A stretch of DNA of 64,000 bases, counting the filler, from Bonamia ostreae (Eukaryota), in the NCBI GenBank assembly GCA_040357525.1. It is 15 parts of 15 records of this genome, joined end to end, with 100 filler letters (N's around TTAATTAATTAA, not from the genome) between each part and the next. Parts side by side here need not be neighbours in the genome. Positions count along the whole stretch, not along the records: positions 30,444 to 34,662 come from JBDODL010000344.1; 14 more parts are not named here. One strand, given 5' to 3'. This document shows, piece after piece, positions 1 to 64,000 of the stretch. The notes below the pieces were generated by a model. It had not been told where the DNA came from and made no database searches. It was given only the letters and a program-made list of their open reading frames with translations. Position 1 is the first letter of the stretch; every line of letters starts with the position of its first letter. Made by a program: the position numbers and the translations under genes.

Positions 1-84
1 CTATTTTTTGACAAACTTTTTTTAATTAAATCTGCTTCGCTCAAAAGATTCTTTAAACGAAAACTATTTTGAATTAAAAACTAG

Positions 85-774
85 CTCTACTCCGCTTCGA
101 AAGATAGCACTATAAAATCTTTTAATACTGAAACAATGACATATATCGAAACGCTTCACGGCCACGAAGCATCGATAACTCAAATCGCCGCCAAAAATAA
201 CCAAAACAAAATTTTGTCTTGCGGCGAAGACAAAACAATCCGCGTCTTCAAAATCGACGCCGGAACTCAACTTGTCTTCAAAGCATTTTCTGTCCATTCC
301 GCGGCGATCGATTGCTGTTGTTTTCTGAACAAAAGCGATTTTATCGTCGGTTCGCAGGACGGAAGCCTTTCTATGTGGACTGAAAATAGCAAAAAACCAA
401 TTTTTGTGGAGAAAAGAGCGCACGATGGAAAATGGATAACGGCTTTGGCGATTTTTGGAGGTTCTGAGAATAAATGGAGTGATTTAGTTGCCACAGGTTC
501 TTCGGACGGGTTCTTAAGGTTCTGGAGAATTTTGGGTGAAACTGGCAACAGTTAAAAATTTTAAATTTTACAAAAATTGTCGAATAAAAATTATCAAAAT
601 TTAGCGCAAATAAAACAAATTGGAAAGGTGAAGTTAGAAGGATATATAAATAGTCTGAAATTCAACGTTTCTAGAAATTCTTTGTTAGTCGGAGTTGGAC
701 GAGAACATCGTTTTGGGCGATGGGAAGTTATAAAAATGGCCAAAAATCAAGTCTTCGAAATCCTTTTTGATTAA
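85..774 (+). CDS. RRP9: U3 snoRNP WD40 protein RRP9/U3-55K (5'-partial, spliced)
   Basis: WD40 repeats (LYSASKDSTIK...YIETLHGH; LVATGSSDGFLRFW) and C-terminal LLVGVGREHRFGRW typical of RRP9; GT-AG intron ~551-604 joins ORFs 136..555 and 577..774. Confidence 0.85.
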
Positions 775-1173
775 ATTTAATTCATTTTTGATAAACAATC
801 AAATAATATTTTTTTCGTTTTTTTGCTTTCTTCCTATCATCTTCTGTTCTTTTATTCTTCTTTCTTCATTGTTCTTAGAACGGCCAGTTTTCTATTTAAA
901 AATGAAAAATTTTTATTTAATAAAAAATGTGGATCAATTTTCTGTTTATCAATTCCAAAATTCATTTTTCTTCGAAAAATTGTTGTTTACAAGTACTTCA
1001 AAATTCATTTGTCTTTAGCAGGTACGAAAATTTTTCGAAGGGATTAAAGAAAATCGACAGAATAAAAGAGTTCAAACCGATAATTTTTCGCATGGCCTGA
1101 AATATCTACGATTTGATAAATTTGTCACCACATTTAACATTAAAAAATATTAAAAACCAAAAAAGCTACTAGA

Positions 1174-2289
1174 ATGAGTTATTTCGAAAAGAGATTGGAA
1201 TCACAACTGCTTCGAAAGGGAAATTACCTCTCAATGAAAAAACATCCTTCCAAAAACTACAGTGATGCCCAAAGAAACTTTGACCTTCTTTTCAACAAAC
1301 TTAAAAAACACAAAGACGACCCTCAGATTGTGAGCAAAAGTTTGAAGAAAATCGACGACTTGTACCAAAACAACCGTTCTGCTATCGATACCACCAGACC
1401 GAACATCGCTATCCTCACACAAACGCTTATTTTAAATAAAAACCTGCAAACAATTAAAACAACCGAAAAACTGCTTTTTGAAATCATCGGGTTGAACAAA
1501 GACAGACTCCATTTCATCGACTGCCTCATAATCATTTTCTCTGTTATCCCTTCTTATTTTGAAAACCAAAAATCCTTTTCCGTTCTAGCCAAAATCATCT
1601 TGGCCGTCGAAAAAATCATGCGGCGCAAAAAAGCGGAGCACGGTGTATTATCGTGTTCCGACATGTCCAAACTGCTCCTCAATTCGACTTCTTATCCTCG
1701 AAACAACGATATACACATAACACTCATCAACATTTTAGATGAGCACTATTCATATCTTTATTTTAGTAAAAGAGAAATCGAGGTTGTGAGTGCATACTTT
1801 GAGTTTCTGGTGGAGAGTTGCAACGAGCTGGTGGCAATGATGATATATTACAGGGTGCGCAAGTATTTGAAAGACGGGATGTGGCGATACGAGAGCGAGG
1901 ATTTTATGGAAAACATGTTGGAGCGGTTTGCGAAGAAAACAAGATGTTACGCGCGGCCGTGTTTGGGAATGGTGCGAGAAATGATTTTTATGGGTCGACA
2001 TGTATCGGTAGAGTATGTCAAGAGAATTACAGAACTGGTGTTTCAAGATTTTGACATTGTCGAGACGATTGAGAAAGATAAGTTTCATGTTAGGGCTGTT
2101 TTTTCTTTTTTGGCAAAGGCTGCACAAAAAGTTTTTTTTATGTTTAAAATAGGAATATTTTGCTCGGAATCTATTAAGCGTGTTTCAGCGAACAGTTTTG
2201 GCAGTCTACGGGAAAAAATTTCGGAAGAAGAGAGTGAAAGCTTTGTGCGAATTTTTGGACAACTTTTTAAGAGCGGCAAAGAGTTTTGA
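1174..2289 (+). CDS. Hypothetical helical (ARM/HEAT-like) protein
   Basis: 371-aa ORF with amphipathic helical pattern; AAGCT motif 6 nt upstream of ATG; may continue past a 3' intron. Confidence 0.55.
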   Translation: MSYFEKRLESQLLRKGNYLSMKKHPSKNYSDAQRNFDLLFNKLKKHKDDPQIVSKSLKKIDDLYQNNRSAIDTTRPNIAILTQTLILNKNLQTIKTTEKLLFEIIGLNKDRLHFIDCLIIIFSVIPSYFENQKSFSVLAKIILAVEKIMRRKKAEHGVLSCSDMSKLLLNSTSYPRNNDIHITLINILDEHYSYLYFSKREIEVVSAYFEFLVESCNELVAMMIYYRVRKYLKDGMWRYESEDFMENMLERFAKKTRCYARPCLGMVREMIFMGRHVSVEYVKRITELVFQDFDIVETIEKDKFHVRAVFSFLAKAAQKVFFMFKIGIFCSESIKRVSANSFGSLREKISEEESESFVRIFGQLFKSGKEF

Positions 2290-2427
2290 GTTTAAAGTGC
2301 ACCCTGAAGAACTGGACGACGCAAATAAATTTTTGAGGTTTCCAACTAATGTTTAGAACGCACGACTACAAGAGAAAGCATTAAATGTATTATTATTTAT
2401 CGTTTGGGAAAGGAATCGATAATTACA

Positions 2428-2492
2428 TTTTTAGTTTTAACTTTTTCAGTTTTAACATTTTCAGTTTTAATATTTTCAGTTTTAATATTTTA
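2428..2492. repeat. AT-rich ~15-bp tandem repeat (ttttcagttttaata)
   Basis: About four imperfect adjacent copies. Confidence 0.7.
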
Positions 2493-2571
2493 TCTTCAGA
2501 TAATTTTTACCTACAAATCTCAACTTAATGTCTCGTAAACCATTGAAACAAACAAAAATGACTTATCCAAG

Positions 2572-2860
2572 ATTGCTATGAAAAAATTGCTTTGAAAAGA
2601 ATATCAAAATTGCAAGCAAAATTGAATAAGGACAGAAAAACGAAAAAGTCCTTTTCACCGAAAAACGAAAATTGCTATGAAAAAANNNNNNNNNNNNNNN
2701 NNNNNNNNNNNNNNNNNNNNNNNNNNNNNNNNNNNNNNNNNNNNNNNNNNNNNNNNNNNNNNNNNNNNNNNNNNNNNNNNNNNNNAAAGTCCTTTTCACC
2801 GAAAAACGAAAATTGCTATGAAAAAATTGCTTTGAAAAGAATATCAAAATTGCAAGCAAA
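2572..2860. repeat. Tandem or duplicated segment spanning a 100-N scaffold gap
   Basis: attgctatgaaaaaattgctttgaaaagaatatcaaaattgcaagcaaaa and aaagtccttttcaccgaaaaacgaaaattgctatg occur on both sides of the gap at 2686-2785. Confidence 0.7.
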
Positions 2861-3014
2861 AACGAAAATGGCCATGAAAGGAAAAACGACAGAAAAAGTA
2901 CGAAAATGCGAATCGGCTCAGATAAAAAGTCCTCATTATTGAATCAGAACAGGTCAAAGAATTCATCATCATCGCCGATTCGCTTTTCGCCCAAATGCGG
3001 ATTTTCGAATTTAA

Positions 3015-3592
3015 TTAAGCGGTGTCCCCAGATTTGAGATTTTTTTTCGGCGCCGCCTTTTTCCCTTCGCCCGCTGCAACCGGTTCTGGTTTGATCGAAG
3101 CCATCAGTTCTATGTGACAAGGGTTGCCCATATAAGGATTGATTCTGCCGTGCGCGCGATAAGTTCTTCTGCGTCTCTTGGCTGCTCGGTTGACTTGTGC
3201 GTGGCTGATAACTAAGGCGTCCGGACTGAGATTTATCTTGTGGCCGTTGTCGGTGAGTTGCGACAACAAGTTTTTTATTATCTTGCAAGACTTCTGGGGC
3301 CACCTTCCTTGGCTGGTTTTGTACTTTTTGGCCTAAATTTGTTATCGTCCAAACCTGCGCGTGGCGGCCGACTCCGCCGTTGTGGCGTCTGAACGGAACG
3401 ATGTCTTTGTGTTCGATGACGTCGTTGAGATAGCGAATAGCTTCTGTGATCGTTTTTTTTCTTATCGCTTGGACTGTTTCTCTCGTGTTTTTGTAGTGCA
3501 CTTTAAGGTTGTTGCCCCGGACCTTGCACGATCTTTAGTTTAGCGTCAACAAACTTTTCGGGATCTTCCGGTTGAGCAGAATAGCGCACCAT
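3015..3592 (-). CDS. RPL17: 60S ribosomal protein L17 (uL22), 3 exons
   Basis: Spliced: [32 protein letters not shown]...[22 protein letters not shown]...[22 protein letters not shown]; two 22-nt GT-AG introns at 3533-3554 and 3333-3354. Confidence 0.97.
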
Positions 3593-3994
3593 CGATAAAA
3601 TTTAGCGTTTAGGTAAGGGTTTGTTTAGAAATCGTTGATATATTGAATTGGCAAAATGTGCTAAAGTTTTATATAAAGAATATTGCTAATTTGAGCAAAG
3701 TGACATTTGTTATGTTACCACATCGCAATATTTTGGATCCAAGCAATGTCGCATTCCTATTTTCCAAGTCTGCAGCTTTTCTGTCTTTTTGTTGTTGCAA
3801 TTTTTGCGGTCGCGCTCAGTTACAATAAAGCGTGTGCTGGCAACAACACAGTCGTTTTCGTTCATAAAGATTTGTCCAACGTCGATTTTGCGGACATTGA
3901 ATATTAAATAAAAGCTGTCGTTTGTTTTGTTGTTGTTTAATTGAATCCGACAGTTTAAATTGATGGCTTCAAAAATGCAAAATTTTTATTTATT

Positions 3995-4265
3995 TCAAAT
4001 TTTGTTGTACCTTCCGTTAATAACGGACACTGAAGAGGGTGGAATAGATCCGTGTTCTGTTAGAATGAGGGTGGCGAAATGACTTGGGACAATGTCGTAT
4101 CGCAAGTTTAGAATTTTGAGCGATTTTATTTCTCGCCATAGTTTCAAGACTTCCATGTCTTTGCTGTTGTTCGCTTTTTTGATGTATTCATCAGGACTAT
4201 CTTTAATTTTAATCTTTTTAACAACAATCATTTTTTATCTTTTTAACAACAATAAGGCGAAAAAC
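3995..4265 (-). CDS. EIF2B4: Translation initiation factor eIF2B delta subunit, C-terminal fragment
   Basis: LNLRYDIVPSHFATLILTEHGSIPPSSVSVI matches the eIF2B-delta/GCD2 C-terminus; cut by contig end. Confidence 0.75.
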
Positions 4266-4365
4266 NNNNNNNNNNNNNNNNNNNNNNNNNNNNNNNNNNN
4301 NNNNNNNNNTTAATTAATTAANNNNNNNNNNNNNNNNNNNNNNNNNNNNNNNNNNNNNNNNNNNN
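4266..4365. other. Artificial contig linker N44-TTAATTAATTAA-N44 (also at 8630, 12985, 17335, 21677, 26019, 30344, 34663, 38972, 43274, 47576, 51878, 56173, 60464)
   Basis: Identical 100-nt spacer with stops in all six frames; intervening contigs shrink steadily from ~4264 to ~4191 nt. Confidence 0.98.
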
Positions 4366-6229
4366 TTCTGTTTTCAAATCGCCATTTTCTGTTTTCAACC
4401 TGATTTTGTCAGATTTTTCGGGAGTCAAATGCAACAAGACTGTGACATCTCTCAAATTCTGACCTCCAAAATGAGATCCTGAAGAATATGGAACGAAAGT
4501 GTATTCTCCAGTCTGCAACTTAAACTTTGAAAATGTGTTGCGATCAATATTGCTTTCGAGCAATCCAACGCATTTCTGATCTTCGAAATAGCCCTCGCCA
4601 TTTTTTAGGACGAACCCGGCAAGGTCGATGTAGTTTTGAGGCGAACTTTTTATTCTTTTGTCGTTTTGGTGCAAAGAAAGATATTTGAGCACCATTTTTC
4701 CGGGAACTTTAAAGCTGAATCGAGGCGATTCGACGCGTTCGTTCTGCAGATTGAACGAGAAGGACTTCGGGATACTGCGCCATTCGTGACGGCTGTCGCA
4801 AAAACTGAACGTGTCGAAGATCGACCGGAAGTGTCCGAAATCCATCCAGAACACTCCGTCGTTGTCGTCCGCGCAGAGATGGAGGTCTTTTCTGAGTTTC
4901 GGATCCCATTTTGAGCTGTGGTCGGAGTAGTCTCCATTCCACTCGAAACGGCTCCACGGATTGCGCAGTTTGACTAGACGTACTGGTTCTCGCCCTGTTT
5001 CGGTGTGCTCTCTGACATCAATGATGGCGTATGCGTGGTCGATCAGGAGACCTTGGCTCATCATTTTGAAGTAGCCATGGCCTGGTTTCTTGCTGTTGAT
5101 GCCGGCCGTCATGAGATATCCCCCGTCACGGAATTTTTGTTGAAGCCATTGGAATTCGATTTTGGGGGCTTCCAAGAGTCCCGAGGGACATCCTGTCATG
5201 TCCTATAATCAAATGTTTACTTTTAAAAAAATTTTTGATTTTTAACCAATTAATTTTATTCGTTAAAAATCAAGCAATCATAAATTTTGTTCGGCAAAAT
5301 GATTTAAAGCAAAATGATTTTTATTTTTGTGAAGAACTGAAATAAAGCGAACGAAAATTATTTTTTTTACTCAACATTTCTGAAAAACAAAATCTGCAAA
5401 AATCAATAAACATTTCTGCAACAAAATATCTTAGCGCTTGTAATATATTTTAGCAAATAAATTTTAAAAGCTAATAAAGATAATCCGAAAGTCACTTAAA
5501 AATGGTTCATCAAAAAAAAACGAAAAATGCTTCATGGCATTCTCCACTTGTCAAAGATTTGTAACTTCCGTTTAGTTTCGAATACGCTTTTTCTAACAAC
5601 GGAACCCACATTTGGTTCAAATTAGAACTGGAACCGAAACAAGCATTGCTTTTGTCGCCGACGGGAATCAGAGAGTCGATTTTTACAGAAACGGGCTGTC
5701 CATTTTTGAAGAGGTTTAATTTATATTTGCCCTTAAATTCGTTTTTAAAACAATCGGGGAAATCTTGTTTTCGCCAAAAATTCTCTCTAACAATTCTTGT
5801 TTTTCCGCGAGACAGCAAACCGCTGCTACGAACCAACAATTCCCAAAATATCCTTGTTTCATTTCTTCCGGCACTATTTTCTCGAAAATTTTGCCGTTGT
5901 TCGAAAGAGTCTAAAAATTGCTGTTCAAACTTCTGCGCGCACCCATTTGAGTTGTTCTTTTCGATTCGCCGAATCTTCAAAGATGCTTTCCTTTTTTGGT
6001 GGGAATTCGTGATCGACAAATTTGCCGTCTGCTTCAAACGGCAAAACAGAGTATTCCCAGTTAAAAACGTTGTGGATAAATCTAAAAATTTTTGCCAAAA
6101 CTTGGACAATGAAAAGTCTTCTTTGTTGCTCCGTTTTTCTTTAATCAATTCTTCCACCGACAATGTTTTTATTAATTTTTGTCCGGTTGAGCCATAGTAA
6201 AGGACATAATTCGATTCTTTCTTTAACAT
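4366..6229 (-). CDS. Calpain-family cysteine protease (CysPc plus domain III-like), 3'-partial, spliced
   Basis: QGYFGNCWFVAAVCCLAE (catalytic Cys, in a frame the ORF track misses; 20-nt intron 5732-5751), WVPLLEKAYSKLNGSY, HAY (His), VKLRNPWS (Asn), DGVFWMDF. Confidence 0.9.
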
Positions 6230-6439
6230 TTTTATATTGATTTATTTAATCAGTTTTAAGCTTCTGGTTTGGTTTAAATTATAAATTGTCGATATAATGT
6301 TTTAATTTTATTATATTGGAATGAGTTACTATGATTGCTAAAAATAAATTGTTTAATTGCTACCAATTTCTCTGGCAGCCTCAGATCAAAATATTGCTAC
6401 GTTAAAAAAGATCGACAATATTTAAAAGGCGTATCGATT

Positions 6440-8418
6440 TAATAACAAAGCATAAACGATTCTAGTTCAACGTCTCTTAAAGTCTGGCAACCCTTTCTTT
6501 ATATTAAGTTTATAAACAATTTTTCTCTTTTAGTTTCCAAGAATTTCGGCATCAGACGAGGGTCGTAAAACCCTATTCTGTCAGCTGTACTTCGTTTTTT
6601 CAAACCGTTAACAAATTCTGTATACTCTTTATCACAAGTCGTTTTTGGAGACAACACAATATCTGCAGAAATTTCATTAAGAATTCTCCCCAAATTCCAA
6701 TAAGGGCTTTTTACCGTCACGTAGCCTTCCTCCAATTCCGGTGCTAAGTACAAAGTGGACTCTTTCTCTCTAATATGCAAATTATCTCGGGTCAAATCAA
6801 CGCTTTTTCCGAACCCGGTTAGTTTTAGAACACCCGATTTCGTGAACATCACATTCCCGGGAGTGAGGTTAGTATGAACCACTTGGTTTTCTGACAAATA
6901 CCTTAACACACCCACAATCCCATAAGCCATCCACTCTTCAAAGATGAAATTTTAAACCTAAATGCTCTCTTTGCAAGACAACGTTTAATGGATCGATTTT
7001 TTCGCCTAGTCTCATTTGACTTGAATAATAATAAAAACCTTGCTGTCGCTACACACAACTCACTCACTACAAACAAACAATTATTTGTTTCGAAGGAGTG
7101 CAACGGTTCTAAGATGTTCGCATGTTTTGCGCGAAGATGTATTCTAGTTTCAATTACATATTTTCTCGCGTTTTCTCGTGTCTTTAAATACGCTTTCACG
7201 GCAAATTTTTCACTGCCTTTTTCGGCTTCGAAGACAATATAAGTTTTTGCCGTTTTGATTGCGCAGTTTAATTTGTAATCTGCCAAATCCTCTTCGCATC
7301 CGCAGCAAGGTTTTTCTGTAATTTTAATTTTATAAACTGCATTTGGACGAATAAGATTCTTTAAACAATTTTGGTAGATGCAACTCAAAAGGGATATCCC
7401 GCCATTCTCTTATTACTTTTTCCAGATTCTCATTTGCAGCTGACGGTAAAGCATTTTCATTAATTTCAAAATCTTCGTCATAGAAATCTTGAAGGAGATT
7501 ACTCAATCTATCTTTCATCGTATTTTCGACGAATTCTACGATTTTAGCCTTGTCGCTATGTCACAATTTGATTATAAAACTGGATTTTAAACCATCGAAG
7601 TACCGTTTCATCCTCAAACAAATCCAGAAGCTCGATTCTTTTCGTGTAATCCTCTTCCATTAGTTTGCCCTCTAAACTTGATAAATTGAGATTAAATCCA
7701 CATAAAATCTTTCCCAGCGAATACAAGTCGCTGACTTTATCGAAAACACGATCATTCTTTATTTCTGGAGCTACATAAACAACATTTTCCATTCTTTCTT
7801 TCTCCAGAATCGGATCGTCTTTGTCGTAAAACGCTTGGCCAAAGCCCCACAGTTTCAAATTCCCCATTTTGTCAAACATTATCGACTCTTCATTCAAATC
7901 GACGATAATTACATCTTCTTTTTGAACCATATAAATTGCGTGAATAAGGTTGGAGAAAATATGGCCAATATTATCGGCGCCAATTTTGCATTCCGACTTG
8001 ATATCAGCCAAACTGCAATCCATATTTTCAAACATCATAAACATATAGTCGTTTGACTCGAAAACATGTTTTAAAACGCAAACCCATTTCAATTTTTTAA
8101 GTTTATCAGCCACTTTGATTTCGTTAATTAAATATTTCATATTTTTCTTTGATTTTCTAACCGCTTTCATGGTAAATTTTGTGCCGGTCTGTTTATGTAT
8201 TACTATTATTTTTAAAAATATTGCCTTTGAAGATCTGCACAGTCGCATCCCAAACAATGGCGGAACATATAGCGTAATCTTCAAATTTGTGTTCGCAGTC
8301 TTTAGGTTGTTTCTTAACTTCAATTTTAAAAGAATTTACAGCAATAGTGAATAGTTTTGTTGTCGCGAGAATTGTACCAAGATTTAAGGCTATCTAAATC
8401 TGAAACAGTTTCTGCCAT
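6440..8418 (-). CDS. Tandem (two-domain) pseudokinase, multi-exon
   Basis: Two kinase folds joined by removing GT-AG introns and one GC-AG intron; catalytic loops IIVDLNEESIMF and VVHTNLTPGNVMF; DFG is GFG in both; 3' end approximate. Confidence 0.7.
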
Positions 8419-8786
8419 TATTAATTTTTTGAATAAACCGCTGTTGTTAGATATTTGTGTAAGTGAAACTAATTAAAATTTTTAACAATTCAATCGATAA
8501 ACCTAAAATTTTTAATAGACCTAAATAAAATTTAAATTTTGAAATTCGACATAAAATTTTTGGGCTGAAAATTTTGGGGAAATAATTGAAACTTGCGAGA
8601 AATGTTGAACAATGGAACTATCAGTTTTTNNNNNNNNNNNNNNNNNNNNNNNNNNNNNNNNNNNNNNNNNNNNTTAATTAATTAANNNNNNNNNNNNNNN
8701 NNNNNNNNNNNNNNNNNNNNNNNNNNNNNTGAAATTAAGTAATCTAGTCTTTAAACTCAAAAAAGGATGTCAAGATTTAATATATT

Positions 8787-9473
8787 TCACGCGCGACCGC
8801 TATACAATAATTTTCCGTTATTAGTTCTTGTCGATTGTAATTTGGGAGCACTTGGTTTTTCTTGGTTGTGAACGTTAATAAGTCTGCCCAACTTATTGTT
8901 TTTGTCGGATCCAGTGTCCTTATTGCTATGCAAATCCGGCTTCTGCTTGTTGTTTTCATCCATAGAACTCATTAAAAGCTTTCCCGGTTCTATAAGTTCG
9001 TTTTTCCCGATATTTATGGGCGCTTTGTTCAAAATGTGTCCGTCGTAAGTGATGTTGACTTTTGCTTTGATGTTGCCTTGATTTTTGAATTGAAGATGGA
9101 ATTTGGAGGGTTCTTTTTTGTCTTCAAAGATATCGTAGTCCAATTTTCTCGAGGATTGCAATTGAATAAGATTTGGGTTTTCGATATCCGTGAAAGTTAT
9201 CAAATTGTTGTTTTCATCTACTTCGAAGTCGGGATATTTTTTGGCCACACTGAATGGGCAGCCTGAAACGAGAGCTCCTTTGTTGTAAATTTTGATAGAT
9301 TTGCCGGATGAATTGCTTTTGGGTTCAAATTTTACGTGAAATTTATTCGGATTTTCGGTGCTGTAAAGAAAGTAATCAGTTCCGTCAGAGTCGAATGTGA
9401 GTTGTGTTGGGTCGTCAACATCGTTTAAAAAAATTGATTTGAGATCTTTTTCGTTTCTTGTTACAAATGACAT
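8787..9473 (-). CDS. Protein with two filamin/ABP280-type Ig-like repeats
   Basis: FHVKFEPK...IKIYNKGALVSGCPFSV and FHLQFKNQG...VNITYDGHILNKAPINI resemble the filamin repeat end (Y.G.HI.GSPF.V). Confidence 0.6.
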   Translation of the reverse strand: MSFVTRNEKDLKSIFLNDVDDPTQLTFDSDGTDYFLYSTENPNKFHVKFEPKSNSSGKSIKIYNKGALVSGCPFSVAKKYPDFEVDENNNLITFTDIENPNLIQLQSSRKLDYDIFEDKKEPSKFHLQFKNQGNIKAKVNITYDGHILNKAPINIGKNELIEPGKLLMSSMDENNKQKPDLHSNKDTGSDKNNKLGRLINVHNQEKPSAPKLQSTRTNNGKLLYSGRA

Positions 9474-9727
9474 TTAGGATTATATGTTTTTGTTCACTTT
9501 ATTTAAATCGAAGCGGCGAGAATCTATAATATAAAGATTATATAATAATATTAATTTTATATGGAAATTATAAATTACAAAAAATAATTTTGTTTCGAAA
9601 AGCAGTGGATGCACGCATTACAAAATTTGCAACTTTTAGATTTTTAACAAACAAATATTGTTGTTTTAATTATTTTTTGGCAGCTATCAATTCTACTAAA
9701 AATGTTTTGAATAAGATAAGAGTTAAT

Positions 9728-10679
9728 TTAATATTTCAAATTTGTCATTTTATTGGCTCTGTAGTTGATCCATATATCGTAAATTTCAGCCAGTTTTCCA
9801 AATCTTTGCGAATTGTGCAATTTTATTGAATGTTCCGTATTTCCATTAGAAAAAACTGCTTTTAAATATGTAATTATTAGAAGTAATGTTTGATGGCTCA
9901 ACCGATCTTTCTTTAAAAAACTTGAAAATTCGTCGTTATCCACCTCTGGAAAGATCAGGCAATTTTCTATCGATTTCTTGAAGGAATCAAAATTAATATT
10001 TTTGTTGAATCCTAATCTGGTCAACACTGAATTTATTAAAATTTTTTGATCGCTTGTGATTTCTAAATATGTCATGCTTAAATTCTGAAGTTCTGAATAA
10101 TGTTTTATTTCTGTTTCTGTTTCATTGTATTTATTTTTCCAATTATCATACAATTTCAAAAGATAAATACCAAAAAATTCATGTAAAATTCCAGAGATGT
10201 TTAACTTTAAATCAGAGAAAACACTCTTGACAAACACCAATAAAGCTAAGTGCGAAACATCTATAACACCGTTTAACTTCCAATAATTTTGGAACTTAAT
10301 CATTTCTTCTCCGTTATCCAAGACGTCTATAATATCGGTACCGGGCAAAAATTTTCGCAAATTATCAATTAAATAATTTTTCCATTTTTTGTCAATATTT
10401 TGTGTATATAAATATTTCAATGTATTTTCTTTCCAATCTCTATCGTATTTTGAACAACATCCCTGTAAAAAAAGGTATTCAAAGGATCCAAGAATAAAAC
10501 TTTCTAGTTCATACCTTTTCAATTTGTCCAATTTCATATCTTTTAATATTTCCTTAATAACCCATTCTTTTCTATTTATCGCGTTATTATTAAATATTAT
10601 GTTGTTGATAAAATACGATTCTTTATTATTTTCCACGAATGCAATTAAATCCTTTAATTTAATATTTACTTACGTTCAT
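9728..10679 (-). CDS. Hypothetical lineage-specific protein
   Basis: 302-aa stop-free exon; short upstream exon via GTAAG...AAG intron ~10652-10673; no recognised motif. Confidence 0.45.
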
Positions 10680-11060
10680 AGTCTTTAAATCAAATTATTC
10701 CTTCTGCAATAAATTAATAACAGAGTAGTCCCAAAAGGGCAAACGATAACAGGAATCAAAAGATACAAAAAGAGCATTTTGAAAAATTGATTTCAAGTTT
10801 ATTTAATATTTTCTGTATTTTTTATTACTATTATTAAAGTTTTTGCTCAATTTACGCTAAAGGTCTGAATTAAATTGGTGTTGTGATTTTTAGTACAATG
10901 GGGAACTCTTTTATCACCAGGAGCATACACATTAAAAAAAATAACTGACCAGAGACAGCGAGACCGTGCATTTTTTAGATGTCATCCTCTTCATTTAAAC
11001 AGATATTTTCATGATAATAAGCCATTTTCAGTTTTAAATTTGAAATTAGATTTTATATTT

Positions 11061-11118
11061 GGGCGGGATGGCTCAATATTTCGGACTAGGGTTTCCAACT
11101 GATTCCAAGATGGGAGAC
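11061..11118 (+). mobile_element. Internally deleted copy of the tRNA-derived SINE-like element at 27854
   Basis: gggcgggatggctcaatatttcggact (22/27 identical to 27854-27880), then 3 nt later gtttccaactgattccaagatgggag (22/27 columns identical to 27927-27953). Confidence 0.6.
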
Positions 11119-13084
11119 ATAGGTTTATCTGAACTCCTAATTTAACTGAGATGTCTTTAAAAACTTCAGAGTGAGTCCCCAAACAACAGATTAAATAAAT
11201 TTTATATTTTGTTCTTGAGCAAAAATACTAATTTATAATCTTTTAATTTACAAATTGATTAAAATTGTGTCAAACTGGAACTGTAACAATTATAAATTGA
11301 TAAAAATGCTGAAAAAAGTATAACTAATTTAATTTTCTGAAAATTCGTCATTGGAACTACCAAATCTTGTATGAATATTAAATGAATTTAGAATCGTTTT
11401 CTTAAAAGAACTAAAATTGCTATTTAATGCTTTTCGGTTTGGTTAAATTCGTTTTCCCTATTGTTATTTAATCTCAAAAAACTTCACGCGGGATTCCAGA
11501 AATATTTAACTTCAAATCATAGAAATCAAAGGCACTTCTAACAAAAGACTATCAATAGACTATCAATCTCCCAACAATTTTCGAACTCTACATTTTCTCA
11601 CCACTTTCAAAATGATTAAAATCATTCCATTCTTCAAAATAGATCGAATGACCTTTTATTGTGCGACTGAGTCAATTTTTTTTACCACAGTCTTTTCAAT
11701 TTTCGCGAATTCGACCAAAATTCTCCCTTTACTTTTTTCCCCGTTTTTGTATAGATTGTGCTTTACAATCCCCCACAAATTTTCAATTGGGTTCAAATCT
11801 GGCTAGTTAGGTGACCAAACCATTGCTTCAATCTTTTTTCCTTCAAAATTTTTTTTGTGTTTTGCAGAATGTGAAGGGGATTTTTTGGTCTGCAATTTGC
11901 GAAAGAATTCGACATCGAGTGGTTTTGGGAGTTTTCTCGGTTCACAAGTCAGCAAAATTCTCAAAACTCGTTTTAGAAGGATGTTTTTTTCATTAAACTG
12001 TGCCAATTTTCTTAGGTCTCTATTTGATGGTTGACTTTTTAAAGGACTATTACGAAACGTTCTTATTGATTTTCTGCTCTTTTTTATCTTTCGTGATATT
12101 TCAAAAAGGAGAAAATTTTTTAAGAAGTAAAATATCATTTTTCTGTTCAATCGACAGTCTTTTTCCCCTTCCAATTTGCAATTTAGTGGAATTTAAAAAG
12201 GTGGACTATTAATTTGGAACGGGTGGAAGTCAAAAAAACGTAAGCTGTTTCGAAGAAAAATGCAAACAGAATAAACGTTCATAAGCAGACTAGAAAAACG
12301 ATAGCTGTTTAAATTATACTCCGCAGAAATGCAGGAAAAGGCTATATTTGTTAAAATTTCTAAGTATTTCTATTAACGCCGCAAACAAGCTTATTTTGCT
12401 TAATGCATTCAAAGCATTTACTAGGTTCTTTTTAGAATATGGGTTTCCTGTAACGATGAACATTGAAAATCGAGTCCTTTCAGCATCTCGCACATTCTCA
12501 ATTGTTTCCATAAACAAACTTTCATCTTATTACAGCATGTTTAAACTTACTTTCGATTGAAAATCGATTTACATTACATTTCATATTATTATTTGAGTTT
12601 AGATGAATATAAACATTTGCTAAGTACATTCATTTGTTTTCAATTTTTAGGCTAATTAAAATAAACTCTAAACGATCTGAAAATTAATTTTTATAACATA
12701 TCTAAAGTTTAATGTTTTTTAATAAACGTTATTAAACCAGTACTTCTTCTCTCAACAGGTTTGTCGATATTCCGTCGAATTCTTGAAATTTAATATTTGA
12801 TAAGTGATTTTTTGTTATCCATGTTTCTTGGAGTAACATGGTCTACTTCAATATCATTAAGAAATTTCTGGATCTCTTCTAATTTCGGTAAATACTTCGG
12901 GTATTAAAGTGCAAATTTTAAGTTTTTATCGTATTTTTATCGCTCAAATTAAAAAGATAAGTTTGTGGATTGTCAAACTGAAGGNNNNNNNNNNNNNNNN
13001 NNNNNNNNNNNNNNNNNNNNNNNNNNNNTTAATTAATTAANNNNNNNNNNNNNNNNNNNNNNNNNNNNNNNNNNNNNNNNNNNN

Positions 13085-14845
13085 AAATTTTTGTTTTGGA
13101 CCGACTATAAACTTTTTCAACAACATTAAACCGACATTGACGATAGTTGTCGTTTTTTCAGTTTTCGATATTTTAGATTTTGTTTCAGTACCGATTTCCA
13201 TTAAAACGCCGTTGTAATGATTATTACACAAATAGTTTTCCTCTCCAAATGGGTTCGCATCTCCGCCAATGAGCTTTTTTCCGCAACGCAAACACCGAAA
13301 ACATGCTGTGTGGTACGGAATGCTGTTATAAGTCACGGTCTCCGCTGGATATGTCGTCTTTCCACAGAAATTGCATCTTGGATTTGGCTTTTCTTTCAAG
13401 TCTTCCAGATATTTATAAGCTTGTTTTTTCCCACTTCGGCTCCATTTGATTCCTTTGCTCAGATCTTCTGTCGTTTTGAATGTTTTATTGGTCTCATTTG
13501 CGGCCGGTGCTCGACTGCGAGATCGGAGGTTGATTTTGCCGATGACCTTTTGGAAGTGGTTGTTGCAGAGGAAATCTTCGTCTCCGAAAGGAGTCGCATT
13601 AGAAGGAGTAAGCTTTATTTTGCATTCGAGACATCGCACGCAATTTCGGTGATAAGGAATCATTTCGTATGTGAACTTTTCGGCGGGATAGACCGTTTTC
13701 CCGCATTTGTGGCAGCGCGGATCGATTCTTTTTTTGGGGCCTTTCACGTCTTCAGGATAATTGTAGACTTGTTTTCTGCCCTCCGCCCGCCATTCAACGC
13801 CCTCTTCGATTTTAGTTAAGCCGCTGCTTTCAGTAGTTTCTAATATATTTTGGTATTTGCAAAATTTTAGATTATTTGTGGACAAATTTAAATCGCAATT
13901 TTTAAAATTTTTATTGCAAAAAATTGTTAAAGTTTATTGATCCAAATTTTTGCTACCAAAAAAATTGTTAAAGTTAATTATTCTAATTTTTAATTGCCAA
14001 TTATTAATGTTTTTTGTCTATTTTAAAATAACTTTCTTTTTGATCAACGCCCATTTTAGGATTTCTGGATAATCGGGATTTTGTTTCTATATTGTAAATA
14101 CTAAATTAAACTGTTTTCTGGTTTTTAAATTTTAGCAAAACAAATATTTGTTAGTAATGTGGATAATTTAATTTCAGTATAATAATTTTAGTTATAATTA
14201 GGTACTTTATTGTATCTTAAATACTATTTTACAAAGTTTTTGCATTTTGTTAAATCTGACCTTTTTCAGTTTCATTGTCATTTTTAGAATGTTGTTCTTT
14301 TTTTTCGGCTGGTTTTTGTACACTAACTTTACTTTTCGATTTTTTGGACTTGAGCACTTTGTGTTTGTGTTGGTCGCACACAAATGTTGTTTCTCCGATC
14401 GGAGAAACATCGGCTAAACTTTAGGTTTTCAACCTGGGGCCTTTTTCTTACCGCAATAGATACATCTCAAGCAGTTTTTGTGATATGGAGTTCCGTTGTG
14501 CGTTATTTTTTCAGCTGGATAGCATAACTTTTCTTTGAATTTATTTTAAACTGTAAATCAATTTAAAGTTTGTTTAAAAATTTTTTCCTGAAATCAATTT
14601 TTAAATGAAATGAAAAATTAACACTCTTTTTTGTAAATCAATTTTTAAACAAATTTATTTTTTTGCTGTTTAATAATAAAGAGTACCACAAAGTTGGCAA
14701 CGAGGATTATGGAGAGTTTTATCTCCTGGGAATTTGTAGGTCTGTTTCCCCTTTTCCTTGATCCATTTTGATGCATTCGAAATGATCTTCCTCTTGCTCC
14801 CAATGGCTTTTTTATAGGCTTTTGATTATATAAATTACCGTCCAT
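13085..14845 (-). CDS. Multi-LIM-domain protein (at least 3 CRP-like LIM domains), 3'-partial, spliced
   Basis: Three C-x2-C...YPAE...PYH-x2-C-x2-C-x2-C...C-x2-H units; the first is recovered by splicing exons at 14845-14330. Confidence 0.85.
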
Positions 14846-14913
14846 TTTTATGGTTTGGTTATTAGAAACTAGCTTTATTACTTATACCAATAATCCAAAT
14901 GAAATTAAAGTTT

Positions 14914-15340
14914 CTAACTGAATTTACGTGAATTGACATTTTTGTGATAGAACAGGAAAATTTTCTGAATGTTGTTTCTATTCACCATACTAAGGCACAT
15001 TATTGCAGAGCCAGTAAGATTTCTGAAAAGGATAGTGTTTTTGTTTTGAGTAAAGCGTTTGTAATTCGTGATAAATGGATTTTTTCTGGTTTTTTGAACA
15101 ATGTTTGCCATGCTGAGTCCAGGTTTGTGATTTTTGTTATTTTGTATCTTTTCAATTTTGTCTTTTTTATTTCTTCAGCGCATTTTTGATTCCACCATGG
15201 ATCGCCACTAAATCCTTTTTTTGTTTTGTTTCGGGACATCTTTTCTTCGCTAAAGATTTGCAACAGAAGTATCAAAAGTCATTCTTGTTTATAATGCCGG
15301 AAAAGCGCGTTTATTTGCGTTTTGATGGCGGATGCTGTCT
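14914..15340 (-). mobile_element. Degenerate non-LTR (LINE) retrotransposon ORF2 fragment
   Basis: GDPWWNQKCAEEIKK...AWQTL...SFSEILLALQ resembles the PWWN linker and pre-RT FT.EEL..AL region of LINE ORF2; flanked by stops. Confidence 0.45.
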
Positions 15341-15577
15341 TAAGTTGTGAACAACAACATAAGTAAATTTTTTTTATCGCGGGCGAGCATGCACAATAGG
15401 TTGCCTTTCGAAGATCAAATAAAAAACATTAATTACTGACTCGAAAAGGGGTTTTTGTTAATTTAACGTCTTTTTACAGTAACAATTCTTCGTAGGCAAT
15501 AGGCTTTTTTCTATTTGTTTGATTTATATAAAAAAGTTAACAAACTAGAAATATATTTAAAAACGACCGGTTCTGTT

Positions 15578-16434
15578 ATGCGGAAAACAAAGGATTCGAA
15601 CAATTGCAGAAATTGCGAACAAAAAATTATTCGAGTATTAACAAATTCTGGCTTTAGTGATAAAACGGTCGATCTCTTTTTCAGCAACAAAAACATTCAA
15701 CGAAACTGGTCCGATTGTAAAAATTTTGTCAAAAAAATTTACTCCAAGCGTATTCCATTCAGCAAAAACAAGTGTGTTGTCAAAGTAAAATGTGGCAATA
15801 CTGTTATCGAAGAAGTACATTCTTTCCATATTAGTACCTCCAGTGCATCTTTTCGTAAAATGAAAGTTAAAAACCAAGTTTTTAACGAGCTTTGTGTATT
15901 CCATCAAAATGGTATCAGGATCTACTTGAGAAGTTTACAAAAGATTTTTCTAGAGCGATTCATTCCCGAAAATAACAGTCCTTTTCACATTTTTAGACAC
16001 GATTTTAGAGACGATAAAATTAAAGTTTTTTTTCAATTTTTCATTTATAATACAATAAAATTATTGTTATCAAGTTCAAACGTTTTAATACAAAATAGAT
16101 GAGCGTGAATTATCCAAAAAATTTAAATACTATACCAGAAGTGGAATTGTTGTGCAAAAATAACAGGGAAACGTTAAATTTGTCAAAAAAAGAAGATCAG
16201 AAGAATTATATTTTGCGTGTTTATAGTGGAAATTTTGAAATGAAAAAGCATTCTATTATTGGCGATACCGAATTTGATAATAAATCTATTGCCTTTGAAG
16301 AGATAGAAAAATTATATAGACGATTAAAAGATTACATTGACAAGGGTTTTAACTACAGCAAAAGAAAGATTTCCAAAGTTTTGAACTATCAAATCGAAGA
16401 ATTGAATTTTTCTGATTTTAACCCCGAAAATTAA
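15578..16434 (+). CDS. Hypothetical protein(s), probably spliced
   Basis: Adjacent 195-aa and 111-aa ORFs with GTTT...AG segments between; no recognised motif. Confidence 0.4.
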
Positions 16435-17090
16435 ATTATATAACCACTTTGTCTTGATTTATTTAAGCAAAGAAAATTATTATCTTTGTTATTATTTTAA
16501 ATAAATATTATGATGGTATGTACAATATAGGAATCGTAATTGCAACAGACGGTGTATAGTTTGTAGCTAGTTTGATTTTTAAAGATGCAGTGATGTAAAA
16601 AATGATCTTTCGACAAAGTAGTTTTCTGGTCATTTTTGGCAAAGTTGATCTAAACAAGTGATAATGTGTCAAAGGTAAATCTAATGAAACTAATAGAAAA
16701 TGAATTAGATGGATACTAATAGTAAATGATAGTTCTCGAAATTTATATTTTTCATTTTTTTCAACTATTTTTCTACTTCTAAGGGTAATTTGAATTCATT
16801 TTTGTTAAATTTAAATATTAAAGAACTTTTTTAATTTGATGACTTCATGACAATGATACAGCCTACCGATCAAAAACTCACCAACATCTTGACAAGTCAC
16901 TTAATTTTACATCTAATAGCGCAGACATTCAAAAGCCTTTGTGTAAAAGACACCGTGTAAAACATTTAATTCAAGGGAGACATAGCGAGTGGGTAAAAGT
17001 CAAACTTATGCTTCAAAAGGTCAAATTTAAATTCTATCTAATGAGTTGGTGTAACTAAAAATTATATTAATGCTGTTGCATTTAGTCGTT

Positions 17091-17334
17091 TCAATATTGG
17101 TTTCTATCACGATTTTCCATTTGGTATATTGGAATTCTTCCATCGTTCTTTCCCATTTGCATATTCAAATCTGGTTGCCCAAAATTCATTGGCTGCATAT
17201 TCAAATTTGGTTGCCCAAAATTCATTGGCTGCATATTCAAATTTGGTTGCCCAAAATTCATTGGCTGCATATTCAAATTTGGTTGCCCAAAATTCATTGG
17301 CTGCATATTCAAATTTGGTTGCCCAAAATTCATT
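17091..17334 (-). repeat. 36-bp tandem repeat encoding (MQPMNFGQPNLN)n at the 3' end of a truncated gene
   Basis: About five near-identical in-frame copies running into the contig end. Confidence 0.85.
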
Positions 17335-17490
17335 NNNNNNNNNNNNNNNNNNNNNNNNNNNNNNNNNNNNNNNNNNNNTTAATTAATTAANNNNNNNNNN
17401 NNNNNNNNNNNNNNNNNNNNNNNNNNNNNNNNNNTTTATAAATTATCGATTAATCTTATTTAGAAGTAACATAAAAAAGAACAAAAAAAT

Positions 17491-18239
17491 TTATTTTGAA
17501 AGACCAAAAGGTTTTTTCTTGGAACGACTTCTTTTCCGTTTATTCTTGGAACGATTTTTGTCGATTTTAGTTGTTGGCTTTTTGCAAGAAAGAGGATTTG
17601 GATTTTTAATTTTCTTCACCACTTTCTTATTTTTTTGACCAAATTTTAGTCTTTCTTTTTTTAGAGCGAAATCAAGATCTCTTTCGGTTGGTTTCTCCAA
17701 ATTTGGTACTCTGCCGCTAATAAAAATCAACGGAACAGGTTTGCCATTGGAGAGCTTCGATCTGACCATTTTTCTTAATTTCAGAGTTTGTGCCGCGATG
17801 ACATAATTTTTTTGTTTTAAGTGCTCTGAAATGCATTTCAAAGAATTTATCGCGTTTTTGTTGCAATCTTCGTGTTTGCAAACAAGTTCTTTAAATGTTT
17901 TGCAAATCAACAAAGCGCCTTTATAGTGACTGCCCATTCGTTGCAACATCTTTAATGTGCAACTTGTCACATAAATGACCGTCTCGCTTTGCAGCATTTT
18001 TGGGATTTGATCTTTAATGAAAATTTGGGATTCTAAAGCTTGCTGCACAAAATGCTCTTCAACTTTTTAGATATAAGTTTTTTGAAAGCATTAAATTGCT
18101 CTTAAAAGTTACTTAAAGCTCAGATAAATTATATGGGAAAGGTACCTATAACTTTAAAAGGGGGTTTTATTCCAAAGTTAACTCTATAAAAATTTAGAGC
18201 CTTTTTAATTTTCTTCGTGCGATTAACCTTTAAGCCCAT
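17491..18239 (-). CDS. UTP23: rRNA-processing protein UTP23 (PIN-like), 2 exons
   Basis: MGLKVNRTKKIKKALNFYRVNFGIKPPFKVI|VEEHFVQQAL...YVTSC...CKH...NPNPLSCKKP with Lys-rich tail. Confidence 0.88.
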
Positions 18240-18438
18240 TGGCTAATTAATGTGGTTTTTATTATATGATAAGTATTAATAATAAGAGCTATTTTTTACT
18301 TTTAGATTACAACGACAATGAGATTTCCAAAAAGTTTATTGCTTTACTTATTTGTTTAAACTATCTTTCCTGCGTTAAATTTTGTTTATTTGTAATTAAA
18401 GTTTTAGTATTAATATAAAAAATTTAAAAAAATTTTAT

Positions 18439-18522
18439 GCTTCGATGGTCGAGTGGTCTAAGACGATCGACTCAAGTTCGATTCTCTTCAATGAGGCGTG
18501 GGTTCGAATCCCACTCGGAGCA
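18439..18522 (+). tRNA. tRNA-Leu(CAA)
   Basis: Acceptor GCTTCGA/TCGGAGC, D loop AGTGGTCTAA, anticodon arm ATCGA-CTCAAGT-TCGAT, long variable arm, GGTTCGAATCC; followed by a T7 Pol III terminator. Confidence 0.96.
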
Positions 18523-18598
18523 TTTTTTTACAAGTAGTAAACTTTTATAAAAAAAAGAGTTTTACAAAGCATACAGACCATCTAGAATTATCTCTTTC

Positions 18599-20005
18599 AT
18601 GTCTCTTCCAGCATTCTTTAACCCGCTCAAATTTGTATCGACGCACGCTGAAGAACCTTCTTCTTCCGATAAACTTCTAGTTTTCGAATCACAGTCTTAT
18701 TCTATTGCACATCCCACAAAAACTTCAATTGAAGTTGATATTGCCAGTGTTGTTAATAATAACGGTGAATATTTTTATAACCATTTATAAAGCTTTATAT
18801 TCTTATCATTATTAACGATTTTAATATAATAATGCTTCTTATGTTTATACAAAATCTTCTTACTTTCATTTTAAAAAGATGTGTTCTCAAACAGTCATTT
18901 AAATTTATAAATCAATAAATCGAATAGAAAAGATTGAAAACTTAATTTAAACTACAAAGACTTTTTATAAAAAAGAGATAAGCGATAAATCGCTTTTTAT
19001 AACCGGCGCAGGCGAAGATTCGCTTTTGCGTTTAGACAACGTTCTAGCTGTAGCAGATGGTGTCGGAGGATGGGCTTTCCACCAAAATGGAAATTCCGCC
19101 CTTTATTCACGTCTTCTTGTCCATTTTTTGGCAAAAAGGCTGCCGTTAGACAAAAAAGACGGCATTTATTTTGACATACAAAAAGCAATTCGAAAAGTTG
19201 ACTTTTTACAATTTGACTTTATTTTTTATTTAGCCAAAACTATCTAATTTTGTTAAACGGAAGGCGCATGAAGATACGAACAAAAAAGAGATAATGGGAA
19301 GTTCGACATTGTGCCTGTGCGCTTTGGAGGGAAACAAAATGACAGTAGCAAATGTCGGCGATTCTGGCTTTATTCTTGTTCGCGACGGAGAAGTCGTTTT
19401 GCATTCGAGCGAACAGACAATCGGATTTAATTGGTAAATATTTATGTGATTTTTAAAGTCCGAATCAGCTAGGACCAAATCCCAATGACACGCATCCTTG
19501 CGATTTTTATAGTACAAGCGTAATACCAGGCGATACCGTCGTTTTGTTTACAGACGGTGTCTCTGATAATATGTTTAAAGAGGAAATCGCGTCTATTATT
19601 AGAGGAATGACGTCGTTTTTTTTTAATTTTGCTCTTCGATTAATTTTTAATTTTGAAATTTTTTGTCAAATTTTTGTTTTGGAATAATTTTTGATTTAGA
19701 AACAAATTTTAATTTTTTGTCAAATTTTTGTTTTGGAATAATTTTTGATTTAGAAACAAATTTTATATTTTTGCCAAATTTTGCTTTTCTTTGTAAATAC
19801 AAGTTTAGTAAATTTTCAACTAATCTTTACGAAAAGTACGAAAAACGCAGCGGAAACAATAGCAAAAATGGCGAAGAACTTGTCAGAATCGAGTAGAAAA
19901 TCTCCTTTTCAAATAAGCGCGAGTGAATCTGGAATAGAGTTTGATGGTGGTAAACCGGATGATATTACTGTTATCGTCGGAGTTGTTTCAGAAAAGAATT
20001 TGTAG
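18599..20005 (+). CDS. PTC7: PP2C-family phosphatase PTC7-like, multi-exon
   Basis: GEDS, LAVADGVGGW, GSSTLCL, VANVGDSGF, FTDGVSDN, GGKPDDITVIVG; GT-AG introns. Confidence 0.9.
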
Positions 20006-20331
20006 TAAAAATATTGGACAAAATTTAAATTATTTTCGAAAGCTAAAGTTAAAATATTTTTAGTCGTCGTTTTTAAGTCCATATTTTGTGTAGTAATATT
20101 GTATTGGTCTTTCTTCTAAAATCGCTATTTAATAAAATTGGTTCCAAAATTTTTAAATTGGATTTGAAATTTAGCAAGAACCTAATTTGCCAAACAGTTC
20201 TGTTGTAAAATCTTTTATTCCGTTGTACTTGTGCAGTGCTTCTATTAAGTTCGATTTATCGTTTTTTGGTCCCTTCTCTATCTTCGACATTTAATAATTT
20301 ATTAAAATTCTTTTATTAGAATTTGTTAAGA

Positions 20332-20694
20332 ATGGATCCAACGTTGAGAGCTTACAAATATTATTTGAAAAGCTGTCTGTTGCGTTTCGGAAACAACCCA
20401 CAGATTTTAGTTTATAAAAACTAAAATCCCAAAAAACAGAATCAACTTGTTTTCAACGCCCGCAACTTAATCGTGAAAAACATAAAAACGACCGATATTG
20501 AAAAGATTAAGAAAATTCGAAAAGAACTTATCGATTCCGCCGACTTTATCCGAAAAAATGTCGCAAAAATTTACGATAAAGACAGTAAGAGAGTTTTCAA
20601 AATAGACCCACAGCACACAGGCGTTCGCGTTCTCAAAGACGGCGAAAAAGAAGATTTTTGTACTGGCGCTTGCATTTGCAAGCCGAAGAAATAA
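20332..20694 (+). CDS. LYR-motif protein, LYRM7/MZM1-like (complex III Rieske chaperone)
   Basis: After removing intron 20410-20439: MDPTLRAYKYYLKSCLLRFGNNPQILNQLVFNARNLI...DSADFIRKNVAKIY. Confidence 0.6.
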
Positions 20695-20976
20695 GATTTT
20701 GCAAATAAATTTATTTACAATAATTACCTCCGTCAAATAATATATTCCTTCAACTTACAAAAAATAATGATGAATAACAAATATTATTTTAATTAATTCG
20801 CTGTCAGAATAAGTTGAACAATAAATAATAATTTCAAAAGACTTGAATTTACATTTTGAAGTCGTTATAGCTAAAAATCGAAGTGGTTTTGGAGGATTGG
20901 TCCCTCATTGTTCGGTTAAGAGCGGTTTCCGCTTCGATAAACAAATTAAAAAAACAACGCTTTGATAAAACCGATA

Positions 20977-21252
20977 ATGGTTTCAACAAGAATCGGAAGC
21001 GGAATTGAAAAGGGCGTCAAAAAAAGCGATCGTTTGATCGGCGGCGCAGATATCGACCCGATTGATTTTTTGTGCTGTTTTTTCTGTACGCCATTTTACG
21101 TGACGCAAAAATGGGACAGCGATATAACGAATGTCGATAATAGTGTAAAAAGAACAACGTTAACTTTTTATGCTTTGGGATGTTGTTGCTGTGTCTATGC
21201 TTTTGAAAAGTTGTTTGACGCACGGTTTTCTCCGTGTCTGAAGGAATTGTAA
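20977..21252 (+). CDS. Small cysteine-rich hypothetical protein
   Basis: FLCCFFCTP and ALGCCCCVY clusters in a 91-aa ORF. Confidence 0.45.
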   Translation: MVSTRIGSGIEKGVKKSDRLIGGADIDPIDFLCCFFCTPFYVTQKWDSDITNVDNSVKRTTLTFYALGCCCCVYAFEKLFDARFSPCLKEL

Positions 21253-21776
21253 AAAACAATTGATTTTGTTAAAAGTTACAAAAAATTTACAAAGTCATCA
21301 AATTGTTCGTCCTTTGTTCTCCTGTTTTTTTATCGGTAATTAGTTTTGTCGATTTTTTTTTGTAATTAAAAATTTAACTTTGCAACGATTTTTTTGTGAC
21401 GAATAATAGGTTTTTGATTGGCATCTACAACATTTAAAATCAATTTATCGACTCTTTTGAGAGCTTCGATCGCGGAAACTTTTTCAGAGTTTTCTACATA
21501 TTCAATAATTTCTTTTTTGTTGAAGCTTATGAAGCGTTTCTCTGTGGATTTACAACATATTTTTATAGTTAGACAAAACCTTTTAAAAAACTTTGCTTTT
21601 TGAGTTTTTTGAAAAAGCTTTTTCGGAGATTCTTATAATTGTTATAAAGCATTGTTAAATTTTTATATAAATGTCGNNNNNNNNNNNNNNNNNNNNNNNN
21701 NNNNNNNNNNNNNNNNNNNNTTAATTAATTAANNNNNNNNNNNNNNNNNNNNNNNNNNNNNNNNNNNNNNNNNNNN

Positions 21777-24492
21777 ATACTCGTCTTGGCTAGTCGAGAA
21801 ATCTGACATTCTTATTTAGCCTTTCTTATCTGATTTAAATATACTTTTAACTTAGTTTTTTATTCAGTTTCAAAAGCTTATTTTGTTTAAGCAATTCACA
21901 TATAGTTTATTTTGTCTGAGAATTTACAATTTTTCGTTTAGTCTTAATAAAGTTTTTTTTCTATCAACAACAATTCCTCTTTTCTTATCATCAACCAATT
22001 CACTCCATTTCTTCCCATTTTCTGACATAATCAAAATTAAATTTCCAGACTTTCTGTTTATTAATTCTATTGAATTTATTGCTTCTGTTTCCGTTAAACC
22101 AGTTTTAACCAACAAAGTTTCAAAATCGATTTGTTCGTATTCGTTGAATAACAACATTATTAACATCTACAAAAATTTACAATTTTTTCGTTTAAAAAAT
22201 TTTTATTAAAATTGACTTTTTTGTTTAAAAATTTTTTATTAAAATAAATTTTTAACCTGTCCTAAATCACATTTTAGAACAAAATTTTGTGAATCGGCAA
22301 TTTCAAAATTATTCTAAAAATTGTTTTTAAAACTTTTATCGGCAAAAATGTTATCGCTTTTCGATGTTCTCTGCTTTTATAAAATTTTTGCGCTTCTTTA
22401 AAAATGTTTTCGAGTTCATTTGGTAATATGACGTTTTCATATTTGTCTTCTAAATCTTTCCAATTACTTAAATTTAGCTTTGTTAAACTATATTTTGACA
22501 AATTTTAAAATTTTCCTTTTCTGAATAAATTGAAATTTTTTCAAATTTATCAATTTCATCAAAAATTAAAAACAAATTTTTAACGACGAATAAGCTCATT
22601 TTTATTCCAAAATTTTTTTGAATTTTTTCATTTAGTGATTTTGATAAAACAGGATAATTTTTCAAATTTCTAATGTGATCATTTATATTGCTTCTTATAC
22701 CGTTTTCTATAAGAAATAATTTCATTTCCTTAAAATTTGCTATTTTCAAATAATAATATTAATTTTCAGATTTTTAACTTTTTTTGTCATTTAAAAATTT
22801 ATTATTCCGAAAAATATTAATTTCGCTTTTATAAAAAAATTTCAAAAAAGTTATTTTAAAATTTCACTTTTTATATAAAAGTTATAAAAAAATATTGAAA
22901 ATTTCGCTTTTTATATATTAATATGGCAAAATTTAAACATTGATCGGTTTTAAAATCAATTTTTCCATTTTGCTGCAATTTTTGTTTTCTTCGATATTTA
23001 AAGATTTGTTTCTATAAAATCGATTTCTTAAATTTTTATTAAATTCCTTTTCCAGTTCGTTTTTGTCTTTTATGAGCATCAACATCAGCGGAATCTATTT
23101 AAACAAAGTTATAATTCGCAAAAAATTAAATTCTTCTCACAATTTGCAGAAAAATCTATAATTTTGATTTGTCCTAAATTTTAGCAAAATTTTGAAAAAT
23201 TTGTAACTTTATATTTAGCCAAATCGCTTTGCGTTGAAATAAGTCTGTTTTCGATCAAATGATCGTAATAACGACAAAAATTCAAAATAAAATTTTCGTC
23301 TTTCTCGGTCTCGTAAGAAAACCAAAATTTTTTTTCTATCGCCGAATTTTTGTTTACCAAATCCATTTTCTCCTGAAATCTAATTATTTTGCCCAAATAT
23401 TGTTTTGTCGACTTGAAAATTTTAAAGAAAACTTCAAAATCGTTTTCATTATCAATTTTTCTTATCGTTTCGCCATATAATCTAATTCTTCCCGATTCGC
23501 TGTTAAAATATTCTCTATTCACATTTAGCGCTTTTTCAAAGACCAATTTTGAACTTTGACAATTTTTGTAAAAAAGTTTTATCTCGCCGATCAAATTGTT
23601 CTCAATAAAATAAAGCAATCCTTTTTTTCTGTCGGCGATGATTTTTTCGCAGAGATTATTTGAGATTTCAGTGATTATCTAAAATTGAATATCAAATTTA
23701 TAAAACTGTGGCAACTTTGTTTCTAGTTTTATCGCTAATGAACATTTTGCCTTTCATAGAACTCGCTTTGATTTGGTCAATTTTAATTAGGAAATTTGAG
23801 TAATTTAGTTCCGAAAACATTTCTCCCAAAATTTGATTGTAATTTGTTCTGGTTCTCTCCAAAAATTTTGGTTCAAAGTATTTTTCATAGAATTGCTAAA
23901 TTTCGAAATCAAAACTTTTTTGTTGTGTTTATCGATTGCTTCGATCGCGTTAATGGCTTCTTTGACAACGTATTCGTCTTTGTGGGTCGAAAAGCAATTT
24001 TCAATTATCGAATCTGATAATTTTTCTATAAAGTTATCTATTCGATCAAATTGATTATAAAATGATTTTATGCAAGTTTCGGAGATTGTCTGTTCATCTC
24101 TTTCTCTGCAAAATCGATAATCCTGTTTTTTTTTTAGAATTATTGTCGTTAAACCAAGTACAGCAAAATGTCAGAAGCTCTTTTGATAAAATCGGAATAT
24201 TTTTTCCAAATTGTCGTGAAGGACGACAAAAGATCGTTTTCTTTTTCGTCTATTTTTTTGATTTTTGATGTTATCTCTTTTGCCCTAATTTCTAAGAAGT
24301 TTTGGATGTTTTTGTACAGTCGTTCTCCGTGTTTGTGGTGTACCAGATCGTAAGTGTGTCTATTGTCTAAAATTTGTACCTGTAAAGTTCGATCAATTTT
24401 ATTCGGTCGATTTGACCTAACATTCCGTCTTTAATTTTTTCGATTAGTTGGTCTGCCTTGTCTTTTAACCTATTAATAAAAAGTCATTACAT
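21777..24492 (-). CDS. Cullin (CUL3-like), multi-exon, 3'-partial
   Basis: IELYRHTYDLVHHKHGERLY (cullin-3-like N-terminus, 20-nt intron 24360-24379), KRASDILLYL, QMLIMLLFNEYEQIDFETLLVKTGL. Confidence 0.8.
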
Positions 24493-24832
24493 TGAGCTTA
24501 TCGGATATTTTGTTTAAAAATATTATATGTTTTTTTGTTAATAATAATGGCCTCATCTTCTTTCTGCAGATATTATAATTTTTTAATGCGCTGGGAAAAA
24601 AGATAATGGTTTCATCTTCTGTCCTTTTTTTAATGCGTCGCGAAAAAATATCGCAACACAATTTAAGATTTTTTGAAAACATAAAAATAGTCTCTTTAAA
24701 ATTACGAATTAAAAAGTGAAAGCAAATTGCTCATTGGAAATAAAATAAAGCAAATTTTAAATTGATCACAAATAGTATCGCCATTTCTAATATACAGAAA
24801 AAAGTTAAAATATTAACAAAGAAGCTTTATCA

Positions 24833-25890
24833 ATGAAAATACTGCGTTCGCATGGGAAAGTCAAAATATTCTGTAATTGCATATTTATTGGTCCAGATTT
24901 TTTGCTTTTAATTTTAACGGATATTCTTTTTCTTGGACCTTCAATACTTTTCGTAATTTTTATGTTTTTTATAATTTTGTTTTTTATGTTTTCGAATGTT
25001 ATGGCATTCAATTATTTTTTATGTTTTCAAGATTTTTGTTTTTACAAGATTTTTCGGCAAGTTCAACTTAATTTTAAATAGTTTTGGCAAAAATGGAGTG
25101 ATTTTATCGACAATATCGATTATTTTTATATTTCTAATTACTTTTTTGATACATTGTACCGCTTTTAGCGATCCGGGATTTCTTTTAAAACAAAAAAGAA
25201 AACATCGAAAAACTAAAAAAAGCAAAAATGGCTACAAATTTTGCAGTTTTGCAATTTTTAAATGTGAAAAAATTTAAATTTGTAAAATTGAAATAGAAAC
25301 TTGTAAGATTGTCCGCCCACCTAGATCAAAACATTGCAGATATTGCGACAATTGCGTTTTATTGTTCGATCACCACTGCCCCTGGTTTTGGCTAAATTAA
25401 AAAATTAAGGTTGGGAACTTGTGTGGCTTTAAGAAATTACAGAATTTTCTTCATTTTGGTTTCGGTCTCCAATTTTTTTGCATTTTATGTTTTTGTTCAA
25501 TCCGTTGTGTTTTTGTCTTCAAAAACAGTTTTGAATAAAAAGATCGATTTTTTCGATGTGATAAGAACTGAACCGATAATATATCCTTTTATAACCAAAT
25601 TGGCTGAATTTTAGCTTTTTTAGTCAAAATAATAAATTTCCTTAAATTTTAATACTTTTGCAGTTTGTATATATTCAATCGTTTTGGCGATCATTTTATC
25701 GATACTTCAATGTTACCACATCAAATTAATATATTTGGAACAGACGACAAACGAAAACGTTTTTTTACTAAAAATTGCGTTTTAGGTAAAAGGAATAAAA
25801 AACAAAACGGAAAACGAAAGAAATTGTTGCAACAAGTTTTGGAAATTCTTTTGCAAAGGAGTGCCAGAAAGTAAGTTAATTTTTAACTAA
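24833..25890 (+). CDS. DHHC palmitoyltransferase (ERF2/ZDHHC9-like), multi-exon
   Basis: FSDPGF...[50 protein letters not shown] motif; TM segments. Confidence 0.92.
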
Positions 25891-26119
25891 TAAACGAAAT
25901 TTACAAAAAATTTACTATCAATCAAAATATTTTTCGAGAAAGTCGTATAAACGTTTCGCGTAATTTTTCGGGTTCACAGCAGAAATTGAATCCTGATTGT
26001 TAATATTTTTATTCGATTNNNNNNNNNNNNNNNNNNNNNNNNNNNNNNNNNNNNNNNNNNNNTTAATTAATTAANNNNNNNNNNNNNNNNNNNNNNNNNN
26101 NNNNNNNNNNNNNNNNNNA

Positions 26120-26269
26120 AACAAATCAGATGTCCCGAATAATAACACGAATTGGTACTTGTTCGGCACGAGTATTCTGAATTGGTTTCTATTTGTTCTT
26201 TTTGCTATTTGTTTATTTATACTGGCAAGAAAAGAGAGAAAAATTCACAATGATATTTTGAATCAATAA
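26120..26269 (+). CDS. C-terminal fragment of a single-pass membrane protein
   Basis: WYLFGTSILNWFLFVLFAICLFILARKERK: hydrophobic helix then basic stop-transfer; at contig start. Confidence 0.45.
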   Translation, partial: NKSDVPNNNTNWYLFGTSILNWFLFVLFAICLFILARKERKIHNDILNQ

Positions 26270-26301
26270 ATAAATCTTCTTAGAGAGATGTTGTTCAAAA
26301 A

Positions 26302-27042
26302 TTATTTACGGTGCGCCATCAAAATAACTTTTCTCACCATTAATTCATTAATTATATCGATACTGTTTTTGTCGATTTTCTTACCTACTGGCAGATACCT
26401 GATCTTTTCTTGTTCTCCATCTTCTTTAATAAGTTCTCTCGTTTTTGCAGTCTGAACACTCTTTTCTTTCTTTTCTTTCACGCCCTCTTTTTCGACAATA
26501 TCTCCGTACTTCTTTGTAAAATGATTGATTTCTTTGCTGCTTGGCTTCATAAGGGTTTCACCGTACCGGAAGTGCTGGTTGCAAATCGGGCAAGTTTTGT
26601 TAAACCGCAGCCATTTCAAAATACATTTTTCATGGAATAAGTGTTCACACGCCAGACAACAAATAATAGTGTTCATGACATAGTTTTCCAAGCAGATTAT
26701 GCAACGAGAGTTTTTCAGAGCTTCAAAGTTTTCCTCTTGCAATTCAAACAGCATCGAGGATACAGAAACATCGCTGCCGGTTTCTTCGTGATCAGCCATC
26801 GACCTCTCCACGAGCATTTCGCGAATTTTCAAGTAAATCGCGTAGAGCATATTGGCGGCGAAAATGACGACGATCGTCCCGAAGATCAGAAAAGAGATGA
26901 TAGCGAACACAGTGCCCAAAGTGGACAGTTTTTGGTAGTTTTTGTCGACGTAATAATTTTTGGATTGGGCCAAAACAGCTTTAATTATAGAATAAACTTT
27001 GTACAGAAAAAAAAGAAAAAGAGAGAGGGCCCAAATTACCAA
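26302..27042 (-). CDS. Membrane-anchored RING-H2 E3 ubiquitin ligase (5' end uncertain)
   Basis: CIICLENY...LACEHLFHEKCILKWLRFNKTCPIC preceded by TM helices. Confidence 0.88.
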   Translation of the reverse strand: MVIWALSLFLFFLYKVYSIIKAVLAQSKNYYVDKNYQKLSTLGTVFAIISFLIFGTIVVIFAANMLYAIYLKIREMLVERSMADHEETGSDVSVSSMLFELQEENFEALKNSRCIICLENYVMNTIICCLACEHLFHEKCILKWLRFNKTCPICNQHFRYGETLMKPSSKEINHFTKKYGDIVEKEGVKEKKEKSVQTAKTRELIKEDGEQEKIRYLPVGKKIDKNSIDIINELMVRKVILMAHRK

Positions 27043-27451
27043 AAAGTTTCATTTTGGATAACATAATTATTTTTTTGCTTGGTGTTAAAGTTAATGTTCG
27101 CAAATAAATATAAAGAGGCGATATTCTTAATCGAAATATATTTTTATAAATGTCCATTTATTGCACACTCTGCAAATTTGTACGCTTACTCGATATAAGT
27201 TTGGTCGCAACCTTTTATTTGAATAAGTATTCGACACAATTACATTTTGATTGATATTTTTCTACATATAAAGATGCGTATTTCAAAGCATGATTGATAT
27301 TTATACCAATCAGATTGATATTCATTTCAAAGCCTGATTTCCAAAACTTGTCGAAAGATGCATTACATATCATAAAGTCCTTTAATTCAAAACTCAGATT
27401 AAAATATAATTCATATATTTTCTTATTTTGTTTTAAGCTAAACAAATAAAG

Positions 27452-30343
27452 ATGAACCGTAAAAAGCTTTTTTCTTTCGACAAAAAACTCAAATCCAAAA
27501 TGGGATGGAGCATATCTGAACTAACGAGGAATTTCCTTAGAGGCTCAGGAAAACTTAACTCGGAATACTATGAGCACTTTTGGCAACAACTCCAATCGAG
27601 CGAGAAGAGCTATTTGCAAATTATTGCCAGAACGCTAGAAAAACTTGCGATTTATCCGAGCGACAATCGTTTTCACCCTCATTTTCAGTCTCTCTTTCAG
27701 TTCTCTGTAACACTTTGGTCTATCTTCTCCTTGTCGAACACATTCTTTATTTCGACACGCCAACTTTAGAGCGTTTAAAAAAGCTTTTGGATAGCAATTT
27801 GGCGCAGATTGATAGACAAACTAAAAATGTTTTCATTAAAATTTTTCGAGTAAGGGCGCGATGGCTCAGTGGTTCGGACCATGTGCGCGCATTCTTGCGC
27901 GCATGGGTTCGAATTTCGGCGCTGTCGTTTCCAAACTAATGCCAAAACGGGAGGTCCCCCTAAAATTTCCAAATTAAAAATTTTTTGAGTTTTAATGATT
28001 TTATAAAAATCTTTCTCGAATGATTTTAATGATTTTATTCGTTTGCCATTTTTAGAGATTTTATAAAATCTTTCTCGTTGTTTTTAATGATTTTTGTATC
28101 TTTCGCGTTTTCGAAGATTTGTCATTTTTGAATTTTGTCCATTAAAGACAAAATCATTTTTTTGCAAAATCATTTTGATTTTAAATTTTTTTTTAACCAA
28201 TTTCACATGAAATTTATTTGCAAAAATCATTTTTAAGCTCCTGAGAAGCGCAGTAAACATTTTTGACGGTAAAGACATGTTTGCCAAACTGATCAACAAC
28301 TACTTTGAACCAACTCGCAACATCAGTTACCAGAAAGTCAACAAACTGATGATCGGATCGGACAAAACTTTTTACGCGTCTTATTTGAACACTTTGAACT
28401 TGCAAGACCGAGAAAATGCAGAAAAAATTCTGTTCCTTCTCTGCAACAAAATCCAAGATTTTGCTTCGCCCGACCTTTCGCAGCAAGACATCCACGAAAA
28501 ACGCGTCTTTCTAATTTTAGATTACATCCGCTCTTTCATTTCGCAGCACGCCATCTTCCCAATAACATTAGTCGAAAAGCTCGAAGAAGCTTTAAAAGCG
28601 CTTTATTTCTGGCCATCCAAAGTCTCGAATGAAGTGCTGCGGACTTTGCATCTCGTCGAGTCGGAAAAGAAATTTAAGGGCAGCGCACTTTTGTTTAAAT
28701 TTGGAGCGGAAAGTGTCTATTCTAATGTAATCGCGAAAGTGCCTATTCTCAAAAATCGCAAGTTTTTAGCTTTACAATATTTTTTTGTCTATTCTTAAAA
28801 ATTTTCTATTCTTAAAAATATTGCGACGCCGTTTTTAAATATTGTTGCTGTTGATTTTGGGAAACGATTATTTGAAATAAATTCAAAATAACTTCCATAA
28901 AAGATTAGTGAAATGGGAGAATCTGAGGACTAGCCCCATTTATTATTTGGCGGAAAATTATTCTCGAAACTTGTTCTTTCTGTTTTTGATGAGAGTGACT
29001 ACTATAACTGTAGATCAATTTAAAGGGGAAAAAGTTTTAAAAGGACTTTCTTCCAGGACCATACTGCTGATGCTAATCTGTTTTTTTTAACTTTGCTGAA
29101 CATTTGTACATAGTTATCTTAAGCTTACTTCTTAAATATTTTACGCAATTCCACTTAATTTAAGATATATTAAACTTGAACGGAGATTTGACTACGAACG
29201 ATGTAACGAATATTCATTGGTTGACCAAACATCAAGTGCTGTCGTATTTTAAGCGATTGCTCGACATTTCTTTTATTCTAAGCAAGTTTAAGCTTCGGAG
29301 TTATTTTTTAATAATATAGTTCTGAACTTGACGACGCGAGCAAAAAGGCCAAATTGGCCGTTCTCAAAAAAGAGATCTATGGAACAGCGATGAAAAACTT
29401 GACTAATCCAGTTTTGCCAAATTTTGTTTTAAATGTTTGTAACAACAAAAGTCGATTTGAGTCCTAAACACTTTGAAAACGTAACAATGTTTAAAGACAA
29501 AGAATTTGAGACCAATCTGTTCAATAAAAAAATTCCCTGCAAACTTTGTCCCGGAATTGCCGCCGTTGAGCCATTTGGTCTTCACGAGCGAATCCAAAAA
29601 CAAAGGCCAACACAAATTAGAAGACCCTTCTTCCGTGTTCACATCCGTTTGGAACAAATATCTTGATACAAAAACTCTCAATTTCCGCTTCAAATTCGTT
29701 ATTTTTGGAGGTTTCTTTAACCGGAAAAAAGACTTTAATTTTGTCGCAATCAATTTGATTCAAAAATCTCAAATCTCTTTAATTTAAGGCAAAAAGACGA
29801 TCAATTCGGTTATAAAGATTTACGTGAGTCTGCTGGAAAAGGGATGCGAAAACGAGAAAATGGAATTCTATTTGATTCCAACGATAAAATCGCGATTGGC
29901 GATTTACATGGCAATGAACGACGAACAATATTTGTTCATTATTCATTAAAACACAGACGGAGTGTCTTCAACATCTTCCACCGCGATCTGCTGATTCCCT
30001 CGTTCGATTTGAATGAGAAGGAACCGGCCAAACTAAAATATCCGAACGACAAAATCGTTTTTTGTTAATCTTGAAGCAATCGCCGGGACTGTTTTTCCGC
30101 GAAATGGTGGAGAAGTATGTCCGAGAAGCAAACAAAACGTTCGAATTTACGCTCTGCAATGTCTACACTTGGGAAAACAAATCTGATTCGGATTGCTACA
30201 CAGTTTTAAACTTTAATGGTAGAAATTTGTTTTTGAGGATTTTTTGACGTTGTTGATTAGTCGCGCCGATTCGTTCAAAAAATTGAAAGTTTTTATTCCG
30301 CTGATGATCAACTTTTATAAATTGTTAAATTTACGCGATGAAC
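27452..30343 (+). CDS. PI3K-gamma regulatory subunit p101/p84 (PIK3R5/6)-like protein, multi-exon, 3'-partial
   Basis: ALKALYFWPSKVSNEVLRTLHLVESEKKFKGSALL; FKFVIFGGKKTINSVIKIY...MEFYLIP...LAIYMAMNDEQYLRSV; FREMVEKYVREANKTF, in the same order as recalled p101-family blocks. Confidence 0.5.
27854..27960 (+). mobile_element. tRNA-derived SINE-like / Pol III element inside an intron
   Basis: A box TGGCTCAGTGG (27862-27872), B-box-like GGTTCGAATT (27906-27915), GC hairpin in place of an anticodon arm; related copy at 11061. Confidence 0.65.
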
Positions 30344-30443
30344 NNNNNNNNNNNNNNNNNNNNNNNNNNNNNNNNNNNNNNNNNNNNTTAATTAATTAAN
30401 NNNNNNNNNNNNNNNNNNNNNNNNNNNNNNNNNNNNNNNNNNN

Positions 30444-33084
30444 ATTTTCTTCTTGTTTGGGTATACTTAGCGTAACCTGTCATCGCTGAATCGTACTCTG
30501 TTTTAACTTCTTTTGTTGTGGATTTGTCAACAATATTTTCTATTGCTTCACTCATTGGATTTAAAATTATTTCTTTAAATTGTCCAAAAGCACCTGTCAT
30601 TGCTTGAGATTCCTTCAATGAATTTTGCTCATACATTCTTCCGGCTCTAGACAACATTGATCTAACCTTGAATAATCTGCTTCCTATAGAATCTTTATAT
30701 CCCGGTAAATTATTCGGTTTGTCAAGAGTAAGAATATCCTTAAGTTCTTCAACTACGAATTGCGCTTCTACTCCTAGATTATAGTCTGAACTCAATTCTT
30801 TCAACACTCTTTCATAATATAATGTTGGCTCTTGAGATACTGTCCCATCTGCCTTTTTTGCCCCTTTCTTTGGACGGCCTTTCTCATTAAGATTTTCTAT
30901 AATATTTCTCATATTAGAAAGTTCGCTTTCAATTCCTTCTGGGTTTCCAGAGGCGAATGTATCAATTGAAGTCTCTGCGTCTGCAAAAGGTTGACTGAAT
31001 CTTTCTCTCACACCTGACTTAACTTCTTGGGCAAAGTCCCATGCAGTATTCCCTGTTTCACCTTTGTCCCTAATCTTTGTAACATCAACCTCATTAAAGT
31101 CTATACCAACTCCATCGAAGAATGCATTATTGAAGGCTTGTATTTCTTTTGAAATATATTCATTAATAAATTGTCCATTAGTTCCAGGATCAAGGGCTAT
31201 ACCGCCAACTATATCAAGAATGGATGTACCAAGCGCTCTCATATTAAGATCTTCTGATTTCAGCATTCTAGCCAATAAGTTTGTGCCTCCTCTCTCTGCA
31301 ATTAGGGCATCAAGTTCACTAATAGGAAGCCCTTCACTGAATATACTATTTACAATAGCTGACATAATATTGTCTGCATTCCTAATAAATATTGCATCAT
31401 CAGTTGCTGAGATAGATAGATCTGAATTAATTATTGGTTGCTCTATTCCTTGACGGGCATCATCAACTAATTTTTGTGCTCTTTGATCCATAACATCAGC
31501 TATATCATTTTTATCTCTTGTCAGGGATTCCAATGTTCCATCTGAGGATAATTTTCTATTATATTTAGAACTGTTTTCAGACCCCTTCCCAATATTAGAA
31601 ATATTAACATCCTTTATTGTTCCGGATCCATTTGTACCTCTTTCTATATAGGCTCCCTCGAAAGATTCACCAGGAATATTTTTAACTGTAGTTTCTGAAA
31701 TAGTGTCCCCAGATATTTGTTCTGATGGAGTTCCTGTTCCTTCTGTTTTATTGAAAATGTCATTGAAAGCTTTTTCATTATTATATATTTCTTCCATGGC
31801 CTGTTCTGAGGCGATCATTCCTTCATCAATAGTTTTACTTGACTCTGATGGTTTAGCCTTATATCCAGTCTCTTCTACTGGGGCTCCTTCTTTATTTATA
31901 GAGAATTCTTTTTCGCCAACATTGAATCTTGTTTTCTTGGATCCTTCTCTAGGGAATTCAAGAGTACTAATATCAGTTGGTTTTGATCCAAATAGCATTT
32001 TTCTGCCAGTAGATCCTGTGTTCTCAGCTAGAGATGATTTATGGGCTACAAGCATACCTAAAGCTCCACCAAGACTCGGAGCAACATCCCTTCTATTTTG
32101 GGTAATATCTATATTATCGACTATCTTTTTTGTTGCATATCCAAATGCTCCACCAGTGGCATAAAGAGCAGAGGCAGTTAAGTATTTTTCAAATATTGTC
32201 GCAAATGGATTTACTTGATCGAAAGCTGATAGGGCTACAGCTAAACTTTGCCCTCCTTTTACGGCTTCCAAGGCCTTAAAAATAGAAGAACCAAAGGCAA
32301 ATGTTGATAGCTCACCTCCAAAATAAGCCCATGAATTCTGATCAACACCCATTTTATCCATGAAATATTTTGTAACTTCTAATCTTGGTTTATCGGAAGC
32401 GAAAGATATAATATCAGCCCCTAAATCAATTGCTGAAAGTAGGGCTCCAGCTCCACCTCCGGCAATATTCTTTACAAATTTACCGGCATCAATTCTACTT
32501 GAATAATCCAATAAAATTCTTTCTATGTCTTCATCAACAATCATTTTTTTATCTGAATGTCTTCTCTCTATATCATTAAATTTAGCAACATCTAATTCGC
32601 TAATACCCTTAGGGCTATCCATATATTTCATCTTAGCTGTCATCTTTGACAGAAGAGCAGAAACCTCTATGGATGCTGACTCAGTTACTGAGGCTTTATT
32701 TGCCATATCCAATAATTGAGCATACCTATCAATCTGTTGGAATAGACCTCTTTTACTGGCCTCTCCCATATATTTTCTAACTGTATATGTATTATAATTC
32801 TGAATAGTGTCTCTAATATATTTGGTATTTTCTTTTATTTTAGAACCACCAAAATAACCTTTGTCTAATTTCTGTACACTCATCCCAGTTAGGCTACTAA
32901 AGTTCTGTAGATGGTCTGTCGCTAAATTAAACTTCCCATCCAACATATCCCTTTCCGCTGATCTAAGATGTTCTGAAGCCATCCCATATATCTGTGGATT
33001 TATATATTGTCTAAGATCTTTATTTGAAGCAGTAAGTTCGTTAGAGCCAAAATTAGGTGTGTTAAAACTGTTATTATTTTCCAT
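30444..33084 (-). CDS. Large ORFan (>880 aa, 3'-truncated) on a prokaryotic/phage-like contig; possible virion/DNA-ejection or secreted protein
   Basis: Intronless; AGGAG Shine-Dalgarno at 33093-33097, 8 nt before ATG; Gly/Ala-rich hydrophobic block then long helical region. Confidence 0.75.
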
Positions 33085-33133
33085 TATAAATTCTCCTGTA
33101 ATACATTGGTCAATATAGCATTATTAGGACTAA

Positions 33134-33158
33134 TTTAATATAATTAAATTATATTAAA
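33134..33158. promoter_or_regulatory. 25-bp palindrome with opposed TATAAT boxes (candidate bidirectional promoter/operator)
   Basis: TTTAATATAATT-A-AATTATATTAAA, perfect 12-bp arms, in the middle of the 100-bp gap between divergent ORFs. Confidence 0.6.
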
Positions 33159-33184
33159 AGGAAATTTATTTTATAGGAATTTTT

Positions 33185-33466
33185 ATGGGTGGAATCTCTG
33201 CAATCGCGTCTTTATCAGATAAATCCGATTTATCACAACTTAATAATAGTAGACCAATACTGAATCAATCTAACCAGAATATTAATTCTTACAGTAATCA
33301 AACCAATAAAAACAATAATGTGATATCCCAATATTCTGAACAGGGATTATCTTACAATGATCAACCTAATAGGAATTATTCTGACAATCCAAAAAAATCA
33401 AATAGTTTACTAGATCAATTAAATCAATTAAATCAACTAAATAGCGGGAATCAAAATGGACAATAA
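33185..33466 (+). CDS. Asn/Gln/Ser-rich small ORFan (foreign contig)
   Basis: AGGA 6 nt before ATG; overlaps the next ORF by 11 nt. Confidence 0.6.
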   Translation: MGGISAIASLSDKSDLSQLNNSRPILNQSNQNINSYSNQTNKNNNVISQYSEQGLSYNDQPNRNYSDNPKKSNSLLDQLNQLNQLNSGNQNGQ

Positions 33467-33848
33467 TAATTTTTCAAGCAAGGAAATTCAGAATAGTTTG
33501 AATGAAGACCTCTCAAAAGAATCTACTCAAGCAGATATATCTAAAGTTTTACCTATGATACTTAGCGGTGTTTATAAGAGCTCTGAGGAACAATTTAATA
33601 AGCTTGGGCAACAAACAACCGTTAATGCATATGGCCTTGCATCTATTTCTAAACAAATGACTCAACTCTCACAAATTGTAAAACAATTAGCGGACAAAGC
33701 TGGAATCCAAGGGCAAGTAGAACAGCCAGAAGCCTCTGCTCCAGTTAGACCAAAACAACCAGCTCAACCTAAACAAGATGGAAATGAAAAACTAGCAGAA
33801 ATGTTTGCAGAATTAATGCAAAATAGAAATGGAAATGATCAACAATAA
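33456..33848 (+). CDS. Coiled-coil / Gln-Pro-rich ORFan (foreign contig)
   Basis: GGGA 6 nt before ATG; operon-like overlap with the upstream ORF. Confidence 0.7.
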   Translation: MDNNNFSSKEIQNSLNEDLSKESTQADISKVLPMILSGVYKSSEEQFNKLGQQTTVNAYGLASISKQMTQLSQIVKQLADKAGIQGQVEQPEASAPVRPKQPAQPKQDGNEKLAEMFAELMQNRNGNDQQ

Positions 33849-33859
33849 AAGGAGTAAAG

Positions 33860-34662
33860 ATGACTAATTTTACAATGCCCCTTAATGTTGAAGCGAGAAG
33901 ATCTACATTCGAACAGGTTTCTAAAGGAGCAGATAAATTTAACAGGACTATAGCGCCAATAGTTCAAGCCGGTCAAACTATGCTTGGTCTTGGTGGCCTT
34001 GGTTATAGTGGGTTGCAATCAGGCCTAGAATTAAGTAGGTCTATATTTGCCAATAGATCCCATAAAAGATTGGAATCAGAGGCGGATGAGGTGTATAGAG
34101 ACCCTTCATATTTAACAACAGGTTTGATGGATAGACTCAGAACAGATTTAAATACTGTTAGAGACTTTGTTGGATTATACGAAGGCAATAATACTATTAC
34201 TAGCCCAGGAAATATGTCTCAACTATCAACTGGGTATACTAATTTTTCTGAACTATTTGATCCTTCTAAGATCGATCAAAATATGAGATTAATAAACTCA
34301 AGAATTGCAAAACAAAGAGAGGAAGAAAAAGCCCAAGAAATTAGAAACATGATTGGGTCTGATACAACAGGAGCTCTTTCTGGAATTACTGAAGCCATAC
34401 AATCAGTAGCCCCAGAAAATATAAGTTTCTTATCTAGGGCAAGAGATGTTTTCAGAAGAATTGATCCAACTACAACTTCACAAAACTTCGTGCTAGCAAC
34501 CTATGCAGACAAATTATTTGACAATTATATGTCCAAGAAAAATAAAAATACTAAAGATGCAATAAGGGATTCTATAGATACAGTAAAAAGATTGACAAAA
34601 CTTATTAGAAGCGGTGGATCACCAGAAGAATTCAGAGCTCTTCAAGACATACAATATGATTT
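33860..34662 (+). CDS. ORFan with N-terminal Gly-rich hydrophobic segment (foreign contig, 3'-truncated)
   Basis: AAGGAG at 33849-33854 directly after the upstream stop, 5 nt before ATG; AGQTMLGLGGLGYSGL segment. Confidence 0.75.
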
Positions 34663-34872
34663 NNNNNNNNNNNNNNNNNNNNNNNNNNNNNNNNNNNNNN
34701 NNNNNNTTAATTAATTAANNNNNNNNNNNNNNNNNNNNNNNNNNNNNNNNNNNNNNNNNNNNTTGCATTTTCGTTCGCAATTTATTTTTTTTGTAAAAAA
34801 ACTTTCTATTTGATCGATATTTTATAACAAAAAGGCCATAAATTAAAATAAAAATAGAAAAGTGCCACAAAT

Positions 34873-35085
34873 CTAAATTTTATTTTTCCTCATTTCTTCA
34901 ACGAACTTTCTTCTGTGGACATTGTGCGGATTGTAGTTATTCATTTCGTCCGCTTTCATCAAATAATCGTTCCTTCTGCTCTTTCTCATATTGAGATTTG
35001 TCATTATTGTTCCGATCGCAAAGACCACACCGTACGTCCTAAGATTCGCTTTCATCATCGATCTGAAAACAGAATGTCCTTTCAT
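34873..35085 (-). CDS. Small basic single-TM protein (possibly mitochondrial)
   Basis: 70-aa ORF with TYGVVFAIGTIM hydrophobic stretch; coding-like composition within AT-rich flanks. Confidence 0.45.
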   Translation of the reverse strand: MKGHSVFRSMMKANLRTYGVVFAIGTIMTNLNMRKSRRNDYLMKADEMNNYNPHNVHRRKFVEEMRKNKI

Positions 35086-35435
35086 TTCGCTTATTTATTA
35101 TATTGTTTTCTCTTAATATTGCTTTTGAAAAATTTAGTTTTAAAATATTTTTCTAATATTAAATTCAAAATTTCAAATCTGTTAAATTTAAAAATTCATA
35201 ATTTTATTTGGAACTGACGTTTTTAAATATCTTGTTTTGCAATTTTACTAATTTGCCATTTTTTATTTAAAAAAAATATTTTAAAAAGAGAATTAATATT
35301 CGTTTCATTTTTCAAATTTATCCAATTTATTATTAAAACTTTTAGATTCGCCAGTTTTTTAAATATGACAAAAATTAAAATTTTACAAAATGTTTAATTA
35401 TTGGAAAACAAAAGTTTATCATTTAAAATTAATTA

Positions 35436-37134
35436 TCAATCGCCGCCCTCCGCCTTAAAACTGCGCCACGCCAAGTTGACGGCGTTGAAAACACGCGAAG
35501 AAATAAAGTCAATTTCGGGATTAATGTCACCTCGTCTGTCCGGGTGCACGAGCAGGACAGCTTTTCTGTAGTGGCGTTTGACAGACTGGGCAGTTATCAA
35601 GGAGGAGAGTTCTGCTCTGCCCCACCTCTCTCTTCCACCTTCCCACAGAATTGTGTGCAAAGACGACAGCAACGACCTTATGTCCCTTCGAGACCCGTTC
35701 TTGAACTCCCACTCGTCCAAGATCACTTTGTCCTGCTTCCAAGTCTGCTCTTCTTTTTTGTAAGGATCGTCTTCTTTTTTCTGTGATTTGTTTACATCTC
35801 CGTTGTCGTTTGCTTCATCCCGCAGACCAAATAGCTCTGAGAGATGATCGGGTTGGAATCCATTTGTTCCGCTATCAACGTTCCTTCTTAAGTTTTTGTC
35901 CTTATCTGTTTTTTCATCTGTTTTTTCAAAATTCGCAAAATTTAGATTTCCGATATCGAGAAGATCAACGCCTTCCAATTTTTTTCTGTTCTTGTAAACA
36001 TTTCTTCTTTTTCTTTCATTTTTTGGCGTTTTATTTTTTGTCGTTTTTTGTTCATTTTTTCTAGTTTCATTTTTTGTAGTTTCAAATTTTGCTTTTTCGT
36101 TTTTTGTGGTTTCAATTTTTGTCGTTTTTTGTTCATTCTGTTCATTTTTCGCCAAAAAATTTTTATCTTCAAAAACATTCGCTCGCTCTCTTCNNNNNNN
36201 NNNNNNNNNNNNNNNNNNNNNNNNNNNNNNNNNNNNNNNNNNNNNNNNNNNNNNNNNNNNNNNNNNNNNNNNNNNNNNNNNNNNNNNNNNNNNTGTTCAT
36301 TTTTCGCCAAAAAATTTTTATCTTCAAAAACATTCGCTCGCTCTCTTCTCAGAACATTTTTCTTCTCTTCGATCAAATCTAATTGAACGCCAATCGCTTT
36401 CACAGCATTCACGCAAAGTGCGCTTTCTTCTCCTTCCAAATTCACGAAGCGAAGGTAATCCGCGAAGGACCGCAAAATCCTTTTTTCCGCCTCCATCTCC
36501 AAATCCCGACAATCGATTTTTATTCTCTTCATCCCGAACCGAACGCTCTTGAAAAGCCGTTCCGCTTTGCGCTCCGTCTCGAACGCCAATTTGCTCCGGT
36601 CGTTCTCGGAGAATTTGAGGTTCATCAACGCCAACTTGTAAGATGACCATCTTCCGCTCCGAATCGCGTCTGCTTTGCCCAGAAGCTGGTCTCGGCTTTT
36701 CAGCGTCTAATATATTATGTCTAAATTTGAACGTTTTCGAGGTTGGCAAATTGCCTTTCAGTTTCTTTCAGTTCATTTTCGAGCGACGTTAGAGCCGAGA
36801 GAGAAATCGATAGCGGTTCTAGCGCTTTCAACGTTCTCTTTCTGTCGCGCTTCTGCTTCTCGAGAATCGGTCGGAAGTCGATTCTGCCCTCGAAGCTCGG
36901 CGTTGTTTTGTTCGAGACCAATTCGGTCATCTTCACAACGCCGTCCGCGCTTTCGGCTTTTTGTTTGACAAAGTCCGAAATTAGCGAAATGGCGGAATTG
37001 AGAGTCGTTTTAAGCCGAGAGATGTTTTCGTCGAGAAAACCGAGTTCTTTCGCAAAAGAAGCGGGACCGTCCTCTTCGTTTGTAAAATGGACAGTGTCGT
37101 GGTTCCGCGCGGTTGAACTCGAAACGCTTTCCAT
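35436..37134 (-). CDS. Auxilin-like protein with C-terminal J domain
   Basis: DIRSLLSSLHTILWEG...VKRHYRKAVLLVHPDR...VFNAVNLAWRSF; N-terminal helical region; spans a 100-N gap. Confidence 0.85.
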
Positions 37135-37479
37135 ATAATCAGCTTTTAGGACTTTGCTAATTTATCGATAAATGGTAAAATCTCGTCTTGAGCTCTTCCA
37201 CATAATTTATAATTGTTACGGCCAACGACTGAATCGATCACATTAAATAAGTTAAATCTTAAAAAATTGAATAAATTCGAGCTTTAAATCAGATTTTATC
37301 TTTGAGCTTTAACAAACAAAGTTATATTTCTGTTTGTTGAGTTGTTGCAAAATAGTAAAAAGGGCCTTAAGTTTTTGCTACGTAAATTTTTATCGCAACT
37401 GAAAGTTTTTGCTTGAAAAATCGTTAGAAATTTATTGGAATCGAATAAGAAAAGTCTAAAACTTATTTTTAAGAATTGG

Positions 37480-38971
37480 ATGCTGATTCCACCGAGCAGA
37501 CACCACTTACTGTTCGACTCTCTCGTCAGGAATTCTGGCGACTCGACGGTTGTCGTATTCAGCGCGTTGGATTGCGACGCGATCTGTTGTTGCCAGATTT
37601 TGTCCGTTTTTCTGTAATTTCAAGTGCTTGTTTCGAATGCAGCACGTTCGTTTTTCTGTGATACCTGTTACCGGTTATCAGAATTTGAAGGATCAGTTTG
37701 ATCACATTTTTAGCGATAATTCTGTTTTTACTTTATTGTTTTAATAACATTTTTGATCGCATTTTTTGTAATAATTTTTAGCGATTTTTTACTTTATTGT
37801 TTTAATAACATTTTTGATCGCATTTTTTGTAATAATTTTAGCGATAATTCTGTTTTTACTTTATTGTTTTAATAACATTTTTGATCACATTTTATTTAAA
37901 ATTAGTTAAAAAACGCTTTATTTTTGAACAACGGCGGGTCGGTTGATTTGGCGTCATTTCTTTTATCCCCCGAAGAAACTGACGTCGAAAACGATGTCAA
38001 ATTTTACGTTTTTGACAGCCATCGGCCATTCGATCTCGCCAATGTTTCGGATGAAAATGAACGCGTCTCCATTTTTTGCGACAATGATGACATCGAAACC
38101 AACTATCCTCCCGACCTTGACGCCGAAGAACTCGTTCTTCACAACTTTTCTCAATTTAACAAAACATTTTCTAAAATGTTAAAAGAACGAAGACGAACTT
38201 AAGCAACTAGAAAAACGGCTCAAAAGATATTACAACGGCACTTTTTGCGGGCAGTCGTCTGCACTTTGCGCATTCAAAATAACAAGAAAATTGTCTAAAA
38301 ACAACAACAACTTAATTTGGGCCGCCATTGTCGGTGTCACAGACCAACTCGTCCACGAAAAAATTAGAGCGGGTCAATATTTCGACGCGGTCCGCGAACT
38401 CAATATCGAAGTTTTGCAATTAAATGTGCCTGGAATGCTCGGAAATAACGCCACTAATAGCAAAACGCGATCAAAATTGGTGAGTGGCCATGTCGAGTTT
38501 TCGAGAGAGTTTTTGTTTTGGCGAATCTTCAATTTTTATTTTTCAATTTAGCGATTTTTAATTCTTGCGAAAAATTAATTCGAAGACTCAAAATGTCCTT
38601 ATATCGTCATTGGAGCATTTTCGAAAGTTTATTCAATTCTGTCTTTATCGCGGCAAAATTTGGTTTTATAAAAATGGCGAAGAAATCGCAAATTTTTAAT
38701 ATGTCCAAAATTGCAAATTTTAATATTTAGCAATTTGGAGGGACAACGGTCGCCGAAAATTATTTGATTTTATCGCAAAACTATCGATTCCTTTGGCAGT
38801 TCCATAAAAACAATTTAATTAAAAAGGAATGTAAACGTCCTTACGCAAAAATGAATGAAACCGATCAAAACCGGTTTCAAGAAAAAATCCAAAATTTGTC
38901 AAGTCGATTTGGCATTGACGAAATCACTTTTGGATCGTTCATTCGAGTTTATAAGAAAAATTTTAGAGACA
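37480..38971 (+). CDS. CDC45: Replication initiation factor CDC45, multi-exon, 3'-partial
   Basis: VFSALDCDAICCCQIL, FLNNGGSVDL, FYVFDSHRPFDLANV, LIWAAIVGVTDQ, MSLYRHWSIFESL. Confidence 0.93.
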
Positions 38972-39071
38972 NNNNNNNNNNNNNNNNNNNNNNNNNNNNN
39001 NNNNNNNNNNNNNNNTTAATTAATTAANNNNNNNNNNNNNNNNNNNNNNNNNNNNNNNNNNNNNNNNNNNN

Positions 39072-39480
39072 AAAAAAATATTTAGAAAAAATTTAAAATA
39101 AAAATTTAGAAAAAATATTTAAACTCGAAAATAATAAAAAATTTCGAAAATAAAAATTTTTCTGCAAAAATTAAATAAATTGAAAAATATTTCGAAAATA
39201 AAAATTTTGTGCAAAAAATGAATTCCAAAAATAAAAAAAATATTTAGAAAAAATTTAAAATAAAAATTTAGAAAAAATATTTAAACTCAAAAATAATAAA
39301 AAATTTCGAAAATAAAAATTTTTCAGCAAAAATTAAATAAATTGAAAAATATTTCGAAAAAAAATAATAAAAAATTTCGACAAAAAAATTTTGAAAATAA
39401 AAATTTTGCAAAAAATGATGAATTCGAAAAATAAAAAAAATCCAAAAATAGAAAATTTTGAAAATAATAAAAATTGGTTT
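39072..39480. repeat. AT-rich ~160-bp tandem repeat, probably intronic
   Basis: aaaaatatttagaaaaatttaaaataaaaatttagaaaaaatatttaaactc... recurs at ~39075 and ~39236. Confidence 0.7.
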
Positions 39481-39483
39481 TAA

Positions 39484-41265
39484 CCTCTTTCGATCGGAGG
39501 TTGCCATTTCTGCTTCTCCTCTTCATAGCGCTTTTTGTCCGCGGCGGCGAGAATCTGATATTTCCGCTTCTCCTTCGTGCCGAGGTTCTTCCAGTGCTCT
39601 CCGAGCAGCTTCGCCACCTCCGTGAAATCTTTGTCTGGATACTTCTTGTTGAAGTCAGCCCTGTTGTTCGCCACGAAGTAGAGGTACCCCGACAGCGGGT
39701 GTTTCGGCGCGAGGGGGTGCTTCTTCCGCTTCTTGCTGTCCACCACCAGCGGACACGGCTCGAAGGCGAGTTTCTCCTTGCGATAACGGGCTTTGTCTGC
39801 TTCTGCCTTCTGCTCGTACCCTTTCTTCTTCTCGGGGTCGAAGGACTTCCACTTGTCGCCGAGGATGCGCGCGATCTCGGTGAAGTCTTTGTCCGGGTTG
39901 TCCACTTTGACCTGCGCCCGATGGTCGGAGGCGAAATAGAGATAAGCGGACATCGGGTGCTTCGGCGCCTTCGGGTGCTTCTTCCGCTTGGGCCGCTTCA
40001 TCGTGCCTCCTTCGGAGCGAGGGATATATTGCTTCGCCTCCTCGTCAAAGCGCTGCTGGTCCATCTGCGCGAGACGGTAATATTGCTCCTTGGACTTCTT
40101 GTCGAGCTTTTCCCACTGGTTTTGGACTACTTCGACGATGTCCGAGGGGGAGGCGTTCGGGTACTTGTCCGCCACCTCCTCGAGGACGTCCATCCGATAA
40201 TAGTAGAGAGCGGAGTTGGATGGCTCAGGGCCGCGTTTGCGTTTGCGGTTGACGCGGGAGTTTATCTTTTTCGCCTTTAAAAATATTGTTGAAAAGTTCT
40301 GTTTCGACATATGTTCTGCTATTGGCAAAACATGTTTTGCTAATTTTTTTTTCGCGAAAATTATATGGACGTTTTTTTAAATTTAGAGAAAGGTTAAAGT
40401 AAAGACTTCGAACAAAAACACGTTTTGTGTCAAATATAAAATATTTGATGTCCGATTTACGACATTAAAAATGTGACTTTAAAAATCGTTTTACAGAATG
40501 AAAAAATGTAAATGACTTCTAATATAATTTGCAATAGCAAAAAATGCAAAAGATTTTTAAAGCTTCTCGCATATTTTTAAACAACTCATTTTAAACACCG
40601 AACTACATTAAAATGGTGATTTTCTTAAAATATCCTATACAAACTGCTTCGATTTTCCTTAACCCCTCTTCGAGAACAGCGATGTCGACGTCCTTTAACA
40701 GATTTTCCTTCGAGAGCGCTAAGTCGCTTTCCGACTCCAAAGTTTTCTCGGGATGGAAAAGAGCGCTCAGGATTTTGGGGGATGGGATGGCAATAAATTT
40801 TTTCTTTATTTTTATGACGGGGAGGTTCCGCTCCTCTTCGGTCACTATCCGAAAGAGGTTCCTCCTCTTTTGTTCCGATTCCATTTCGTTCGACGGCTCG
40901 TTCGGCGGGAACAAAGCCGATTCGTCGATTTTGTAGTCGCTTTCAAAGTCGGTCCGAACGCTCTCAGTCACACTTTTGACCAGGCTCTCCGGCGGGTTTG
41001 CGTCCGAATCCTTGACAGAGCTTAATTCCGTGTGCTGGGCGTCAAACATTTGGTCAAAGTTAAGTTGTTCGTTCGGTTTTGCGGGAGCAGAATTTTCGGT
41101 GTTTTCGCAAGCTCTTTGGATTCCCAAATAGATCGACTCGAAATCGACTGAATTCCGCAGAAAGTTGAGGATTCGGTCGTTTCGGGCAAGATCCTTACTG
41201 TCGCCGCAAGGGGCGAGAGAGTCCGGGGTTATTTTCGGGTTTTGGGGGGTTTTTTGGGTGGACAT
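39484..41265 (-). CDS. Triple HMG-box protein (exon 41265-40645 joined to GC-rich exon 40274-39484)
   Basis: Three boxes: GPEPSNSALYYY...WEKL, APKHPMSAYLYF...GDKWKSF, APKHPLSGYLYF...GEHWKNL; phase-0 splice joins the upstream 220-aa ORF. Confidence 0.85.
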
Positions 41266-41369
41266 TTTGTTACAAAAGTTTGGTTATCGGACTATGAACA
41301 GCTCTTACTTGCTGTATTTGCAAACTTTACCAGACAGGAAATCGCAAAAGTATAAAAATTTTGCAGTTT

Positions 41370-41933
41370 TTTACAATGAAAATTTAGCGAGAGCACTTAA
41401 AAACGTTTTTTATGCGGAAAATTGCATAAACAAAAAATTTGCGAAAAAAACGTTTTTAAGGTTGGTCTTTTTCTGTTGATTGGAAATCATTTTTTTCATC
41501 GAAACGGAGGAATCGCCGGGAGGCATTTTGGGGGTTTCAAGGAAAGACTTTGAGTCTTCGAGAGAATGGCTCTCTGGCTTGTCGGAGGGGAAGTCGTTAG
41601 TTTGGTCAATGTCGTACTTGATGCTTTCCAACAAGTTCTCTTCTTGTGTCTTTTCCGGGTCGGCGCCTTGCGCGCCGTAGAAATTGAGTTTGTCGTCCTT
41701 TAAGAGAAAAGTTAAAAAGTTAGAAAAGTCAGAGGAACTTAAAAAGAAAAAGTAAACTCTAATTATCAAATATCATTAACTCAAAATAGTCAAGCCTAAG
41801 GCGGAAAATCTATGAACTAAACTAAGCAAATTAAATGACTCCTTTTGGCCGCCAGCGGTCAGAGATGCTGTTCGGCATCTCGCCGACCGCGCGGCGGGAG
41901 CAAATTTTAAGAAGTTCTTATATAATAAACCAT
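41370..41933 (-). CDS. Hypothetical spliced protein with mitochondrial-presequence-like N-terminus
   Basis: NFLKFAPAARSARCRTASL...HRFSAL followed by acidic exon DDKLNFYGAQGADPEK; exon boundaries uncertain. Confidence 0.35.
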
Positions 41934-42186
41934 AGTTGTTTTTTAACAGTTTTGTTAATACTTGTAGTTAATATTTAGCAAAAAGTGTTGTTATTATATA
42001 GAAAAATTTTAAGCTTTTAAGGCTATTCGAGAATCGCTTAAAAGTTAGCCTTTCTAATTTTGGTTTGCGTGATTGATAACAAGTCTAGTTTTGGTGCCAT
42101 TTGGATGCTGTCCAATTTTCCAATTTATAAAATGCAAAATTAAGACTGTTAAAAGCTAAAACAAAATGTCTAATTTATTAAAATGG

Positions 42187-43273
42187 TTATCGAGGCTTGT
42201 CCAAGAGCGAAGTTCTGATGCGTTTGAACTCGTCTACGCAGTCTTTGGGAGACTTTCGGGGGATCATTGCCGCTATTCTCGTCCATCTAGACTTCGCACA
42301 TTTAACGTTCGCTGTTAACGCGATTCCCTTTTCGAGCAAAAAATGTTGCTCCGAAGACCATTTTGGGCCTTCTTCGTAGCGACTTAGGCTTTTGCTTCTG
42401 AGTTTTCTGGGCAAATTGTCTTTTCCGGTCAACTTTGCGGATTTGAGAATGATGTCCGATTCGGACTTTGCAACACCCGATTTTTCCAAGTGCCGCGAAA
42501 TTTTCCCCCAGCGGTCGATCGTTCCCGCGGGATGTCTCTTGAAGGCTTTCGTCAAGAGAACTATTTCGTCGTCCGACCAATCTGTTGACATTGACTCGAT
42601 TTCCTTCGTTATCAGTTTCGAGTGAACGAGATAGAGCTCGTACTCGCCGCAATTCGAGTCCAAGATTTTCTGCAATTCAGCCGATTTGGTTTTAGTGAAT
42701 ATCCGGTTGGCCATTTTCGCGTTTATTTTATGTAACTCGGTAAGTTTTCTGAAGTCGGACTTTAGTTTAAGGATTTTATTGTTTATAATGGCTTCCAGTT
42801 CTTTTGCTTTGGCTTTCTTGTCGAAGTCCCTTTTCCGCGCCTCTTTTTGCAATTCTTCGATTCGCTTCTCTTCTTTCTCTCTTTCTCTTTTTCTTTTTCG
42901 AATTAGAAAAATTTTTACTTTTCGAGTTTTTTGAGCTTTTTAAGTTTTTTGTTTTCTGCCTCTTTTTTGTAATAAAGTTCGATTCGCGGGTCTGATTTGA
43001 ACGCGTCGTTGACCAGTTTTTTGACTTTATTGATTTAGAAAAGAACTTCTTTTGGCTTCGGCTTTTTCGAGTTTCGAGATTTCCGCTTGGTTTTCTCTGG
43101 CCATCCATCTTCGCTCTTCTCTGTTTTCGGCTTGCTCCAATTTATGCTTCGCTTTAAAAGAGTAATCTCGCCAAGTTTTAAAGCGTCTCCAGAAATTGTA
43201 AAATCTGTCATTAGACAATTCCGATAAAATATTGAATGTTCGCAAAACCTGAAAACTTGATCGATGTGTGTGT
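42187..43273 (-). CDS. DNAJC2: DNAJC2/MPP11 (zuotin-like) with two SANT domains, 5'-partial
   Basis: FYNFWRRFKTWRDYS...AENREERRWMAREN...LVNDAFKSDPRI; WSDDEIVLLTKA...RWGKIS; WSSEQHFLLEKG...RWTRIAAMIP. Confidence 0.9.
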
Positions 43274-43373
43274 NNNNNNNNNNNNNNNNNNNNNNNNNNN
43301 NNNNNNNNNNNNNNNNNTTAATTAATTAANNNNNNNNNNNNNNNNNNNNNNNNNNNNNNNNNNNNNNNNNNNN

Positions 43374-43902
43374 TTTGTTCGTCAAAGTCTTTTTTTGGTT
43401 GTTTTTCGTCGATTTGCTTTTGTTTTTCGTCGATTTGCTTTTGTTTTTCATCAATTTTTTCTGTATCTTTTTCAAGTTTTTCATCAGTTTTTTGTGTATC
43501 TTTTTCAAGTTTTTCATCAGTTTTTTCTTTTTCGTCAATTTTTTGTTTTTGATTATTTATTTCTTTGACTCTTCGCTGGACAATCATTTTTTGTTTGTAT
43601 ACTTCAGAACAAAATGCAATGGCTTCTTTTCGTGCACTTTCCGGAAGAGCATCGCCGAGAAGCACAAGATTGTCCATTTCAAAGTTTTTTAGCGAAATGA
43701 CTTCTGTGACGGCCTCTAATAAATCTTTGTTGTCCATTTTATTAAGTTGGAGAACGCGTTCTTCCGCGGGGAGATTGAGGAGACGGGCTTCCTCTTCATC
43801 TGAAACTTTTGGAGGATTTATCGACAGTTTTTGTTTTTTATAGTTTTCACCTTTTTCGTCTATAATTTGTTTTCGTTTTGGAACTTTCGTGTTTTCTGTC
43901 AA
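43374..43902 (-). CDS. Hypothetical protein with KE-rich repeats, partial
   Basis: Open frame; KTDEKLEKD and KQIDEKQ repeats. Confidence 0.5.
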
Positions 43903-44302
43903 AATTTCGTTTTTTCCTGTCTTTTGTAAAATTTTCAGTTGAAATTTTTGCGAAATAATTTTTCCAAAAATCGATAAAATTGTAATAATTATTTAGAATA
44001 TCAAAATCACAAAAAAGCGAAACCATTTCGATCTCAAAATTTATTAGTTGTTGTTGTTATAACTTATTTCATGCACACTTTTACAACTGTTTTTAATATA
44101 TTTTTTATAATAAAAATTTAAACCATTTTAAAAAATATTAAAATTCCACTAAAGTTTTGTCCATAAAATTTATCTGTTAATTTGAAAATTGACAATAAAT
44201 TATTAATTTGACAAAGTAAAAAGGCCAAATCAGAAAATTTGACAAAGTGAAAAAAACAATCCGAAAAAACAAGAAAACAATAAAAAACATTTTATTATAA
44301 TT

Positions 44303-46932
44303 TTATTCGTCGGTCTCAGTCATCATTCGACTTATCCTCAGTTTGAACCCAACATAAACGCTTATTCCGACCGAAACCAAAACACTTCCGATCCGACTAA
44401 TCCCATTTTTCCCGTTTTTTAAACTCGACAAGTACTCCAAAACTAAGAAGGAAAAAGCGAAAACAAAAGCGCCTACATAAAAATTGAATTTTTGTTTATA
44501 GACGCGCAATCTGTTTTGAGACGGACTGAATTTGCCCAAAAAAATGTTGAGCCCGTCGCTGATTGGAGCGTCTTCAAAAGTCTTTTTTCTGTAGCGATTT
44601 AGTGAATTTCGTCCATCGTTCAAAAGACCAATAAAAGATCGTCTTCCAGTTTTTGTCCAGTCCGATTTTAAAGCGTTCGTTCCGGAATATTGTCTGCTCA
44701 AACAATCGCCGTTATTAACCCAAATGCGGGCTAATTTTTCCGAATTTAGATTTTTGAAGAAGTTTGTTGTTATTAGAGATTGGACCAGATTGGTTCTGTC
44801 TAAATTGTCCATGCAGTTTATCCTGCAAGTGCATTTTTGTGTTTTGATTGTTTCAGTGATTACTTTTTCGTTCTATTTTTGAAACCGTTTAATTGTTTTN
44901 NNNNNNNNNNNNNNNNNNNNNNNNNNNNNNNNNNNNNNNNNNNNNNNNNNNNNNNNNNNNNNNNNNNNNNNNNNNNNNNNNNNNNNNNNNNNNNNNNNNT
45001 GATTGTTTCAGTGATTACTTTTTCGTTCTATTTTTGAAACCGTTTAATTGTTTTTCGTTTATTGCAGATTTTTTGTTTTTTTGTTTAATTGGAAATTTTG
45101 TTGGAATTTTAAGTTATTTTTAGAGTTCGAAGTTTCGATTCAAATTTTTGGATTTTATACGTTAAAATTAAACAATCTGATATTTAACAAATTTGAATAA
45201 TTAAATTATTTTTTGAGTTTTTTTAAAGTTTTTATTTTGCAATTTTTTTATATTTTGTGTTTTTGCAATTCGATATTTTGCAAATTCGTTTTATCGCAAT
45301 TTAAAAATTCGAAATGTTTTTGCAATTGGATATTTTGCAAATTCGTTTTATCGCAATTTGAAAATTCGATATTTAAAATTTTTTTTATATTTTGTGTTTT
45401 TGCAATTCGATATTTTGTAAATTCGTTTTATCGCAATTTAAAAATTCGAAATGTTTTTACAATTGGATATTTTTAAATTCGTTTTATCGCAATTTAAAAA
45501 TTCGATATTTTAGAAATTTTTTTTATAATTTGTGTTTTTGCAATTCGATATTTTGCAAATTCGTTTTATCGCAATTTAAAAATTCGATATTTTAGAAATT
45601 TTTTATTTTGAAAGTTTTACAAAATTGCCTTAAAATTTGAAAAACGATGATCGAAACTTTCCCCTCAAAACACATTTCATCAAATCTCCTCTCAATTTGT
45701 TGCAACAACTTTTTTGCATTCGCAATCCCCAATTTGTCACATTCCAAATGAAAATCGAACCCGATATATTCCACTTTCCTCCCAAATCCCTCCTTTCCGT
45801 CCAATTCCGAGTTATAGCGATCCACAACGTCCAAATACTCTTCGCCCAAAACTTTTTCTCTGCCACTCGAATCAACCAAATTCACCAAAACCAAATCTCC
45901 ATACGACTTCAAATTTTCAATGTGAGCCCTGAAAGCTTTAAGATTTTTATTTTTGTCTTTATTGAGCAGAATCGCCGGTTTCCGGCTCAAATCTTGTTTT
46001 TGCTTCCAGAACAGCGGAATGGACCCTCGGCAACAAACAAAAGAGACAAAATTCATCGTCACAAGTTCGTCGTTCTTCGGTTCAACGTCTCTCTGCAAAA
46101 TGGTTTCGGTTTCGACAAAGTTGGAAACGTTTCCTTTTTCGTCAATTCCGCGCGACAAAAGCCGCATTCCGTCGCGGCGAACGCTCCTCCTCGAAATTAT
46201 TGTGAACAAATTTTCGTTCGCGTCCTCGAAATTTCCGACGTAACCGTTAATAACAGGTTGGACAAACTGGAAAGCTTTCTTTTCAATGAACTCTTTTAAT
46301 ATATGGCCATTCCATATAAACTGTAAATCCGAAAGCTCATAATTTTGTTTGTCCAATTCCGGAATAAAGAAGTCGGAGCGTTTGTTTTGGTCTTTTTCGA
46401 CGAAAATGGATTGAGTCGTTTTGCTCAAATCAAAATGTTCGCAAAATAGCAATTCTCTTGTTTTTAGAGCTTTTTCGATTAGTTCGTAGCAAATGTAATC
46501 TTCTTTTTCGTCTGATTTTGATTGATTGTGTCTAAAAATTGTTTCGGAAAAACAGTTTTACGGGGACGATTTCGAAAAGGACGATTTTGAAGACCTTCTT
46601 GCCGTAAACATGTCCGACTTCTTTAGCGGATTTGGCCATTATTATCAATTTTCTCGTTTTTAAGCTTTGTTTTATTGTTGTCAATTATTATAAAATTATA
46701 TTAGAATTGCCGGATTTTGCTAACGCTTTAAAAATGGAGTTTATTGAATTGCAGATAGAAACGTAATAGCGCCGAAGACGAATAGCGATTCTTTGAAATC
46801 AACGACCGGAATTAATTCTTCTTTTGATCTTCTGACGACGGAAACTTCTCCGCTTCCGAACGATATTTTTAGAATGTCGTTACTGGCTTCATTAGAAACA
46901 TTTAAATGTTCCTTTTCAACGTAATATTTCAT
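44303..46932 (-). CDS. SAC1: SAC1 phosphoinositide phosphatase, multi-exon
   Basis: ISRRSVRRDGMRLLSRGIDEKGNVSNFVETE, RGSIPLFWKQ, catalytic RINCMDNLDRTN, YSGTNALKSDWTKTGRR, two C-terminal TM helices. Confidence 0.93.
45230..45600. repeat. Intronic AT-rich minisatellite in SAC1
   Basis: tttgcaattcgatattttgcaaattcgttttatcgcaatttaaaaattcga repeated about five times. Confidence 0.8.
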
Positions 46933-47145
46933 TTAGTTTTTTAAGCTTTATGATATTATTAAATTTAGAGTTTAAAAATATATTCGGTTTTATACTGTTT
47001 TCATAAATTAGAGTTTTATGGTTTAAAATAGTAAATAATGTCAAAATTAACGCTTCTGTTCAACATTGCATAAACTAAACTGGTTAATAAGTAGTTATCA
47101 TATAATTTTTATAAGCTCTAAAATTATAACAATCACCGATTTTTA

Positions 47146-47447
47146 ATGTTCTCGATAGACTTGAAAATTCCACCGCCTTTCACAAATATGAATCACGCCG
47201 AAAAAATGGTCTATCTTTCGTCGAAATCGTCAGAAGACGATTTAGATACTTTTGAAGATGAAATAAGTTCACAAAGAGAACAAGATATTGTATATTTAAA
47301 AGCTCCGTATTTTAACCGAAATCCGATAGACCAAAATTTGTCAGAAAAAAATTCGATTAGTCAAAATAGCAGTTTATCTGAAATGTTTCATTGTTTCAAT
47401 GTCTATTTTTCCGGTTTCTCTAATTCGCAACAAATTAACTCGAACGG
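47146..47447 (+). CDS. BRCT-containing protein N-terminus (REV1-like?), partial
   Basis: MNHAEKMVYL...MFHCFNVYFSGFS resembles the REV1 N-terminus and BRCT start. Confidence 0.35.
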
Positions 47448-47815
47448 GTTTTGCCAAATTTATAATTTTTTTATTTTTATTGATTTATATTTTGTCGCAA
47501 ATTTAATTTTGTCAAATTTCAAAATATTATTGAAAAGTTTTTCCAAATTTTATTTTTGTCGCAAATTTAATTTTGNNNNNNNNNNNNNNNNNNNNNNNNN
47601 NNNNNNNNNNNNNNNNNNNTTAATTAATTAANNNNNNNNNNNNNNNNNNNNNNNNNNNNNNNNNNNNNNNNNNNNAAAAAACGGAAATAACTACAAAATT
47701 TTTCATTTTAATAAAATTTGGCAAAACGGTAATATCTGCAAACGTAAATTACAACATTTTGTTCAAATAAGCAAAAAAAATCAATATCGCGAATAAAGAC
47801 AAAACAGCCAAAAAA

Positions 47816-48256
47816 CTATTTTGAATCTTTTTGCAATTTCATCTTCAAGCACAGCTCGATTATCCTATTTAACTTCTGTTCGCCATTCTGTTTTTTTGGC
47901 CGCTGTGTTTTCTTCTTTCTGTCTGTTCCAATCCCAGTTTTTTCCGAGCTCAGCTCTGCGGCATTCCCGCCAATTTTCCGTTCTTCGTATCCGAACGGGG
48001 CCATGTACTCCCACCGAGACAAATCCGCGGGAGCGTAGCCGGCTATCAACGAGTCGGCCATCGACGGCTGGCGCAGCAAACCTGCGTTCGAAGGGATCTT
48101 GAAAGGGTTTGTTTCGTGATGGAATCGGCGCATACCGGAATTCCCGATATACATCGAATGCGACCTGTCCGCATATAAGCCCGGAAAAGCTTTAAGTCTT
48201 TGGCGTTGTAAATTTGTATTTAAGATTTCAGTATTGTCGCCAAGGTAATTTTCCAT
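47816..48256 (-). CDS. Hypothetical protein, probably 3'-partial
   Basis: GC-richer coding-like ORF; no recognised motif. Confidence 0.45.
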   Translation of the reverse strand: MENYLGDNTEILNTNLQRQRLKAFPGLYADRSHSMYIGNSGMRRFHHETNPFKIPSNAGLLRQPSMADSLIAGYAPADLSRWEYMAPFGYEERKIGGNAAELSSEKTGIGTDRKKKTQRPKKQNGEQKLNRIIELCLKMKLQKDSK

Positions 48257-48966
48257 CTGTAGATATTTTTGTTTGTATTTTATGTATTTAATTGATATAA
48301 TAAATTTCAAAACGCTTTAATTTATGGACTTTAAAGGTTTTAAGTTATATTAAAACATTCTAGTATTATGAGAAGCTTTAAATAGTATTTATATTCGAAG
48401 AAAGTCCGAAAGAACAATGACAAATAGAAAAAACGATGTGTTTCTATAGAGTGAAAGCTCGTAGTAAAAATAAACAAATAATGATATTTGATGTTTTGCG
48501 GTTTGTTCTGATTTTTAAGTTTTTGTATATATAAATAAACTAATAATGTTTTTATTAGTTGCGCAATAATTTTTATTACGGAAAGTTGTTATAATAACCA
48601 ATTTGCAAAAATTTATTTTTCATGTTTTATTTGAAAATTTTTGAAATATTTGCCATTTTAAAGACGGGATTAAGTTGTTTTTGGAAAAAATATTTAAATT
48701 ATGAGAAAATTTTTAATTTTAAAGATTTAAAATTTTCAAATTTTAACCTTTATAAAAACTATTTCTGCGCTTTAGCAAAGAATTTACAGATTGTAAATAT
48801 TTTTCATCATCTTCAATCCTAAAAATATTTAATTTTCTATTAATTTTAAAAATTTTGGCGAATCTAATTGCATTTTGGCTTTGTTTAATTTTAGTTTAAA
48901 ACGATCATTTTTGTTTAGTTTTAATTTTTTAATAAAAAACAAACGAAAACAGCAAAAATAATTTTC

Positions 48967-50295
48967 ATGTTTTCTGTTTTGTTGCTGTTGAACATATTTT
49001 TTTCATCAATCAATATAATCGCCTACATATTCCATTGCTGCTCCATTTTATTTAACTCAAATAAAAGAAGTAAACATAAAGAAGTGACAACTGATTTACA
49101 ACAAAAATTAACAAATGAGAATCAAAGAATTACAGGTATAAATATACCTGTTCCAGTTACAAATATACCCGTTCCAGTTACAAATATACCTGTTCCAGTT
49201 ACAAGTATTCCGTATACAAGCATACAGTCTTCTCTAGAAAGTTACAATTCCAGTTATTCGAAATACATCAAACCTTTTTTGACAAACGATGAATTGTATG
49301 ACAATGATGGTTTCTATATTAAAGTATTAAAGACAAAATGGACAATTACACTCTAATAAAAACAATTTCAACAAAGGGAAAAACTGCAATTATAAAAGGT
49401 AAATAATTCTATTTTTAGTACGTCGCGTTGAGGACGATGAAATTTACTGCATAAAAATACAAAAAATACAAAATCGAAAATACATCGAAAAAGAAATAAC
49501 CATTTTAAAGCAAATCGATCACCCTTTTATAATTAAAATGAAGAACGCGTTTATTGAAAATGAAAACATTTATGTTGTTTTAGAATACTGCGAAAACGGC
49601 AACTTAAAGTTATTTCCAAAATTAATAATAATCAAAGAAATTATTTAAACAATGTGAAAACAAGTCAAACAAGTTTTTTAAAAATTAAAATTATCAGAAT
49701 TGCACTTGAAGCAGTTAATGTCTTCAATATATTATCTTCACTCAAAATGTGTCGTACATCGAGACCTAAAACCAGAAAATATTCTGGTGACCGCCAATAA
49801 CGAAATAAAATTGGCTGATTTTGATTCCTCGACTATTCTTAGTCACAGAAATCAAAAAATAACTGCTTATGCTGGTACATCTATTTATATGTGTTTTTAT
49901 TCCTTTTATAGAAACATTGCTTTTATCTATTTTCAGAAAAAGATTGATTATTTTTATCCATTTTCACAAAAATTGATTATTCTATTTACAACAAAGCGCC
50001 GGAAATGATGAATCGAAAACTGTACGGAATCGATGTGGATTGGTGGGGAGTTGGCATGGTAGGATATTTTATGGCAACGAGAAAACATCCCTTTTTATCA
50101 CATCTAAGAAAAAGTAGCGAGGAAATTAAATACAGAACAAACTTCTTGACTCCTTCCTTTCCGTCTCATTTGTCGGAAAAAATGATTTGGCTTTTAAATT
50201 GTTTTTTGAAGAAACAACCAGAAAACAGACTTTCTTTGGACAGAATGTTTTCTGAAGATGATGAGTCGCTACCTCAGTTTTTGAAGATGATTTGA
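48967..50295 (+). CDS. Ser/Thr protein kinase with N-terminal hydrophobic signal/anchor, multi-exon
   Basis: Spliced: YCIK, EITILKQIDHPFII, LEYCENGNL, VVHRDLKPENIL, IKLADFD, AGTSIYMSPEM, DVDWWGVG, PENR. Confidence 0.88.
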
Positions 50296-50610
50296 TTTGG
50301 TTAATTGAATGATAAGAGTTTTTTAGTAAGTCGAATGAGACATTTTGTGCTAATCAAGTGATTGCCATTGTTTAAATTATTTTGGAGCAATGTAAAATCA
50401 CTTGACCGACCAAACTGCCAACCTGCTTCGCGAGAGTCGTTACCCCGTTAAAAAAATTTTTATTGTGCTTCATTCAACAATTTCTTTTTAAGTCCATTTT
50501 TTTGGGGAATGTCGTTTATAAAGACAAAATATTTTTGTATTTTAACCATTGAAAAATTGTAAAAAGCGTAAAGTTTTGGATTGAAATTGCTCAAAAAGTA
50601 AAAGTACTAT

Positions 50611-51800
50611 TTATGTCACAGAGACATCATTTCCGTCATACAAATTTCTGCTCAACAGATTATTAAACGGTTTTTTGCCATAAAACTCATTTTCATTTTG
50701 TTTCCTCAACAAAAGTTTTCCGCCGTTCTTATCCAAAAAATTTAATTCCGAACCATTTTGGTTCATATTAATGCTTGTTCCAATGGGAACACTCGGCGCT
50801 ATCTCTATCTTTCGCAATACTTCAAAAACTGCTTTTTGAGTGTCTTTCAAGTAGCTTTCAGTATTAAAGTTCTCAGAATTGTCTTCTTCGATGTGAAGTC
50901 TGAAATCGGGCGCAAATTTTTCGTAGTAATTGTTGTACGGGATATCGTTGTTAATTTGTATTCCCGCGCAGACAGAGGTTTCATATGTCCAACAACGCGC
51001 GACATTTTTTACCGTATATCCGCCGCCGCCTTTATTTTTGCAAGATCGATTTTGGCCATTTTGTCAATTTTAAAATTTTAAAATGTAATTTTTGTCGAAT
51101 CGGAAATAACCGACCACAAGAGTCGGTAGCGCTTGCGAGACGACATGCGACACACATCGGCCATGTCCTTTCGGCGTCAGATTGAAGCACCCCAAACGAT
51201 CTTGCGTCAGCGAATCCGCTCCGCACTGCAGAACAACTGCTCCCGGGCGGAAGACGGCCATCGAACGATCGAAAATCGGTTTAAAAAAAGCGAAGAAAGT
51301 GTCATCGTCCATTCCTTCGTGCAGAGGACAATTCAAAGAAAAGTTTTTGCCCATTCCGGTTCCGATGTCTTCTAGTTTTCCGGTCCCGGGGAAAAAATTT
51401 CCGCCTTTGTGGAACGACAGAGTAAGTACTCTGTCCGACGCGTAGAAGGCTTCTTCTACTCCGTCGCCATGGTGGACATCGATGTCTACATACAAAACTC
51501 GTTGGTGTTTTTGGAGGAGTTGGAGGATGGCGAGGACGATGTCGTTGACATAGCAAAATCCTGTGATGGTAAAAATGTGAAGATTTGCTTTTGGCAATTT
51601 TTAACGAATGGACTAAATTCGGAATGCGGAAAACCTGACGCTTCCATTTTTTTGGCGTGATGAAAGCCTCCGCCCCAATTAATGGCGACATCGGCATTTT
51701 CGGCAATCAGATGTTGTGCAGCGCCAACTGAAGCGCCCGCTGATCTTTGGTTGAATCTAAAAAATCCATCGAAAATTGGGCAATCCGATTCTTCAGTCTT
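50611..51800 (-). CDS. Class I histone deacetylase (RPD3/HDAC1-3 type), 5'-partial
   Basis: [72 protein letters not shown]. Confidence 0.96.
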
Positions 51801-51977
51801 ATTTTTTGCAATTAGTAAAAATTACAAAAACAGTTTTTTATACAAAAAATTAACTATTCGCAAAAAATGTACAAAAANNNNNNNNNNNNNNNNNNNNNNN
51901 NNNNNNNNNNNNNNNNNNNNNTTAATTAATTAANNNNNNNNNNNNNNNNNNNNNNNNNNNNNNNNNNNNNNNNNNNN

Positions 51978-52668
51978 CACAACTCTTACAATAGTCCAAT
52001 AACAAGGTTCGCTATAGCCATTTCTAAGCCACCTATTTCGATAAACTCTAATTGGCGCACTCAATCCAATTCTTCAAAAATTTCTAAAAAAACTTGAACT
52101 GAAGCGCCGGTTCGTTTATTAGTTCGTCGAGAGCTTTTCCGCTTTTACTTCTTTTTGCGCCTAACGCTCTTCTTTTGACTTTCGCTTTGATATCGAACAA
52201 CTTTTCTTCCTTTTATTAAGTTTTTTGAACATCGTTTATTTCTTTTTGAAGCTTTTCAAAGTCCGGACTTTTTTCGAAAATTTGTTTTTTTGTAATTTGT
52301 GAAAAATCAATGATCAAATTTTCGCCGTTCAACTCTATTTTTGGAATAATTTGAGGAAGCGGTTTTTTTGTGTATAGGCAATCGGCCAAAAACACCGGAA
52401 TTTCTTTTTTGCCGTCTTCGGACTTTCTTAGGCCATATCTTATTCCTTTAATCGGCAAATTTGAAGATTTGAGTTTGTTGAATAAGATTTTCTTTTTGCA
52501 AAATTAGTTTAAAAGCGATTTTTAGAGTATGTCCGAACGATTGTTAATAAAAACTCGGTCAAAGTCCGAAGCCAGGTTTTTTATTTCGAAGGAAACAGGA
52601 ACATAATGTTTCCTATTACTTGCTACAGTCGAAAAAGCTCGATTTTGGATTTTTCGCAATAAGCTCAT
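51978..52668 (-). CDS. Hypothetical spliced protein
   Basis: Coding-like segments, including the 80-aa ORF 52216..52458, divergent from TFB2. Confidence 0.3.
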
Positions 52669-52776
52669 TTCAAACTAAATTTAAGATTTTATGAACAATT
52701 TTATAATATTTTTGTTATCGGTCGATTTAGCTTTAATAATCCAGATCGACCACAAAACGTTTATTTAAATAGATTT

Positions 52777-54659
52777 ATGCAGTCCAATAATGTCGAAAGT
52801 ATCCAAAATTGTTAATATATTAATTTTCAGACTTAGTCAAAATTGTCAAGAGTTAGCCAAAATGGCGAATACAAAATTTACTACTCTAATAAACCTTTTA
52901 AAGCAAATTCTATCTCGTATAGAAACACCTTTTGAAAAACATAAATCTCTTATTGTACCTCTTCTCCAGTTTTCAATAGCAACAACAAAAATTAACAAAA
53001 CAATAAAAAAGATGTCTATCTTCGGATCACAAAAATGTCATAATCCGATTATCTTTTTACGAAAATGGGGAAATCAGACAAAACGAAATCGAAAAATGGT
53101 TCAAAAACAAAAACTTTTGTTCCAAAATTTTGAGTGACTTGATAAGTCTCAAAATTGTTGTTGTCAAGGATATCAATAATTTTATAAAAACAACAATATT
53201 CAATGACGACAATACAATATTTTTAGAGAAAAATATTTTTTGCGCAGCAAAATCCATTTTAACGTTTTTGTTTAAATATTAAATATCATTTTTATTATTA
53301 AATTTGTTATCGCCAAAATTTTAATAAAAATTTATTATCGCCAAATTTTAACATTTTTCCAAAAATTGTTATCGTCAAAATTAAAGAAACGACGGAATGC
53401 TCAAAACATTGAAAACAATAAAAACCTCAAATAAACAAAAAACTGAAAACAAAAATTGGGAAAAAATTTTGTCTGTGATAATCAATAAACCAACACAGTT
53501 CTCAAATCCGAAGCAGAAAAGAGAAATATTTGCAATTTTGGAATTTTTAAAAATATTGTTAAAATTTCAAAAATTTTTGATTTGAAATTCATTTGAAAAT
53601 TTTAAATTTTTGTTAGAAAAAACGGACAAATAACTGAAGAAGGCAAAAGATTTTTGTTACAAAATTCAAAAACACGAAAATGGAAAATCATTTTTGGATA
53701 TCTTCAACGGACCGTATATCAATTAAAATTTAGCAAATTCGACAAAATTTGACCATTAAAAAATCAACAAAAATAAAAAACGACAAAATTAAAAATTTTA
53801 GCGATTTGACGACAATTCGTTAATAGACGGATTAATTTTCATACTTTCTCAGAATTTACCCCAAAATGACCAAACAGTTTTTCCACAAAACGACTTAAAT
53901 TCGACGCAAAAAGAGATTGCGAGAGCTTTCGAAAATTTTGGATTTTTGGAATCCGTTTCTGTCGATCCGTCGCGATTTTGTTATCGACCGACTTTTGTTC
54001 TTAAAAACCTTTTTTCCGCAAACAGAAAAAATGGCTTTTTGGTCGTCGAAACCAATTTTAAAAGTCACAAAATCTTTCAAAATTGAATATTTCGACAAAA
54101 AATTTTAAATTTTTTTCAAAAACTTTTTTTGGCAAATTTTTCAAAATCTCTTCAAAAGTTTACGGATACACAGAAAACGACGTTCATTCGTTCGAATTGG
54201 GATTATTTGCGAGAATAAACAAAAAACTTCCCGGATTCGTATCCGCTTCGATAACGCGAGAAAGCGTTATCGATGCGATCAAAAGTAATTTGAGCGCCGA
54301 TTTGGTAAATTTGCTAAATTTTAAAGGTCGTCGATTATCTTCGCTCGAATTCAAGGCAATTGCCAAAATCGAATTTCGAAGATTTGGTCCCTTCGAACAT
54401 AATCGGTTTTTTGATTTTTGGAATTTGGTAATTTTAGCAAATTCCAAAAATGGCAGATCAGTTAAACATTTTAATTCATTTAGCGCAAATTAGGTTGTGG
54501 GGGAAACAGTTGAACCGATGCGAATTTGGAGAAGCGGTCTTGTTTGACAATTTTGTTGACGACGACGAGTTTTCGAAGTTAAAAGAAAAGTTGATCAAAA
54601 GCAATGACGATATTCTGCTTTCTGATATTAACCGAAAATGGCTTCTTTCTAAAAAATAG
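52777..54659 (+). CDS. TFB2: TFIIH p52 subunit (TFB2/GTF2H4), multi-exon
   Basis: ITEEGKRFLL, KVYGYTEN...LFARINKKLPGFVSASITRESV, QIRLWGKQLNRCEFGEAVLFDNF. Confidence 0.8.
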
Positions 54660-54937
54660 CGATGAGCTTTTAAATTTTTCCGATTTTTTCGAAAATAATC
54701 TAATTGTTATAAGATTTGCCATATAATATCTAATTGTCAGAATACATTTACGTTCTAATGGATAAACAACCATTTAAGGCGTTTTTTAAGAGTTTACAGT
54801 ATAATATATTGAGCTTAATTAATTTTACAAAATGATTTGATCAGAAAGTTGTTGGCATTTGTTTAAAAACGGCAATTGTAAAAATTCAGATTTATAGATT
54901 CTCAATTTAGACAAATTTAGACATCACAATTTTATTA

Positions 54938-56172
54938 ATGGAAACGCCTGATAACAAATCTTCTTTTTCACATCTCATCGAACAACCTAAATTTTTTCTG
55001 CCAAGAATGACAAATGTCTTCAATATTTACGGGTTTTGGTCCCCATATAATTTCGGCGCAATTTTTATAAAATATTTTGTAAAAACATTTTTGTTCAATA
55101 AAAACATTTTTTTCCAATAAAAATAATAAAATAAAAATAATAAAAACATTTTTTGATCAATAAAAATAATAAAAACATTTTTGTTCAATAAAAATAATAA
55201 AAACATTTTTGTTCAATAAAAATAATAAAAACATTTTTTGATCAACAAAAATAATAAAAACATTTTAGTTCAATAAAAATAATAAAAACATTTTTTGTTC
55301 AACAAAAATAATAAAAACATTTTTTGATCAACAAAAATAAAACCTTTTTCTGCTAAATTTAGTCACAACGGCTGTGTAAATTGCATTAAATGGAGTCACG
55401 ACGGTTCTCTTCTAATCTCTGGATCGGACGACGGAACGTTAAAAATTTGGGACATGACGAAGAACTCTTTGAAAAGCAACGGCCATTCCACAAACTGTAA
55501 AAACACTTTAAATGGGCACATTTCCAATGTTTTCTCCGTCGAAATGCAACCGGCAAAGCCGTTATCAGCCGCGAAGATAATCAGCGGCGGAAACGATTCG
55601 ACGTTGCGAATTTTCGACTTAAAAACGGGCACAAATTTGCACATCCTGCGGCAATTTCAAAAGAAAATTTGTTCGATAAGTGCTCCGAAAACCTGTTTCA
55701 ACACTTTTATCGCTTCTTCTGCAGACGGGACTGTGCGTCATTACGACATGCGAGAGAAATTTGAGAGATGTAATGAAAACATTGGCGAAAACAAGTCGAA
55801 CAGGATTTTGCCGCAAATTTTTGGCGGTGGTTTTGCGCAAGAAAATCAATTTAAATCTATTAAAAATCTTCTTTTAGACTTTTCCACAGAGTTTTATTAA
55901 ATTTTCGACAAGAATTTTTAGAAATAGTGACAAAAATTTTGTTGTGGACTAAACTTTTTTATAAATTTAAAAAGTGAAAGAAATAGATATGGAGTGCATT
56001 CGGTAGATATCCATCCATTGAACGCGAGTATTTTTGTTGTTTCAATAGCGAATGGAAATTCGTATCTATACGATATGAGAAAAATCTCAAATACTCCTTT
56101 GAAATCGTTCATCAATTCTTATCGAAACTATCAATTAAAGTTTCTTAAAAATGACCAATTTAAAAAATTCCG
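54938..56172 (+). CDS. DCAF-type WD40 protein (DCAF6/DCAF8/WDTC1-like), partial
   Basis: HNGCVNCIKWSHDGSLLISGSDDGTLKIWD, GHISNVFSV, ASSADGTVRHYDMRE (WDxR-like); start uncertain. Confidence 0.78.
55085..55340. repeat. Intronic ~29-bp AT-rich minisatellite
   Basis: aataaaaataataaaaacatttttgttc repeated about eight times. Confidence 0.85.
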
Positions 56173-56272
56173 NNNNNNNNNNNNNNNNNNNNNNNNNNNN
56201 NNNNNNNNNNNNNNNNTTAATTAATTAANNNNNNNNNNNNNNNNNNNNNNNNNNNNNNNNNNNNNNNNNNNN

Positions 56273-59200
56273 ACGAATAAAAATCGTTTTTAGTGAAGAT
56301 GGACAATTTAGAAAAAAATTGTTATTCCAAGCAAAAAAAATCGCTTTTCAAAATAATTAAATTTCATAACAAATGAATAAAAAACCCGCCAACATTCGTT
56401 TTAGAAAAATCGAGCGGTTTTGAATATTGCGACGATTTAGTTTTTATCGAAAACAAAGCTGAAGTGTCAGCGTCTTTATTACCTCCACAATAATCAATGT
56501 TTGACCTTTTTCTAATTTCAAAAAACAATGTTACCAAAATTTTTAATTTAAAGTACATAATTTTTGATAAAATGTCATTTTAAACATTTTTTTTGAAAAT
56601 CGACGAATCCATTTTCTTCTTTTAAACAAATCGCCTTTTTGCTCTTTTTTCCGCCATTTGCCATTATTCGCTTTGTTTTTGAATTCGCAAAAATCAGCTC
56701 CTTTTTCTGTAACGCATATTTTCCAATCGCTCAGCCATTCGAAATCGTCATTTGGCAACAAAAATTCTTTTTTGTCTCTATTTTTAAATAACAAAAAACT
56801 TTTTGTTTCCAAATCCATCGCTCCATTCTCCATTAAAATTATTTTTTTCTCTCTTTTATTATTTGCAAAATTACATTTTTTAACAAAATCCAATTTTTGG
56901 CTTTTTTAAAATTTTCCCAAATTTCGAATTGCGAATCAAGTCGAATCGGTTGAATTTCACGTTTGTTCATAGAATATGTCAATTTAATTCCGGTTTTGTT
57001 CACAATTCTGTATTTTGCGTAAAAATCGATCAACATTTTCGATTTTTCTTTTGATCAAATTTAGTTAACTGAACAAATTTGGAAAATTAATACTTTTGCT
57101 TCAAATCCAAAAAACCTTGTTTTCCTTTCAAAAAACTTTTAATATCCACAAAAACTTTCAATTTGTTCCGGTCGTTTTTCATTAACACGTTTTCTGTTCT
57201 GTTCGTCTTTTTGTTGTCACCAATTTTTAGTTTTACAAATCTTAAGTTCACAATGAAACTTTGACCATTCGAAATTTGAAAATCGAATTGTTACAAAGAC
57301 CTTTTTGTCCATAATATCTTCACTTAAAAAAGCGCTTTCATTCGATAACAAAATTTTTTCACATTGAATTTTCGTCTTTTTCGCAAAAATTCGAATATGC
57401 AAAGGCAATTCAAAATTATTGATAATGCACAACGGCGGAAGAATGTAATAAGTTTCTCTTCCATCTTCATCGACACAACCCGATAACACGAATTGCTTCG
57501 TTTTGTAGCCTTTTTCACTCGTTAGGACAATTTGTTCGCTTTTCTTTTGTAGATTTTTGAGTAGAAAGCTTCTCGACAACAAGAAAGTTTTCGCTGTGAC
57601 AGAGAGAAAACAATTGTTTTTTGATTCGAAGAATGGCGGAAAAAAAGTTTTTGATTTTGATTTTGCGGTTTTTGTGGTTGTTTGTGAAGTTTGGTCGATT
57701 TTAATGTCGAAATCGATCTCGCTTTGGTTGTTTATTGCAACGCAAGAGGAGGCCGTTATCATTTTGATAATGTTTTTTTCCTTTGAAAATTTTGTTTTCA
57801 GAATGATTTTTCCAAGTCGCTCATTTCGTATTGAAAAGACGTTTAATGAAATTTTGCTTTTTTTGTTAAATTTCAAATTAACTGCGAAAACGGAAAAACA
57901 ATTTTTTATTAAATTCAAAATTTGCAAAATTTGCGAAAACAAATTTGAAAACAAAATTTGAAGATTAAATTCAAAATTTGGTAAAATTTTGTAATTTGCG
58001 AAAACGTTCAATTTTAAATTCAAAATTTTGTAATTTTCTAAAAATAAAAATTCTGAAATTACAAAAACATAAAAATGCAATTTTCGAATAAAATATTAAA
58101 CTTTAATCTTTTAGTTAACCGCGTAGAAACAGGCAAAACGGCTTTACCAAAATAAATTTGAATGTCAAAATCTTTTCTCTTCTTTTTGTCAAATTTCCCC
58201 AAAATCGTTTTGTTGCAAAAAACAATATTTTGTTCTTTAATGAAAAAATTTTTAAATCGGTAAAAACTTTGATTTTCTTCAAAGAATCGTTCAAACTCCA
58301 AATTATTGTCTTCCAAACGCATTTTTATTTTTGTGCCAGTTTTATTGCAAAATCCCCACATTGAGCAAATTGGTTTGTTATCTATCTTTTCAATGATCTT
58401 ATTTTCAAAATTTCCAAAAAAATTGTAATAGCGTTTTTTGTTGCAATATTGAACGCTTTTCAGCATTTCAGAAAAAGATTCGATGAGTGAAAAGGAAATA
58501 TTGAGATTGATCGGTTTGTAACTGCTTTGATCGGTTTCGATCTCTTTGAGACCACTTCCTTTCAAAATGGTGTTTTCTTTTTCAAGTTGTATTATGAAAC
58601 TGCTTTTCTCTAAAAAGGGCTCCCAAGTGAATATCTAATGTTTAAAAAATACAAACGCGTTGATTAAAGTAATTTATCGCGCACTCAAAATTGACTAAAC
58701 ATTGAGTTAAATTTAAATTTTTCGATTTTCCGGTGATTTTAATGATTCCTGTTTCAAAGTTCTTTGTTTAATGTTACAAAGAAAAAAATATAAAGATCGA
58801 ACAAATGTAAAAAAAGAATCACAAATTGTTAATTTGTAAAAATGATTTAAATGTAAAAACGACAAAAAATCATAAAAAATGTAAAAAAGATTTAAAAAAT
58901 TAAAAAAAATTACAAAAAAATGTAAAAACGATTAACGGAATCGGAGTTTGGAAAAAATCATTTGTCATCCGCACATTTACACCTTCAAACTGAACTTCGA
59001 AATCACAATTTCTCAAAAAAAGTTTTAACTGTCTTCCAAATTGTGCGCCATTTTTATTCGATTGCCACAAATCGCACAGAAAAAACAAAAATTTTAGCGC
59101 CACATTTGATTTTGCCTTTCCAAAAGCAATTTTAAGCAATTTTTTGTAATCACTTGTTGTCTCTTCAATTTTTATCAAAATTTTTGATAAATTTGCCAAT

Positions 59201-60463
59201 TCTCTCAAATTCTGTAAATTTTTTATTTGTACATTTTTCGATTTAAAATAAAAATCGCTCGCTTTTCGATTTAATTTGAGTTTTCCAAATAACACAATTA
59301 ATTCTTCAATTTTTTTCTTTTTTATTTTAAAATTTTAATAAAATCGCTGTAATTGCAAAACATTGTTACCAATCCCAAAAACAAATTTGAATGCGCCAAA
59401 ATTAAATTTAAAATCGACATGAAAAGTACTGTCAAATTTTTGAGAATTTTCAATTTGCAAATTCTCCATAAAAACAAAGCATTTTGCAACGAACATTGAA
59501 ATTGACATATTTTGTCGCTTTCGGTTACAATATGTTTTTCGACAGAAAATATGTTTTTTGGCTAAATTTGACGAATCGATTTTTTCCAAAATATTTTTGC
59601 TTCGGAAAAATATTTTTATCGCGTCAAAATAATCTTTTTCCATAATCATTATTTTCTTTATTTTAAAAAATTAGTCATTCGCAATTTTGACAAATTACAA
59701 AATTAAAAACGTCACAATTTACAAAAGCGTCGACAAAATCGGCGCAAAAAATTTTTGCTTCAAAATTTTTAACAACAATTCTATAACATACAAAATTCCG
59801 CCATTTCACCAAATTTATTTTTGAAAAATTGAATCCGATATTAAATTTAAGTCCGGATAAAAACGGTCGCGTTTTCTTTTTTTCAAAATTAAATGTATTC
59901 CTTTTTACTAAACTGTGCATTCTTTCATAATTAATCACTTTTTATTGCGATAATAAAAACAATTGATATCCTCTTCAATTTGGACATTTTTGTTTTTGAT
60001 CGTTACCAAAATTTTTTTCAAAAGAACGACATTTTCGTTTTCACAAACTCTTTTAATTACAAAATTTGCATTTTCCTCAAAACTCTCTTTTTCAAAATTA
60101 AATTTGATTATTTCTAATGTAAAATTTAATTTTTCGTTCAAAAAATCAATTTTTTCTTTTATTTTGTTTCTGAAATTTTCGACAAATTTCAAATGACTTT
60201 GGCTAAGATTTTGAATAATTTGTCTCAAATTTTTGAAAAGATTTGAGACAAAAACGCTTTCAAATTTTACTTTGGTCAGTTTTCGACTAAAATTTTTGAT
60301 CGCTGTAAAATTTATGACCAAAATTTGGATTTTTTCTTTTTCGGCCAATCTGAGATTTTGAAAAAGCGTGGAAAAATATTTTTTGTCACTATTTAGATAA
60401 CATTTGTTGCAAAAATAATCAATTTCGATTTTTTGGCCATTTTTTAATTTTACGACAATTTTT
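56273..60463 (-). CDS. VPS13: VPS13-family lipid transfer protein, internal fragment with DysF-like insert
   Basis: WEPFLEK, INLNISFSLIESF, PPLCIINNFELPL, YAKYRIVNKTGIKLTY (VAB/SHR-BD repeats), LPNDDFEWLSDWKI...RRKWIRR. Confidence 0.75.
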
Positions 60464-60563
60464 NNNNNNNNNNNNNNNNNNNNNNNNNNNNNNNNNNNNN
60501 NNNNNNNTTAATTAATTAANNNNNNNNNNNNNNNNNNNNNNNNNNNNNNNNNNNNNNNNNNNN

Positions 60564-62569
60564 TAAGAATAACAAGAAACTAAAAATTTAAGAACCGAAA
60601 AAGTAACAAAAAGCAAAAAAAATCAAACTTTTAAACAAGACATATTTCTGAGAGACCAAACTCTGACAGTTTTGTCACTAGAGCAACTCAACAAAATTTT
60701 CTCTCTCTGCAAAAACTTGACATCCCAAACTGCTTTCCGATGCCCGTTAAGCTCTCCTCTTACTTTCAAGTCGTCAAAATCTAGAACGAGAATAGCCGGA
60801 TTCGTTCTGGCGACAGCGACATATTTTTCATCGTCGGAAATCGCAACCGAATTTATTGAGTCGCTCGCAATCTTTACTGTGTCCACTGAACTCGTTTCGT
60901 TTGTCTCCTCCGAATCGCCATTTTCGATTTGCGGATTTTGGTTTTTAGTCAAAAATTTCGCAAGTGGCCATTTTTTGATGCACAAATCGTCGCTAGCGCT
61001 TAGCAAATTTTGGGTTTCGCAGGCGAACAGAATCGATTTGATTTTTGCGACATGTTCCTTCATAACGCCGATGCAGCTAAAAATGCTAAAATTTACATTT
61101 TTTTAGCCAGATCCCAAATTCTGATTTCGCCGTCGACTGAGCCGCTCGCCAAAATCGTTTTTTCCTTGTTAATATTGATGCTGAAAGTGCTTTTGGTGTG
61201 GCCAAATAACAAATCGGTTTCGAAGGTTTCCAAATTTACGATTTTTATCTATTTTTTACGATTTTTAAAAGTTGCTTTTTTGTATCAAAGTTGCAATTTC
61301 TGCTACGAAAAAATTGGTCATTTATTATTTTATGTGATTTTTGCTTTAGCGACTTAAAAAGTTTATGGTATTTATTATTTTAGATCAATGTTTTTTACAA
61401 AAAATTTCAGTCGAAAAAACTTCTGGACTGTTATCAATAAAAATAGCTGAATTTGATAATGGCAAAGCTAAAATTTGCTCAACACAATCAATTTTCCCTA
61501 ATTTCAATTTTTTTATTTTTAGCTTTTTTGTTTCCAATTCTTCGATTTTAGCCAAATTTCTGTCTTCCGTCAAAATAAAAAAATCTATCAATTATTTTTA
61601 TAAAATTTGATATTATCAAAAAAATTATTTTATTCGAATTTAAAATTTAGCCAGATTTACCTAATTTTTTCGGTATCTCTAAAAGTTGGAGCACTCTAGA
61701 ACTTGAAATCCGTTCAAATTTTGATGTGATTTTATTATCGACCGGATCAAAATATTTGACAAAACCGCTTTGACATGCAAAATAAAATCCTTTAAAGATC
61801 CCGTTTTCGCCCAAAACCGGTAAAATGTCTTCTGAGCTCTTTTCAAATTTGCAAAAAATTTTCCATTTTTTCAGTTTTACAAAAATTTTTACAATCAACA
61901 AACTTCTTGAACTAAAAATGTTTTTAAAATTTTCAGATTTTCGGATTTCCAAAGCGTCACAATTTTATCTCTAGCCGAAGACAAGATCAAGTTTTCGCCT
62001 TCGGATTCGAAAAATCTGAGACTGGTTACAGCGCTATAATGATTTTGCCTGTTTTGGCTAAGTTTTGTTTTTAGGTCCCATTTTATTATATTTCCGTCAT
62101 TGGCGCAACAGAGAATCGTAAAATCGTCTTTCCAAAACAATTTATTCAAAGAGTTTTTTAGAATTAATTGTTGTTTGACATATCCTTCAGAAATCGATAT
62201 CACTTTTACGACGTTCTTAAAGGACGCCAAAGCAGCCAATTCACCCGAAGGACTAATTTTGATGTCAGACAAATTTTTGAATCTCGAAACTAAAGTCTTT
62301 CTAAACGAAGATGTGTCCAAATCCCATAATTTTACAAAGCCGCTTTTGTTGGCCGCTAACAACAATCCGTTTTTGCAGTCAAACGCTACAAACGGATCTT
62401 GCTCTGAATGGCTTATTGTCTTTTCGACGTCCAAAGTTTTGGACGAGATAAAGACGATATCTCCTTTACAGCGACCGAGAATGAAGTCTTGGTCTTTTTC
62501 ATAAACGATTTTGCCGTCTGTACAGAACGACTTGATCGTGTTTTTGGGAGTCAATTCAGAAAGAGACAT
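60564..62569 (-). CDS. UTP13: U3 snoRNP WD40 protein UTP13/TBL3, 3'-partial
   Basis: HYSAVTSLRF, LILSSARDKIVTLW, INSVAISDDEKY, GHRKAVWDVKF...SCSSDKTVRVWSL..MSCLK. Confidence 0.85.
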
Positions 62570-62671
62570 GGAGCTTAATAATAAATCGGCTTTCGAAGAT
62601 CGATATTGTTATATCCGAAATTTGTATTATTAGAAAAACTAAATTTAAAGCTAAGTTTCTGGACACTAAAA

Positions 62672-64000
62672 ATGGTGTCGGTGATCAGTCATTTGGTAGA
62701 TTCTAACAACAAAAGTTGTAAAGGAGACGCAATTCCCTTTGACAAAAATACCTTCATCTGCATTGAAGGCGACACAGATCGAATAAACAAATTTGTGTAT
62801 CCAATCTGCCGTCAAATCGCAACAAAATTTGACTCAAAGTCAATAAACGATTTTATTGATGCAGAATTTGTGCCTTCCGTCTTCATAATAACACCTTCGA
62901 CAAAAGAAGCTCAAAATCTGAAATCAAATTTTGACAATATTTTGGAAAAATTCGAAAACAGTTATTCGATCATTTTAAAGTTCAAAATTTAATTTTTAAA
63001 AATTTCGAAGAACGATTTGTCTAAATTTCGACGATCAAATCGATAAAGAAAAACTAAAAAACAAAATAATCGGAATAACGACTCCGAAGCAATTTTTGTC
63101 ATTGACTAATTTGAAAATTCTGAATTTTGACAAAATCGATTTTTTGGCTTTTTACGATTTGTCTTCGCTGTTATTCTTCGGTCACCAAAAAGATATCGAA
63201 AATATTTGCGAAATTCACAACAAAAAACTGATTTTCGTCTCAAACCAAAATTACGAAAAATGTCTAAAATTCGTAAATAAGCTAAAGAAAAACTCCGAAA
63301 AATTAAGTATTTTAGGCGAAAAAATTTTGAAAAAATCCGAAAACTTAGATGTCGAAAAACTTGACAAAAATATAACAAAAAACGATTTGAAACATTTTTT
63401 TGTCAAATTTGCAAATTTTTCGGACAAATTTTTAATAATATTTTGTCTTTTTAAGCTCGGTTTAGCAACCGGAAAAGCTTTAATTTTGGCAAAAGATATT
63501 TTTGAAAGTTACAAAATAAAAATATTTTTAAACAAATTTTCGATTAGTTGTCAAGTTTTCAACGGCAATTTGCCGTCCGATTTTAGTGATTTTGTTTATC
63601 AAAACTTTTGCAAAGGATTGACAAGTTTTGGCTAAATTTTTTGTTTAACTAGCAAATTTCAAATTTAATATTTGCTATTTTTCGAAAAGATATTTTGATA
63701 ACGACAAAAACACAAATTAACAATTATTCCGAAACAAAAAACTTCAAAGCTAAAGTTCTGATAAATTTTAGCAATGCCAAAATTGACTTCGCAAAAATCT
63801 GTTTTAATATCAAACTTTAGTTGATCCAAAATTAAGTTGTGTAAACCTGTTTTTGGTCGACAAAGCAGACAAAAAAGCGTTTTCAAAAATGTTTTTAAAA
63901 TTGGCAAAATTTAGTAAAAGCAGTTTTGAAGCAAATCCACTAAGTTTGGATTTTGGAGACATCAACTCTTTTAGATATCGAGTTGAAAATGTTTTGGCGA
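62672..64000 (+). CDS. DBP9: DBP9/DDX56-like helicase-fold protein with degenerate ATPase motifs, 3'-partial
   Basis: GKALILAKDIFESYKIKIFLNKFSISCQVFNGNLP and LDFGDINSFRYRVENVL match DBP9/DDX56-specific blocks. Confidence 0.7.

Follow-up and report, generated by a model that had tools for sequence, protein, structure and literature searches.

A foreign, prokaryote-style scaffold in the Bonamia ostreae assembly encodes a rare cysteine-free protein family of probable phage origin

One scaffold of the Bonamia ostreae genome assembly (GCA_040357525.1), JBDODL010000344.1, raises the question of whether it belongs to the sequenced eukaryote at all and, if not, from what kind of genome it was derived and what its proteins might do. 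It was analyzed as part of a window, i.e. the whole stretch of 64,000 nucleotides under study, in which scaffolds are chained via 14 spacers of the form N...TTAATTAATTAA...N; exactly one of these scaffolds accounts for the whole feature considered here (Table 1). A previous sequence-only reading had taken it for foreign DNA amid eukaryotic contigs. The eukaryotic nature of the remainder of the window is borne out by the calpain, HMG-box, LIM, SacI, WD40 and kinase domains encoded by the other pieces.

Table 1. Features of the scaffold, with positions counted along the window
Feature	Position	Strand	Description
Foreign scaffold	30444..34662		4219 bp; cut within a gene at each end; CpG o/e 0.39
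ORF A	30444..33084	-	at least 880 aa; starts at 33084, 3' end missing at scaffold edge
Divergent intergenic region, ORF A/ORF B	33085..33184	.	100 nt, AT-rich
Shine-Dalgarno AGGAG of ORF A	33093..33097	-	8 nt upstream of ATG
ORF B	33185..33466	+	93 aa; Asn/Gln/Ser-rich low-complexity; AGGA (33175-33178) 6 nt upstream
ORF C	33456..33848	+	130 aa; Gln-rich, Cys-free; no canonical Shine-Dalgarno site
Shine-Dalgarno AGGAG of ORF D	33850-33854	+	5 nt upstream of start; begins 2 nt past ORF C stop
ORF D	33860..34662	+	at least 267 aa; Cys-free; Gly-rich N-proximal segment; 3' end missing at scaffold edge

In its composition, the scaffold has a CpG observed/expected ratio of 0.39, as against 1.13-2.12 across 17 other window pieces, and a TpA ratio of 0.84, as against 0.40-0.66 in the same pieces. 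AGA accounts for 52 of the 64 Arg codons in its ORFs and CGN for merely two, while eight host ORFs (2377 codons) use AGA 35 times and CGN 67 times among 114 Arg codons; these figures uphold the earlier description of a compositional outlier with few CG dinucleotides and AGA-dominated Arg codons. TCG and ACG codons are absent from the scaffold ORFs, as is Cys (0/1370 residues), which makes up 2.0% of the eight host ORFs. The longest stop-to-stop ORF spans 892 aa, in comparison to at most 381 aa in the other pieces. Likewise, the claim of intron-free and near-continuous coding was confirmed by the four intron-free ORFs, which cover about 97% of the scaffold and leave only 111 nt of non-ORF DNA. 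The scaffold contains no tRNA and no meaningful repeats, and an Rfam search of it gave no match.

These four ORFs are organized in a divergent, operon-like arrangement. ORF C begins within the last 11 nt of ORF B and an 11-nt gap separates the stop of ORF C from the start of ORF D, just as had been noted from the sequence; the overlap of ORFs B and C is one of coupled translation. With a Shine-Dalgarno motif required to lie 4-12 nt upstream of the start, a canonical match precedes three of the four ORFs, compared with a background of 8/127 ATGs in the scaffold (6.3%) and 89/1345 ATGs in the host pieces (6.6%), and the probability of such an occurrence by chance is therefore around 1e-3. The original claim had extended to all four ATGs: it holds for ORFs A, B and D (AGGAG, AGGA and AGGAG) but not for ORF C, the upstream purine run of which, GGGA only, is non-canonical. 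Thus, the scaffold displays the gene organization of prokaryotes, with Shine-Dalgarno-led, coupled or overlapping ORFs that lack introns. The intergenic region between ORFs A and B presumably contains the promoters of both gene arms; a strict sigma-70 scan produced one weak match across it (9/12, minus strand, 33102-33073), and promoter-like sites show no excess in the scaffold (nine found versus 18 expected from shuffles). Composition, codon usage, coding density, Shine-Dalgarno sites and ORF coupling together give strong support to a foreign source of prokaryotic style, as the sequence-only reading had proposed: the scaffold is not host DNA.

The largest product, that of ORF A, is Cys-free and predicted to be all-helical. 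Its conserved N-terminal domain (aa 1-190) leads into weakly hydrophobic, Gly/Ala-rich helices (aa 200-350). Next come a Gly/Ser/Pro-rich, low-complexity linker of about 100 aa (aa 350-470) and a small beta unit, also conserved (aa 472-520), followed by helical bundles. An exhaustive HMMER search of 1.84 billion representatives recovered eight relatives, all unnamed, with E-values from 2.6e-140 to 3.4e-14. Hence, the term ORFans, which had been applied to all four products, is apt in that no family library recognizes any of them, but not for ORF A, which has these eight relatives. The full-length relatives are 1082-1169 aa long, and all seven are collinear and Cys-free; pairwise identity within the family is 19-44%, and not one Cys occurs in its 8643 residues, nor in ORFs B, C and D. 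ORF A is thus a member of a rare and deeply divergent protein family. As estimated from the relatives, the complete protein would comprise about 1100 aa, with the missing 3' part encoding some 220-290 aa. Hydropathy is weakly raised (peaks of 1.1-1.8) in two places, at 0.18-0.32 of the length in 7/7 full-length relatives and at 0.93-0.98 in five; the C-terminal peak is absent from the other two, and the copy in the window is without its C-terminus. The relatives are borne on 11 contigs of 1.9-39.5 kb, the longest of which, 38,053 bp (P0003) and 39,456 bp (P0008), come from different sources. Three additional cluster members of 40-55 aa from JGI (P0012, P0014 and P0015) turned out to be unrelated sequences outside the family, which therefore has no real JGI member.

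Searches of established collections were uniformly negative for known families. Pfam, PHROG, NCBIfam and PADLOC matched none of the four ORFs, the PHROG search of all four being one of the checks that the sequence-only reading had called for, and a Pfam scan of ORF A listed no family even at E<=1. Among the eight family members none matched Pfam or PHROGs below E 1e-3, the best tail-related row being the PHROG 'minor tail protein' for one of the eight at E 0.025. Word-index homology searches with ORF A and profile A1, which scored some 8000 candidates with the most shared words, recovered nothing beyond proteins of the window itself, and the sole homologue found for ORF D by such a search was ORF D. 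Against INPHARED phages, neither blastn of the scaffold nor tblastn with the proteins of ORFs A and C and P0008 as queries gave a match; ORF D yielded two tblastn rows to Clostridioides phages at E 0.4-0.8, which we treated as chance. The family was likewise not found among PLSDB plasmids by tblastn. Pattern scans for the ORF A family in IMG/VR, another check that had been proposed, in JGI metagenomes and in the 185,579 species genomes of GTDB found no relative; these scans rely on short peptide patterns and absence from them is therefore not proof. The comparison of profile A1 with PDB sequences gave rows for alpha-synuclein only (E>=0.06), which are composition-driven. In the language-model search the nearest clusters to ORF A are Uroviricota hypotheticals (score 0.92), and the nearest named Atlas cluster is the P22 gp16 DNA transfer protein (0.90), both being weak by the tool's own calibration; for ORF D the best Atlas score is at most 0.81.

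The choice that had been left between a phage or prophage and a bacterial symbiont can be narrowed on this basis. Because none of the four ORFs matches a library, no relative emerged from the GTDB scans, the relatives' contigs do not exceed 39.5 kb and the nearest language-model neighbors are Uroviricota clusters, the phage option is favored, albeit indirectly, and we infer that a phage origin of the scaffold is likely. Hallmark phage genes, namely those for terminase, portal and capsid, are absent from its 4.2 kb.

Structure prediction for ORF A with AF2 was poor: an alignment of 12 sequences gave a mean pLDDT of 52.3, with almost all helix by DSSP, and the single-sequence model (pLDDT 36.8) was useless. 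At this low confidence, the former model consists of many short helices in bundles and a disordered linker. Comparison of the model with PDB by Foldseek, as had been recommended, gave no match at E<=1e-3. The best match in a BFVD fold search (E 0.012, TM 0.07) is not significant, and a VIA-wide fold search reached a best Z of 8.4 with generic, non-specific helical bundles.

What ORF A might do was first guessed to be the work of a virion core or DNA-ejection protein. This guess gains analogical support from the Cys-free pattern and a T7 gp16-like hydropathy, but homology in sequence or fold was not found. As a control for the former feature we used mechanically called ORFs of at least 200 aa in three model phages only (T7, P22 and positions 1-21100 of lambda). 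The Cys-free ones are 3/16 in T7 (the scaffold protein gp9, gp15 and gp16), 5/26 in P22 (the scaffold protein gp8, the needle gp26 and the ejection proteins gp7, gp20 and gp16) and 2/15 in lambda (the tape measure protein H and one unannotated overlapping frame). Thus, Cys-free ORFs of this size in T7, P22 and lambda are almost exclusively those of scaffold, ejection, needle and tape-measure proteins. Substrates of type III secretion and other secreted proteins typically lack Cys as well. Since ORF A is Cys-free, predicted to be all-helical, and weakly hydrophobic at around 20-30% and 95% of its length, we tentatively suggest that it might be translocated via the tail channel, in the manner of T7 gp16, P22 gp16 or a tape measure protein.

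Genes for gp16-like proteins follow gp14 and gp15, and those for tape measure proteins follow the tail chaperone genes. The gene order of the scaffold disagrees with both kinds of loci, as ORF A opens an arm at a divergent region: ORFs on the opposite strand lie upstream of it, unlike the gp14- and gp15-like genes that precede T7 gp16-like genes on the same strand, and no tail chaperone lies upstream because that region is divergent. In other respects the family resembles T7 gp16, which likewise has zero Cys, is predicted to be almost all-helical and has hydropathy peaks at 0.25-0.30 and 0.87-0.96 of its length, similar to those of the ORF A relatives near 20-30% and the C-terminus. Two candidate membrane regions and a mainly helical make-up, as in T7 gp16-like proteins, are seen in the family, with the helices drawn from an AF2 model of low pLDDT and the second peak from five of the seven relatives. 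A review (PMC8954989) describes gp16-like proteins of 609-1337 aa that are largely alpha-helical and possess a pair of putative membrane regions, of which one is C-terminal; at about 1100 aa the ORF A family would belong to the same size class as T7 and P22 gp16. The same review (PMC8954989) reports such rapid divergence among gp16-like proteins that size and synteny serve to match homologues, and the 19-44% pairwise identity of the ORF A family is comparable.

Profile comparisons offer no such likeness. Profile A2 showed no similarity to T7 gp14-16, P22 gp7/20/16 or lambda H (scores of about 0 bits), with 0.9 bits for P22 gp16 and T7 gp16 unreported even at E<=100. Phage_P22_gp16 (PF26808) was not listed for the eight family members at E<=0.1, so that ORF A falls outside that family as defined by its profile, and Pfam and PHROG scans of the ORF A family recovered neither a lytic transglycosylase (SLT) nor a gp16 family. 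Unlike the T7 gp16-like proteins, with their N-terminal lytic transglycosylase domain, ORF A has no such domain, and it carries a Gly/Ser/Pro-rich linker and a beta unit, in which it may differ further. Lambda gpH shares with ORF A its length, helicity and absence of Cys (none in 853 aa) and has hydrophobic clusters at 0.14 and 0.81-0.83, the ORF A family also having two. The top BFVD rows for ORF A, none of them significant, include tape measure proteins; the Pfam and PHROG families of these proteins do not match the ORF A family, and the low-confidence model has short bundled helices and a disordered linker instead of one long helix. Type III secretion translocators and other bacterial proteins secreted unfolded, which ORF A may resemble, are Cys-poor and helical; they have weakly hydrophobic hairpins that insert into membranes, and their neighbors are small acidic proteins. 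Translocators are usually about half the length of the ORF A family, and Pfam and NCBIfam scans of the scaffold ORFs matched no secretion-system, effector or translocator family.

Additional evidence on the source comes from the sequencing runs. An X1 contig extends 233 nt past the left end of the scaffold, X1 depth over the scaffold is low (1.5-10 per bin), and 466 nt recur without differences in another sample of this organism, sequenced within the same study. X3, which represents a second organism of that study, has none of the scaffold sequence, and no RNA run is listed as carrying it. In one X1 contig, 250 nt of unrelated sequence adjoin position 31590.

These data have to be weighed against a bacterial source, with the scaffold derived from a chromosome or plasmid of some AT-rich bacterium that is uncultured and lives as symbiont, prey or contaminant of the eukaryote; ORF A would then encode an effector for secretion or a translocator, e.g. 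a type III/IV substrate, and ORFs B-D its chaperones or co-effectors. The prokaryote-type signals fit such a source, the absence of Cys and the weak hydrophobic segments also suit secreted translocators, bacterial DNA is far commoner than phage DNA as a contaminant of eukaryote assemblies, and the identical 466 nt in a second sample are what a stable associate would leave. However, a protein of about 1100 aa together with three neighbors devoid of any Pfam or NCBIfam domain would be unusual on a chromosome, the GTDB pattern scans and the PLSDB search yielded no relative, none of the 11 relative contigs exceeds 39.5 kb, and translocator, effector and secretion families are unmatched; we therefore regard a bacterial source as rather unlikely. 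The chance of three Shine-Dalgarno sites at four starts, together with the stop/start coupling typical of operons, tells against a virus infecting the eukaryote (for instance a virophage of AT-rich composition, a polinton-like virus or a larger DNA virus), for which these sites would have to be fortuitous purine runs. Such a virus could account for the compact intron-free genes on both strands, the AT-rich composition, the Asn/Gln-rich low-complexity proteins, a feasible size of about 38-39 kb and the recovery of the sequence only from sequencing of this organism; yet capsid, ATPase and protease domains are absent from the scaffold, the nearest language-model neighbors are phage clusters, and the host shows the reverse CpG and codon usage, making this very improbable.

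Integration into the host genome, through recent horizontal transfer or as an endogenized element, seems more improbable still. It could draw on the low X1 depth, the presence of the sequence in two samples and the unrelated 250 nt, but all ORFs are intact across 4.2 kb, the composition is strongly non-host and no host sequence occurs in the scaffold, while the only loose end rests on a single contig of low depth and could be an artefact of assembly.

The scaffold is hence best explained, with reasonable though not high probability, as a piece of a prokaryotic virus or prophage yet to be described, co-assembled with the eukaryote. The source genome would be a free phage or prophage, probably of about 38-40 kb, and its host a bacterium with AT-rich, CpG-poor DNA and Shine-Dalgarno-led genes, sequenced at low depth alongside the eukaryote. 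The scaffold would cross the divergent junction of two arms, with ORF A the first gene of the leftward one and ORFs B-C-D a coupled rightward operon. By analogy to the ejection proteins, ORF A may be packaged in the virion, expelled unfolded via the portal and tail channel at infection, and refolded in the host envelope, where insertion of its two weakly hydrophobic regions could help a DNA conduit to form. ORFs B, C and D, whose small products likewise lack Cys, possibly encode further internal, ejected or scaffolding proteins. A bolder proposal, which we consider improbable, is that of a virus lineage of about 38-40 kb without a detectable link to catalogued phages or viruses, restricted to samples associated with eukaryotes (as a phage infecting an obligate symbiont of the eukaryote would be) and equipped with a new, independently evolved type of ejection or pilot protein.

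The ORF A family is missing from Pfam, PHROGs and INPHARED and, by the pattern scans, from IMG/VR too. If the contigs of about 39 kb are phage genomes, it would represent a new solution in the poorly conserved machinery of genome delivery. Zero Cys combined with weak hydrophobicity in two regions may provide a cheap sequence-only flag for tail-channel proteins. For curation of the assembly, flagging the scaffold as non-host would avoid its annotation with eukaryotic genes or a mistaken call of horizontal transfer. As to the genetic code, both complete ORFs end in TAA, and a code of the Mollicutes type is unlikely because the scaffold ORFs have no in-frame TGA and both of their Trp codons are TGG.

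The window strings together assembly scaffolds of roughly 4.2 kb (18 sequence pieces), set apart by 14 spacers of the form N...TTAATTAATTAA...N, and the region studied corresponds to exactly one scaffold (30444-34662, 4219 bp). The sequence-only reading had singled out this scaffold as a CpG-poor, AGA-dominated outlier of foreign origin, and both statements were borne out. Its CpG observed/expected ratio is 0.39, while the remaining 17 pieces all fall within 1.13-2.12, the corresponding TpA ratio is 0.84 versus 0.40-0.66, and its longest open frame spans 892 aa, as against at most 381 aa elsewhere. AGA accounts for 52 of its 64 Arg codons and CGN for only 2, TCG and ACG are absent from its ORFs, its stop codons are TAA and its two Trp codons TGG; in eight host ORFs totalling 2377 codons, 67 of 114 Arg codons are CGN and Cys makes up 2.0%. 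Coding is near-continuous, with only a 100-nt divergent intergenic region (33085-33184) and an 11-nt gap being non-coding, while the other pieces encode eukaryotic calpain, HMG box, LIM, SacI, WD40 and protein kinase domains. It is thus near certain that the scaffold is foreign, prokaryote-style DNA, and it serves as a useful flag for assembly clean-up. In the host pieces CpG is unusually high at 26-40% GC, and TpA is low, a distinctive signature by which foreign scaffolds in this assembly are easily binned. In host pieces, Rfam models also detect a tRNA (18439-18522, plus strand), scoring 57.7 bits, and a SNORD36-like C/D box snoRNA (2913-2977, minus strand) that is borderline, at 30.2 bits where the gathering score is 30.

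The ORF coordinates agree with the operon-style B/C overlap and the short C-D gap noted earlier. Shine-Dalgarno sites, said to precede all four ATGs, were recovered for ORFs A, B and D; ORF C has no canonical match (4-12 nt upstream of the start) and is coupled to ORF B through the overlap. Given the background of such matches (8 of the scaffold's 127 ATGs, 89 of 1345 in host pieces), three of four starts would carry one by chance with a probability of about 1e-3. A promoter role for the divergent intergenic region is one that we infer, since promoter-like sites were not in excess in a simple sigma-70 scan (9 found, 18 expected).

Coordinates and properties of the four ORFs and of the regions of ORF A
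Feature	Position	Strand	Shine-Dalgarno motif, gap	Properties
ORF A	ATG at 33084, runs off scaffold end	minus	AGGAG, 8 nt	at least 880 aa
ORF B	33185-33466	plus	AGGA, 6 nt	93 aa, Asn/Gln/Ser-rich
ORF C	33456-33848	plus		130 aa, 11-nt overlap with ORF B
ORF D	33860 to scaffold end	plus	AGGAG, 5 nt	at least 267 aa, start 11 nt past ORF C stop
ORF A N-terminal domain	aa 1-190			conserved, helical
ORF A Gly/Ala-rich helices	aa 200-350			weakly hydrophobic, embedded Asp
ORF A linker	aa 350-470			variable, Gly/Ser/Pro-rich
ORF A beta unit	aa 472-520			small, conserved
ORF A family helical bundles	after beta unit			about 550 residues

None of the four proteins has a meaningful match among Pfam, PHROG, NCBIfam or PADLOC models, and word-index searches recovered solely the window's own gene calls. 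The description of all four as ORFans accordingly stands as regards library families, but not for ORF A, for which an exhaustive HMMER search of 1.84 billion representatives returned nine proteins at E<=1e-3, one being the window's own gene call and the other eight relatives (E 2.6e-140 to 3.4e-14). These unnamed proteins come from Logan, ENA and NCBI assemblies, show 19-44% pairwise identity between lineages, and are found on 11 contigs of 1.9-39.5 kb; the two largest (38,053 and 39,456 bp) carry two distant members from different sources. Eight aligned family members likewise gave no Pfam or PHROG match below E 1e-3, and pattern-based scans for the family in IMG/VR, JGI metagenomes and GTDB species genomes found nothing. 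Short JGI 'members' of two clusters were rejected as unrelated in sequence. Full-length relatives are collinear throughout and 1082-1169 aa long, implying that the window's ORF A, a truncated copy, lacks the last 220-290 or so residues. Invariant columns lie mostly before aa 260, in the N-terminal domain or the region following it, and a second weakly hydrophobic cluster is seen at 0.93-0.98 of the length in five of seven full-length relatives. In several of these (P0004, P0007, P0008 and others) a Gly-Tyr motif is followed by a short basic tail at the C-terminus, a region that the window's copy stops short of.

The absence of cysteine reported earlier holds for all four ORFs: the 490 residues of ORFs B, C and D include none, nor do the 8643 of ORF A and its seven full-length relatives (P about 2e-38 if 1% Cys is taken as background). 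As a control we took every mechanical ORF of at least 200 aa in T7, P22 and lambda (1-21100). Cysteine-free ORFs number 3 of 16 in T7 (scaffold gp9, internal core proteins gp15 and gp16), 5 of 26 in P22 (scaffold gp8, needle gp26, ejection proteins gp7, gp20 and gp16) and 2 of 15 in lambda (tape measure H and an overlapping frame with no annotation), whereas enzymes, portals, tail fibres and tailspikes contain 0.5-2.3% Cys. Pooled, nine of the ten are scaffold, needle, ejection or tape measure proteins. Hence, in these three phages, a large cysteine-free protein is almost always one housed within the capsid or tail lumen that exits via the portal or tail channel, and cysteine absence may, on this three-phage basis, serve as a simple indicator of such passengers from sequence alone. 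A review (PMC8954989) that makes no mention of cysteine describes gp16-like proteins as mainly alpha-helical, 609 to 1337 aa long, with two putative membrane regions, one C-terminal, and as assigned by size and synteny owing to fast divergence. Applied to T7 gp16, the same hydropathy scan shows weak peaks at fractional positions 0.25-0.30 and 0.87-0.96, a pattern close to that of the ORF A family; lambda H has its peaks at 0.14 and 0.81-0.83. The basic tail of the relatives also recalls the positively charged C-terminal residues of T7 gp16 that are reportedly essential (PMC8954989).

The suggestion of a virion core or DNA-ejection protein thus gains support by analogy from cysteine content and hydropathy, but none from sequence, fold or synteny. 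The family alignment profile scores about 0 bits against T7 gp14 and gp15, P22 gp7, gp20 and gp16, and lambda H, with T7 gp16 not reported, and, unlike gp16 or tape measure genes, ORF A opens its arm at the divergent junction. AlphaFold2 models of ORF A had a mean pLDDT of 52.3 when 12 sequences were aligned and of 36.8 when no alignment was supplied. Foldseek against PDB gave nothing at E<=1e-3, and no BFVD row was significant (best E 0.012, TM 0.07), the non-significant top rows being tape measure, 'large polyvalent' and internal virion proteins. A VIA-wide fold search retrieved generic helical bundles (best Z 8.4, under the tool's caution level for helical proteins). Unnamed clusters of hypothetical proteins from Uroviricota and bacteria come nearest in the Atlas (0.92), and the nearest named one is the P22 gp16 DNA transfer protein (0.90); by the tool's calibration this is a weak lead. 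By analogy, ORF A may plausibly belong to the gp16 or tape-measure functional class, whose members would be passed along the tail channel and become inserted in the membrane; the likeness is one of working, not of family membership, given the lack of sequence similarity and significant fold match and the synteny misfit.

In our view the scaffold is probably part of an as yet undescribed phage or prophage some 38-40 kb long, although BLAST against INPHARED phages gave no match except two chance-level rows for ORF D. If the scaffold came instead from the chromosome or a plasmid of some uncultured, AT-rich bacterium, with secreted effectors as its products, it would also be prokaryote-style DNA; PLSDB plasmids yielded no BLAST match, and we hold this origin to be unlikely. 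A virus of the eukaryote, to be set against the codon usage and Shine-Dalgarno sites described, seems very improbable. A copy integrated in the host genome is harder still to credit, although the scaffold does recur with the organism. In X1, a run of the same organism, 0.74 of sampled words are present at a depth of 1.5-10 per bin, and one contig reaches 233 nt past the left end of the scaffold; another sample of this organism yields a 466-nt piece with zero differences, while a run of another organism contains none of the scaffold sequence. All runs compared belong to one study, and the recurrence within it does not separate an associate from an integrated copy. As a probable phage fragment, the scaffold is viral dark matter of modest interest rather than a new kind of system.

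Some oddities among the X1 contigs may reflect an artefact of assembly at low depth, a variant form of the element, or a junction: 31290-31571 is left uncovered, 250 nt of unrelated DNA immediately precede 31590 in one contig, and another has a 24-nt loose end before 33414.
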